This document shows, in pieces, positions 1-64,000 of a stretch of DNA of 64,000 nt; position 1 is the first letter of the stretch; each line of letters begins with the position of its first letter. A program made the position numbers and the translations under genes. Below the pieces are notes generated by a model that was not told where the DNA came from, did not search any database, and worked only from the letters and a program-made list of their open reading frames with translations. Source of the DNA: Antechinus flavipes (Eukaryota); assembly GCF_016432865.1 (NCBI RefSeq), contig NC_067400.1, positions 577,096,001 to 577,160,000 of the forward strand. Reading direction: 5' to 3'.

Positions 1-192
1 TTAGCAGCGACAATAAGAGACCGCAGGTCTTGGGATCATTACCTATGACAATCAAAAGAACCACAGCCAAAAATGTAGCCAGCAAAATTATTTATAACCC
101 TGCATGAGAAAAAATGGACATTCAATGAACTTGCAGATTTTCAGGCCTTTCTAGCAACCAAACTCGAACTTAACAGAAAATTTAACATATAA
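1..192 (+). mobile_element. LINE-1 ORF1 C-terminal remnant
   Basis: Frame 1 reads LAATIRDRRSW..*PAKLFITLHEKKWTFNELADFQAFLATKLELNRKFNI* with in-frame stops, resembling the C-terminus of marsupial L1 ORF1p. Confidence 0.8.
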
Positions 193-3100
193 GAGCCAAT
201 ATAAAAGATCAATTTTAAGAAACTTAAAAAAGACAAACTGTTTAAACAGGAGTTATTTGTATTTTGTATATGCGTATATATATATAAAAATACATGATTT
301 ACATCAACAATATGGTAGCTCAAAAGAAAAATTGGCAAAGTTAAGGTAAAAATAGCAATCATGTTATATAAATGAGGTGCAAAGGAAGACTAGACACAGG
401 AATTAGAGAGGAGAGGGCTGGTAGTTCTGAAAACCTACTCACATTGGAAACGGATTCAATAGGTAACACTACATATCAAGAAGGGTAGCTCCTATGTATA
501 CATAAATATATGTTAAATGCAGCTTGCTTGGGAGTGGTGAGGAGGGATAAAAGGAGGAAAAAAAATAAAACAGTTAATAAGGTGAGCAGCAGAGAATGAA
601 AGAACAAGTTATAAGGAAGTAAAGGAAAAAATGATCATTCATGAATATAATTTCTTCTAATATATACTTTCTTGATCTGGTAATTTTGTTATGTATTTTG
701 ATTCCTATTCTGCTGAGCACACAATACTCTCTTTTGTTTTGCTTTGTTTTGTATTTTGTTTCTGTTTTCCTTTTTTTCTTACTGTATCTTTTTCCAAATA
801 AAAAAAAATAAAAAGGGAAAAAGAAAAAGAGAGCAGCTCCCATTATTAACATAGTCATCGCTGACCTAATCAAGAATCTGCATGGAGCCTGTCTGAGGAC
901 CTGTGGAGAAGGATAACTAACTTCCCCAAGGCAGCCCACTCCTCCTCTTCTGAACACTTCAGGAGTTTACTTTCACTCAGCTATGGGGCCTGCTCTTCTG
1001 TCTCTAGCCCAGCTCCATGTACCCTCTTCTGGATTCCTGGTGCCCAGCTCATCATCAGGCAGGCCTGGCCTCTCAATGGCTTCTAATATAGCCTGAGGCT
1101 GCTCTCTAACACCACCCACTCACTCTAACCTAGGAAGCCACTAAGTGCCCCCAGATCTTTTTTTTTTTTTTTTTTCAGATCAAATGGGATCCAGCATTGC
1201 CTCCACCCTAGACTTCTGAGCTCAGAACCCTGAGGCAATTCTCTCCCAACTGACATCATGCTCTCCCTTAATGCCTCCTGGTGGAAGGTAACTGTTCAAG
1301 GCCTTTTTGGAGAAGCACTCTGGGAAAAGTCAGGTCAGCTTGAAGCAGAAAAGAGGTCTTCTCTGACCTGGATGTTAAGCAGAGCTGCTATTTTCTAATC
1401 CTGGTATCTCCCCTACAAGTGTTCCCTACCCACACCCTCCTGGAGAACACGTAGAATTTTACAGCATTGACCATCACTCTCACCAGCTCAGATGACGCCC
1501 CACTCGCCTACATTCTGAAATCAGCACCCATTCCCTTTTGTCCCAGGCCCAGAATGGAAATTCTCTGCTCCCTCTGGCTCAGCAGATAGGCCTGGGGCTT
1601 TCTTCTCATCTTCCATTTGGATCACTAAGTACAAAGCACTGGCCCCATTTCTAATCCAATCCAATCCATGGCTCTTTAGAATCTCTCCAGCATTTCAGCC
1701 ATAACTCTGATCAATTAGAAAAAGGAGCCAGACTTTCATGGGTACATCTCCTCTGACATCTGTGGCCTCCTCAAATGGCACAGACTCAGGGACCGTTAGC
1801 CCAGGGACCCAGGAAAGGACCATTCAAGAAGAGGATCATTAACGAGTCACCAGTCCTTCAATCCATCTGCTAATCTGGCCAACATCACTGGGCAAGAACA
1901 GGGCTGTTTCTCAAGCTCAGGAGGGACAAGCAAGGCTAAGCCAAATAACAAAAAAAAAAACCTTTGGTGGCAGGACGGAGTGGCTAGCTACCTCAGCCAC
2001 CCTGCTGAGGATTTGTCCAGCCCCTCCTTAGAGGGCTCGGCAGGGGCCCTCCACAAGCAAGGCCTCCCGCAGAACTTCAGTCTGACAGATGCTTTTCCCA
2101 AGCCACCTATATCTGAATTTCACACAATCCTGCATGCTACTGCTATCATCTCAGAGATAAGGAAATGGGGGGGCTCGGAGAGGGAAGGCAATTTGGCCAA
2201 TATCATTGGTTTGTGGAGGGCAGCAAATCCATTCCTCAAAACGACACAAAATGTGGGGAACAAAATGGAGTTAGACCCACATTGCAAAGTGACTCAATCT
2301 TTCCAATAAAACACAAATTCACATGTTTTTAAACTGCTTGAAAGAACAAGACAGAGATGGAGCTGTGCTCACCAGATTACTGAACAGAGGGGAAGACATG
2401 TTCACACACCACATTCTGATGAGGGAAGAAGTAATGTTGAACACACAGAATTCAGAAAGACTCAGAAGGACCTGATGCAGCCCAAAGTGAACAGAGCCAG
2501 GAGACGCCAGAACCAGAGTAACAGAAGCAAAGAGCGAGGGGTAGCTGGGCTCCCAAGAGTCTGGCGGGGGGGAGAACAGTCAAGGGAAAGATGAACAAGG
2601 AAATGATGGTGGGGCACAAAAACCTGAGATTTTGGTGCCAATGCAGCAAAACATAAGGACTCTGAATTGAACCAAAACTCTTCTGGACACTTTTCAGAAC
2701 AAGTCCTCTACCTAAGTTTTGTATCTAAATTATATTTGAATTGAGGGAAAACAGATGATATTCATGATGCCAGTTAGAAAGCAAAGCAGGGACGCAGAGT
2801 TCCCCAAGTCCTCCCCCTCAATGCACATAGAAGACAGCCAGGCAAGATTTACCCAAAGTCATCCAGTGAAGAGAAACCCCGCCCGCGGCACAGTGATGGA
2901 GATGGCTGGGGTGACCTGGACACAGAGAATTTCCTGGGGAAAGTGGAGAATGCCTAATGTTCAATATGCTGGACAAAGGAGCCTCGGGAATGCGGGCCTG
3001 TCCTTGAGAGGGCAGTGCCAGAGGCCCAGCATGGCTGTGGGTGACTGGCCCCTGAAGTGGGAACCATTCCTCAGCCCTTGGGATGATGCCTTTGGTTTAT

Positions 3101-4973
3101 TTTGGCAGGACCCCAGAACCCCAGACTTCATGCTGGAAGGAGCCATCAGCTCCTAGCTTCTCATTTCACACACTCAGGCCAAGGAAAAGGAAGGACTTGG
3201 GTGATTCTAAAGCCAAGACTCGGCTCTCTCACAGACTTTCCTAGACAGGTATGAGTGAGGAACCTGGCCTGGAGGGGGAGGGGAAGGGTCAAGCATAAAG
3301 GTCCAAAGCCAGGAGATTGGGCAGAACCCACAAAGCAAGCTGTAAAGTCAAAGTGATTTTGCAGCTTGTTTTGGAGATAAATACTAACACACTGCCTTCA
3401 CATAAGATACGCAACCATTTGTTGAAAACTCCCTCTTCTCCCACCCCCCTCTCACACCAGTCAGTTCCTCACCCCTCACCCTTTCTGCTGGTCATCACCC
3501 TCTCCACAGTGGTGTCCCCAGGCTTTTGAACTCACTCGCTTTCTTCAGAAGCTCTCTTCTTTTTGACCCCTATTACTACCAAAGGCACTGCCATCTTCCA
3601 GGTCCCAGGCCTCCCACCTTCAAATCCTTCATCTCTCCCCAGTTCCTAGATCCAATCTGTTGCCAAGCCTACCTTCATAACACCTCTCAGATACTTCCCC
3701 TTCTCTGACGCTGTCACCACCTTGGGGGAAGGGGAGAGCACTCCTCACTATATACCTGCACTAAGGGGGTGATCTCTCTGCCTCTAGTCTCCCCCATTCC
3801 AGTTCATCCTCCACTCAGCCAGCAAAGTGATTTTTCTAAAGTCCAGGTCTGACTGACAATCTCCACTTCTCTCCCTCTCTTATATACATGTACACATACT
3901 CTTATCCCCTTTTCTAACCTCTACACACACACTTCAGTCAACTCCAGTGGCTCCCTATCAATGCCAAGAGCAAATATAAAATTCTCTTGCTTGGCAATGG
4001 AAGTCCTTCCTAACCTGCCCTCCCCCACCTTCCAACCTTCTTGTATCTGACAGCCACCCCCAAATCGCTGATCCTCTGACTCCAGGCTCTTCCCTAACAC
4101 TCTGCCCTCAACTTGGGGCAATTTGCTTACTCTCTTTCCCTGCATTCATAAGATCCACTCAGCATTCTTTCTCACCAAAATCTCATAGTACTATGTAAGC
4201 TAGTTAATCCAGATGGGGTGAGCCCCCCTCCACAGGGATCTCTATGAAATGCACCACATTTTCTATAAAACTGTTCCTTCCCAAGTGCACAGAATGCCAC
4301 AATAAATGCTCTTGGCTCCTTACTACTTGTTCATGATTCTTCCCTGGGCCTCATCTGTAAAGGGAAGAGGCTGGCCTGGAGGGGATTTCCGAGCCTTCCT
4401 GGATGGGGGGCTGGTGTGCTCTGCAATGAACCTGGAGCTTCTGTCCACACCTCAGTTTCCTCATCAGTAAAATAGAAGGGTTGCTGAAGAGAGAGAAAGA
4501 TTCTGGGCAGAAACTGACATGTAGAGGAGCCCACAATTATCTGACTATGCAGTCACTTTCCACTATGAGTTACTAATGAGGAACCAAGAGTTACAAAGAG
4601 ATCTCCAATATGAGAAAGCTCATTCTAAAGTTACAAAACCCAGAAGAGATGAAATGTAAAACTGCTGCCACTGGGAGTCAAAAGGCCCCTTGGGGTCTCT
4701 GCAGACTTCTCCTCTTACTGCTTTGCACCACTGAGGTCCTATATAAAATTCTTATGGTCAACCTATATACTCTGACCAGAACAGGGCTGGCCATGCCATC
4801 CTCAATAGCTCACTAAGCAGTAATGGCAATGGAGATAACATCTATCAAATGAAACTCCTTCCCAAACAGGAGGATGCTGCTCAGGGCCCCAGAAAGTCCC
4901 TGAGGCAAGTCCACAGAAGAATCCATTTCTGAGCCCTGGACCCCAAGAGGGGAGCCAAAGCCCGACACCTCAC

Positions 4974-5051
4974 CTTTTCAGCCATCCCTTCCTCGCCACC
5001 AATGAAGAAGTCCGTTTTGCGTCGCAGGAAGCTGAAGAAGGTGTTGACAAG
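4974..5051 (-). CDS. NUDC: NudC nuclear distribution protein, coding exon 2
   Basis: Minus strand: ctttgtgtcttccag|CTTGTC...GAAAAG|gtgag. The 78 nt encode [26 protein letters not shown], matching recalled mammalian NUDC. Exon 3 not found in the window. Confidence 0.97.
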
Positions 5052-5959
5052 CTGGAAGACACAAAGAGAGATGAGGGCCCAGGCTAAACAGCCAAAACTA
5101 TTCTAAATGCTTTCTAGTTATTTGTGGCCCATCAAGCAACCTTGCTAGAACACTGTCTTCCTTCCTTCCTTCCAATCCTTGCTCAAACCTCCTCTTGGAA
5201 CCTTTTTTCTGGACCTGAATCAAGACACAATCCCTGCTTAGGCCCTTACAACCAGCCCTCTCCTCTGCAGAACCAGATAGCATGTTTTATAATACCGTTC
5301 ATCTATTCTGTCCCCAATGGCAACGAAAGCAGGGTCCCCTTTAGGTGATTCCTTTTTATAGAGATGGAACTCTCTCTCCCACTCACCCAAAATAAGGAAA
5401 AAAACTTCCCAGCCATGTTAGTCTGGGGTATCTATGCAAGAGTGGGAGTGAAGGTCAAGGGAACAATGAAACCTGTGGGAGGACAAAGAGAACTAGGAAT
5501 AGTGGCAGGGAAAGCAAGAGAGGAGTCCAGGCAAAGAGTGAGGGGGAAGGGGAGGCACGTAGGAGTAAAAGAAGGACGAAGTTTGGAGGAGAAATATGGG
5601 GAATCATGAACGGGCTGGAGGAACAGTGGAGGCAAATCCAGAGAGATTTACGGCAGTTGGGAGTATCAGCCTGGGGAAGAGACCCCGAGGAGAGCCCTGA
5701 GGATTAGAATGGGGAAGGGGAGAGACCTGGAAGGGATCAAGATGGGGAAGCAGAGAGATCAGGGAATCAGGGATGGGAATGAGAGAAGTGGGGGAGGGGG
5801 AAGGGGAAGGAAAGCCTTGGAAACCAGGATAAAAAACAAGCATGGGACACTGAAAAACACTGGGGGGAGAGGAGCTTGAAAGTGAAAATCGGGATGGTAA
5901 AGGAAGGGGGACAGGAAACGGGGGTGGGAGCGCTGGAGACCAGGATTAGGAGCAAAGGG

Positions 5960-6520
5960 AGGTGGAAAAGGGAAAAGGGAGATCTGGGGAGTAGTGCGGA
6001 ACAAGAGCTGGAGCAGGCCACAGCGGGGGGCCCTGACCTCCGCGAGCAGCCCTGGCACGTGGGGGGAGGTCGGTCCCTCCCTCTCCCGCCGGGCCCCGTT
6101 ACCTCCTGCACACCGCCCTCGTGCTGCTGGGCCATGGCCAGCAACATGCCGTCGAAGCGCTCCTCTTCCTGCTCCCCGCCCATCTTGCCGGCCCCTCGCC
6201 TCAGCCGCTCGCACTGACCCCGATTTCGGCCCCACTCCCACTCCCGGGGCCGCTCCAACGGTTCCCTGCGGCCACCTCCACCTCCGCCTTCCTTCCGCAG
6301 TCGAACCGGAAACAGAGCCGCCGCCGCGCAGCCTCAGACTCGCCGAACTCGGCGTTCCTCAACCCGCCTCGCCGCTCTCTACCAATGGCTGCGCGAGAAG
6401 CTAGCTTCTCCGCCCTAAGATTGGCTATCCCGGCGTCCAATAGACGATAACATCCGGACACGAGGGGAGGAGCTGAATCAGACCGGTTGTTTGGCTGTGT
6501 TGCTATGGTTACCAGGTGCC
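5960..6520 (-). promoter_or_regulatory. NUDC: NUDC CpG-island promoter with three CCAAT boxes and an RFX X-box
   Basis: High CpG density; CCAAT/ATTGG at 6382, 6420 and 6437; GTTGCTATGGTTAC at 6499-6512. Confidence 0.8.
6103..6183 (-). CDS. NUDC: NudC nuclear distribution protein, coding exon 1
   Basis: ATG at 6183, 81 nt encoding MGGEQEEERFDGMLLAMAQQHEGGVQE, followed by a GTAAC donor; lies in a CpG island. Confidence 0.97.
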
Positions 6521-6999
6521 CTCGAGCTTTCCAGAAAACTCTAGACAGAAGATGAAAGGGTTAGCCTTTACTCTGCCCTTCTCTATCATCCTCGCTAGTG
6601 AACTCCCTAGTTCCTAAATTCAGAGCCCAGAAAAGGGCGTCTGTACCCCTTGCTTCCTTTTCATCAGAGTCCACTTCTTAACCCAATGCATTGAATCCTA
6701 ATTAGGTTCTTTCCAGTTAGTTACTGGGGCTCTCTTTGTAACTCCTGGCTCCTCATTAGTGACCCATGAGCGGAGAGGGACGGCACAGTCAGTCAGCTTG
6801 ACCAGAAGCTTCCTCTCTCTTCAGCGTGGAAGCCCGTGTCCTCTCTCCTGAAGGTGGAAGCAAAATCAGACTCTCTCTTCTTCAGACTCGCCCCCAATCC
6901 ACTTCTTATGGCGCGAGGAGCCCAAGAACTCAGTCCCCGCACCATGGAAATCGTCTCATGTGAATAGCTCGCAACCAAGGGTTATAGGTCTTTTTTTTT

Positions 7000-8090
7000 T
7001 TTTTTTAATTTCCTCCAATTACATGTAAAACAACTTTAAAAAATTATACATGCACTTTCATTTTTTATATATTTCCTTATGAGTCGTGCTGGGAGAAAAA
7101 AATCAGAACCCAAGAGGAAAATCATGAGAAAAAAAAAAAAAGTGAACATAATATATGTTGATTTACATCCAGTCTCCATAAATTCTCTGGATTCAGAGAG
7201 CATTTTCCACCCAAAAGTTCATTGGGATTGCCTTGGATCGCTAAATCTTTGAGATTTCATAGCTGATGACCATACAATCTTGCTGATGCTGTGCAATGTT
7301 TTCCTGATTCTGCTTGTTTCACTCAGCATAAATTTATTTAAGTCTTTCCAGGACTTCCTTATCACTTCTTACAGCACAATCATATTCCATCACTTTCACA
7401 TACCAGAACTTATTCAGCCATTTCCAGTGGATGGGCAGCTCCTCATTTTCCAATTCTTTGCCACTACAAAAAGAACTGCTACAAACATTTTTGCACATAT
7501 GGGGTCTTTTCCCTTTTTTATGATTTCTTTGGTATACAGACCCAGTACTGGCCCTGCTGTAGTAAAGGATAGGCACAGTTTTATAGCCTTTTGGGCATAG
7601 TTCTGAACTGCTCTCCAGAATGGTTAGATCAGTTCACAATTGCACCAATAATGCATTAGTGTCCTAGTCTTTCCACATCCCCTTCAACATTTATCATTAT
7701 CTTTTCCTGTCATTTTAGCCAATCTGCTAGGTTGAGGTGGTGTCTTAGAATTGTTTTAATTTGCATTTCTCTAATCAATATTGATTTAGAGCATTTTTTT
7801 CTCATGACTATAGATGGCTTTAATTTCTTCATCTGAAAATTGTTCATATTCTTTGACCATTTATCAATTGGAGAATGACTTGTATTCTTATAAATCTGAC
7901 TCTGTTCTCTGTATATTTGAGAAATGAGGCCTTTATTAGAAACATTGATTTAAAAAAATTTTTTTTCCCTAGCTTTCTGCTTTCCTTCTAATCTTGGCTG
8001 CGTTGTTTTGTGCAAAAACTTTAAATTTAATGTGATCAAAGTTAGCCATTTTGCATTTCATAGTGTTCTTCAGTTCTTTGGCCTGAAGTT
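7000..8090 (-). mobile_element. Older LINE-1, ORF2 3' end plus 3' UTR
   Basis: Degenerate ORF2 C-terminus (ORF 7334-7576: ...WLNKFWYVKVMEYDCAVR) and upstream ORF2 remnants; T-tract at the left end. Confidence 0.85.
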
Positions 8091-8516
8091 CCTCCAAGAG
8101 TGATATCTTAATTGCTGAATCCTATAGTCTCATCTCAGTCTCCATTCTTTTTTATCTTTCAGCAGCTTTTGATTCTATTTACCACCCTACTCTGAGTGCT
8201 CCTTCCTCCCTTGACTATGTGACTGCTATCTCCTGGTAATGAAACCTACCTTTAAGGAAGCATCAAGGAATAGGATCAAGAACATTTTGTATTAACATAC
8301 TACATAGTTGGGACTTGACCTTGAAAGTGGGACCCAAGAAGCCCAAAGGGCTATAAAACTGTGACTATCCTTTACTACAGCAGGGCCAGTACTGGGTCTG
8401 TATACCAAAGAAATCATATTATACTAAGGTTCCTAAGAGGATGACATTTTGCCAGAACCATCCCTCTGTGCTATCCAATGAAAGAAAAGATAGTCAGCTT
8501 TCAGAATTTACCTTGG

Positions 8517-8737
8517 AGAACTGTTCGGTTCTGCAAACATATATTGTATCTAGGATATACTGCAACATATCCAACATATAAAGGACTGCTTGCCATCTAG
8601 GGGAGGGGGTGGAGGGAGGGAGGGGAAAAAAAATCGGAACAGAAACGAGTGCAAGGGATAATGTTGTAAAAAAAAAATTACCCTGGCATGGATTCTGTCA
8701 ATATAAAGTAATTATTAAATAAAAATTTTAAAAAAAA
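8517..8737 (+). mobile_element. Young 5'-truncated L1 3' end with TSD
   Basis: L1 3'-UTR with G-rich tract and poly(A), flanked by a 14-bp TSD AGAATTTACCTTGG (8503-8516 and 8738-8751). Confidence 0.9.
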
Positions 8738-9069
8738 AGAATTTACCTTGGGATAATCCCCAGTCACTGAGATCTAAACAGGAATTGTCCTTTGTCCTTT
8801 TCATATCCCCATGTTGTTGGAAAATGAGTAAATAGAGGCCCATTAATTGGGGAATGGCTGAACAAGTTGTGGTATATGAAGGTAATGAAATATTTTTGTT
8901 TTATAAAAAATGAAGAACAAGCTGGTTTTAGAAAAGCCTGAAAACATTTACATCAACTGAGCTGAGCAAAATTTTTTGTTATCTCTCCCATGGTTTTTCC
9001 CTTTTATTCTGATTTTTCTCTCCCCAAATGATTCATAAAGCAATGTGTGTTAATTTTTTTAAAAGGAAC

Positions 9070-9620
9070 ATATCCCCATGTTATTGTTTGAAGAGGACCA
9101 ATGACATCACAGAGTGGTGTCTTGACTGACATGTGATTGGACATAAGCAAGACAAAGTTGTACAAAATCATCAGCCTCACTCTTCCTTACAGAGTCATCA
9201 AAGTCCAGTGACAAAGTCAATACAGCTGGCTCTGTCCCAGGATGCAGAAGGTGACCTTGACATCTTTGATGTCTGACCAAGCCCTAAATGCTTCACTGCA
9301 CCTGTTTCTGCACCTTCATGATCACTGGAACAAATTGTTCTCATTTTTCCACTGGGGGGAAGTCTTCACATGCTTGAGGTAGACATCCCCAAATTCAACA
9401 ATGGGTTTGAGGCCTCTGGGTTACCTATAACCTGATTTGGCCCATCTGCCACAGTTTATTGGGCTTGTCTGCTATTCATGAATCAGCTTCTTGGAGCCAT
9501 TGGTGGGAGTTGAGTGAAAGCTAAACACCAAAGGTAGATGAACAACCCTGAAAAGGTTCAGCAAACCTTCCCACCAGAGATGCTAGTCCTCCCAAAACAC
9601 CCCATATAGTCCATAGATAT
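9070..9620. mobile_element. Probable RTE-derived interspersed repeat fragment
   Basis: Begins gttattgtttgaagaggaccaatgacatca, similar to the RTE terminus at 30360; family assignment uncertain. Confidence 0.4.
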
Positions 9621-10574
9621 CTATCCTCTGTAGGAAAAGGTCAATGAGTGAATGAAGAAATGAATTACTAAAGCAGTACCAAGTGGTTATGGTATGCAAA
9701 GCACTGATGATACAAATGAAAAAAGTAAGATGGCCCTTGCTTTCAAAGGAGCTCCCATTCTAATGGACAAACAAAAGTTCTAAGCAAAGCCATATTGGTA
9801 AATTCACCACATCGAACAGAAACTAAGGGCCCTAAAAAGCTACGTGATTTCATAGCATAATAAATCTAGAGTTGGAAAGGACTTCGGGGTTCATCTAGTC
9901 AAACTCATTTATTTTTTTGAAGAGGAAACTGAGACTTAGAAAGAAGTGAAGTGATTTACTCAGATCAGCTTAGATGGAGTCACCCACTTGGAAGACTCTG
10001 AGAGACAGAAGAACTGGTACCTTTGTGGACATTTTGTATTAACGCACTACCTAGTTTGGATCCCCTTAATCTTCAGAGTGGGACCAGAACAGCAAACTCA
10101 TATCACATTAAGGTTCCTAAGAGGATGACATTTTCCCAGAACCATCCTTTTGGGCTATCCTATGAGAGAAAAGATAGCTCTCAGGATTTTTGTTTTTAAC
10201 TTTATCTCTTTCAACTTATTTCCTGAGTATAGAGAGAAGGGTAAAAGAGCACATGGGGAGTTGCACAGTCTTGTCCACAGTTTTATGAGTGGATTGTCTC
10301 AGCAGTTGAGGCATAAGTGGAGTGGCAAGAATTCCTGCTGAAGCAAATCGTGAAGGCAAACATTTATTTGTCTATGTCTAGAGGTCATGTAAAATGTTTC
10401 CAGATCTCCAATCTTCTGTACAGAGTAGAAGAGGAGGGAACTTGACAGCCCAGGCAGAAGATGGTCTTGTCCTTCCCCTGCCCCAAAATAAACTGCTTTC
10501 AGGATAAAGTCCATCCTAACAGAAGTGGATTCTCTCTTTTTTTTTTTTTTTTTTGCTTTCAAAAAGCATCAATT

Positions 10575-11230
10575 CTTTTATTTTTAAATTATAGCTTTTT
10601 ATTGACAGAATATATGCACGGGTAATTTTTACATTGTCGCTTGCACTCACTTCTGTTCCAACTTTTCTCTTCCCTCCCTCCACACCCTCCTCTAGATGGC
10701 AGGCAGTCTCATACATGTTAAACATGTATCTTAGATACAATATATGTATGCAGAACCAAACAGTTCTCTTGTTGCACAGGAAGAATTGGATTCAGAAGGT
10801 AAAAATAACCAGGGAAGAAAAACAAAAATGCAAGCAGTTTACATTCATTTCCCAGTGTTCTTTCTTTGGGTGTAGCTGCTTCTGTCCATCCTTGATCAAT
10901 TGGAACTGAGTTAGATCTTCTCTTAGTCGAAGACATCCACGTCCATCAGTACTCCAATACTGTATTCCAACAGTATTGTTGTTGAAGTGTAAAATGATCT
11001 CCTGGTTCTGCTCATTTCACTCAGCATCAGTTCATGTAAGTCTTGCCAGTCCTCTCTGTATTCATCCTGCTGGTCATTTCTTACAGAACAATAATATTCC
11101 ATAACATTCATATACCATAACTTATTCAGCCATTCCCCAATTGATGGGCATCCATTCAATTTCCAGTTTCTGGCCACCACAAAAAGGCTGCCACAAACAT
11201 TTTGGCACATGTGGGTCCCTTTCCCCAGAA
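10575..11230 (-). mobile_element. Young LINE-1, ORF2 C-terminus plus 3' UTR
   Basis: ORF 10923-11210 contains LFVVARNWKLNGCPSIGEWLNKLWYMNVMEYYCSVRNDQQDEYRE..LHELMLSEMSRTRRS, the L1 ORF2 end. Confidence 0.92.
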
Positions 11231-13212
11231 GTGGAAGCTTAATGTGTTTTGAAGCATCAATAGGGTTCAGGTAGGCTGAGGAGAGGAGGAAGGCAGTTAT
11301 TGGATGAGTGCTAATATTGTCATTCTGGTGTTTGGTAAGAAGAACCTACGTGTATAGAGATGGATAATTCTCAGAGATATGTAAAGAAAGCCTGACAGAA
11401 CAGGTAACAGATTGGATGTGCTCAGTGAAGGAGAAGGAAGGGTCCCAGCCTTTCAACTTGAGTGGCTGGAAAGTACCATTAGCAGCAATGTGGAAATGGG
11501 CAACATGGTTTGGGAAGGTTCTCCATGATTGTAGGCCCTCAGAAAGGGTCCTCTTTCTCCAAGGGAATAGTAGAGTCACAGGATCATAGATTGGAAAGGA
11601 CCCAAGACCAGGAAAGGACCCAGATCCAACCCTTTAATTTTATAGATGAAGAACTGAAGCATAGAGAGGCTAAGTGATTTCATAGAATCATAAATCTAGA
11701 GCTATAAGGAACTTCTGAGACCATATACTCAAGCCTACTTTTTTGTCAGATGAAAAAACTGAAGTTTAGAGAACTAGAGTAATTTGCCCAGTCCCAAAAG
11801 CAGAGCCAAGAATTTGAACCCAAGTTCTCTGTCTCCCCATATAGCACTTCTTAGGTAATGAGGTATAGTGGCATTAGGGGATCTGGGTTCTTGATTGTGT
11901 CTGAATACAGTTTAAAGAATACTTTTTTAAAAAACTTTATTTTTTTTGGAAGGTTTTTTTTTTTTTTGGTGTGAGGGGGAAATCTATCTTTTCTTTTGAA
12001 ACGACTCTTATGGAAATGCTTTGCATAATTTTAGATGTGCCTTCTCATTGGGAGTGGAGTGGGGAGGAAAGGAGAGAATCTGGAACTCAAAGTTTCAAAA
12101 ACAAATGTAAAAAAATGTTTTAAATGTAACTGGGGAAATAAAAATATTTTTAAAAAGAGATCTGGGTTTTAAAGCTATCTCAGAAACTTGTCAAGGGAAA
12201 AACCACTTGATCTTTTTGACCTCAACAAGCATTTATCCAGTGGTTACTATGTGTAAGGCAGTGTATGCTAAACCCCTGAGAACCTAAAGGAAGACAAAAA
12301 CAAGCTCTTTGCTCTCAAGGATATATATTCTAATAGAAGAGAAAACATGCAAATAACCAGGTATAAACAAGATATACAATGTGTAAATAGAAGGTATAAA
12401 GAGGATTGTAAAAACAGAGATAGTCCAGGCTTCCTGTGGGTGCAGCTCTGGGCCATCTGCTTACTTGGGTGGCTTTCCCTGGCTGTCTATATTTGAATTC
12501 TCTGCTCTGTTTGCCTCTTGTTTTTTCCTTCCCAAATCCTCATCTCCACAATCACTTAGAGACAAATCTAACATCAGCATCAAAGCCTTTTGGCTTTGTT
12601 ATCTACAGGTAACTTCAGAAGGAGGAGAGGGATCAGTTTCCTCTTTGGGGCTATGAACAAGAATTGCTGCCTTTCTGATCCTCCAGTTTAAATGCCCTAC
12701 CTTGCTGATTGTGACAACAGGCTGAGATGAAAGATTCCAAGAGGTCATTTCCCTGAAAGCACTCATTCATTCACCATATGCTTTATTAAACACCTGTTGT
12801 GTTTTAGGCATCAGATCTGGTGGGGAGGGGAGGGTTAAAGAGGGTCAGGGGAAGTACAAAGAAGATTAAGAAGTGCCTCTGTCCCCAAGGAAATCAAACC
12901 TAGGAGGAAAGATTAGAAAAGTACACAGATAAAAATAATAAAAATTAAAATTTGATAAGTACAGAGCAGAAGTACAAAGTGCTAAGAGATTAGATGAGGA
13001 ATCAGATGGGGATTCTTTTGATATGAAATCAGGGATCTTTTGATGTAAGAGCTGGCACACAGAACCATCTGGAGCATTTGGCCCATTAGAAAAGCAGAGT
13101 TTGGAAAAGAAATGGGAGAGGAAACCCTAACCCAGCCAGAGGAGAAGGAACCCCAGTCAGGCCGCAGGAGAATTAAACTATTTCCAGATATTCTCTGGAT
13201 AACCTAATTTTT

Positions 13213-13576
13213 TTAATTAAAGCTTTTTATTTACAAAACATATGCATGGGTAATTTTTCATACTGACTCTTGCAAAACCTTCTGTTTCCACTTTTCCTCT
13301 CCTTCCCCCCCAAAGGGTAGGCAGTCTCATACATGTTAAATATGCTAAAATATGTATTAAGTATATATATGTATGTATGTATGTAAAGATATTTACACAG
13401 TTACACAGCTGTACAAGAAAAATTGAATCAAGAAGGAAAAAACCTAAGAAAGAAAACAAAATGCAAGCAAACAACAACAGAAAGAGTGAAAATGCTATGT
13501 TGTAGTCCACACTCAGTCCCATGGGCCTCTCTTTGGGTGTAGATGGCTCTCTTCATCACTGAACAATTGGAACTGA
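13213..13576 (-). mobile_element. Truncated L1 3' UTR with TSD
   Basis: L1 3'-UTR flanked by ATAACCTAATTTTT at 13199-13212 and 13577-13590. Confidence 0.85.
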
Positions 13577-16500
13577 ATAACCTAATTTTTAATGTGGTTT
13601 TACTATTTGGCTTTCCTACTGGGAATGGATATTTCCTCCCTCTAAATGATTAAATAGTCTTTCTGACTCTCTTTATGGGAGCTGGGGCAGTGTAAATCAA
13701 AGCCTGATTGATGCTCCCTTTCCCACTTCCCCCACTAAGATGAGCACCAACAATTGTGATCTTCCCCATTGAGGTACAGAGAAGGTAAATTACCTAAAAG
13801 TCATTCCAAATCAGGTCCAATGCTTAAATGTCATGGAATCAAAAAAAAAAAAATCCCAGCATTTCAGCATTGGCTTAACAAATATTTATTAACTATCTAC
13901 TATGGGACCAGGCGCTGTTCTAGTAGCTGGGAATAAAAGAACAAAAAATGGAAAAAAATGAAATGCTTGCCTCAGAGACGAGTATACATCCAGGAGGAAA
14001 AGGTGATTAACAGTGTCAGACAGTGCAAGGAGGTCAAGAAGAAAAAGGATTGAAAGGATTGAATTTGGTCATTAGAAGAGCACTGCTAACCTTGGAGAGA
14101 GCAGATTCAACGGGATTATTAAACTAGAATCTAGAAGGCAAGGACTTGGAAAACAGTATTGGAGAGGAGAGAAAGTATCAGCATCAAGTGTAGCCCACTT
14201 TTTTTTCCTAGGAGTTTGGCCATGAAAGAAAGGACATAGAATAAGTAAAAGAAGGTATAGGATGATAGTTTGGGGTATTACTGGGTCAAGGGGAGGTTTT
14301 TTAAGGATACTGGAAGTGTTTAAGGAACTGGAAATGTTTGAAAGAAGTAGGGATGGAACTAATAGATAGTGGACATTGAAGATTAGGGAGAAGGGTGATG
14401 ATCATGGAAATAACTTCATCCCATAGAAGAGTTAGTATCCAGGATACAAGTACAGGGGGTGGTCATGGAGAGGAGAAAGGTCAGTTCTAACTAGAGAATA
14501 GAGTAAAAACGAAGAGAGGAGGAAAGAAGAGAGACCTCCCAAAATAGGGAAGTTGATGAGTGGAGTTGGAGAGGGGAACAAATTCTGTTTTGGTCATGTG
14601 GAATCCAAGGTGCTTATGGGGCCTCCAATTATAAAATATCAATAGGCAGTTAGTGATTAATAACTAGATCAAGAGAAAGATCATGACTGGTTTATTAGAC
14701 CTTTGTTGTTCACATATACAACCTGTATTGAATTGTTCGAACTCTTAGTGAGGAGGAGTGTAGAGGGAGAAAGGGAAAGAATCTGAAACTCAAAGTTTTA
14801 AAAATGGATGTTAAAAACTGATTTTACATATAACCAAGGAAAAATAAAATGTTAATCTTTTTAAAAGATCTTTGTTTTTCAGTCATGTTCAATTCTTTGT
14901 GACCCCTTTTGGGGTTTTCTTGACAAAGATCCCAGAGCGGCTTGCCAATTCCAGCTCTGGCTCAATTGACAGATGAGAAAACTGAGATAAACAGATTAAG
15001 TGACCTGCCCAAGATCACACAGCTAGTAAGTGTCTGAGGCCAGATTTGAACTTAGGAAGAAGAGACGTCTTCATCCCAAGTCTAGCATGCTGTGCATACA
15101 CCAAGCAGCTGCAAAGCTGACCACACCTGGCTTTTTAAATCTAGCAGTCATAAATATAGTGGTCATAGTTGAATATAATATTTGATATAATATAATATTT
15201 GATGAGATGAAAAAAAGGATATGGAGAGAGAAGTCCCTAGTTAGACCCTTTGGGATAGATCTATATTTATGAAATGTCACGAGGAGGATTATCTCGCAAA
15301 GGAGACCAAATAGTACTTAGACAAAGGGGAAGAAAATAACGAGAGAACAGCAGCAGCAAAATGCATGGAGGACAATATCCAGGAGGTGGGGGGTTAAAGA
15401 GACCTCAAGGTATCTTCCCTCTAAGGTTACTTTTTCTACTAGTGTGTATCTTGTGTGTTTAGTTGTTTGCACATTGATTCTCCATTAAACTGTGGGCTCC
15501 TTGAAGGCAGGAACTGTTTTTGCCTTCCTTTTTGTCCCCAGCTTTTAGTACCGTGTCATATATATGAGGCACTTAATAAATGCTTGTATCAAATGAGATA
15601 ATAATGTAAGGCACTAAGCCCAATGCCTGGTACACAGTAAGTGCCATATAAGTGTCAGCTGTTATTGTTGTTGTTGACTGGTTGACTAATGTCCCTCTCT
15701 GGACATGCTGCAATCACCAGAGGCAGTAGTGGTATCCAACAAAATAGGAGGCTGCGACCAGGACCTTGCCTGGTGACCTGAGAAAAAACATCACCAGGAG
15801 ATCCAGCTGGGCCCTTCTGCTTGAATGGCGGACCTCCGTGGTCAAGAGGAGTAGGGAACTGTGGCTCAGGTTTTGTGCTGGCCCCTTATCAGGCCTGTTG
15901 CCTGGAATGTGCAGTACCCTTAAGGTCACTGACTGCTCAGGTGCACTGAGAAGCAATCACTCCCGCTCCCTGTGGGAGAAGCTACAGCTTCTGTCGGCCC
16001 TGCCGCCCACCCTGATTGCTGAGGGGCCTCTGATGGTCTCTCGGGATCTTCCAAACTCATTGCATGGCCGGACCCATTTATATTGGAGGACCTGGCTGTC
16101 TCATATCAGGCCTCCAGAGCCGACAGCTGGATAAGTGAAGGTGATGTCGAGCAGTCGCCCTTGCCTGGACGCGACTCTTGGACCAGCTCAAAGACGGCCT
16201 GATTTGATTGGAGGGGACATTAGCAGATGCCAGGTTTTGTACGTATGCACATATGTGTGTCTGTGTGTGTGTGTGTATTCTGGCTCAGCAGTTCCTGGAG
16301 CATCCGTAGGCCATGAGAACATTCACAGTCCGGCATCCTCACTAACTCACTTGCCTGGAGATACGAGATTGGGACTAACTAAACTCTCGGAGCTCCTTCT
16401 AGGCAGAAGATCTTAGGTGTCTGTGCTGTTTGCCTGGGGATGCTTCATATGATTTCAACTCTGTTCATCTTGTTCGGTTCGATGCCCTCAGCTTCCTCCT

Positions 16501-17647
16501 CATGGATTGTCGAAGACCATCCAGTGGGGATATCAGATGTTGAGAGAAAATATGGCGGATTGGGAAGATACCTACTTCCCACTTTGTGTGGTACGGCTCC
16601 TTCCTCTGGTGGACTCTGCTATAAAAGGTATCCAGACACAGAAACTACTCAGTCAAGACTGAAGCTAGGGGTCTGAGTTGGAGTCTCGGCTCTGTCCCTT
16701 ATTTTCTTTAAGATTCTGAGAAAGACCCTTAACACTCCATGGGCCTCAGTTTCTCCAATGGTAAGTGAAGATACTAGACTAGATGAGGGTTACCTCTGAC
16801 TGCACGGGACTGCCAAAGAAGTCCATGACATTATGAACTCCAAGGTCCTCTATGTCCTTCACCTCTGACGTGCTACATTAGACCGTCGATGATCTTTTGT
16901 GTTTTAATGTCTCTTCCAGCTTTCATAGGCCGTTTTAAAAATATCATGTCCTCTGGCCATGTTCTAAGATAGACTCCTTAACCAAGTCATATAAGAGTTA
17001 GTACTTGTTCAAGCTTACAAAGCACTCTAGAAATATTTATCCTTCACACCAACTCTGTAAGAACAAAGTTATTGTTATTGTCATTTCCCAGATGGGGAAA
17101 TTGAGGGTGTGAAGTTAAGTTCCTTGCCCAGGGTCACATAGTTAGAAAGGCCTGAGCAGTAATTTGAACTGAGTCTAACCTGATTTCAAGGTTTAGAGTA
17201 TTAAACACAGTGCTACCTAGATGCCCTATGGACAGAGCAAATAATCTCAGGACATTGAAAAAGGGAACTGGTTCCAAGACAGGCTGTGCTTGGGTGAATG
17301 ACCAAAGACAGAAGATGGAACACTTACATTTTTTAATAAAAGGTCCTGCCTCTGGCTGTGAATGATCCAAGAGGCAGGTGACTGGGCTGGGCTGAAAGGG
17401 CACTCCTGTCTAGACAGAGCGCTGCCATTTTGAGAGAAAGTATGGCCAACGGATAGAGAGAGGCCTGGAATCACATGGTTAATAACAAGAACTCAAGGTC
17501 TGACCCTAACTTCAGGCAAGAGGAGAACCTTTTATCGGCTCAGCTGACTGGGAGTTTCCTCTAGAATTTCCTGGGGCCCCAGCTTCAGGCTACAGTAAGA
17601 GAAGAGATGATTCAGGGAACTATGCCAATACAGTTGGGAGGGCTCTT

Positions 17648-18420
17648 AGAACACAGAAATTAAAGTTGGGAGGGTCCTAGAACCTAGGAGATCAGAGCTG
17701 GGAGGGCCCTTAGAACCTAGGAGATCAGAGCTGGGAGGGCCCTTAGAACCTAGGAGATCAGAGCTGGGAGGACCCTTAGAACCCAGGAGGTCAGAGGTGG
17801 AGGGCCCTTAGAACCCAGGTGGTCAGAGCTGGGAGGGCCCTTAGAACCCAGGATGTCAGAGCTGGGAGGGCCCTTAGAACATGGGATATCAGAGCTGGGA
17901 GGGCCTTAGAACCCAAAAGGTCAGAACTGGGAGTGTCCTTAGAACCCAGAAGGTCAGAGCTGGGAGGCCCTTAGAACCCAGGAGGTCAGAGGTGGAGGGC
18001 CCTTAGAACCCAGGTGGTCAGAGCTGGGAGGGCCCTTAGAACCCAGGATGTCAGAGCTGGGAGGGCCCTTAGAACATGGGATATCAGAGCTGGGAGGGCC
18101 TTAGAACCCAAAAGGTCAGAACTGGGAGTGTCCTTAGAACCCAGAAGGTCAGAGCTGGGAGGGCCCTTAGAACATGGGATATCAGAGCTGGGAGGGCCTT
18201 AGAACCCAGGAGGTCAGAGCTGGGAGGGCCCTTAGAACCCAGGAGGTCAGAGCTGGGAGGGCCTTACAACCCAGGAGGTCAGAGCTGGGAGGGCCCTTAG
18301 AACACAGGATGTCAGAGCTGGGAGGGCCCTTAGAACCCAGGATGTCAGAGCTGGGAGAGCCCTTAGAACCTAGGAGGTCAGAGCTGGGAGGGCCCTTAGA
18401 ACACAGGAGATCAGAGCTGG
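17648..18420 (+). repeat. 33-bp minisatellite, about 23 units
   Basis: Consensus AGAACCCAGGAGGTCAGAGCTGGGAGGGCCCTT; units of 32-33 bp; a six-unit block is duplicated (17778-17972 and 17973-18168). Confidence 0.97.
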
Positions 18421-18619
18421 CGCACCTTTACTAAGTTGGCAAACCTGCAAAGACCTTAGAAATCTTTTGTCTAATCTCATTTTATAAAGTTTCTACCTAT
18501 GTAACAGAGATCCCATGAGCCAGGTGGCCTATTATTATCCCCATTTGTTTGATAAGGAAACTGAGGTCCAGGGGCCTCTAGGTTTTCTGTGTCCCAGCAG
18601 TCAGGGCCTCAGAAGCCTC

Positions 18620-19090
18620 CGGTGCAGGGCCCCAAGGTTAAACAAACAGCTGCTGATAAGGTGACTTCCAGGTTGTGCCGTCCAAGGTTGGTCTGGCTTT
18701 CGGGCTGTTTTCCCTTTGGGCGGGCCCCGATGCCGACAAGGACTGTGTGTGTGTATCCTGACACCTGCCATGTCCCCGATGCTGACTCTACACCTGGGTC
18801 CTTGGCGACCTGGTACCGGGCTGGGTTAATGGCCCTGTTTATCATGCCTGAGTCATCCCGATAAAGCAGGCTGCCCGCTGACCCCAGCCGGCCCTTTCAT
18901 TGACTAAAAGCCCTATCAGGGCCACGTGGAGCCCCGGCCCGCCCTCCCCCTCCCTGCCTGCCACTTCCCCAGCCAACCGTGCCAGGGTCATCTTGTTTTT
19001 CAATGAATAGGACTTCCCTGATGGAGTCAAGGTTGGGGGGGGGCTGGTTCCCCTCCCGCCCCAGCAATTATAAATAGAATCAGCAGCGCA
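18620..19090 (+). promoter_or_regulatory. NR0B2: NR0B2 (SHP) proximal promoter
   Basis: NR5A2/LRH-1-type CAAGGTT sites at 18632, 18682 and 19027; FOX site 18639-18648; IR1 GGGTTA-A-TGGCCC 18823-18835 followed by TGTTTAT, AP-1 TGAGTCA 18849-18855 and GATAA 18860; E-box CACGTG 18923-18928; TATAAATA 19069-19076. Confidence 0.85.
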
Positions 19091-19197
19091 GGCTGGGGAT
19101 GGTGTGTGGAGAGGGCAGAGCAGCTGAGCAGGGCCTCGTAGGAGCAGGCCGCAGACACCTTCTCCTGCCCCGTCCGGCCCTCGCTGACCACCCAACC

Positions 19198-19717
19198 ATG
19201 AGCTTGACCGGGCCGACCACGGGCTCTGGAGCTTGCGAGTGCCAAGGGGGAGACAGCCAGCATGCCATTCTGTATTCGTTGCTGAGCCGGTCCCGGGGCC
19301 CCTCGCCTCACACCCACTGTCTCTGTGCCCGGCACCGCACAGTCTGCCTCCGGGCCCCCCAACAAACCTGCGTGGCAGCAGCGGGGGTGCTGGCTAAGAC
19401 AGTCGCCTTCCTGCAGTACCTGCCCTCGTTTGCCTTGCTGCCTCCAGGGGACCAGAGGCTGCTGCTGGTCAACTCCTGGGCCCCTCTCTTCCTCCTAGGG
19501 CTGGCCCAGGATGCAGTGACCATCGAGGTGACTGAGATGCCAGCCCCCAGTATGCTCAAGAAGATTCTGCTGGAGGAGAGGAGTCCAGAACCCCAGACTC
19601 CCCAGGCCACCCTTGCAGGGGTCTATCGGCTCCAGTGCTGCCTCCATACCTTTTGGAGTCTGGACCTGAGCCCCAAGGAATACGCCTACCTAAAGGGAGC
19701 CATCCTCTTTAACCCTG
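19198..19717 (+). CDS. NR0B2: Small heterodimer partner, coding exon 1
   Basis: MSLTGP...AILYSLLS...VLAKTVAFL...LFLLGLAQD...MLKKILLEE...[17 protein letters not shown], an atypical nuclear receptor LBD with LxxLL-like boxes; donor G|gtgagt, phase 1. Confidence 0.97.
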
Positions 19718-20683
19718 GTGAGTGCAAGCTCTCCCCTGTGTCACCCCCACCTCCCTTTCAGGTAATCACCTTGATACCTTACCCAGGGTCCAAATGTTCC
19801 CTGATCTTCACATAGGCAGTTTCTGTGGGGAATCTGGAGGCAGAAACCCTAAATATAAGAAGAATAAGGGCTCAAAACCACCAGGACACCCTCCACATAC
19901 ACACCTCCTTAGGAAAGGAAGAACCTTTGGGGAGAGGGAAGAAGTGTCACCGTGCATATGGTGATGGAGAGATCTGGAGCCACCGGGAAATGTCAGACAA
20001 GATGATCAGCTCCTCAGCCCCAGACCTCTTCTTAGCAAAGTCCTAGCCTGGCTGTGAGAGTGATGGAGACAATGTAGTGAGGAGAGGACTGGATCTGGAG
20101 TCAGAGGACCTGGGTTCAAATGCTACCTCTGTGATTAACTCACTGTATGGCAAACATTCTGGGCCACGATCTCATCTATGGAATGAAAAGCTCTGATTTG
20201 TTTAGCATTTTCAGTCGTACCAACTCTTGGGACCCCACTGGGAGTTCTCTTGGCAAAGATACTGGGGGGAATAGTTGGCCATTTCCTTCTCCAGCTCATT
20301 TTACAAAGGAAGAAACAGGTAAACAGAGTGGAGTGATTTGCCCAGGCTCATACCAGGCAACATCTGAACTCAGGCCTTCCTCACTCTAGGTCCAATGCTC
20401 CATCCCCTGCACCACCTAGCTGCCCTCAGGTTTGACTTGATATCCTCTAAGCACCCTTCCAGAACTAAATCCTATGTCCAATGAGAGACGATGCAAACAT
20501 TTATGGAGCCTTGGTCTTAATAATAGAGAGAAAAGAGCTATGTGGAAAAAGTCATAAAACAACAGGCAAGTTCCAGTTACAATAAAAGAATTTTGTATAT
20601 AAAGTGCTGGACAGAGCAGAGGATGTTAGGATGATCACAAGTCTTCCTGGAAGGGGATCTCTGGAACAATGTTAAGGCACTGA

Positions 20684-20790
20684 AGAGAGCCTTAGAACAC
20701 AGGATGCTAGAACTGGGAGGGCCCTTAGAACATGGGATGTCAGAGTTGGGAAGGATTTTAGAACACAGGATGTTAGAGATGGGGGGGCAT
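20684..20790 (+). repeat. Three degenerate units of the same 33-bp repeat in the NR0B2 intron
   Basis: ccttagaacacaggatgctagaactgggagggcccttagaacatgggatgtcagagttggga... Confidence 0.75.
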
Positions 20791-21014
20791 ACGAGATCAT
20801 CACTGAGCACAAGCCTCCTGCTTCCCGAGATGGAAGAGCAGAATCCCAGAGGCTGGGGAGAGCCGACTTTTCCGAGATTACCCAGAAAGCCTGTGGTGTA
20901 GGCAGGTTTGGGCAGCCAGACCTCCAGACTCCTGATCCAGTGATTCACCATCACTTGCTGCCTTTCAGAAAGATGCAATGGTCTATAAGTGGCTCTCCTT
21001 TCTCTTTCTTGCAG

Positions 21015-21256
21015 ACACCCCCGGCCTCCAATCTGCATCTCACGTCGAGAGCTTGCATCGGGAGGCAAAGCAGGTCCTTCAGGAGGCTTTGGCGCTCCAT
21101 CACCCAGTGGACCAGGGCTGCTTTGCCCGCATCCTCCTTGTGGCCTCCACCCTTAAGTCCATCCCTCCTGCCCTGCTCAGCTCCCTTTTTTTCCATCCAA
21201 TGTTTGGGGATGCGGACATCACCAGACTCATTTTGGACATGCTACTCTTGACTTAG
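21015..21256 (+). CDS. NR0B2: Small heterodimer partner, coding exon 2
   Basis: Acceptor tctctttcttgcag|; (D)TPGLQ...ASTLKSIP...LFFHP..GDADI..LILDMLLLT*; spliced total 762 nt = 253 aa. Confidence 0.97.
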
Positions 21257-21854
21257 CCCGGGGATGGTGCTCCTTCCTGCTACTAAATGCATTCAAGACC
21301 CAAGCTCAAGACAATGCAGACTCCATTAGGCTTGTCAGAGAGCTTGATCTGAGACTGTTCCCCTCTGAATAGGCAGGGACTCACCATTGCCCGGTGAGCC
21401 CTTATTCACATCTGGGCTCTGTAGCCCTCCTTGATAGGTGCTGAAGCCAGCTGAGCAGGGCTGGGGGAAGAGATGCTTACCTGCTCATCTCTGACTCTGG
21501 GCTCTCATAGACTCCCAGCTGGAAGGGATCCCAGAGGACATCTAGTCTAGGTTAGGAATAGGAATTCCACTGCATCACATGACTCAAGATCTTCAAAACT
21601 TGTACAGATGGAGGGGTACATATCTGCCAATCTACTGGTTTTGAAGGAAAACAAGAGGGAGGGAGTGGTCTAGATTTTATCCAATTTATCAAAAAAATTT
21701 ATTAAGTACCTACTATGTGCCAGACACTGCATTAGGTACTGAAAATATAAAAAGGAAACCTTTGTCCCCCACTGGGAACACCGATGTGTGGAGAGCATTT
21801 CACATCTTAGACATTCCTCTCTCCTTTCCTTTCTACATCATCTTCCCATGCTAT

Positions 21855-22095
21855 AATTTACAGATTTTTAACCTTTTTGTGTGTCATGGACGATTTGACA
21901 ATGAAGCATAGCCAATGGACCCTTTCTCAGAATAAAGACTTTTTAAAAAAATTTCACAATTGGAAGAAATACTAACTTTCAGTTAGAGGTTAGTGAATAT
22001 AAAGATGTAATTTTTTTTCTCTTCTAAAATCATCAGCCTCCAAAAATCTATTCCCCAGCAAGGAATCTATGGAGTTCAAGTTAAAGATCTCTGCT
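21855..22095. mobile_element. hAT/Charlie-like non-autonomous element
   Basis: Internal sequence (tttgtgtgtcatggac..atggaccctttctcagaataa) resembles the copy at about 37340-37540; ends degenerate. Confidence 0.5.
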
Positions 22096-24145
22096 CTAAA
22101 TCTCTCCTAGGATTGACTGGGAGACATGGGCAAGTCGGTGTAATATTTTCCAAAAATGGACAAAATTAAGAGAAAAATGTCCAAAAAGGGACAGAAATTC
22201 AAAACAACTCACTTTTACGATGAGTCCTCCCATTCCCAATGATGACCCTGGCGTAGACTGTTGGGGGGGGTCTCTGGCTCCCCACTGAGGGGAGGATTTT
22301 TTACTTTCTTTGAACCATCCCCCAGCTTTCCCCTCCAGACACCAAAGACAAAGGAAGCATCTTTCCATTTTGAGCTTGGAAAGTGGTCAAAGTGTTCCTT
22401 CCCAACATGATGACTGTGAATCTGGGCTGTTCATAAGCCAAGGCATCCTGAACTTGTACAGAATTAATTTAAGTTATTGGTTTTTATAATAAAAGATTTC
22501 ATATCCTTGAAACTCAAGCCTGATGTTTCTATAGGGAGGGGGGGAAGAGGGGAGATAGTATATTGTCTCTGCACCCTGCCCTGACACCATTAGAGCAAAT
22601 TTATAAGTTCCCAAACATTGGCCCACAGAGAGTTTAGATTATTTTGGTTTAGGGATTTGGAATCATATTAAGACAGGCAAATGATATGGGGGTTATATGA
22701 AGAGTCTCAGAGTTAGGAAGCCCTGTTCAAATCTTGCCTCCAACAAAAAAACTGGCTGCAGAGATTTAAATCACTTAAGACTCTAAATTCCTGAGGACCT
22801 GCAGCCCTCATCAGTGGCATGAATTTAAGCCCAGGGAATTGCAATATTGATATTAACGAATTATGAAATAGTAATGAAAATTAATGAAATCAAATCAGTA
22901 TCCCCAAAAAGTCATAGTCAGGACTTCTGTACAAAGGCTGTTCAGACATGTCTGCTTTAGAAGGGATCTTACCTAAAACACAGAATGTCAAAGCTGAGAA
23001 GGACCTTTGAACACAGATTCTGGGAGCTGGGAGGATCCTGAGAGATGATAGAATGTAGCGCTCTGATTTTCAGATGAGAAGGAGACTAACTTGCTTAAGG
23101 TCACCTAGCTCAATAGTGGTGGGGCCGGGACACAGTCCTCTGTCTCCTGACTTCCAATTTTTAAAAAATACTTTTCCACACTTAGCATGATTAATTCTGG
23201 CATTCTGGGGAATGGGGGGTGGGGGTGGGCAAGGGCAGTATTCTGACCAGAGCCAACAGTTCAGACTTGTGATTTAGGATGAGAAATGTGTCTGTGTCTC
23301 TTTCTCTGCAATTCGTTATATTTGTATTTTGTGTGCTTGTGCATCCGTGTCTGGCCATCAGCATGGCCATGAATGTGTGTTTCTATGTGTTGGTCTGTGC
23401 CCGGAGAACCAGAGATGGTTTGGGGAGTGGTCTCTGCCAAAGCAGCCCATAGGGCAGTTGGTGGCCCAGATCTGTACGTGGAGCCTATCGTGGCCCCTAG
23501 GGGTGGGGGAAGGACAGTTTCCCAAGGGAAACAGCCCAAGGACTATGTGAATGACCTCACAGTGAATAACCTTTCCCAAGAGAATGATTAACAAAGCCCT
23601 GATTGAGAGGACCCTAAATCTTCCGGGCAGTGTATGGATCAGAGCATTGCCCTGCCCTGGGTGTATGTATGAAGGGAGAAGAGAGATACTGAGATGGAAG
23701 AAGCAGGCTACCTGGGGAGGAGCATGTGGTGGGGTCATGTAGCAGGTAAGGGAGGAGGCGCTCACATGCAAAATCAGGAGATAGGATGTTCAGAGGTCTA
23801 GGACAGGATCCTCTGGCCCACCTCCTGCCCCTTCCTGGGAAAGGAATAACAGAGCAGGCTATTCTCTAGGTCATCCTCCTGGCTTTTGACGGGTATCCCC
23901 CATAAGCAGGATAAAGTCCATTCTTCATGACCAGTGATGGAGGAGGGGGAAAGCAGATAATTGAAGATAATTATCATGCATGAATAATTTTTAAAATGTA
24001 GATTTAAAACTACATTCCACATCTGTTTAGTTTATAAACCATTATGTATGTCTGTGTGTATATGGGGGGAGGGATGTGGCAAGGAAGCAGGGACAACTGA
24101 TAATTTCCTGACTCTGCTAAAAACCATGAATATGAATATATTTCC

Positions 24146-24291
24146 TTTTTTTTTTTTCCTGAGATAATTGGGGTAAGTGACTTGTCCAGGGTCACACAGC
24201 CAGGAAGTGTTAAGTGTCTGAGACCAGATTTGAACTCAGGTCCTTCTGATTTCAGGGCTGGTGCTCTATCCACTGTGCCACTTAGCTGCCT
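24146..24291 (-). mobile_element. Young CORE-SINE (WSINE1-like) with TSD
   Basis: T-tail, CORE sequence and ...ctagctgcc end; 19-bp TSD TGAATATGAATATATTTCC (24127-24145 and 24292-24310). Confidence 0.9.
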
Positions 24292-25072
24292 TGAATATGA
24301 ATATATTTCCAAAGCAACTGCTGGACAGAAAGACGGATGGAAAAGCCGAGAGAACTAGCTATATTGGTTATAGGTCATATTGGCCACCAGAAGAATGCCC
24401 TTCCTTTGCCCCCTCACTTTCCAAGGACAGCTTCTTGTGGAGTGAGAACAGTGTCAACCAGACCTCCTCTCTAGACCCAGGCCAAGGAGGGTTGTCTCAT
24501 CTCCCTTGACTATCCTGGACTTCCCCTTCTATCCCTGGGTCCTTTGTCCGGGTCTCAGGCTTTTCATTCCCAATTTTGAAGTGGGTTAATAGAAGTGAAT
24601 CATGAGACCTGGTGGAAAGCCTGGGGCTGTAGAAGATCTGGGTGTCTTTTACAAAAAATAGTAATACTAGTTAAATCCATGAAAGCTGATGAGTTTACCA
24701 ATTTTAGGCTACATTGAGAGAGGCCGAGGGAAGGGGGAGGAAAAAGTGCTTTCTATGTGAAAGGCATTGGGCCAAGTATTTTGCAAATATCATTTCATCT
24801 GATCTTCACAATATCCCTCAGAGGAAGATCTTTATATTTTAGGAAATTGCATCAATTGCCCAGGGTCATATTAGTAAGTGTCCAAAGCTAAACCTGCACT
24901 CCCAGTCTTGCTGATTCCAGGCCTGATGCTGTATCCAATATGTCACCTACCTTCATGTATAGCATCCAAGATTAAGGACCCATTACATTCTGTTTGATCA
25001 GATGTCAGTCATTTAGACCATGGCTTCTTAAACTTTTTCAATTTGTGACCTCTTTTTGTCCAAGAAATTTTT

Positions 25073-25603
25073 TTTTCAAGAAATTATCTTTTTTTAATTG
25101 TTTTCTTTTTTTCTGGTTATACATGAATGTTAACTTTAAAAATACACATTTCTTTATGAATGATATTGGCAGAGAAAAACCAAAACAAAAAGGAAAAATC
25201 AAGAGAGAGGGAAAAAAAGAAAAACAGAAAAAAGAAGTGAACATAGCATGTGTCGATTTATATTTGGTCTCCATAGTTCTCTCTCTGGATGCATTTTCTA
25301 TCCAAAGTTTATTGGGATTGCCTTAGATCACTGGACCACTGAGAAAAATCAAGTCTTTCATAGCTGATCATCACACAATCTTGCTGTTACCATGTGCAAT
25401 GTATTCCTGGTTCTGCTTGTTTCATGTAAATCTTTCCAGGCCTTTCTAAAATCAGCTTGTTCATTATTTTTTAATAGAATAATAATATTCCATTACCTTC
25501 CTTACCACAACTTGTTCAGCCATTCCCTAATGGATGGGCACCTACTCATTTTCCAATTCTTTGCCACCACAAAAAAGAGCTTCTACAAATACTTTTGCAC
25601 ATG
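25073..25603 (-). mobile_element. L1 3' fragment inserted into a hAT-like MITE (about 25018-25900)
   Basis: 17-bp TSD TTGTCCAAGAAATTTTT (25056-25072 and 25604-25620); host has ggcttcttaaac / tttaagaagc termini. Confidence 0.8.
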
Positions 25604-26569
25604 TTGTCCAAGAAATTTTTGGACTACAACAGGTATATAGGCATATAAAATGGTTATATAAATCAAACATTTACTGATAACAAATCATAAAGAAATTTGT
25701 TTAAAAACTGTTCTTTGGTATACATATAATTTTACCATTTGCTAAAAACAAAAGCAAATTTGCATACTAATGAGATGGATGTGCTTGTATATTTTTACAT
25801 AAATAATTAAGTCTTGGCAGAAATATTTGATACTTTTGACTGTTGTCAAATTTTTTGACCCCCATGATCCCCTATGGGGAACCCACAATTTAAGAAGCTT
25901 TGAGTTAGACTACTGAGTTTGGCTCTAAGTGCAATCCGTGATATATTGTTCTCTGGGCTCACATGGACCACATCTGATCTTAAGAGGTCTAGTATGTGAA
26001 GGATCATATATTATCAAATGAGATAATATTTGGGGAAATGCTTAGCACAGAGCCTGGTACATAGTAAGGCTTAGTAAATGGTTGTTCCCTTCTCCTCTTG
26101 AGTTACTCCATTCAAATCTTGAAATGGATTGGTAATCATCAATTTGGCATTTTTTTTAACAATGCAGATTGTGGACTCATCCATGCTTGCTCATTTGGTG
26201 TACCTTTTGTTTATGTTTTCCCATGAGTTCACCACAGGGATCTTATATTGCTGGTTATGTCCTACATAGGCTTCATTGAGAATGCCCCAAATTTATGAGT
26301 TGATGATTCACATAAAAATGTCATGCAGATGGGAAAGTAGGCTATTAGACATTAGTGCCATTTTGGAGCATTAAGGTTCAAGATTTTTTCCACATCTTTG
26401 GTGTCTTTCCCTCCTCCAAAAGCCCTGCCAACTGATCCCTTGGTACCCTCACAATGGCATCTCCTCTAGCACAGATCTCTGTATAAACTTGGTCCAAAAT
26501 CTGCTTTTCCCAACTGTTCGCTTTTGTTCCATTTTCACTTCCCCTATTAGAACATCTGGGGCTGTTTTC

Positions 26570-27930
26570 ATCCTTAAATCCTCTAAGGATGACTAAAGGA
26601 AAATCTCCAAAATAAAGCTTCAGTATATTTCATGACTATATTTGTGGAAATGTGAGGAAGAAGATCACAGACATCCATGCATTTTGAGGGAAAGGAGAAC
26701 AACTTCTGTTTTATCCTCATAGAAAAGGCAGAAGTTGCAAAAGTTGAAGAAACCAATAAAACAGATTAAAATATAAATAGATCCTTATCCCAAACAGATA
26801 AGGAAACATAAAAAGAACTCAAATGATCAGTAGATTACTCCAAGAAGGCAATCAAGACTTGCTACTGCTGAATAAGCAATACTTCTTCCCCTCTGACTCT
26901 AAGTAACACCACTGCAAGAGTTCATCTGAAGAGACCAATGTAGGTACACAGGAACTCATTAATCAACTTAGATTTTAATAAGAAATATACAGAAAATTGA
27001 AACAATGTCAGGTAACAGATGATGAATACACGAGAATAGCATAGTCTTGTCAAAATAACATGGGGAATGCTAAAGTTCAGAATAAGATTTCTTTGTGAGG
27101 AAAGCTAAGGACACCAACAGAATTTTGTCTTTCTCTAACTATATTGGGAGAGAAAAGATCAAACAAAAAATAGGACCTTTGGGATAGATGATAATTTTCA
27201 ACAGATAAAAGACAGAAGGGATCAACTCGTTTCATTTTCTCTGCAAAGAAAAATGACCTTTATACTGAAAATGACTGAACAAAAATGATTAACAGGGAGT
27301 TGCTATTCAAGACCCAAGATAAGCAAGAAGACGACTAAATCTAGCTGTACTTCAATTACCAGTAGAATTCTAGAATGGATCATTACAGAGACTACAGCTA
27401 AATACTGAGAAAAGGAATACGGCTTCAAAGAACCAGCATTGCTTCACTGACAAGTCATACCAGACTAACACCATTTCCTTTTTGACAGGATTACTAATGA
27501 GCAGATGAGGCTATTGCTGTGGATATGGTTTATTTAGATTTGGGCAAAGCTTTTAATAAAGTGTCACATACTATTCCTGTGGAGGAGATAGAAAGTTATG
27601 GATTAAATTATTACACAGAGGGATTCATAATTGACTGCATGGACAGACTTAAAGAATAGTTATATTTTAATGGTTCAGTATCAACATGACAAGAATGAAA
27701 TACCTAAGAAATATACTTAGCCTTCTGAGCTATGCATTTTTTTTTTATCAAGGACTTAAATAAAGGAATAGATGATATATTTGCAGATTTGTAGATAACA
27801 CAAAATTAAGAGAGGTAACCAATACAGAAGATGGATCCTAACAGACTAGAAAATTGCATTGCATCTAATAAGATGAAATTCAATAGGAAAAAATTTGTAT
27901 ATATGACAGGACTTCGAACCAAACCTGAGG
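26570..27930 (+). mobile_element. Ancient CR1/L3 LINE ORF2 remnant
   Basis: 27516-27569 translates AVDMVYLDLGKAFNKVSH, the CR1 RT motif (YLDFxKAFDxVxH). Confidence 0.8.
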
Positions 27931-28089
27931 TATTTTGTGAATTGCTACATTTGTTGAAGGAGATGTGACTCCTAATTACTGGAGAGAGTACTGAGGCAAA
28001 CACTACATACCATTTCTCTTACTCCTAAGACGGGCTAGAGATCAGAGCCCAAGGTGATAGAATAATAATATTAGTAACAAAAATAATTT

Positions 28090-28470
28090 TAAAATAACAT
28101 GCTTATATTAACATATACAGAAGACATTTGGCAAAATACAGTACTCATTTATATAAAAATGTTTAAAAGCACAGAAATAAAAAAAATCTCTCCTTAGTGT
28201 GTTAAAGAAATCTTCATGAAACTGCAAGTTGGCATTATTTGTAATGGAGAAACATTATGAAGCTTTTTCAGTAAGATCAGAGATAAAGTTGCTAAATATG
28301 TTCTCTGTTATTTGACAGTGCTTGAAATTCTAGATATATTGATAAACAAAAAGGAAATTGAAGGAATAAGAAAAGGCCAAAAAAGGCAATACTTTCTATC
28401 TGATATGGTTTATTTACAGAATACCACATAATAAAGAAAAAAGTTAATTGAGAAAATATTTTCAATAAAA
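28090..28470 (+). mobile_element. Ancient L1 ORF2 RT remnant
   Basis: Degenerate A-rich sequence resembling the AEKAFDKIQH...GEKL..F region. Confidence 0.55.
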
Positions 28471-30355
28471 GAACAAGCAGCCTAAATTTGCCGCTTTGAA
28501 CTTCCTACTTATGCCCTTTGAGCCTAATCAAATCACATCTAATCTCAGTTCAATGTGAGAATCCTTGATCTTTCTAATATCTAATACTTGAAAACAAGTA
28601 ATGTATTCACACTAAGTCTTCTCTTATTCAGGCCAAAGTTATCCTGTTCTTCACCATCCTACTTGGGTCTTTTGGATACTCCAAAAGAGTGACACTGTTA
28701 ATGTCTTTCTTAAATTATGTTTCTCCAAACTGAACATAGTGGTTCAGATAAGTTTTGAGAAGAATCAAGTACTACTATTCTAATTCCCTATTCTTGAAAG
28801 CTTTGTTTAATTTAGTTTACATTGTTTAGATTACATTGGCTTTTTCCCTACTATACCATACTGAATTTGATGTCCACTAATCCCTCCCAAGATTATTTTC
28901 AGATTAGTTTTGTCTTCCCATCATTGCATCCATCTTATACTTGAGAAGTTGTCATTCCATTTAGTGTCAGACTCCTGCATTTGAGGTAAGGAGAAAAAAC
29001 ACCATTCTCTTATTTGAGGATTTCTGCCCAGGGGGAAGAAGAGAAATGTCATTCCATCCCACACAAGTCTCTCACTCTTAAAGTAAGAGGAGAAATGCCA
29101 TTCTATCACACCAAGTCTCCTCCTTGGTTACCTGTCTCCCAGGGGAAGAGGAGTAATGTCTTCTATTCCATCCAGTGCCAGATTCTACCCTTCCAGGGAA
29201 AAGAAAGACCATTCTTTCAAGTGCCTAACCTGGTGTCTTACCTTAGGAGAAGGGTAACAGCTTTCCTTCAGCCCCAATGCTCACTTCCTCTCCTGAACTG
29301 CTTTAGGCCCTGAGAGAACTTCATCCCAAGGCCAAACTCCTATGGATAATGAAAACCTACCTGGACTCATTCCTCAATGATTAACAAATTCTTCCCTATT
29401 CATACTCTACCCACAATCTCATAGGTGTCATCATTCAAACTCTGTTCTTGGTCCAATTCCTTATTCCCATTCCTTTTCTCCTGTGTCCCAATTTAAAATT
29501 ATCCAGTCCTTCCCATTGTGCTTTCTGAAATGCTTGCACCATAGGCAACAAACATTTTCATCTTAAAATTTTCCTTAACTTTTTGCTTTTCATTCTTCTC
29601 ATCTTTTAGCTCTGAGATGTGGCTCCCTCCTAATGATAGAGCCTTCCTGGTTTTTATTCCTAGTACTGTCTGCACTTTTATTCACTCCCCATCAACATAC
29701 TGGTCAAGATGGGGGAGTTAAGAAATTCCTTGCTCCTCATTGCCACCCCCAGGTTTTCCTTTTACTTCCTCGTTACTCAGTAACCTTTCCTTTGAAGTTC
29801 CCTCAATCCATATCTTCCACCAAATCAAAATTCTAGCAATTGCCATCTACTGCCCTCCACCAGATCTTTTTTTTCCTTAATAAGTTTGGTCCCAAGCTCA
29901 CAATCTCTCTCTCCTCAATTCCTGTCCTTCTAAGACAAGACATCAATATAGGGTACTCATCAAACCCCATAAGTTATAGATATAATCTTCTAGTACTCAC
30001 AAAGTCAGTCAGACTCTTAAACGTGACATCAATCACAACTATATTACTTTCAAGTTCATAGACTCTGAAATTCTCTTATTACAGTCTATTTTCATCTCAT
30101 TTTTCTTTTTAATTTGCAACCCCCAAATCCCATTCTTCTATTCTGTGCCCTTCAATCCCCAATCCTTTAGTTCTTTCAGGTCATTAGTCCTGCACTAGCT
30201 ACATTCTCCTCTCCTTTCCTCATCTTAACTGACCCTTTGGTGAACCAGTTCAACTCTCCAATGTTCTCTTCTCAAGTCCTTTGACCTCTTACCATTTCAT
30301 TAATTTTGTCCTGCCAAACCTTAGCCTTGGATCCTTCCCACCATCTGTTGCCTAT

Positions 30356-32825
30356 GTTCCTACATTGATTGGTTGTTGTCCTTCATGCTTGAAGTGGACC
30401 AAAATGACATCAGTATGTGAGGGATGAGGTACAGGAGTCCAGCTGTGGCTGACCAGACCATTCCAAGCTGGAAAGACTCTCCACAGGTCAGGCACAAATG
30501 GTCCATGGGAGTAAGTACTTGGAGTGGAGCTGTCTCTGAATTTATGCATCTCAAGTTTATTTTGAACTACTGCAATTCAGCTTTGCTCAGAGAGTGTAGC
30601 ACCTTCTTTGGTATGGGCACATCATGCTGGGAAGTCTTGCGCCAGTTTTTCTCATGTTTCACAATCAGTTCCAAAGTTCTTCAGGGAGACCTTGAGGGTG
30701 TCCTTGTATTGCTTCTTCTGAGTGCCTGACTCGTGAGTTCTCCATAAAAGTCTTTTAGACAAACACACATTTGGCATTTGAACAGCCCACTGAAGTTGTG
30801 CTCTCTGTTGGTGGAATTTGAATGCTTGGCAATTTGGCTCAAGAAAGGACCTCAGTGTCTGGTATCTTATGTTGGCAGGTGATCTTCAGACTCTTCCTAA
30901 GAGAGCTGAAATGGAAGTAATCCCATGGATGGCACTGATATACCCATGCAGGTTTCTTAGGCATACAGCAGTGAAGGGCACACAACTGCCCTGTAGGCCT
31001 TCAGTTTGGTAGGGAACTTTTTCCTACCCTTTCCTTTGGAGTCTCCCAAACACTGAGCTAGCTCTGGCAATGCATGTGTCAACCTCATTATCTATGTGTA
31101 CCTCCCTGGAAAATATACTGGCAATGCAAGTGAACTTAATTACAGAATTCAATTTCCATTTTCAGGGACTGGTTGTGATATATGAATGTAATGAAATACT
31201 ATTGGGCTATAAAAAATGAGGAGAAGAATTTCAGAAAAACTTGGATTTATATGAACTAATCCTCGGTGAATTGAGCAGAACCCGAAGAACATGATACACA
31301 GTAACAGCAACACAATCTAGTAATCAACTATGAGAGTCTTAGCTCTTCTCAGAACTACAATGATTGAAGACAATTAATTCCAAAGGACTCATGATAAAAA
31401 ATGCTATCTTCATCCAGAGGAAGAAACATTGGACTCTAAATGCAGACTGAAACATACTAATTTCACTTTTTGGGGGGAAGGTTCTTCATGATTTTCCTTT
31501 TTGTTATGTTTCTTTTTTCACAGCATGACTAATGTGGAAATATATTTAACATGATTGCACATATATAACTTGTATCAGATTGCTTGCCATCTTGGAGAAG
31601 GGGAATGAGAAGGAGAGGGAGAGAGGAAAAAAATATGGAACTCAAAATCTTTTTTTATAATAGCCTTTTATTTTTCAAAAGACATGCAAAGGTAGTTTTC
31701 AACATTCACCCTTGCAAAACCTCGTGTTCCAAATTTTTCTCCTTTTATCTCTACTTCCCCTCTCCTCTAGACAGCAAGTAATCCAATATAGGTCACACAT
31801 GTGCAATTCTTCTAAACATATTTCCACATTTATCATGCTGCAGAAGAAAAATAAGATCAAAAAGAAAAAAAATGAGAAAGAAAGAAACAAGCACAAACAG
31901 TAACAATAAAAAAGATGAAAATACTATGCTTTGATCCACATTCAGCTTCCATAGTTTTCCCTCTGGATGCAGATGGCTCTCTCCATTACAAGTCTATTGG
32001 AACTAGCCTGAATCAGCTCATTGTTGAAAAGAGCCAATCCATCACAGTTGTTCATCACATAATTTTCTTGTTGTTATGTACAATTTTGTTCTATTCACTT
32101 CACTTAGCATCAGATTATGTAAGTCTCTTCAGGCCTTTCTGAAATCATCTTACAATTGTTTGTTATAGAACAGTAATATTCCATAACATTCATATACCAT
32201 AACTTATACAGACATTCCCAAACTTATAAACATCCACTCAGTTTCCAATTCTTTGCCACTACAAAAAGGGCTGCCACAAACATTTTTGCACATGTAGGTC
32301 CTTTTCCTTTTTTTTCAATGACCTCTTTGGGATATAGACACAGTGGTTCCATATGGATATAGTTCCAAATTGCTTCCTAGAATGGGTGGATCTGGAACTC
32401 AAAATAATGTAAAAAAGGGATGTTGAAACTATCTTTACATGTAATTGGAAAAAAATAAATTTTCTTAATTTTTTTTCTTCATTTTCTATAACCAATGATA
32501 CCACATTGAATGGTATGGTCCTAGCTGGTAGAGAACCTCTGTGTTTTCAGTTTGATTGTCAGGCCAAAATTAACACAAGAGGCAGATGATTGAACCATGT
32601 TCTATTGCATCTCAACCTCAGAGGCTGCATTGAGTCCATAATGATCTACAAATAAAAAGTAGTACACTATCTTTTCCTTCACTTTAATCTTGGCTTATGA
32701 CCTTTTCAAGTTCAATAACTTATCATCAGTGCAGTAGCTGATCTTCATGCCATTTTCATCTTCATTGAAGGCATCTGATATCACTGAAAACATCATGCTG
32801 AAAAGCATGGGAGCAAACACACAGC
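30356..32825 (-). mobile_element. RTE LINE (30356-31125 and 32480-32825) split by L1 insertions
   Basis: Minus strand translates KKQYKDTLKVSLKNFG, KIPDTEVLS*AKLPSI, DTCIARASSVFGRL and MMFSVISDAFNEDENGMKISY..FLFVDH, RTE RT and C-terminal motifs. Confidence 0.88.
31130..32460. mobile_element. L1 3' end (+; 31130-31648 and 32406-32460) interrupted by an L1 3' end (-; 31649-32392)
   Basis: 13-bp TSD TGGAACTCAAAAT at 31636-31648 and 32393-32405. Confidence 0.85.
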
Positions 32826-33835
32826 ATTTATACATGCATACTGCTGAATGAAGCAGGAGAAAAACATAAAACTACTAATGGGGTTTGTTACAGATGTGTT
32901 ACCTAACTTCAACTGGGCCCTCACTGCTGTAAAGAAATCATTTTTTTCCACCTGCTTAATTCACTATCCCACTCATGATAGTAGATCTTCCCAATTTTTA
33001 CATACCTTTTCAAATTTCCTATGGTTCTCCTTGTTCCAAACCTCTCAGCTAAGAACCCTTCCTCATATTTTACAAAAACAATTAATGCCATTGACCAGGA
33101 ATTCCTTCACTTCATGTCCTAATCTCACATCACCCAGATGCCTCTGCCATTATTTCTGCCTCTACTTCATGTCATACAAAGACAGCTTTTCTCCTTGTCA
33201 AGGCAAATTCCTTTACATGCACATTTGATCCCATGACATCTCATCTCATTTAGCAGATTGTCTTTTCTATCACTCAGTTCTCACTCATTTTCAAATTTTC
33301 CCTCTCTACTGGTTGCTTCTCTACTATCCTTAGAGGACTATTTATAATTGTTGACTCCACTTTCTTTTCTCTCCATTCTTAACTTTCTTGAAGTCTGGCT
33401 TCTGACTTCATCATTCAATTAAAACTGCCCTCTCCAAGTTAATTACCTCTTAATTTCCAAATCTAATGGCTTTTTCTCAGTCTTAATCCTTAATTCCTTT
33501 ATAGTGATTGACAATTGTCAATCCTCATTTACTTGTTAGTCTCTTCTCTATAGGTCTCTATTCTGGTTTTCCTCCTACTTATCTGACAGCTTCTTTGTCT
33601 CCTTTCCTATATCTCCATCCAGGTCAAACCTGGTAATCTTGAGTGTCCTCCAAAACACTGACTCGAGGGCTCTCTTCTCTTCCCTCTCTTGGTGATTTCA
33701 TCAAGTTCCATGGGTTCAATTATCCTTATAGGAAGGATTCTCAAATCTTCTTATCTAGCACCAACTTTTTTGTTTTCCAATGGTCTCTCATCTCCAACTA
33801 CGTATTAGATAAAATTGAATATCAAAAAGACATCC

Positions 33836-34012
33836 CATATGCTGCAACATATTTAACATATATAGGACTGCTTGCCATTAGGGGAGGGGGTGGAGGGAGG
33901 GAGGGAAAAAAATCGGAACAGAAGTGAGTGCAAGGGATAATGTTGTAAAAAATTACCCTGGCATGGATTCTGTCAATAAAAAGGTATTATAAAAAAATAA
34001 ATATAATAATAA
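33836..34012 (+). mobile_element. Young truncated L1 3' end with TSD
   Basis: Same subfamily as 8517-8737; TSD AAAAAGACATCC at 33824-33835 and 34013-34024. Confidence 0.88.
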
Positions 34013-37000
34013 AAAAAGACATCCTAAACTCAACATGTGTCCAAAACTCATTATCTTTCCCCCCAAATCATTTCATCCTAAATTCCCTAATAATTCTGAT
34101 TGTTGACTCTTGCCCTAGTTACGCAGGTGCTTAACATAGCTATCATCCTTAACTCTTCACTATTTCTTCCCTTCTCCTCCTCCCCCATGTTCAATCTGTT
34201 GCCAAAGCTATTGCTTTTTACATTCATTACATCTCTCACATATCCCCTTCTGTCCTTCAATATTGCTACCACTAAGGATCTTATCACCTCCTGCCTGGAA
34301 TTTTGCAATAGTCTGATAGTTGGTTTCCCTGCTAAAAGTCTCTCTTCACTCCAGGCTGTCCTTCAGTTGATTGTCAAAATGATATTTCTAAACCTCTGAT
34401 CTATGTTATTCCCTACCTCAAATCAATAAACTTCAGTGCCTACTCATCAACTCCAACATCAATTATAAATCCTCTGGGTTTTTAAACCCTTTATGATCTG
34501 GCCTCACCTCTCCATTCTATGGGGTATGGTTTGTATTCTTACTCTGTTCTAGAGACACTGGTTTCCTTGTTGATCCTTGAACAAGACACTATCTCCTAAT
34601 TCCACAAATTTTTGATGGCTATCTAGTTCTAGAGAATGCTTTCCTTTATATCCATCTTCTGGCTTCCCTAACTTCCTTGAAGTTCCAGCTAAAATCCCAC
34701 CATCTATCAGAAACTTTTCCATTATCTCCCTCAAATGTAATGCCTTCCCTTTGTTGATTAATTCCAAAACTACTAATCAATTGTTTCTATACAATTATTT
34801 GCCTATTCAGCTATTAGCTCACTGAGAGCAGAGGCTGTCTTTTGTCTTTATTTGAATCCCTAGAACTTAGTACAATGCTCAGCATATTTGTTATTGTTCA
34901 GTTGTTCAGTAATGTCTGACTCTTCATGACCCTGTGAATCTATGTGGATGGCAGTATTTATTTATGAGGTCTTCTTAGTGAAGATACTAGAGTGGTTTGT
35001 CATTTGCCTCTCCAGTGAATTAAGGAAAGAAGTTAAATTACTTGCCCAGATTCACAGAGCTAGTGTCTGAGCCATATTTGAACTCATTTTCCTGACTCCA
35101 GACTCAGCAATCTTTTTATACCAAGCCACCTATCTACTTAGCATATAATTGGAGTTACTAAGTGTTTACTGACTAATCAACTATAATCTTGACATAAATC
35201 TAGCCTAGTAACAGTGAATAATTTTTTAAAATACATTACTTGAGTCAGCTAGGTAGCATAGTAAATAGAGCATGGTCCTGGAGTTAAAATCAGGCCTCAG
35301 AGATTTACTAGCTGTGTAATCCTGAGCAAGTCATTTAACCCTGATTAACTCCCAAAATGAAAAAAATATTGTAGTACCTTTGCTAATATTTTAATATCAC
35401 TATTCATTAGAGATTTTTGTCCATCATTTTCATTCTCTGCTTTATCTCTTTCTGGTTTAGTATCAGGTAAGAAGTTTGGTAGAGTGCTTTATTATTTTAT
35501 ATTGCTAGGGGACTCGCTTTGTTTATTCTCTCCACTGTACTGCCATCTTTTGGTTTGAGCTGAGCTATTCTCTGTTGATTCTCCACTGAAATTCAGCTTC
35601 TCTGAAGAATTTTCCTCTTTTATATCATCTTCCTTAGCTCTTTTATGATTGAAACACATAATAATGGCTGTCCTGTCAACTAGAGAAATCTTCCGGCATC
35701 AATTCTGTCTTTCTGCATTTCTTCTCCTTGGCGCCCTTTGAATTCAGTCTACTCTTTGAATTAGTGAAAGAAAATTCCTTTCAATTCTTTCAGAACCTTA
35801 GTTAATCCAAGAAATCATCCTTGGGGAATTTACTTAGCAAGAATAGAAAAAGGCAGCTAGTAACTTCTTTTTTCCTGCCCACCTATGAGCCCAAACTTGT
35901 TGCTTATCCTAATACTGAAAAAGTCCCTCTCAATAACAGATCATTCCTCTCTATTGTCCCTAACATTCATGATCTTTAGGAGTCTTCCCTAACCCCACAA
36001 TTTTCTTTACTTTATTCTTCCCCCCTCCCAAATCATACTCCATTACCCCAACACTGATGAGGTTAGCTCCATTCAGCATGAGTGTGTACATAATTGTGTC
36101 TACTTCCTGATTCTGTCTCCTTGTAAAATTGTTCTCCAACCCTTTCGTATTAGGATTGGGCTTTTTCCTTTTGCATAGAATCCCAGAGAGCCCTACGAAA
36201 AAAAAAGTGATATACTGTCAAGCACCCATTTAGCTATATGGCTTCTAAGAATAAGCCAGAGACGACATCATTTTACACACCAGTCTCTTCTAGGCTCATA
36301 GAAGGAAGCCAGGTTTGAGTCATAGTTGGGGTCAAGTGCTGTAGAGTTGGCTCATATAGTATTTACAGCCTGACTCTATTTCCTTAGTGACTTCATTGCT
36401 CTTAACTCCAAGCTAGGGAACTGACTCACCTGCAACGCCAGGCAGGGGAGGAGAAAGACAGGTTATTAAAATTGAGTCAGCTTTGTCTAGGAGTGCTTGG
36501 GAAACAAACATCCTCATCTTTCTATTCATCATCATCATCTTCATCATCACCAGCAAAAGCATTTTATAAAGCATAGAATATGACATCTAGAGTCTATGTG
36601 AGATCCTAGAATATAAACTGTCAGAAGTGGAAAATTATAATTTAGATTCAATGTGGTCCAACCTCCCAACTTGACAGATGATAACAATGAGGTCTAGTAC
36701 TTACTCATGTTTTATACATTTCAGTTGTGTTTGGTTTGGGTTTGTTAGTAAGAACCCAGACTGTCTTTAGACTAAAAGTATCACTAATTTTCTCATTTAG
36801 TTCCTTAAAGTCCTATTAGATAAATAGACGAAGAAAAAATGGGGTTGAGAACTTCAGTTTTTGAGGTAAAGGAGGAGGCAAAAGAGAAGAAGTTCTGATT
36901 GCGGCAGAGAGAGTATGAATGCACTATAATGTAAGAAATAAAATATCTTTGGGAACTGAGTCCAGCTTTCCCAGCTGTACCTTTCTTCAGCTTTAATGTC

Positions 37001-37597
37001 TAGTTGATTTCCATGGCAATCACTGCCATTATGAGGTTTGAAAAGAATTTCAGCCTTGATATGCTCTGAAGACTCCTATGTGAAATTCCTAGAAAGTTCT
37101 GAAAGGCACCCAATCTAGTCATTCAAGGGTTTAAAAGAGTCTATGAGTCAAAAAAAATTGAGTCCATAACTGATCTGAGTTTGGATTGAGAGCCCCTAGA
37201 AAGAAAAAGGTTTTAAACTTTAGACTAAAATTTTAGACTTTAAAGTATCTGATGATTGTCCGAGCTCAAAATGTCATGATATAGCCTGGGATTGTAGAAT
37301 GAAAAATGGGCAAATCATCTCTTCTTTTTAAGAGTTGGAATTCTTAAATTTTTCTGACATGAAACTTTTTGGCAACCTGGTAAAACCTATGTACTGAGAA
37401 TACTTTAAAGCATAAAATAAAATACACATGATTATAAAAGAAACCAATTATATTTATATTCTTAACAAAGTTCCTGCATGGCCTTCAACTCCCCCATCCC
37501 CTCTATAAATCTGTCTATGGACTTGATGTGGGGGAGGGGGAAGGTCATATGAATACTTGTCCTAAGAAAAGAAAAAAATCATAATCTAGCGAAAAGA

Positions 37598-37612
37598 CCA
37601 GCAGGTGGCAGC
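37598..37612 (+). promoter_or_regulatory. CTCF motif
   Basis: CCAGCAGGTGGCAGC matches the core CCASYAGRKGGCRS. Confidence 0.6.
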
Positions 37613-38269
37613 AGAAACAATTCAGTACTGATAACAAAGAACAGCACTCTAAAATATGGGATTATAGATCTAGAGCTGGAAGACCTAAAAAGAGGCCATT
37701 TAGTTCCACTCCTTCATTTTACAAATGTGAAAACTGAAGTTCATAGGGGATAAGTGACTTACCTAAGGTCACAGAAGTAGTGTCATTAATGGTTTGGGAA
37801 CTTAGGACCTCCTTTCTGAGTTAGTGCATTTTTTCCTGCACTTCAATTATTCCAGGTTTTAAGCTGACCAGTTTCAGAGGTATTATTTGTCCTAGTTTTG
37901 TCTATGTACATACCCTCATTTACAGGATGAGAAAACTGAGGGCAAAATCAACTAAGGAAGGAGTAAGATCACAGAATCACAGAACTACTTTTGGGGACAG
38001 GATTTGAATTCGGGTCTTCCTGACTCCAAGTCCATCACTACCAATTCTTGTTTCTTTAGTAACTTCCTTCCTTGCTAATGGGCTTAAACACTAAGAAAGT
38101 ATATTCCAACTCCGCACCTCGATCCCTATGTCTCTGGAGAACTTTCTAGTTACTTGTGGTCGATGAAATATCTTTTGCTTAATCCTCTCTGGATCCGCTA
38201 CTCAAAAGAAACTCAGTGATGGGGGCTTAAGGAGTTGGTTAAAGGTATGTGTGACTGCTGACCGACAAA

Positions 38270-39220
38270 GTGCTTCAAACCTGTTCCCACTTCCGGGGAA
38301 CCCTCGTGTCAGGCGTTCCCCAAGTGCTGGAGTAAAAATGACAGGAACAAAATCAAGGGTCCCCTGTCTCTGCCCCGAGACCCCACGTGACTAGTAGGTT
38401 ACTGGTTCGGGTGAAAAAGGGGAAGAAAGTTTGCGTGAAATCGTGAGCCCATTTGACATACAAAGAAATGTTTCCAGGAGTCTGTGGAGCCGCTTCCTCC
38501 GACGATGTTTCCCGGCCTGCAGGAGGCGCTCCAGTCCAAACCTTGACCGCTTCCGAGACTGTTGGGCTGCTGATCTCGGATTCCTGGATCAAGGAAGTGA
38601 CGTAAATCGCGGTCTGAATTATCATCCTCCTAGTTTCACCACTTCCTCTCGCGAGATCCCGAGGAAGCCTGTCATGTGACCATCCAAAATGGCGGCGCCC
38701 AGTGCTGCTGCGATGGCAGCTGAGAACTCAGCTCCCGTGTATTTGGTGGTGAGCGGGATCCCCGCGGGCCTGCGCTCGGCCCAACTGAGGAACTACTTCA
38801 GCCAATTCCGAGAGCAGCGCGGCGGCCGCGACGCCGGCTTCCTCTGCTTCCACTATCGGCACCGACCTGAGCGGGCTCTGGCCCCGGAACCGGCCCCTGT
38901 CTCAGCACCCGCAGCCCCAGCCTGCGATCCCGCTCATGTCCAAGCCCCGGCCTCCCCGACCCAGACTTCCCATCTGCCGGCGGCTCCTGCTCTGTCTTCA
39001 GCCGCAGTCCCTCCCTCCACCTGCTGCTGCGTGATCTCGGTGCGGGGGCCAGCCCAGGCCGAGCGGTTCCTCCGCATGTACTCGGGCCGCCCTTGGCTCG
39101 ATTCTCAGGGCAACTGGCTGCCCGGACGCTGCCGCATCCGCAGGCTCCGGCTCCCCCTGCAGGAGGCAGGTAAGGACCTCCTCCTCAGACGCTACGACTT
39201 CGACGCCCCTATCTATCAAT
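38270..39220 (+). promoter_or_regulatory. GPATCH3: GPATCH3 CpG-island promoter
   Basis: ETS ACTTCCGG at about 38289; CACGTGAC 38384; GGAAGTGACGT at about 38593; TCTCGCGAGA 38647-38656; GTCATGTGAC 38671-38680; AAAATGGCGGC over the ATG. Confidence 0.8.
38689..39169 (+). CDS. GPATCH3: G-patch domain-containing protein 3, exon 1
   Basis: VYLVVSGIPAGLRSAQLRNYFSQFRE..FLCFHYRHRPE..TCCCVISVRG..RMYSGR.WLDS.G.WLPGRC; donor G|gtaagg. Confidence 0.95.
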
Positions 39221-40844
39221 CAGTACACACTTATTAAGTGCCTGCTATGTGTCAAGCCCTGTGCTAAGCTCCGGCGATACAAAAAGGGACCACAGTTCCT
39301 GCCCTCCAGGAGCTTACACTCTAATGAGGGAGGCAACATGCAAACAAATACATCCAGGGCAAGCTATAGACAGCTATGCACAGGACAGGTAGATGGCCCA
39401 TTGAATAGAGCTGGGCCCGGAAGTCTGGAAGATCTGAGTTCGATTCAGCCTCAGAATCTAGCAAGTCATTAACCTGTTTGCCTTCATCTTCTAGAGCTCG
39501 ACAAATCGGCAAAGCACTCCGGTATTTTTGCCAAGAAAACCCCAAGGACAGTGTGGCTCACAGGTTTGAGAAGAGCTGGGCACGATTCAACTACAAAACA
39601 AAGCCATTGTATATAGGATGAATAGGAAATAATTACCGGAGGGAAGGCACTAGGGTTGAGCAATTGGAAAAGGTTTCCAGTGAATGATGGAATTTTAATT
39701 GGGACTTAAGGCCAGGGAGGATAAGAGTCTGAGAAGGAAAGAATGCCTTCTAATCATGAGGAACAGCCAGAAGCAGGGCTTTGGGGGGAAGGGGGAGAAA
39801 AATGAGGTTGTGGGATCACAGTAGTAAGAGCCTCCCTGGCTATCATATAACCTAATTACTCACATTTTACAAATGAGAAAACTGAGATGCAGAAAGGGGA
39901 AAGGATCTTGTACAAATGCACAATGACTCGAAAATAAGTGCTTAATATATACTTATTGGTCAAGTGATCAAAATGAGATTTTCACTTGATCTTGTACCTC
40001 CAAATCCAGTTTTCCCACTACCACATACTGCCTAGAAGGACTTTGTGGAAAAGCAGAACTGAGGTGCTCCATTTCCTTAAATCAATTCTATACTTCTGTC
40101 GACTTGGTGTCTTAGAATACAAGCAAATGGGAGTCCTGGCACATCAAGATAGTATTCTAGGTCTAGACAGAAGAATTACCAATAAGAAGACAAATAATAC
40201 TAACCAAACCAGGATAGATTTCCACTTAAAATTTTAAGTTTTGGTTTGAGATGAGCCTCCATTTTTCTAGAGGTCTTCTCCTGGATTCTTTTCTCCTATT
40301 TTCTTCCACTAATGAACACTAATCCAGTTCACATCACTTCTCTAATAAATCCCCTTAACTAGGGTAAGTGGCAGAAAGAAATGGAAGCTTTATTTTCACC
40401 CCCTCTCTCCATGGAAAGACAGAATTCCAAAGACTCATTAAAAAATAGAACTGGAATTCTTGAAGTGACCTTTCACAAGCCACTCATTCTCTAGCCTGGT
40501 TTAATCTTCATCAGAGCCAGGGGTTTAGAGAAAAAAAAAAAAAAAAAAAAAACGTTTCTCATAAGGTCAAAGATCTTTTCCTAATTCTCCCTCCTATATA
40601 CACACACAATCTACTATTGGGCTCAAGGGACTGTAGTAGGCACTGGAAAGAAAAATAGCAGTAGGACATAGACATTCTTGAAGAGATTACAATCTAATGC
40701 AAAAGACATATATTGTCATAACTATACGTGATAGAGCAGGTAAGTGTAAAGGACAGGTACAGGGAAAATGGAAAGAAATCTGCTGGGGATATCTTCATGG
40801 AAGAATTAGTATCTCATTTGGACTTCAAAAGAACATAATACCTT

Positions 40845-41035
40845 CCAGCTTTTTAAACATTGATTGTGACCCCACATGGGATCTCATAACTGATTATGGG
40901 GGTTACAAAATTATGATTTATTATCAGTAAATTTTGATTTATATACATGTTTTATATACTTATATACCCAGGGTCATGTATAAATTTCTCAGATGAAAAG
41001 GGGTCACAAGTAGAAAAAAGTTTAAGAAGCCTCAA
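40845..41035. mobile_element. hAT-like MITE (related copy at about 53187-53380)
   Basis: Termini ..cttttttaaac / gtttaagaagc..; shared internal attatgattta and aaatttctcag. Confidence 0.6.
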
Positions 41036-41362
41036 ATGGGCCATATAGAGCTAGCAGGGATCTTACAGCTTGTTTTAATCAACCTCTTCATGTTTCAGAT
41101 GAAGAAACTGACACCTGTCAAGGATAAGTAGCTTGGCCAAAGTCACACACTTCATATGGGTGGTAGAGTCATGATGTAAATGGGTCCCAGACTAGGCACA
41201 TCAACCATCCAACAACATGCCTAAGGTACAGAGGATCCAGCCAAGGGTTTTAAAAGCAATCTCTTAACTCAGAGCTGTGGAGATGGGAGTTCATTCTGTC
41301 CACAAGTCTATACACAATTATTTGTGCATTTGTTTCAAGATTTTTTCTTATCTTTATCTAAG

Positions 41363-41781
41363 GTGTTGATCCCTTTCCTTTCAAGACCCGGAAAGAGTTG
41401 CATAGGAGAAGGACCACAAGTGAAGCTTTCACACTGGCTGACCTCACACAGCTACCAGAACTGAACCCTCCAGCCTTGATGCCCAATGGGAACGTGGGTA
41501 CCCCAATGCGTATCTTCTTAGAGCTGATCCGAGCCTGTCGTTTGCCCCCTCGCATCATTACACAGCTGCAGCTGCAGTTCCCCAAGACAGGCTCCTCCCG
41601 GCGATACGGCAATGTGCCCTTTGAGTATGAAGACTCAGAGACTGTCGAGCAGGAAGAGCTGGTGTACACAGCACAGGGGGAGGAGATCCCAGAAACCCCC
41701 CAACGAACTTTGCCCACACCCATCACAACTGGGACCCAAGAAGAGCCAAAAAAAGACGAAGAGGAATCTCATTCAGATGAT
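41363..41781 (+). CDS. GPATCH3: GPATCH3 exon 2
   Basis: FPFKTRKEL...LPELNPPALMPNGNVGTP..FLELIRACRLPPRIITQLQLQFPKTGSSRRYGNVPF...ESHSDD|gtgagt. Confidence 0.95.
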
Positions 41782-44249
41782 GTGAGTTCAGTGACATTGT
41801 CCTGTCTTGGTTGACCACACTAAAGGCCCAGTCATTTATTATTAATTACTGCTATTAGTATGAGTTAATTCCATTTGCTTTCATATACGTTCTCTGATTT
41901 GATCCTCACAGTTGTCCTGGAGTTCAGCAGTCCAAGCATAAATATTCCTGTTTTATAGTGGTGGAGTCAGGCCTCTTAATTCTCAGACGCTATTTCCACT
42001 ATAACAAGTTACCCAATTTGTCATAGTTACAGATTTCTATCATTAATAATAATGTTATATGCATAGAGCACTTTTAAGATTTGCGCTTTCCAACAATCCT
42101 CTGAAGTACATGCTACAATATTGTTGTTCAATCATTTCAGCTGTGTCTGACCCTTCATGACCCCATGTGGGGTTTTCTTAGCAGAATATTGGAGTGGTTT
42201 GCTATTTCCTCCTCCAACTTATTTTATGATATTTTAAAAAATTTTATAGTTAAGGAAATTGAGGCTAACAGGGTAAATTGACTGGCTCAAGGTCACACAG
42301 CTAGTAAGTGTCTGGCCAGATTTAAACTCAAGAAGATGGATCTTTCTGACTCCCAATCCAGCACTCTAAGCACTGAGCCACTTGGCCCCGAATTACTAAT
42401 GAAGAAACTTAGACTTTAAGAAGTTGTGACTTCTTTTTCTTATCCAGCTTGTAAGGTTTAGGAGTGATTAGAGATTTGAAACCAGTTCTCTTGATTCCCA
42501 AGTCCAACTGTCTTTGTATATTATACTATCCGGATTTTTGTCTTTACCACCATACTTTACTTTTCTATAATGAGGGTAAAAGGAAACTGATTTTAAATGG
42601 GTAATAAACTTCTGGTCTGCCTGATGAAATAGAACCAGTACATATGAAGTGGAGACTAGTAATTGTATTTGTCTAAACCTGACTTCAGAAATGGCTTTAA
42701 GAAAAAAATAATATAAGCACACGCTAAAAAAAAAAATCAACCCATCCATTATAGGCTGCCAACCAGTGGTATGTGGATTAATCATATTCACATCATAGAG
42801 TTGGAAGGAAGGGAGCTCAGAAGTCACCAATGAAATGGGTACTGAAATCATTATTTACAATGGAACCATCCTCAATAAGGAGTCTTTATCTTCAGCTTGA
42901 AGGCTTTAATGATTGAAAACTTTCTACCTCCAGAGGCAGTTCATTCCCTTTAGAACAAGCTCTGATTGTTAGGAAGCTTTCCCTGATATCAAATCTAAAT
43001 CTGCCTCTTATGGTCTCCATCTATTGCTCCAGACACAGGACAAATTAGAGTTCCTAAAAGTACTGATGGTTCAAAACCTTCCCCACATAATAGACTTTTT
43101 GAAAATTAGAATGAATCAAACAGAAGTTAATGACTCCCTGAGACAAGAAGAAATATTAAAGTCAAAAGACTAAAAAATTAGTCAAGCAGAATAAAACTGA
43201 TCTTTCTTCTGTGTGATAACAACCCTCTAAATCCCTAAAGACAGTCACTTATCCCCAAGCCTGAATTGGGCAGTTAGTACAATATTGGTACCATAATGGA
43301 AGTGAGTTGGATACAAGGAATAAAAATAGGCTGAGGTGATAGGCGAAAGAAGACTTCAGGTGATATCTTTAAAAGGCTCTTAGGGGAAAAAATGTAGGAA
43401 GCACATTGCAAACTTAAGACACTATATAAATGTCAGTAGATTATGATTTGATTTGATTGATCATGATTATGATCAAAAAGGATAGGGAGAATTGGATGAG
43501 GGGAATGAAAAAGGCAATCAATAAATGGACTGAGCAATGTCACCTGGAGGTGACAATGAGACTGATAGTATGCATGAGAAACAGTATAGGGCCAGCCTGG
43601 CTGAAATGTTTTAGAGCATGGGAAGGTAAAGCTGAATCAGTAATAATAGTAATAATAATAGTTCATAGGTCTGTAGCACTATAAGATTTACAAAGTGTAC
43701 TCTTCACAATCATCCTGTAAGGTCAGTAGTGTAAATGCTCTCATCCCCACTTGACAGAGAAAAAAACTAAGGCTGAATAAGGTACTTACATAAGGTAATG
43801 TGAAGACAGCTACATGGTAAAGTGGATAGAGTGCTGGGTCTGGAGTCAGGAAGACATGAGTTCAACTCTGGCTTCAAATACTTATTAGCTGTGTGATCCT
43901 GGGCAAGTCACTTCACCCTGTTTGCTCCAATTTCCTCACTGTAAAATGTGCTGTGGAAGGAAATGACAAACCAGTGTGGTATCTTTGCCAGGAAAACCCT
44001 AAAGAAAATCACAAAGAATTGGACACAAATGAACAATGACAAGATGATATAATTAATAATGTCAGGACGAGGATTTGAGCCCAGCTTTGAACCCTCAAGC
44101 GGCATGGTGTCACGAGGGATGTGGAGGCCAGACAGTCCCTCTGAGATAAGCCAGTCTTTTCGTGGCCTTGGCCCAATTTCCCTGCCCCCTTCACCTCCTG
44201 TTGGAGGGTGCCCTGTGGCAGCTCAATCCTCCCCCTGCTTCCTTTGCAG

Positions 44250-44424
44250 GACAATGACACGTGTGAGGAGTGGGAACGACATGAAGCCTTGCATGAGGAT
44301 GTGACAGGCCAGGAACGCACCACAGAACGGCTTTTTGAGGAGGAGATTGAGCTCAAATGGGAGAAAGGCGGCTCTGGGCTCGTGTTTTATACAGATGCTC
44401 AGTACTGGCAGGAAGAGGAAGGAG
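44250..44424 (+). CDS. GPATCH3: GPATCH3 exon 3
   Basis: ttgcag|DNDTCEEWERHEALHEDV...ELKWEKGGSGLVFYTDAQYWQEEEG|gtaata. Confidence 0.95.
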
Positions 44425-45635
44425 GTAATAAGGCTCACAGTTCTTCAGTGCTTTATAGTATGCAGAGTGTTTGTATGTCATTATCTCATCTGACTCTCAT
44501 GTTACTACCCCCATGGGAAAAACAGGGCAGTTATGGCATCCCAGTGCAGGACCTGGAGAGGAACAATCCCTCTGCCCAGGCCATAAAGTACAGAGTTGGA
44601 TCTGAAACACAGGTTTTCTGGCCACGAGGCAGTATTCCTTCTCTGCTACTGGATGTAATTCCACCTGGGCCCTGGGCAGCAGAGGAATGGATCTGTCACT
44701 GGGATACCCATGAACTTCAGTTTGAACACCTAAGTGCTCCCAGGGGATTCTGTTTGACATGCTTCCTTTACACTTTACTTACAACTACCGTGTAAATTTT
44801 ACTTTTTAAATACATTTTGTTTTGACATAATGGGCTAGCATTTAAAAAAAAAAGATACAAACATGCATGACTGTATAGTCTTGAAAACCACTAAGCAAGA
44901 ATGTAAAATTCCTTTTTGGTCTAAACTGGTGATTTCATTTATGCAGGCAAACTCCCCCATCAGTGCAGATAGGCCTCTCTTTGATAGCATCCCTTTTTCC
45001 TCTCTTTCCTTTCTTCTTTGAAGAGCATCAAAATATAAAAGCCATTTCCAGGGCTTTTTTCTTATGTAATTCCTCTATGATCCTTGATAACATTAGAGTT
45101 CTGAGGAGGCACTTGTACCATTAGAATGCAAGTCCTTGATTTGTGTTGAAGTTTCTCGTGGCTCTCATGTTCTCTTTCAAGACTTTGAAAGCAGCTCTGA
45201 TCTTTTCAGGAATTTTTTAGAAATCTTCTATTTCATTAAAAAGGCATACTTTCCCCCCCTCTAGGATTATACCCACTTTTGGTAACTAAGTTCTTCTTGG
45301 TTACCAGATATTATCTTTTTTGCCTTTTGGAATACTCTGTTCCAAGATCTCTACTCTCTTATAGAAGCTTATTTTTTCTTTGGTCTGGAAGCTCTAGATT
45401 TTATCTATTGTGTTTCCTGGGAGTTTTCCCATGGCAGGATGAATGAGCAAGATACAGGGATTCTTTCAGGAAATAATTCTCTTTTCATGTTATTCTTTGG
45501 TTCTAATAAATCTGAGCAGTTTTCTTTCATGGTTTCTTGAAATATTATGTCCAGGTGGAGGTGGAGGAGGTGGGAGAGGGGAAAGCAGAAGGTATATGTC
45601 ACAGTTTTGTGGTAATATAATGATTCCTAAATTAC

Positions 45636-45637
<2 letters not shown>

Positions 45638-45677
<40 letters not shown>

Positions 45678-45818
45678 TTTTTTGCTGAGGCACTTGGGAT
45701 TAAGTGACTTGCCCAAGGTCATACAGCTAGGAAGTGTTAAATGTCTGAGGCCAGATTTGAACTCAGGTCCTCCCGACTTTAGAGCTGGTGCTCTATCCAC
45801 TGCACCAATTAGCTGCCC
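45638..45818 (-). mobile_element. Young CORE-SINE with microsatellite tail and TSD
   Basis: TSD CCTAAATTACCT (45626-45637 and 45819-45830); tail (GTCT)n(CT)n(T)n on the + strand. Confidence 0.88.
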
Positions 45819-46969
45819 CCTAAATTACCTCTCAATCTATTTTCCAAGTAAGTTGTTATTGCTTTGAATTGCCTTCCATTTTCTTCTATTTTTTTTAGTC
45901 TTTTGACTTTAGTATTTCTTGTTTCAGGAGTCATTAATTTGTTTGTTTCATTCTGATTTTCAGAGTCTTATGTGGGTAAGGTTTTGAATCTCTTGAACTG
46001 AGCAGTTAATTTTCCTTCCAAGTGTTTCCTCCAAAGTTCTCATTTCTTCTCTCATTTCTAGCACTATCTCATTTCATTTAAAAAATCATTTAATTATTAA
46101 AAAAAAAAAAAAAAAGCAAAACCTCTTCATTTCATTTAGGAACTCTGATTTATCCTGTGTCTGGGCATTTTTCTGTAGATGTTGTGGAGTCATTCTCTTC
46201 TTCTGGATTTGAGTTTTGGGCATGTCTGATTCCATTGTAGTTCTTTAGTATGGGAGTCTTTTTGTTTGTTTCATTTATTGTTCCAGAATTATTTATTGAA
46301 TTAGGGTTTTGTGTCAGGGCCTAGTTCTGTGTACTTCTGGAAAGAATTTCTGAGCTAGATTTGCTTCTGCCTTGTTCTCCAATCCTGCATCTACTTTCTC
46401 TGAATATTGAGTGCTCAGGGATCTTAGAGGCAGCTCAATGTAAGGACTTCTGGGTCCACTATAAGACTCTGCAGTCTTTTAACTTTGTAACTTATTGTTT
46501 ATGCTTTGGTAACAATTTAGTGTCAACATCATCCACTGTGTTTGACAGTTTTGTTGCCATTTAATGATGTTTTTTAATTTGCATTGTTGAAGAAAGTATC
46601 TTTTAGTAATGCTTTTGTCATTCTCTATCTCTTTATACATGTTTTCCCATTTTTTCTTTGAATTTATCTGTCATTCCTTACAATGCAGTAATATTTCATA
46701 ACTGCAAATTATGCAGCTATTCCCAAAATGTAATTTTTCAAATTCCTGCAAAAAGAACACAACCTACAACAACTATGTGAGAAAATGGTTCAGATCAGTA
46801 GTAATATGAGAAATACACCTATCAGATTGGCAGCAATGACAGGAAACAAAACTGAAAGACCAAGGGCCTGTAGGAAGCCAGGTATATCTCTGGGAAATTG
46901 TGAATTGTTTCAGTGGTTTCAACCATTCTAGAAAACAATCGAGAGTTACCCCAAGAAAGGCAAAGACAT

Positions 46970-47456
46970 GCTGAGTGAAATGAGCAGGACTAGAAGATGG
47001 TTATATACTTCAACAACAATACTATATGATGATCAATTCTGATGGACATGGCCATCTCCAGCAATGAGATGAACCAAATCAGTTCCAATAGAGCAGTAAT
47101 GAACTGAACCAGCTACACCCAGCAAAAGAACTCTGGGAGATGACTATGAACCAGTACATAGAATTCCCTATCCCTCTATTTTTGTCCGCCTGCATTTTTG
47201 ATTTCCTTCACAGTTCTGGCTAATAGTACAGTATTTCAAAGTCCTATTCTTTTTGTACAGCAAAATAACTGTTAGGATATATATGCATTAACATACTTAA
47301 CATTGTATTGGTCAACCTGCCATCGGCGGGGAGGGGATGGAGGTAAGGAGGGGAAAAATTGGAACAAAAGGCAACTGTCAATGCTGTAAAATTACCTATG
47401 CATATATCTTGTAAATAAAAAGCTATAATAAAAAAATAATAATAATAATAATAAAA
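46970..47456 (+). mobile_element. Young L1 3' end inserted into an older L1
   Basis: 17-bp TSD AAGAAAGGCAAAGACAT (46953-46969 and 47457-47473); (AAT)n-type tail; host L1 ORF2 at about 46750-47950. Confidence 0.9.
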
Positions 47457-48114
47457 AAGAAAGGCAAAGACATAAAAAGGACCTATAGGTAATTTTATAG
47501 CAGCTCTTTTATAGTAGCAAAGAAGAAGGAATAAAGTGTGTGCCCTTTAGTTGGAAGATTTCTGAATAAATCATGGTGTATGGATCTATAAGACATTATT
47601 GATGCACTGAAACTAAAAATATCAGGAATTCAGAGTTGGGACACCGTGTATGAATGGATACAAAATGAAGCAAGCAGAACCAGGAAAACAATCTGCATGG
47701 TGACCCCGACAGAGTGTAGCTCACATCAGTGCATCTGCCAATCTTAACTGCAGAGGACCAATGGTGAGACATACCTTGCTTCTCTTGGTAGCAACATGAT
47801 AGGCTATAGATGTGGAATGAGTATGTATTCCCAGACATGGTCAATGCTTCTATTTGTTTAGCTTAGCTTTATCCCAAGGGAGGCTTTTACTTGGGTCTGG
47901 AGGTGGTGATTGGGAAGCCACAGCAGTTTTTGTTTTAAAATATCAGTAAGCTTTTAAAAAAAAAAAAAAAAGCATAGAGATATACTCCCCTATCCTGCCC
48001 TCAAAAATGGCAGGCATTCTGAGAAGCAGAGGGCAATACATTCTAGGTAGAAGGAGTAGCATATGGAAAATCATGGAAATTGAAAATGTCTTCCTCTGTG
48101 TCTTGTCCCTGCAG

Positions 48115-48174
48115 ATTTTGATGAGCAAACAGCTGATGACTGGGATGTGGATATGAGCATATACTATGATCGAG
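48115..48174 (+). CDS. GPATCH3: GPATCH3 exon 4
   Basis: 60 nt, (D)FDEQTADDWDVDMSIYYDR, AG/GT boundaries, phase 1-1. Confidence 0.95.
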
Positions 48175-48924
48175 GTAATTGGCCTAGCATGGCTCTGGGG
48201 GGCAGATGTCCTGTTCTTGGGTGACTTTCAGGCCTCCTTGACCTCCTTTCCCCCAGCCCAAGAGAGGAAGTGAGGGAATGAGTGTGGAGTTGGAGGCTGT
48301 CCTTTTTCCCCATGATTTGGTGAATAAGTGAAAGAGTACCATCTAGGGTACTCTTTTTACAATTTTATTGGTCTTTAATCTTTAATTTCTAAAATAAATG
48401 CTTTTTGGGAACTGAGAAAGTAGAGGAAAATATTAGAAGAAAAGTTAGAAGGAGGAAAAAGAAACAGCCCCAAACTCAGATTTTTAGGGTGACAATGGTC
48501 CCATCCTTGAGAATTGTCCCCATTCTGACAGAATGAGGCTTGAACTTTGGTAGAACTTTTCCATTGCCCTCTGGGAGTTTCTGGTCTGGTTACAGGCACA
48601 GTTACTACCTTGAAAAAGCCCAAGTCTGATGGGAAAATACAACTTTGACTCTCAGGAAGCCCATATAGACTGAGGAAGATACACAGTCTTTGTTATTTAG
48701 TGTAGCCTAGTCTGAAAGTTAAAGAAGTGAGACACTACCTGCACTCAGGGACTTACTGGTCTGATCAGGAAGAGGTCACAGAAACATGCAATGGAAACCA
48801 AAATGAGAGGAATCTAGCCCTGACTGGGTGCCATGAAAGCTTTCTGCCTCAGTCCCATCTCTGTACTGAATGTACCTTTGGCTAGGACTTTAGCCTCCTC
48901 CTAAATTAGGCTCTGGTTTCTTAG

Positions 48925-49022
48925 ATGGTGGAGACAAGGATGCTCGTGACTCCGTCCAGATGCGCTTGGAACAGAGACTTCGTGATGGCCTGGAGGATGG
49001 CACCTTTCAGCATCACACAAAG
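48925..49022 (+). CDS. GPATCH3: GPATCH3 exon 5 (with a 24-nt in-frame deletion)
   Basis: (D)GGDKDARDSVQMRLEQRLRDGLEDGTFQHHTK|gtgagc; 98 nt. Confidence 0.92.
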
Positions 49023-49113
49023 GTGAGCCTAATGTTTAATCCACATTTCAATTCCCTCTTCTCCACTTCCCATTTGTAGCTGGAAAGCTCTTGTCCTGTT
49101 CTTTCCTCTCCAG

Positions 49114-49227
49114 GGTATTGGAAGGAAGGTGATGGAGCGACAAGGCTGGGCTGAGGGACTTCGTAATGGCCTGGAGGATAGCTCTGTGGTCAGCCACCAA
49201 GTTGTTTCCTTTGAGCATCACACAAAG
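49114..49227 (+). CDS. GPATCH3: Putative chimeric GPATCH3 exon A (5' half of exon 6 fused to 3' half of exon 5)
   Basis: ctctccag|GIGRKVMERQGWAEG-LRNGLEDSSVVSHQVVSFEHHTK|gtgaac; 114 nt, no stop. Splicing not verifiable from DNA. Confidence 0.55.
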
Positions 49228-49308
49228 GTGAACCTAATGTTTAATCCACAGTTCAATTTCCTCCATTTGTGGATGGAAAGCCCTTGACTCCTGTTCTTTC
49301 TTCTCCAG

Positions 49309-49422
49309 GGTATTGGAAGGAAGGTGATGGAGCGACAAAGCTGGGCTGAGGGACTTCGTGATGGCCTGGAGGATAGCTCTGTGGTCAGCCACCAAGTTGG
49401 CTCCTTTGAGCGTCACACAAAG
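49309..49422 (+). CDS. GPATCH3: Putative chimeric GPATCH3 exon B
   Basis: ttctccag|GIGRKVMERQSWAEG-LRDGLEDSSVVSHQVGSFERHTK|gtgagt; 114 nt, no stop, consensus donor. Confidence 0.6.
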
Positions 49423-49516
49423 GTGAGTCTAATGTTTAATCCAGATTTCAATTCCCTCCTCCACTTTCCTTCATTTGTGGCTGGAAAGCCCTTGACTCTT
49501 GTTCTTTCCTCTCCAG

Positions 49517-49644
49517 GGTATTGGAAGGAAAGTGATGGAACGACAAGGCTGGGCTGAGGGCCAAGGCCTGGGCAGTAACTGCTCAGGAGTGGCTGAGGCC
49601 CTGGACAATGATGGGCAGAATCCCAGATGTAAGCGGGGATTAGG
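49517..49644 (+). CDS. GPATCH3: GPATCH3 exon 6 (intact G-patch)
   Basis: GIGRKVMERQGWAEGQGLGSNCSGVAEALDNDGQNPRCKRGL(G)|gtaagt; 128 nt. Confidence 0.95.
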
Positions 49645-50560
49645 GTAAGTGTGCTTGAGATTGCAGCAAAGCCAGCTTGTCCAGCTCCCAGCCTTCCCAG
49701 GTCTTGAGAATTCCTTAGCTCCCTCCAACAGCTTGGGTTGGAGGATTTGGGCTTGCTGATTTGGGAGTAGGAAGCTAGAAAGCTGGTGCACTTTCTTGTC
49801 ATGGAGTTTGTGGAAGATTTGAAAAGATAAGCAATGATAAAGTCAGAATGAATGGATGGATGCTGTGTCAGCCATAATTTTGACAGTCACCTTGTTGCTC
49901 CCATCGTGGCCCAATCAAATGCCCTGGAGTTAAGGGCTAAAGGCACACACACACCCCGCTTTAATTCCTCCCTAATGAGCTGGTCATGATGACCACAGGT
50001 ACTTATTTAGTAGGAGGATGGGAAGCAATCATACGATCTAGATTTGAGTACTGACATAGTTACTGGTCTGTGTACCTCTCAGAAGTCACCTTCTTGAGAT
50101 CTGTTTTCTCATCTGTAAAATAGCTGCTCTGTCTGCCTCACAGGACTTATTGTGGAGAAAATAGAAATGGGAACTGTTCTTATTGTCATTCATTCATCTC
50201 ATTTTCAAGGTGGTCGAGATTGGAGGGAAACAGACCTGGGATAAGTTACATTGCTGCTTTTCTTTTATATTTCATGTTCTCTGGGCTATTGCACATATGG
50301 ATAAAAGTGCTAGCACCTTTTATAATGAAATACAAGTGTTGCAATGTTAGCTTATCTTGTGTGGCCTTATTGACAGTACCTTGGGGACCGCTCAAGGAAC
50401 ACAGACGATTGGGATTTGTCCACACAATTTTGATTTATTTATACATTTGTCGAAACAAATGCTGGGAGTTTTCCCATGTCCCTCCTACTTAGGATGGGGA
50501 AGCTGGAGATTCCCTAGTTTCGTTATAATATAACCAAGGGTCTCTCTCTCTCTCTCTCAG

Positions 50561-50783
50561 ATACCATGGAGAGAAATTGCAGTCTTTTGGACAGCCTAAG
50601 AAACCACGTGGGACAAGCCTGGGGCTCATCTCCACAATCTATGATGAACCCCTTGCTCAGGACCAGGGTGACGACCTGCTTCGACGCCAGCCACCTACCA
50701 GCCTGAAGTTCCGTGCAGATATGACCTTTGTGAGAGGCTCAGACCTGGACAGCTTTTCCCACAACTCATCAGAGCCTGAATGA
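50561..50783 (+). CDS. GPATCH3: GPATCH3 exon 7 (terminal)
   Basis: (CT)n ag|(G)YHGEKLQSFG...LGLISTIYDEPL...LLRRQPPTSLKFR.DM.FVRGS...*. Protein is 527 aa without, 603 aa with both chimeric exons. Confidence 0.95.
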
Positions 50784-51259
50784 CTGGGACAGGAACTCCA
50801 CATATGGTGGCGAGAATCACAGCATCTCTCTGACTTTTCTGTTCTTGAGGCCAAAGGGAATGACTGGCTGCAGGATCCAGATTTTCCCAGAGAAGAGAAT
50901 GGCAAGAGAGAGCTGGGAACCAGTCAGCTTTCTCACTTTTCTTCCTTCCCATGTGCTACCTCAAGACTGCAATTTTATTTATTTTTTATAAAACACTGTT
51001 TCTGTTATGCTGTTCAGCTCTGGTGGTTTCTCCTTATGGATTTTAATTTCTTACTCAGTTTTGGCCTTGGTTCTTCCCCAGAACACTGGTGATAGTGTTG
51101 ACTCTGTCCCCTTCTTAGTCCTCTGAAGCAGGGTATCATTTGTCAAGACCAGGCCAGATTTTTCCTGCACATAGTGCTGGCCAGATAGGAGTGGATGCGG
51201 CAGCCTGAGCCCATTCTACTTACTAACCCTTCTGTGAAGGGCAGACAGACATACAACAG

Positions 51260-51265
51260 AATAAA
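51260..51265 (+). terminator. GPATCH3: Likely GPATCH3 polyadenylation signal
   Basis: AATAAA about 480 nt after the stop, followed by a T/GT-rich tract. Confidence 0.6.
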
Positions 51266-52559
51266 GTTTTTGTTTGTATAACCAATTTGTTTTCCATTTT
51301 CAAGGAGGGGGAACCTATTTGCCTCTCCCCGTGGTTTCTAATTAACAGCCCTCAACCCCATTTTACCTCTCATTGGATCTTAAAACAGCCACAAACAATG
51401 AGATTCCAGGATCCCAGAAAGAAAAATTCATTGAGGGTCTGGATATTACAGTAAAAAACAAATTAGTTTCTTGAAGATATTATCCAAAATAGTGTCAAAT
51501 GTTTCTCACATTGTCACATGAAATTAAATTAATGTGCTTACATTCTGTTTCAATTATAATTACTAAGTGAACCATACTGGCACTGCAACTGGCTAATGGT
51601 TCATGTATGCCAGCTTGAATAACTGGGACAAATCTAAAGTGAAATTTAATAGGGATAGATAGAGTCCTCTGCTTAAGTTACACAAATACAAAATTATGGA
51701 AGTATAGGAAGAGAGCAGCTCATGTGAAAAAGATCTTGGAAGTTGAATAAATTCAGCATTACAAATAGGCTCCATTAGGAGAAGAATCTTGCTAAACAAG
51801 TGAGGTCAAAAGGACTCTTACATTTTTTCTGGGGAACTGTGTTCCATCCCGTGCAACAGACTTTAGAAAGGATCTTGACAAGATGGGGGCCTGGACACCA
51901 CTCCATATGAGATCTGGCTGTAGGACCAGAGATAGTTTAATGTGGAAAAAAAAGAGTAGGTGGGACATAAGAACTGGTTTCATATAGGAAAAGCTTCCAG
52001 AACAATTAGCATTGTCCAGAAATAGCATGGACTACCTCTCTGCCCACTGGTCAAGGGTCTTTGGGAGGCAAATGGCACTTATGGTAGAGTTAGGAATCAA
52101 CTGATAATGTAATCAGCAAAATGAATGCTTAGCATGTGTCCTCTTCCTTTTTATTTATAATTCATATTGATAATCATTTCCCAAGAAACAAACTTCTCCA
52201 CAATAGCTCCTGACATTAAAAAATGTTTAAGGAAAACCACCTCCCATCTGTTAGGACTAATAATTCCTATTTGTTGCATTCCAAATGCCAATCCCTCTCC
52301 CCTTGGTTTCACAAGGAAAACATCCCCAATCTCCAAGTGAGTCCCCAACTGAGGCTCTGCCTTAATGAAGTATCCCAATCCTGTAACTCATAATTGCTTA
52401 AATGTTTTGCTAAAGCTTGGCAGAAATACACACCTGGCCAAACGAGAGGGCCAATTTTTCTACAAATAAAGGATGGAAGACCAAAGGCAGGAATAGGGAC
52501 TGGTCCTTCCTCTACCAGATAGTCCTTTCTGCAAAACTGAGGTACCTGGAGCATTAAGT

Positions 52560-54170
52560 GCTAAAGTGCCAGGATCCCACGACCTCTAGGTCAGAAGCTG
52601 GACTTAAAGACCAGCTATCCCATACACTATACTGCCTCTACAGACCATCTACAACAGGTGACTCCAATTTTTTTCCTCTCAATCCCTTGACCCTCTGCGA
52701 TCTGGCTTTTGACCTTATTTCAGCAAAACTGCTCTCTCCAACATTTCCCAGTGACATCTTATTTGCCAGATCCAACAGCCTTTTCTCAATCCTTATTTTC
52801 CTTTACTTTTCTGCATCCTTGATGCTGATCATTCTCTTCTCTCTAGGTTTTTGGGACATCCCTCCTAATTCTATCTTGATTAATCTTTCTCAGGGCCTTT
52901 TACTGGAATCTCACCCAGATCATATCCTCTAATAATAGGTATCCCATAGAATCCTAGGCCCTCTACTATTTCACTTCCAGCTGCCATGAGCTTAACCATC
53001 TCTATGCTGATGATTCTCAAATCTTTCCTGCCCCAGTCTCTTTGCTAACCTCCAATCTCCCATCCTCAACTGTTTCTCAGACACTTTAAACTGAGTCCAG
53101 TATACTTTTTAAACTGTGTATGCCCCAAATTAACTCATCTTTTATCCCTAAAGTCTTATTCCAATCCCCAAACTTTTCTATTACAGAGCCCAGATTCTTA
53201 AACTGTGGGTCACAATTCCATTGGGGGGAGGAGAGGTGTAAGAATATAGGGGTCAAGAAATTATGATTTATTAGTAAATATTTGATTTGCATACCTATTT
53301 TACATACTCATATATCTAAGATCACATAAAAATTTCTCAGTCCAAAAGGGATTGCAAGGAAAAAGTTTTAAGAAGCTCTGCTCTAGAAGGCAACACCATC
53401 TTCCCATGCTCGGGTTCACAACTTAGGGTCTATCCTGGATTCCTTACTGTCTCTCAATCCCCCCGCCCATATACAAGCTGTTGACAAAGCTTGTCAATTT
53501 CCCCTTTGCTGCAATTCTCAAATCTGCCCCCTCCTCGCTGACAACAGCAATCCTTCTGGCACAGATCACCTCATACCTGGACTATTGCAATAACCTATTG
53601 GTGAATCTGCCTGTCCCAATGGCGCCCCACCCATATCCATCCTTCATTCAACCACTAAAGTGATTTTTCTAAAGTGAAGGTCCAACCATATCATTCCTTC
53701 TCATACTCAATAAACTCCAGTAGTTTTCCATAATCTCCATCAAATGTAAAATCCACTTTTGTCGATCAAAGCTCTTTATAAGCTATGTCTTCCCCCTACC
53801 CCATATCTCTTGTCTTCTTAACATCCTCCCCAGTATGAACTCTTCAAACTAGTGACAAAGGCCTCCTGGCTGTTCCACAAACTAGACTTTCCATCTCTGG
53901 CCTCTCTACATTTTCTCCTCATTTCTACTTGCTGGCTTTCTTTAAAGCCAGCCATCTTCCTATGGAAATCGTTTCCAACCCTTCTGAATTCTAATGTCTT
54001 CCCTCTCAATTTTATTTCCTATTTAATCTGCATTGAATTTGTTTTCCCTACATATTTGTTCAATGTTTCTCCCAATTAGATTGTGAGCTTCTTGAGGGCA
54101 GAAACTAATTTTTTTTGCCTCTTTTATACTCCCAATGCATAGCACACCCCACTCCTGAAATATAGTAGCA
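52560..54170 (+). mobile_element. L2 LINE remnant
   Basis: Pyrimidine-rich L2 body ending agattgtgagcttcttgagggcag; interrupted by a MITE at about 53187-53380. Confidence 0.7.
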
Positions 54171-54739
54171 GCTTAATATTTACTCTGTTATCAAGATTTA
54201 TTATTTTTATAAAGAGGGCCCAAAATGCTGTCACTAAGACTCAAGATTTTAATGTAAAATTGAGAGTATGGACAGAGCTTAGTCTTATCTTTAGTGTTTA
54301 ACATTCCACTTTTATGTGTAGCACACGTGAAACTGACCCAGATTTTTGAAGATGGAAAAGGGTATAGGGTCAACACTAGATTCCGCATTTTTCCCCAAGG
54401 CTGCCTAAGCCTTGCTAGCCACATGTAAGGAGAAGCTCCTCGGACAGTTTTTTGTGGAGCACAGCAACTCAAGAGAGCATCTATCAAGCGGATATGAAAT
54501 AAAACTTACTAAAATAAATGTCCTCCATGTTAGTGGTAGGTAGTGAAGTGGATGGAGACACTGACAACCTGCAATCTGAAAGACTCATTATCTTCCAGAT
54601 TTCAAATCTAACCCAGACATTTACTAGCTGTGTGACCTTGGGCAAGTCATTTAACCCTGCCTCAGTTTCTTCATCTGTAAAATGAGGCGAACCCCTCCAG
54701 TATCTCTGCCAAGAGATTCTCAAGGGACCTGCCCAACAT

Positions 54740-55830
54740 CCAAACCCCCTCGCGCGGCTTAGCCTGAAGGAGCACTGGACCTGAATTCCCGCAGAAGCTA
54801 CGAACTTCCTACACTACATCAAGGAGCTTTACAAAGTTCTATTTATCCCCGAAGGGCACATTCTCCCCCAAACCCAAAATGGGGGAATTCGAGATTCTCT
54901 CAAAGCCCCGGGGGCCTCTCTGTGGAGCCCCGAGGCGGAGAAGGCTTGTGGCTGGTCAGAAAGCACTCACTAAAATTCTAACACCCACTCTCCCATTTAC
55001 AGGTAAAGCCCCAGAGCAACAGCAGCAAGCCGCCGGCCGCCCGCCTCCCCCGCCAGCTATTCCAACGTTCCCGCGCGCTTCCTTTAAAATGCGTCGTACG
55101 CAAACGCGCCGAAAAACAACTTCTACAGAGAAGGCGGGACTTCCGGGAGGCGCGTTCAGTTTCGAACCAACGTCGCTGACTTGGGGGGAGATCTCGAGTT
55201 GTCCAGCACGGGACGTGAGCCGTCATCGCGGCTATGGCCATGGCCACTACGGCCACGGCCGAACCCACGACTTTTGGACAAGCGGTGATCGGGCCTCCGG
55301 GCTCGGGGAAAACCACGTACTGCCTGGGCATGAGCACTTTTCTGGCGGGGTTGGGCCGGCGAGTAGCCGTGGTTAACCTAGACCCGGCCAACGAGGGCAC
55401 GCCGTACGCATGCGCCGTGGACATCGGCGAACTAGTGACGCTCCCCGACGTGATGGAGGCGCTCAAGCTGGGGCCCAACGGCGGCCTCGTGTACTGCATG
55501 GAGTACCTGGAGGCCAACCTGGACTGGCTGCGCGATCGCCTGGCGCCGCTCCGCGGCCACTACCTGCTCTTCGACTGCCCGGGCCAGGTGGAACTGTGCA
55601 CGCACCACGGCGCCTTGCGCAGCGTCTTCGCGCAGCTGGCCCGGTGGGGCTTCCGGGTGAGCCCCGCCCCGCCCCGGAAATGTGGCTCTGGCCCCGGCGG
55701 AGCACGTGCTCGAGGCTGCCGGGAGCTGCCTGCTGTGCCCTAGGGGGCGGTCTTCCCCTTCATGTGGGTCGATTATCCCTACGTGAACACTAACGTGCCT
55801 TTCTGGCGCGACTAGACCCAGCATTGCCCG
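54740..55830 (+). promoter_or_regulatory. GPN2: GPN2 CpG island/promoter
   Basis: High CpG density; E2F-like TTCCCGCGC at about 55068; GGCGGGA and ETS ACTTCCGG at about 55134-55147. Confidence 0.75.
55234..55656 (+). CDS. GPN2: GPN-loop GTPase 2, exon 1
   Basis: P-loop [17 protein letters not shown] loop GPNGG and FDCPGQVEL; donor CGG|gtgagc. A second in-frame ATG lies at 55240. Confidence 0.97.
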
Positions 55831-56935
55831 ATCTGAAACGAATTGATTGGATCAAATGATCCCTTAAGTTCCCCTTCAGCTGAGAATCCTGAGGGGCATT
55901 TCAGCCTTACTAACTTCATTTATTTTAGTCAAAGACCCTCCCGGCTCCCGAAGTTGAGCATTTTAAGGCATCTTAAGACCTAAGGTCCCTTTTGGCTGTA
56001 CTGAGCAAGTTTATGAAGTCAAATTCAGGAGGCGGGGTGTTCTCTTGGTACCCATTGGAAACTGCAGCTTTGAGCCTAGAATGTCTGCCTTTTTTTTTCC
56101 CCCAAAGTTGGTTCACATTGCCACCTGGAACGCAAGAATTTTACCGGTCCCTGCCCCCGCTCCCAGCTGTCCCTCCTCCCCAAAACCTTGTATTTACTTT
56201 GTACGTTTAAAAATTTGTTTATTTGTTCCCCTAGATAGAATGTAAACTTGTAAGTACAGGAACCGTTTCGTGCTGTTTCTGCATCTCTGGCACCTAGTAC
56301 AATGCAGGACACATTTAATAAGTCCTTGTTTTACTAACATAGTAACAAAGGCTAACAGGGAAAGTTGCTTCTCTTGGTTATATGGCTGGATTTGAAGTGG
56401 AAACTTGAATCTTCGTCCCCTTAAAGAAGCTAGGAGACAGAATACATAGAGTGCTGGATCAAGAGTCAACAAGACCTGAATTTAAATCTGCCCTCAGATA
56501 CTTACTAGCTGTACTCTATGACAGGTCGTTTTGGCAGCTCATTAAATCTTTGCCAGTTTTCTTATCTGTTAAAATAAGGCTGATAATAGCACTTCCTAAG
56601 ATTCTTGTCCACTGCGTTATTTGCAAAGTACTTTGTAAATGCTAGCTATTGTTTTTTATTAACCCAGAGTTCTTTTTAATATCCTCCACTCCAGGCAGCC
56701 TCAATGGGATGGATAAGACAAAATCCTAGCCCTTAAGAGTCCCCTGATTTAATGATTGAGACAATTCTCAGGGCTTTTCTGCTTATTCTGAGAATATTAA
56801 AATCACAAACTTTTTAAAAATCTTGGTAATCCTTATTTTTAGAAAGAAGAGATCCAAACCAATGTAAAAAAAATAGCCCTCTTGGCGTGAAGAGGCCCTG
56901 AATTGTGATCTTTCTGCCTTACTTTGTTCTCTCAG

Positions 56936-57092
56936 CTGACTGCTGCTCACCTAGTGGATTCTCACTACTGTACAGATCCGGCCAAATTCATCTCTGTGCT
57001 GTGTACTTCCCTGTCCACCATGCTGCATGTAGAACTGCCCCATGTCAACATCCTCTCCAAGATGGACCTCATTGAACAGTTTGGGAAGCTAG
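56936..57092 (+). CDS. GPN2: GPN2 exon 2
   Basis: [20 protein letters not shown]...[15 protein letters not shown]|gtaagg; 157 nt. Confidence 0.96.
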
Positions 57093-58582
57093 GTAAGGGT
57101 TTGTGGAAATTGAAGTTTGGGAAACACAAAAGTAAAGTTTACTTGTAGGAAAATGATGACAAGTTCCAGCTAGTTTGCAGGTATATCTTGGGAGTAGAGA
57201 GCTAAGTGCATATTGAATCAAAGGGGATGTGATGAGGAGGTGACTAGAGAGTTGAAGGAGCAATTAGATTAAGCTAGAAGAGATTTCAGAGAGAAGAGAA
57301 CAGGCCCAGAGAGATTTAATTGTCCTGGCCAAAGTCTTGCCAGCAGAAAGTAGCAGAACCAGGATTTGCTCTGACTAGTGTTCTTTCTGTCCCATCCCTA
57401 TAAACTTGTTAGACAGTATTTCTAGACATCTTAGCAAATTTCTGAACTGCCATGTCTCTAGATATAGCCCTAATTGTTTAAAGGAAGGATGGTGTATAGG
57501 GGTAAAGAGCACAGGCCCAGAAATAAGGAAATGTAGGTTCTACAATGAGTACACTGTAACCTTGGACAGGTCACTTCTTAAGAATACGTTTTCTTATTCT
57601 TAAATGAAGAAACTAGACTAGATTGTCTCTTAAGATCCCCGTCTCAAATCTATGGCTCCTTGAGCTTGGAAATAGTCATGGAGTGGTGCTACCCTGGCTA
57701 CAGAGGCTACAGAATAAGGCTGGCTGCGCATGGCTTCATGTTTGACTCAGCTTAAGGGTCTGATGCAGATGTGGCTCGACCTTTAAGGCTGTACCAAACC
57801 TGGAGTTGTCAGGACTTTGAATCTGTGCCTTCAGACATAAACAAGATGGAGAAGGTCCAGAAGAGGACAATTAAGTGATCAAAAGGAAGGAAAGAATTCG
57901 TTATTGTGTGAAGACATGCTCACAGACTCAGGGAACTTGAGTTCAGAACACGTGAAGGCCAATATAAGATGTGATGGGAATGTCTGAAGGTGGTAGAGAG
58001 AGCGACACCCAGGCTCAGTGGGCAGATCCCCACTTATTTGACACAGAGAACTTTTGAAGCTTAAGGGCTGCCCTTAGAACAATGGAATAGAATTGGAGAC
58101 TGTTACTTCCCACCCAGATTAGAGGAAAGTAATCAGAGAACAGGAGTGCGCCATGCGGAGAACATGGGGTGTCAGAGCTGGCAGTGACCTTTGAGGCTAT
58201 TCAGTGCAATTGCTTATTCTGCAGAAGAGGCAACTGAGGCACAGTGGGAGAATTAATCAGAACTTTCTTACTTGTAAAATGATCATGGCTAATCACAAGA
58301 ATGACCCCTGAATTCTGAAGGATCTTCTGCCAAGCCAAGAAAGAGTCTTAAAACTAGGTACAGTCATGGTGTACCTACCTCTTCCATTCAAATGTGAGCT
58401 CCTTGCAGGAAGAAATTGGTTTTGGTTTTTCATTGTCTCTCCAGTGCTTAGCCCAGTGCCTGGCACGTTGACCAAGCAATACTCGTTGGAGCCAAAGTCT
58501 CTTCCAGCTCTAAATCTCTGACCCCTGAATGTTTGTAAATGTGTCTGTTTTCTACAGTTGGGCTTCCGCTATTCCACATTAG

Positions 58583-58930
<348 letters not shown>

Positions 58931-59328
58931 TGAGCTCTCTGTTGGTGTCAGAATCTGGCACAGGTTGGACGGAGCCTCAGACCAGAGCCAGCCCAGGATC
59001 TCCTGTTAGTGCTGGAAGAGACCTTCCAGAAATGACGGGGTGCAGCCCTCCCAGTTTGCAGAGGAGGCTGAGGAGTGGTGGGACTGGGGCTGAGGCCGAG
59101 GGAGAAAAGTTCTAGGCAGGGAGAAAACAAGTGTCAGACATAGGAAGAGGGACGGGAGGGACATGGTTCTGATGCTCTCCTGAGCTTTGTCTGGGCTGCC
59201 AAGCAGAGGGCACTGGGAGGGAAAATGAGGTACTGGGGAATGGGTGAGCTCACTGGGGTGGGAGAGGCCACTCCAGAAGGGGCGGGTCCAGTCTTTGCTC
59301 CATCTCTCCTCTCCTTTCCTCACTCCAG

Positions 59329-59459
59329 GATAAGGAAAGTGTCCAGCGGGTGCTGCAGGCAGTGGACAAAGCCAACGGCTACTGCTTTGGGGTGGCCGAG
59401 CAGCGCAGTCTGGAGGCCATGATGTCTGCGGCAGTGGGAGCTGACTTCCATTTTACCTC
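59329..59459 (+). CDS. GPN2: GPN2 exon 4
   Basis: [21 protein letters not shown]...GADFHFT(S)|gtatcctt; 131 nt. Confidence 0.95.
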
Positions 59460-60722
59460 GTATCCTTCCTTATCCCTGCCAGGGCTCTGGGCTGAATGAC
59501 TCCACCTGTGAGGGGCAGGTGGTTACCTTGACCTGTGCGCCCCAAAGGGAGAAGACTGCATGGGGGTGCAGGGCTGGGGGTTGTGCCGCAGAGGCCGGGC
59601 GGGCTTCCCCGGGGGTCGGAGAGACAGGGTCAGGAGCCCAGGAGCTGGGCACAGGGTCTGTCCTTTCAGGAGCACAATAATACACGTTTATTTCTTATAC
59701 TGCACAGAACACTGGGCCAAGTCCTAGGGGAGGGCGAGTGCGGCCAGGATAACCCTGATTCTCATAGAACTGAGGAGGGGCCCAAGCACCCACCCGAGTT
59801 AGAGAGAGAAGCCGAGCCCATGACTTCATTGATCGTCCCAGCGGGTCAGAAACTGGGCTGGGGCCAGGCCTTGCTGGCATCAAGGCCCGCTCTATCTTGC
59901 CAACATATTGTTCATGAATGAGCGGGTATATTAGAAGGTGCCAGACAAAGGGCCATGTGCATTTAAAGGGGAGGTTGTTCCAGAGCCAGGTATGACCCAG
60001 GAACTGACCCAGGAAGATGTGAGGCGAGTGCCGACAAGGGTGAGCAGCGTGAAGCCCGAGAAGGGGAGGCAGCAGGACCAGGGGATTCCTGGGGCAGCCT
60101 CGGGAGGGTTTCCTAAACTGAGGAAATGGGGCAGGAGGGCCCCTCCTGGGGCAGGAGCCTGCGTAGGAGCGCCTGGCAGGGGGTACAGGAATCGGAGGGG
60201 CCAGAGGAGGAGGGAAACAGGGTCACATGAGACAGGAGGGGAAACAGGATGGCCCCAGGTTGTGGGGTAAGTGAAACATTCCCCAGTCCCGGATGTGTGG
60301 TACGGACAGTGATGATTATCAGTCTCGAGCCAGGCAGGAGCCATCCAGGACAGACTGATGCCCCCCTGCCTCTGAGTCTGTCACGTGCCATTACTGGAAA
60401 GCCTTATTACACTGAAGCAAAGTTCATTAGTACATCGCCTGTCCCTTGTGTCCTGCTGCCCCCCTTCTCCCCCAGCCAGGGTCGCCTCTAAGCAAGGACA
60501 GGTGGCCAGTGGGTAACGTTCTGTAGCTTATGTTCCCGAAGCATCCTTCTTGGAACGCAGGAGGCTTGTGGTTCCTAAGGTTGGTTGTGGGGAACCCTTC
60601 TGTGCTTCTTTGGGGTTCTGTGCGTAGGTGGGCGGGAGCCAGATCCTGTGGGCCCCTGCTGGTGGGCTTTGGAGAGAGGGGATCCTTTGTCTGGCTAGCT
60701 TCCCTTGACCCCAGTCCCTTAG
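59460..60722 (+). other. GPN2: U12-type (minor spliceosome) GT-AG intron 4 of GPN2
   Basis: 5' splice site GTATCCTT; branch site TCCCTTGAC 60701-60709 with the A 14 nt before the end of the 3' AG; no long polypyrimidine tract. Confidence 0.88.
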
Positions 60723-60798
60723 CACGCTGGGAATCCAGGAGAAGTACCTTCAGTCACCAGAAGAGGAGGCAGAGGAACAAGAGGACATGCACTTGTAG
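60723..60798 (+). CDS. GPN2: GPN2 exon 5 (terminal)
   Basis: (S)TLGIQEKYLQSPEEEAEEQEDMHL*; spliced total 948 nt = 315 aa. Confidence 0.93.
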
Positions 60799-61717
60799 GG
60801 GTGAGAGCAGAGGCACCCCTGGATCCAGAAGAGGAGGGCTCCTGGCAGGCCGGCTCTGAGCAGGGCCAGGATCGAGGTAGCCGAGATGTCGACCCCGGAG
60901 CTGCTGTGACCCGGTGGAGCACTCGGGAGCCTCAGAAGGATGCCCCGAGGTGGGCGTAGGTGGGCACGGACCTCGGCGGTGGGCTGGCCTCAGGTTGGCT
61001 CTCAGGATTTAAATCCTGTTGGGGGGAATGGAGAACCCTGACCCCACCAGTAAGGGAGGGTCCCTTGCCATGAAAGTTCCTTTAATTAACACATGATTTG
61101 GCAATCTTCTGTTTCCTCAGCTTCTTTTGTCGAATTCTAGATAGACTGCTTCCCATTTCTCTGGCGCTCTGGAGTCCCAAGGGATTCCTCCAAGTATTCC
61201 CAGGAAGAGAGAAAGGCTGATCTTTTTTTAACCAGACTTGTTTTCCTCCAGGTAGAGAGCTCTTTCCAGGGTAGAACTGTGCCCACTGTGCCCGGGTGGT
61301 TTGGGTGCCCGGAGCTCCTCTGCGCAGGGAGAGGCTGCAGTTGGGAGCTGACCGGCGGGGGGAAAGTGCCAGGGTGCTCAGGATCCCGGGTGCCTGACCT
61401 GGCGAGGCACTTCCTGCAGCCCTCACTGGGGCTCCTGAAGCCTTTCTGGCCTGGGCGGACTCCGTGCGAGTTTGGGATCTCCGCCGTGGGAGGGAGGCCA
61501 CGGGCTCGGGGTCCCAGGGCCGGGAACAGAGCGCAGACTTTGCCAGCGACCCCGGTCCGCCTCCGTTTCGCCATCTGCAAAGTTAAGCAGTTGGACTGGA
61601 TGACCTCCGAGGGCCTCTCTGGCTTGAAACCAGTTACCCCAAGTCAGCTCCAGGGTCCGAGTCAATCTGTCCTCCATCTGGGAACAAGAACTGGGAAAGA
61701 GACGCTGTTCGCGGTGG

Positions 61718-61735
61718 TGGCCAGTAGGGGGCAGC
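61718..61735 (+). promoter_or_regulatory. CTCF motif in a GC-rich segment downstream of GPN2
   Basis: TGGCCAGTAGGGGGCAGC is a near-consensus CTCF site. Confidence 0.65.
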
Positions 61736-64000
61736 CCACAACCGCTTGATTGACAACCGTTGGTGAGGGGACAACGAGGAGAGTCCTTGAGTGCTGGGGA
61801 AGGGCTGGAGAAGGAGGTGAGCTGCAAAGCTGGATGCAAACCCCACCTCAGCCATTGCCTTGCCATGGGCAGGGACTGTTCTCAGAGCGCCTGGCACACA
61901 GTAGGTGCTGCTTAATACCCACTGACCAACAAGGCAGGCCTCTGAATCGGAGATTTCTGCCTTTATTTCGCGTGCTGGAGTCGGAACCCTCTCCTAGCTG
62001 ATGAGAGAACAGAACTGGTTCTGGCCTGGAAGGAGCTCTGGGCCTCGGGGAGGCCATCCCAAGGAAACCGGGGAAGTACCTGGGGGGGCTGGGTCCTCCG
62101 GGCGTTCCCTTGGAAGGCACCTTGGGGAGGAATTGGCCCCCGGGGGGTGGGGGGATCCTTCACAGGGATTTAGGGTAGATGGAAGTGGAGATGAGGGGGT
62201 TTTGAAGGAGTCTGGGACGACCAGGGCAGAAGGTGCTTTGAGGGGCCGAGAGATGGCCAGCAGAGTTGGTTTCCCCAGAGCATCCCCACACCCCTACTCT
62301 GCGGGGGATAATAACCAGGTGCCTCTTTCCCCGGTTTCTTTCATCTGGGGAGTTCAAAGAATCTCACCTCTATTAACTGTTAGCACAGTAGGTGGCTAGT
62401 ATCATCTCAGCAGCCCCAGAACCCAAGGCCTAGGGGCCATGGCCTCCAGCCTGTGAGTCAGCCTCGGGCCTGGATATCCAGGCTCTCTGACGCCTGGGCT
62501 GTTGGCCAGCTGTGGGAAAATAGGGGTGGAAGAAAGGGCGATGTTGCTTCAAGAGCTGGCCCCTGAGGCTGACGGGCAGCAGTTAGACCCTTCACTCTCC
62601 CCAGATAATCTCTTCTAACTGTGGGGGCCTGCACTGTTCCCTCTCCTCTACATTTCAGTGTCCATGAGGGGAATCAGTAATTCAAGACGTTTCAGGTCTT
62701 TGAAGCTCAGAGGTTGGTAGAGCTGGCAGGTATCTTGAAAGCCATCACATCCAAAATCCTTCATTTTACAGAAACTGAGGCTCAGATTCTATGACTTGCC
62801 CACAATCACTCAGCTAACGTCAGGTTCAGGATTTGAACTCGGCCCTGATTCAAATCCAGTGACTTATCTAGTACACAGCCAGCTCACATAATTATGGTGT
62901 ACTAGGATTATAGAAGCAGTGCCTGATGGGAGAAGAAACCTTTGACAGGGAGATTTAAATACAAAGGACCTCTAACAGACCAGACAAGAGGTAATGAGGG
63001 CCGGAGCCAGGGTGGTAAAGACAGAAAAAGAGATTATAGCACAGATGTGGGGGACACAGAAATGACAAGATTTACTAGTTGATCAAAACCGTTTTAGGTG
63101 AGGGCGTCCAGGAGGGCAATGAGATGATGCACCTGGGAGGCTGGTGGCAGGGAGATTGTCACATATACAATCCATTTCCTGTTGCCTGCTCTCTCGAGGG
63201 ATGAGGGAGGCAGAGAATTTGTACCTCAAAGTTTTAAAAAGTGAATGTTAAAACTTTGGATGTGTAATTGGGAGATATATTTAACAAAAGAAAAATTATT
63301 TAAAAAAACATTATAAATAAGGGAGGGGAAAGGAAATGAATTTTGTTTTTGACATGATGAATTTGTGAGGTCTGCCATATATCTAGTTCAAAATATCCAT
63401 TAACCACTTGATGACAGAGGACCTCACCTAGGGCCTTGAAGAACATCCATCATTGGTGAGCCTGACGTGGCTAAAGGTCCAGTAAGGGACACGGAGGAGC
63501 ACTCAGACAGCTAGGAGGAAGTGGGGGAGAGCAGTGTCTTGAAACAAAGAGGAGAAAGTAGGAGAGAGCATCCAAGGGCCCCATTTACTGGATCTGGCAG
63601 GTAACTGATCACTGATCTCTTGGTTTAAAGTGGTTTCAGATGAATTAAGGTTCATTGCAGAGATCTGAGAAGAGAAAGCAGGGGAACCAAATACAGGCTT
63701 TTCCAAAGACATTAGCAAAGAGGAAAAAAGAAATAGGGGGTAGCTAGTAAAGGTAACAGATTCTCAAGGAGCTTTTTTAAAAGTTGGGGGAAGATTTGCA
63801 GGTTAATAGGGAAGGAACCAGTAGAACAGAAGACAGAAGATTGGAGGTGAGAGGCTAAAAGTGGGGGAAATCCAGAGAAGGAAAGGAATCGGATCAAAGG
63901 TTGACCTTGGTAAGAAGGTGGGCCAACTCTTAATGTGAGACTGAGGAAAGGAGGTCACTGGAGAATGATGTCAGGGAGAGATGAGAAGGGAAGAAGAGAA

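What the first reader, a model, noticed from the sequence alone, without database searches (positions are those of the whole stretch)
48976..49644. GPATCH3 intragenic triplication creates two in-frame chimeric exons, each adding an extra half G-patch
Seen in sequence: three diverged tandem copies of [exon5 3' half - intron 5 - exon6 5' half]. The mid-exon junction GCT GAG GG|A CTT CGT is in frame. It yields two new 114-nt exons (49114-49227, 49309-49422), phase 0-0, stop-free, each with a pyrimidine-tract AG acceptor and an AAG|GTGA donor. They encode GIGRKVMERQ(G/S)WAEG-LR(N/D)GLED...HTK. Established knowledge: G-patch motifs activate DEAH helicases such as DHX15/Prp43, using an N-terminal brace-helix (G-x2-h-h-x2-h-G-W) on the winged-helix domain and a C-terminal GLG brace-loop on RecA2. 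Inference: this animal may make GPATCH3 isoforms with one, two or three brace-helices in front of a single brace-loop (527, 565 or 603 aa). Every skipping combination stays in frame, so this could be a splice-tunable helicase-binding array (avidity or decoy). The intron copies carry indels (91/81/94 nt) while the two chimeric exons carry none, which hints at frame conservation. Against strong protein-level constraint, all 5 nucleotide differences between exons A and B are nonsynonymous.
Basis: partly seen in the sequence, partly recalled or inferred. Interest (0 to 1): 0.9.

Follow-up and report, generated by a model that had tools for sequence, protein, structure and literature searches.

The report
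Dasyurid GPATCH3 half-G-patch exon triplication
In carnivorous marsupials (dasyurids) the helicase-cofactor gene GPATCH3 carries an in-frame triplication at least 20 million years old; its two extra exons, each encoding half of the helicase-binding motif, are real and already in public gene models, but any function of the extra half-motifs is untested.

Summary
Window 48977-49561 holds 2.8 tandem copies of [exon 5 3' half - intron 5 - exon 6 5' half]. They create two 114-nt, phase 0-0, stop-free exons (A 49114-49227, B 49309-49422) with intact splice sites.

The window is Antechinus flavipes GPATCH3. RefSeq isoform X1 (603 aa) threads exactly onto these exons. Public annotation already lists 603, 565 (B only) and 527 aa forms for Antechinus and Sarcophilus, and a 596-aa two-repeat form for Sminthopsis. 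Six non-dasyurid marsupials have one copy.

The three copies are orthologous across the dasyurids, so the triplication predates their split about 21-29 Ma ago. A and B have no indel or stop in any species and keep all GT/AG. The intron copies carry 7 indel events. Neutral pseudo-exons are rejected at about p=4e-4.

Protein-level constraint is relaxed: dN/dS is 0.43-0.48, against 0.17 gene-wide and about 0.05 for the true G-patch exon. Antechinus exon B has lost the invariant Gly before Trp.

The 3' half of B keeps the vertebrate-invariant flank before the G-patch. Native exon 5 lost 8 codons and is drifting.

Best reading: bona fide, mostly included exons forming a tolerated insert. A splice-tunable helicase-binding array remains speculative.

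The parts
38689..50783 (+). GPATCH3 coding span (9 coding exons in this animal: 38689-39171, ~41365-41781, 44250-44423, 48114-48173, 48925-49022, 49114-49227, 49309-49422, 49517-49644, ~50562-50783 with stop)
   Evidence: RefSeq XP_051844069.1 (P0272, Antechinus flavipes isoform X1, 603 aa) threads exactly onto these blocks. The boundaries of split codons are approximate.
48925..49022 (+). Native exon 5 (98 nt). Its 3' part from 48977 is the first copy of the duplicated segment.
   Evidence: The 3' 46 nt show 4 variable sites among the three dasyurids, against 1 in the 5' 52 nt.
48998..49001 (+). Scar of a 24-nt (8-codon) deletion in exon 5, lying in a TGGC microhomology
   Evidence: Copies A and B, koala and Dromiciops all keep the 8 codons. 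All three dasyurids lack them in exon 5.
49023..49113 (+). Intron copy 1 (91 nt)
49114..49227 (+). Chimeric exon A (114 nt, 38 codons): exon 6 5' half (brace-helix motif) fused at 49158|49159 to exon 5 3' half
   Evidence: The brace-helix part is identical at the protein level in the three dasyurids.
49228..49308 (+). Intron copy 2 (81 nt; 15-nt and 1-nt gaps relative to Sminthopsis, shared with Sarcophilus)
49309..49422 (+). Chimeric exon B (114 nt, 38 codons), junction at 49353|49354. Its 3' half carries the vertebrate-invariant flank G-x-F-E-x-x-T-K just before the true G-patch. Its brace-helix has Ser in place of the invariant Gly before Trp (codon at 49339-49341).
49423..49516 (+). Intron copy 3 (94 nt), the intron in front of the intact G-patch exon
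49517..49644 (+). Exon 6 (128 nt): the complete G-patch (brace-helix, GLG linker, brace-loop)
   Evidence: Pfam PF01585, E=1.5e-10, 41.3 bits. dN/dS 0-0.07 among dasyurids.

Best explanation
This is a real and old tandem triplication of a roughly 200-bp segment, with breakpoints inside exons 5 and 6 of GPATCH3. It arose on the dasyurid stem, after the split from bandicoots and bilbies and before the Dasyurinae/Sminthopsinae split.

Each copy carries the donor of exon 5, the short intron 5 and the acceptor of exon 6. The two new 114-nt chimeric exons therefore inherited working splice signals.

My inference is that the three 81-97-nt introns are each removed by intron definition. Both exons would then be included in the principal mRNA (603 aa), with minor skipped forms (565 aa with B only; 527 aa).

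The insert adds two copies of [brace-helix half of the G-patch + the 23-residue segment that normally precedes the G-patch], directly in front of the intact G-patch.

Selection keeps the exons open and spliceable, because a frameshift or stop in them would remove the essential G-patch downstream. Their amino-acid sequence is only weakly constrained.

The 3' half of exon B has taken over the ancestral role of the conserved flank in front of the G-patch. The end of native exon 5 lost 8 codons and is drifting.

The extra half-motifs are most likely a tolerated insert in a disordered region, with at most a modest effect on DHX15 binding.

Shown: the anatomy, the age, the orthology, the frame and splice-site conservation, the relaxed dN/dS, and the match to public gene models. 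Inferred: predominant inclusion, intron definition, and near-neutrality of the peptide.
For: Anatomy.

Identity with RefSeq isoform X1, and the 603/565/527 models in Antechinus and Sarcophilus plus the 596-aa model in Sminthopsis.

Single copy in Macrotis, Petaurus, Notamacropus, Phascolarctos, Dromiciops and Monodelphis (520-546 aa). The single-copy DNA was checked in koala and Dromiciops.

The copies group by position rather than by species. They share position-specific marks: the 24-nt deletion in copy 1, GTT/CAT in copy 2 and GGC/CGT in copy 3. The crown-Dasyuridae split is dated at 20.6-28.6 Ma and the Peramelemorphia split at 47.6-64.4 Ma (PMC5715987).

Exons A and B are 114 nt in all three species, with no indel or stop and all GT/AG kept. 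The three intron copies have 7 indel events and 11.1% variable sites, against 6.6% in A+B. The binomial p for the indels is 0.014. The joint probability under intron-like neutral evolution is about 4e-4.

dN/dS for A+B is 0.43-0.48, against 0.16-0.17 for the rest of the gene and 0-0.07 for exon 6.

In an alignment of 42 vertebrate sequences, the invariant G480, F482, E483, T486 and K487 fall in the 3' half of exon B. The end of exon 5 has lost E in Antechinus and G in Sminthopsis.

The AlphaFold2 model gives pLDDT below 50 for residues 403-487, which is the insert.

The ancestral intron 5 is already short: 106-107 nt in Dromiciops and koala.
Against: No transcript reads could be examined. Inclusion rests on automatic gene models from two pipelines.

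Spliced short reads across these junctions are ambiguous. The first 15-45 nt after each acceptor and the last 13 nt or so before each donor are identical between copies. This affects both the included and the skipped models.

Neutrality of the peptide is not demonstrated either. The brace-helix of exon A is unchanged at the protein level in all three species, with 2 synonymous changes. The last 49 nt of A and of B are as conserved as true exons (2 variable sites in 98 nt). Synonymous change in A+B is lower than the gene average (5 observed, 11 expected, p=0.036). These points could reflect function, splicing enhancers or gene conversion.

Gene conversion is evident in Sminthopsis and blurs rate estimates.
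Confidence: 0.65

Rival explanations
1. One reading: a splice-tunable helicase-binding array. The extra brace-helices bind the winged-helix site of DHX15 without activating it. They would act as a decoy, or would raise the local concentration (avidity). Regulated skipping of A and B would set the number of helices.
For: In NKRF, a G-patch with a disabled brace-loop (L591E) still partly binds DHX15, 'probably via the brace-helix', but no longer stimulates the helicase (PMC7132122). A helix-only unit could therefore plausibly bind without activating.

Human GPATCH3 binds DHX15 and stimulates its ATPase (PMC12375585).

The brace-helix of exon A keeps every vertebrate-invariant residue in all three dasyurids. 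Three isoforms are annotated in two species. The frame has been kept for more than 20 My.
Against: dN/dS of A+B is about 3 times the gene average and neutrality of the peptide is not rejected (p=0.22).

Antechinus repeat B has Ser in place of the Gly described as completely invariable. The brace-helix of repeat B has 4 replacements among three species.

Frame conservation is explained equally well by the need to reach the downstream G-patch. No evidence of regulated splicing is available.
Confidence: 0.17
2. The exons are mostly skipped in vivo. The 603-aa models are over-predictions by pipelines that extend open reading frames or misplace ambiguous spliced reads, and the ancestral-type 527-aa protein is the working form.
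For: Sequence identity around the junctions makes short-read splice alignment ambiguous. Skipped models are annotated in Antechinus and Sarcophilus. In Antechinus, intron copy 1 has lost the AC of the likely branch-point motif CTTGAC.
Against: Rarely included pseudo-exons should accumulate indels and stops. None is seen in 228 nt across three lineages, and the joint neutral probability is about 4e-4.

The end of exon 5, which would flank the G-patch in the 527-aa form, lost 8 conserved codons and has lost invariant residues in two species. The 3' half of exon B keeps those residues.

For Sarcophilus and Sminthopsis, NCBI lists only the fully included form in this cluster.
Confidence: 0.12
3. 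The structure is an assembly artefact, or arose by recent independent duplications in each species that only look shared.
For: Tandem repeats of about 200 bp can be mis-assembled. Lineage-specific states shared by paralogous copies in Sminthopsis could suggest young copies.
Against: Four assemblies of three species show the same three copies. Position-specific marks are shared across species, and the units group by position. The copies are 85-94% identical, not identical.
Confidence: 0.02

Closest known systems
Canonical vertebrate GPATCH3 (human: DHX15 cofactor, G-patch at residues 410-458; PMC12375585, PMC5407853)
   Same: Orthologous gene, with the same neighbours (NR0B2 upstream, GPN2 downstream). 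The same N-terminal domain, acidic middle region and a single complete G-patch. The G-patch exon is nearly identical to that of other marsupials.
   Different: The dasyurid gene has two extra exons that insert 76 residues before the G-patch, and an 8-codon deletion in exon 5.
NKRF G-patch bound to DHX15 (PDB 6SH6/6SH7; Studer et al. 2020, PMC7132122), in particular its brace-loop mutant L591E
   Same: Repeats A and B correspond to the brace-helix through the Gly-Trp turn. They lack the GLG linker and the brace-loop. In sequence terms they resemble a G-patch with one end of the tether detached, which in NKRF still binds partly but does not activate.
   Different: No binding data exist for the dasyurid repeats. 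They occur in cis, upstream of an intact G-patch, rather than as an isolated mutant peptide. Antechinus repeat B lacks the invariant Gly before the aromatic residue.
TFIP11 (Ntr1/Spp382) G-patch
   Same: It shares the extended N-terminal flank ...S-[FW]-E-R-H-T-K-G-I-G... with GPATCH3, and is the best hit among solved structures (8ro2, E=3.8e-8). The duplicated unit therefore carries a conserved flank as well as the helix.
   Different: It is a different protein with a single G-patch and no repeats.
In-frame tandem exon duplication yielding cassette or repeated exons (general phenomenon; my own knowledge of Kondrashov & Koonin 2001 and Letunic et al. 2002, not checked here)
   Same: Adjacent homologous exons of equal length and phase, with inherited splice sites and annotated alternative inclusion.
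   Different: The breakpoints lie inside two neighbouring exons, so the new exons are chimeras (3' half of one fused behind the 5' half of the next) that split a linear motif. The exons are co-included rather than mutually exclusive.

Membership tests
GPATCH3 orthologue | Full-length collinear similarity to GPATCH3 proteins and conserved gene neighbourhood | tested here: met
   Exact threading of RefSeq XP_051844069.1 onto the window. 80-92% identity to other marsupial GPATCH3 proteins. NR0B2-like ORF at 19099-19815 and GPN2-like ORF at 55234-55743.
G-patch domain (Pfam PF01585) | Complete glycine-rich motif scoring above the gathering threshold (22 bits) | tested here: met
   Exon 6 peptide: 41.3 bits, E=1.5e-10, profile positions 3-43 of 45.
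G-patch domain (Pfam PF01585), applied to chimeric exons A and B on their own | Complete motif above the gathering threshold, including the GLG linker and the C-terminal brace-loop | tested here: not met
   Exon A: 15.1 bits (<22), only profile positions 3-17. Exon B: no G-patch hit at E<=1. The sequence after W-A-E-G switches to exon 5-derived L-R-D-G-L-E-D.
G-patch brace-helix (as defined on NKRF, PMC7132122) | Near-invariant Gly at the helix contact point, a hydrophobic residue at the L559 position, and an invariant Gly followed by an aromatic residue | tested here: inconclusive
   Repeat A meets all of these in the three species. Repeat B meets them in Sarcophilus and Sminthopsis, but in Antechinus has Ser instead of the invariant Gly. 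The mapping onto NKRF numbering is by motif spacing and is my inference. No structure of the repeats is available.
DHX15/Prp43-activating G-patch cofactor | Physical binding to the helicase and stimulation of its ATPase and RNA affinity | not testable with these tools
   Shown for human GPATCH3 in PMC12375585. Not tested for any dasyurid isoform. The AlphaFold2 monomer model is uninformative here (pLDDT below 50 for residues 403-487).
Tandemly duplicated, alternatively included exons | Adjacent homologous exons of the same length and phase with intact splice sites | tested here: met
   A and B are 114 nt, phase 0-0, 96% identical, with AG and GT kept in three species.
Tandemly duplicated, alternatively included exons | Transcript evidence for alternative inclusion | not testable with these tools
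   Only annotation-level evidence: isoforms X1/X2/X3 in Antechinus, and 603/565/527 in Sarcophilus. No reads could be accessed.

The most novel reading that the evidence does not exclude
Dasyurids would have evolved a G-patch cofactor with three helicase-docking helices but only one activating loop. The helix-only units would bind the winged-helix site of DHX15 without bracing it, acting as a built-in competitor or as a capture antenna. Exon skipping would set their number, tuning DHX15 activation by GPATCH3 (and with it splicing or RIG-I-like receptor signalling) in a lineage-specific way.
Probability: 0.13. Interest if true: 0.6.

Novelty: new variant of a known kind. Interest (0 to 1): 0.35.

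Why it matters
G-patch proteins activate DEAH helicases by tethering two helicase domains with one helix and one loop. A natural protein that repeats only the helix half, kept in frame for more than 20 million years, is a ready-made test of what a helix-only unit does next to an intact motif: bind, compete or nothing.

It is also a clean example of a duplication with mid-exon breakpoints creating chimeric exons that work from the start. A later shift of constraint is visible too: exon B now supplies the conserved flank, while the end of the old exon 5 decays.

The practical weight is limited. The gene models are already public, the evolutionary signal for a function of the peptides is weak, and GPATCH3 itself has few known RNA targets (bioRxiv 10.64898/2026.06.30.735655).

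Tried and rejected
(1) Assembly artefact. Rejected: four assemblies of three species agree, and the two Sarcophilus assemblies are identical here.

(2) Independent recent duplications in each species. Rejected by shared position-specific marks and by the unit tree. Sminthopsis does show concerted changes (AGA in all three 5' halves, AAGAA in both 3' halves) that point to gene conversion.

(3) Neutral pseudo-exons. Rejected at a joint p of about 4e-4.

(4) Strong protein-level constraint on the repeats. Not supported: dN/dS is 0.43-0.48, and 10 replacement against 5 silent changes on the three-species tree does not differ from neutral (p=0.22).

(5) Direct transcript evidence. I judged that de Bruijn contigs (k=31) of public RNA runs would break at the repeats, which share identical stretches longer than 31 nt, so I ran no further search on it.

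(6) The AlphaFold2 monomer with a 42-sequence alignment had mean pLDDT 46. It shows only that the insert lies in a low-confidence, probably disordered stretch. No fold search was warranted.

(7) Literature. No paper holds both GPATCH3 and Sarcophilus, and none of the listed GPATCH3 titles concerns marsupials.

(8) Similar repeats elsewhere. The long fish proteins P0016 and P0036 are long because of unrelated inserts.

Full report
**1. What is in the sequence**

Tandem Repeats Finder reports a single array at 48998-49560 with period 195, 2.8 copies and 85% matches. The repeat finder places three copies in register. A three-way alignment shows that each unit is [3' part of exon 5 - short intron - 5' part of exon 6].

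The coordinates are as follows.

| Feature | Coordinates | Length |
|---|---|---|
| Native exon 5 | 48925-49022 | 98 nt |
| Intron copy 1 | 49023-49113 | 91 nt |
| Exon A | 49114-49227 | 114 nt |
| Intron copy 2 | 49228-49308 | 81 nt |
| Exon B | 49309-49422 | 114 nt |
| Intron copy 3 | 49423-49516 | 94 nt |
| Exon 6 | 49517-49644 | 128 nt |

- Both chimeric exons translate without stops into 38 residues.
- The acceptors are copies of the exon 6 acceptor: a pyrimidine tract followed by cag|GGT.
- The donors are copies of the exon 5 donor: AAG|gtgaac for A and AAG|gtgagt for B.
- Exon 6 alone carries a complete Pfam G-patch (41.3 bits).
- Exon A matches only the first third of the profile and falls below threshold. 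Exon B does not match at all.
- The window has no N runs.

Four of the five differences between A and B are replacements, not all five.

**2. Whose gene it is, and what is already public**

A profile-free search with the exon 2 ORF found GPATCH3 proteins. A second search returned a 596-aa GPATCH3 of Sminthopsis crassicaudata among marsupial proteins of 520-546 aa.

Its 90% cluster holds seven sequences:
- Sarcophilus harrisii: 603 aa (NCBI), and 565 and 527 aa (UniProt).
- Antechinus flavipes: isoforms X1 (603 aa), X2 (565 aa) and X3 (527 aa).
- Sminthopsis crassicaudata: 596 aa.

Isoform X1 threads residue for residue onto the window, using exactly exons A and B. The window is therefore Antechinus flavipes.

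The 565-aa forms of both species contain exon B only.

I found no paper that mentions this. No paper holds both GPATCH3 and Sarcophilus, and none of the listed GPATCH3 titles concerns marsupials.

**3. Age and origin**

Petaurus, Notamacropus, Phascolarctos, Dromiciops, Monodelphis and Macrotis have single-copy proteins. I confirmed the single copy at the DNA level in koala and Dromiciops, where intron 5 is 107 and 106 nt.

Loci of Sminthopsis (L001) and of two independent Sarcophilus assemblies (L002, L003, identical in this region) carry the same three copies.

The copies carry position-specific marks that are shared across species:
- a 24-nt deletion in copy 1;
- GTT and CAT codons in copy 2;
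- GGC and CGT codons in copy 3.

In a maximum-likelihood tree the units group by position, not by species. Copy 2 has 92/91 support; copies 1 and 3 are weakly supported. The triplication therefore predates the Dasyurinae/Sminthopsinae split.

Kealy and Beck date that split at 20.6-28.6 Ma, and the split from Peramelemorphia at 47.6-64.4 Ma (PMC5715987).

Copies 2 and 3 share derived states (AGC, TCC) that copy 1 and the outgroups lack. They are probably the younger pair (inference).

Sminthopsis has AGA in all three 5' halves and AAGAA in both chimeric 3' halves, where the other dasyurids have AGG and GAGGA. This is best explained by short gene-conversion tracts (inference).

**4. Are A and B treated by evolution as exons?**

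In the three-species alignment, A and B are 114 nt everywhere, with no stop and with all AG and GT kept.

| Segment | Variable sites |
|---|---|
| A+B | 15 of 228 (6.6%) |
| Exons 5+6 | 12 of 226 (5.3%) |
| Three intron copies | 29 of 262 (11.1%) |

The introns also carry 7 indel events, while none falls in any exon.
- All 7 events falling outside A+B has p=0.014.
- Suppose A+B evolved like the introns. The chance of seeing no indel (0.0027), no stop (0.36) and eight unchanged splice dinucleotide bases (0.39) is then jointly about 4e-4.

They behave as coding exons. The simplest reason is that they lie in the main reading frame upstream of the indispensable G-patch.

**5. Is the encoded peptide constrained?**

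Only weakly, and unevenly.

| Region | dN/dS (against Sminthopsis) |
|---|---|
| A+B | 0.43-0.48 |
| Rest of the gene | 0.16-0.17 |
| Exon 6 | 0.05-0.07 |

Between Antechinus and Sarcophilus, A+B has 3 replacements and no silent change. On the three-species tree I count 10 replacement and 5 silent changes, which does not differ from neutral (p=0.22).

By segment:
- The brace-helix of A has 0 replacements and 2 silent changes.
- The brace-helix of B has 4 replacements, including Gly to Ser in Antechinus at the glycine that Studer et al. describe as completely invariable and always followed by an aromatic residue.
- The L-R-D-G-L-E-D stretch after each junction is the most variable part: 6 of 40 sites.
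- The last 49 nt of A and of B are nearly invariant: 2 of 98 sites, p=9e-4 against the intron rate and 0.10 against the exon rate.

Silent change in A+B is also lower than the gene average: 5 observed against 11 expected (p=0.036). This may reflect splicing enhancers or gene conversion, and it inflates dN/dS.

**6. A shift of roles between exon 5 and exon B**

Outgroup marsupials, birds, reptiles and fish carry ...L-R-D-G-L-E-D-G-S-V-V-x-x-Q-V-G-T-F-E-R-H-T-K directly before G-I-G-R-K. In a 42-sequence vertebrate alignment, the invariant G, F, E, T and K of this flank align to the 3' half of exon B (positions 480-487 of the 603-aa protein). Exon B keeps them in all three dasyurids.

Native exon 5 has lost 8 of these codons through a deletion between two TGGC repeats. 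Its end has 4 variable sites in 46 nt. The invariant Glu is lost in Antechinus and the invariant Gly in Sminthopsis.

The same flank occurs in TFIP11, the best hit among solved structures (8ro2). This argues that it matters.

The pattern fits a gene in which the forms that include exon B are the ones seen by selection (inference). It supports my own earlier-scan lead s1-204811.

**7. Mechanism**

Established knowledge: - The G-patch brace-helix docks on the winged-helix domain of DHX15 and the brace-loop on RecA2.
- A brace-helix mutation abolishes binding.
- A brace-loop mutant still binds partly but no longer stimulates helicase activity.

Human GPATCH3 binds DHX15 through its N-terminal region and its G-patch, and stimulates the DHX15 ATPase.

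Repeats A and B contain the flank, the helix and the Gly-Trp turn, but not the GLG linker or the loop. They could in principle occupy the docking site without bracing the helicase.

The AlphaFold2 model is poor (mean pLDDT 46). It places the insert in a low-confidence stretch, with short helices predicted on repeat A and on the true G-patch. Only the N-terminal domain is confident.

I commit to the following:
- The exons are included in the main mRNA because each short intron copy is spliced by intron definition (inference from the 81-97-nt introns, and my own knowledge of intron definition).
- The insert is tolerated in a disordered segment.
- Any effect on DHX15 is modest (confidence 0.65).
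- The tunable-array model keeps about 0.15-0.2.

**8. Novelty and verdict**

The feature is real, old and specific to dasyurids among the species with data. The chimeric half-motif architecture was not found in any other fetched GPATCH3 relative.

The gene models are already in RefSeq and UniProt, and the evolutionary evidence for a function of the extra half-motifs is weak. I rate it a new variant of a known kind, with interest 0.35.

Noticed in passing
window 48998-49001 (exon 5): Exon 5 lacks 24 nt (8 codons, S-V-V-x-x-Q-V-G) that are present in copies A and B and in koala and Dromiciops. The deletion lies between two TGGC repeats and is shared by Antechinus, Sarcophilus and Sminthopsis.
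   Followed up: yes
window 49090-49096 and 49077-49079 (intron copy 1): Antechinus alone has lost the AC of CTTGAC, about 22 nt upstream of the acceptor in the other copies and species. This motif is the best branch-point candidate. Nearby, a G-to-A change creates a TAG. This might weaken the joining of exon 5 to exon A and favour the annotated B-only isoform.
   Followed up: partly
L001 12577-13045 (Sminthopsis exons A, B and 6): Lineage-specific states are shared by paralogous copies: AGA in all three 5' halves, and AAGAA in both chimeric 3' halves. This pattern suggests short gene-conversion tracts between the repeats.
   Followed up: partly
L001 about 12688-12696 against window 49225-49233: The donor of exon A is AAA|gtgagc in Sminthopsis and AAG|gtgaac in Antechinus and Sarcophilus. 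The loss of the exonic G is paired with a gain of the +5 G, which looks like a compensatory pair.
   Followed up: no
window 19099-19815 (+) and 55234-55743 (+): The flanking ORFs look like NR0B2 (SHP) upstream and GPN2 downstream. To my knowledge this is the same neighbourhood as human GPATCH3.
   Followed up: no
P0272 residues 16-153 (window exon 1): AlphaFold2 predicts a confident (pLDDT about 80) beta-alpha domain at the N-terminus, with no Pfam match. It lies in the region (residues 1-236 in human) reported as also needed for DHX15 binding.
   Followed up: no
P0272 residues 479-490 and PDB 8ro2 chain TF residues 142-153: GPATCH3 and TFIP11 share the flank ...G-S-[FW]-E-R-H-T-K-G-I-G... in front of the brace-helix. 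This suggests an extended G-patch subtype.
   Followed up: partly
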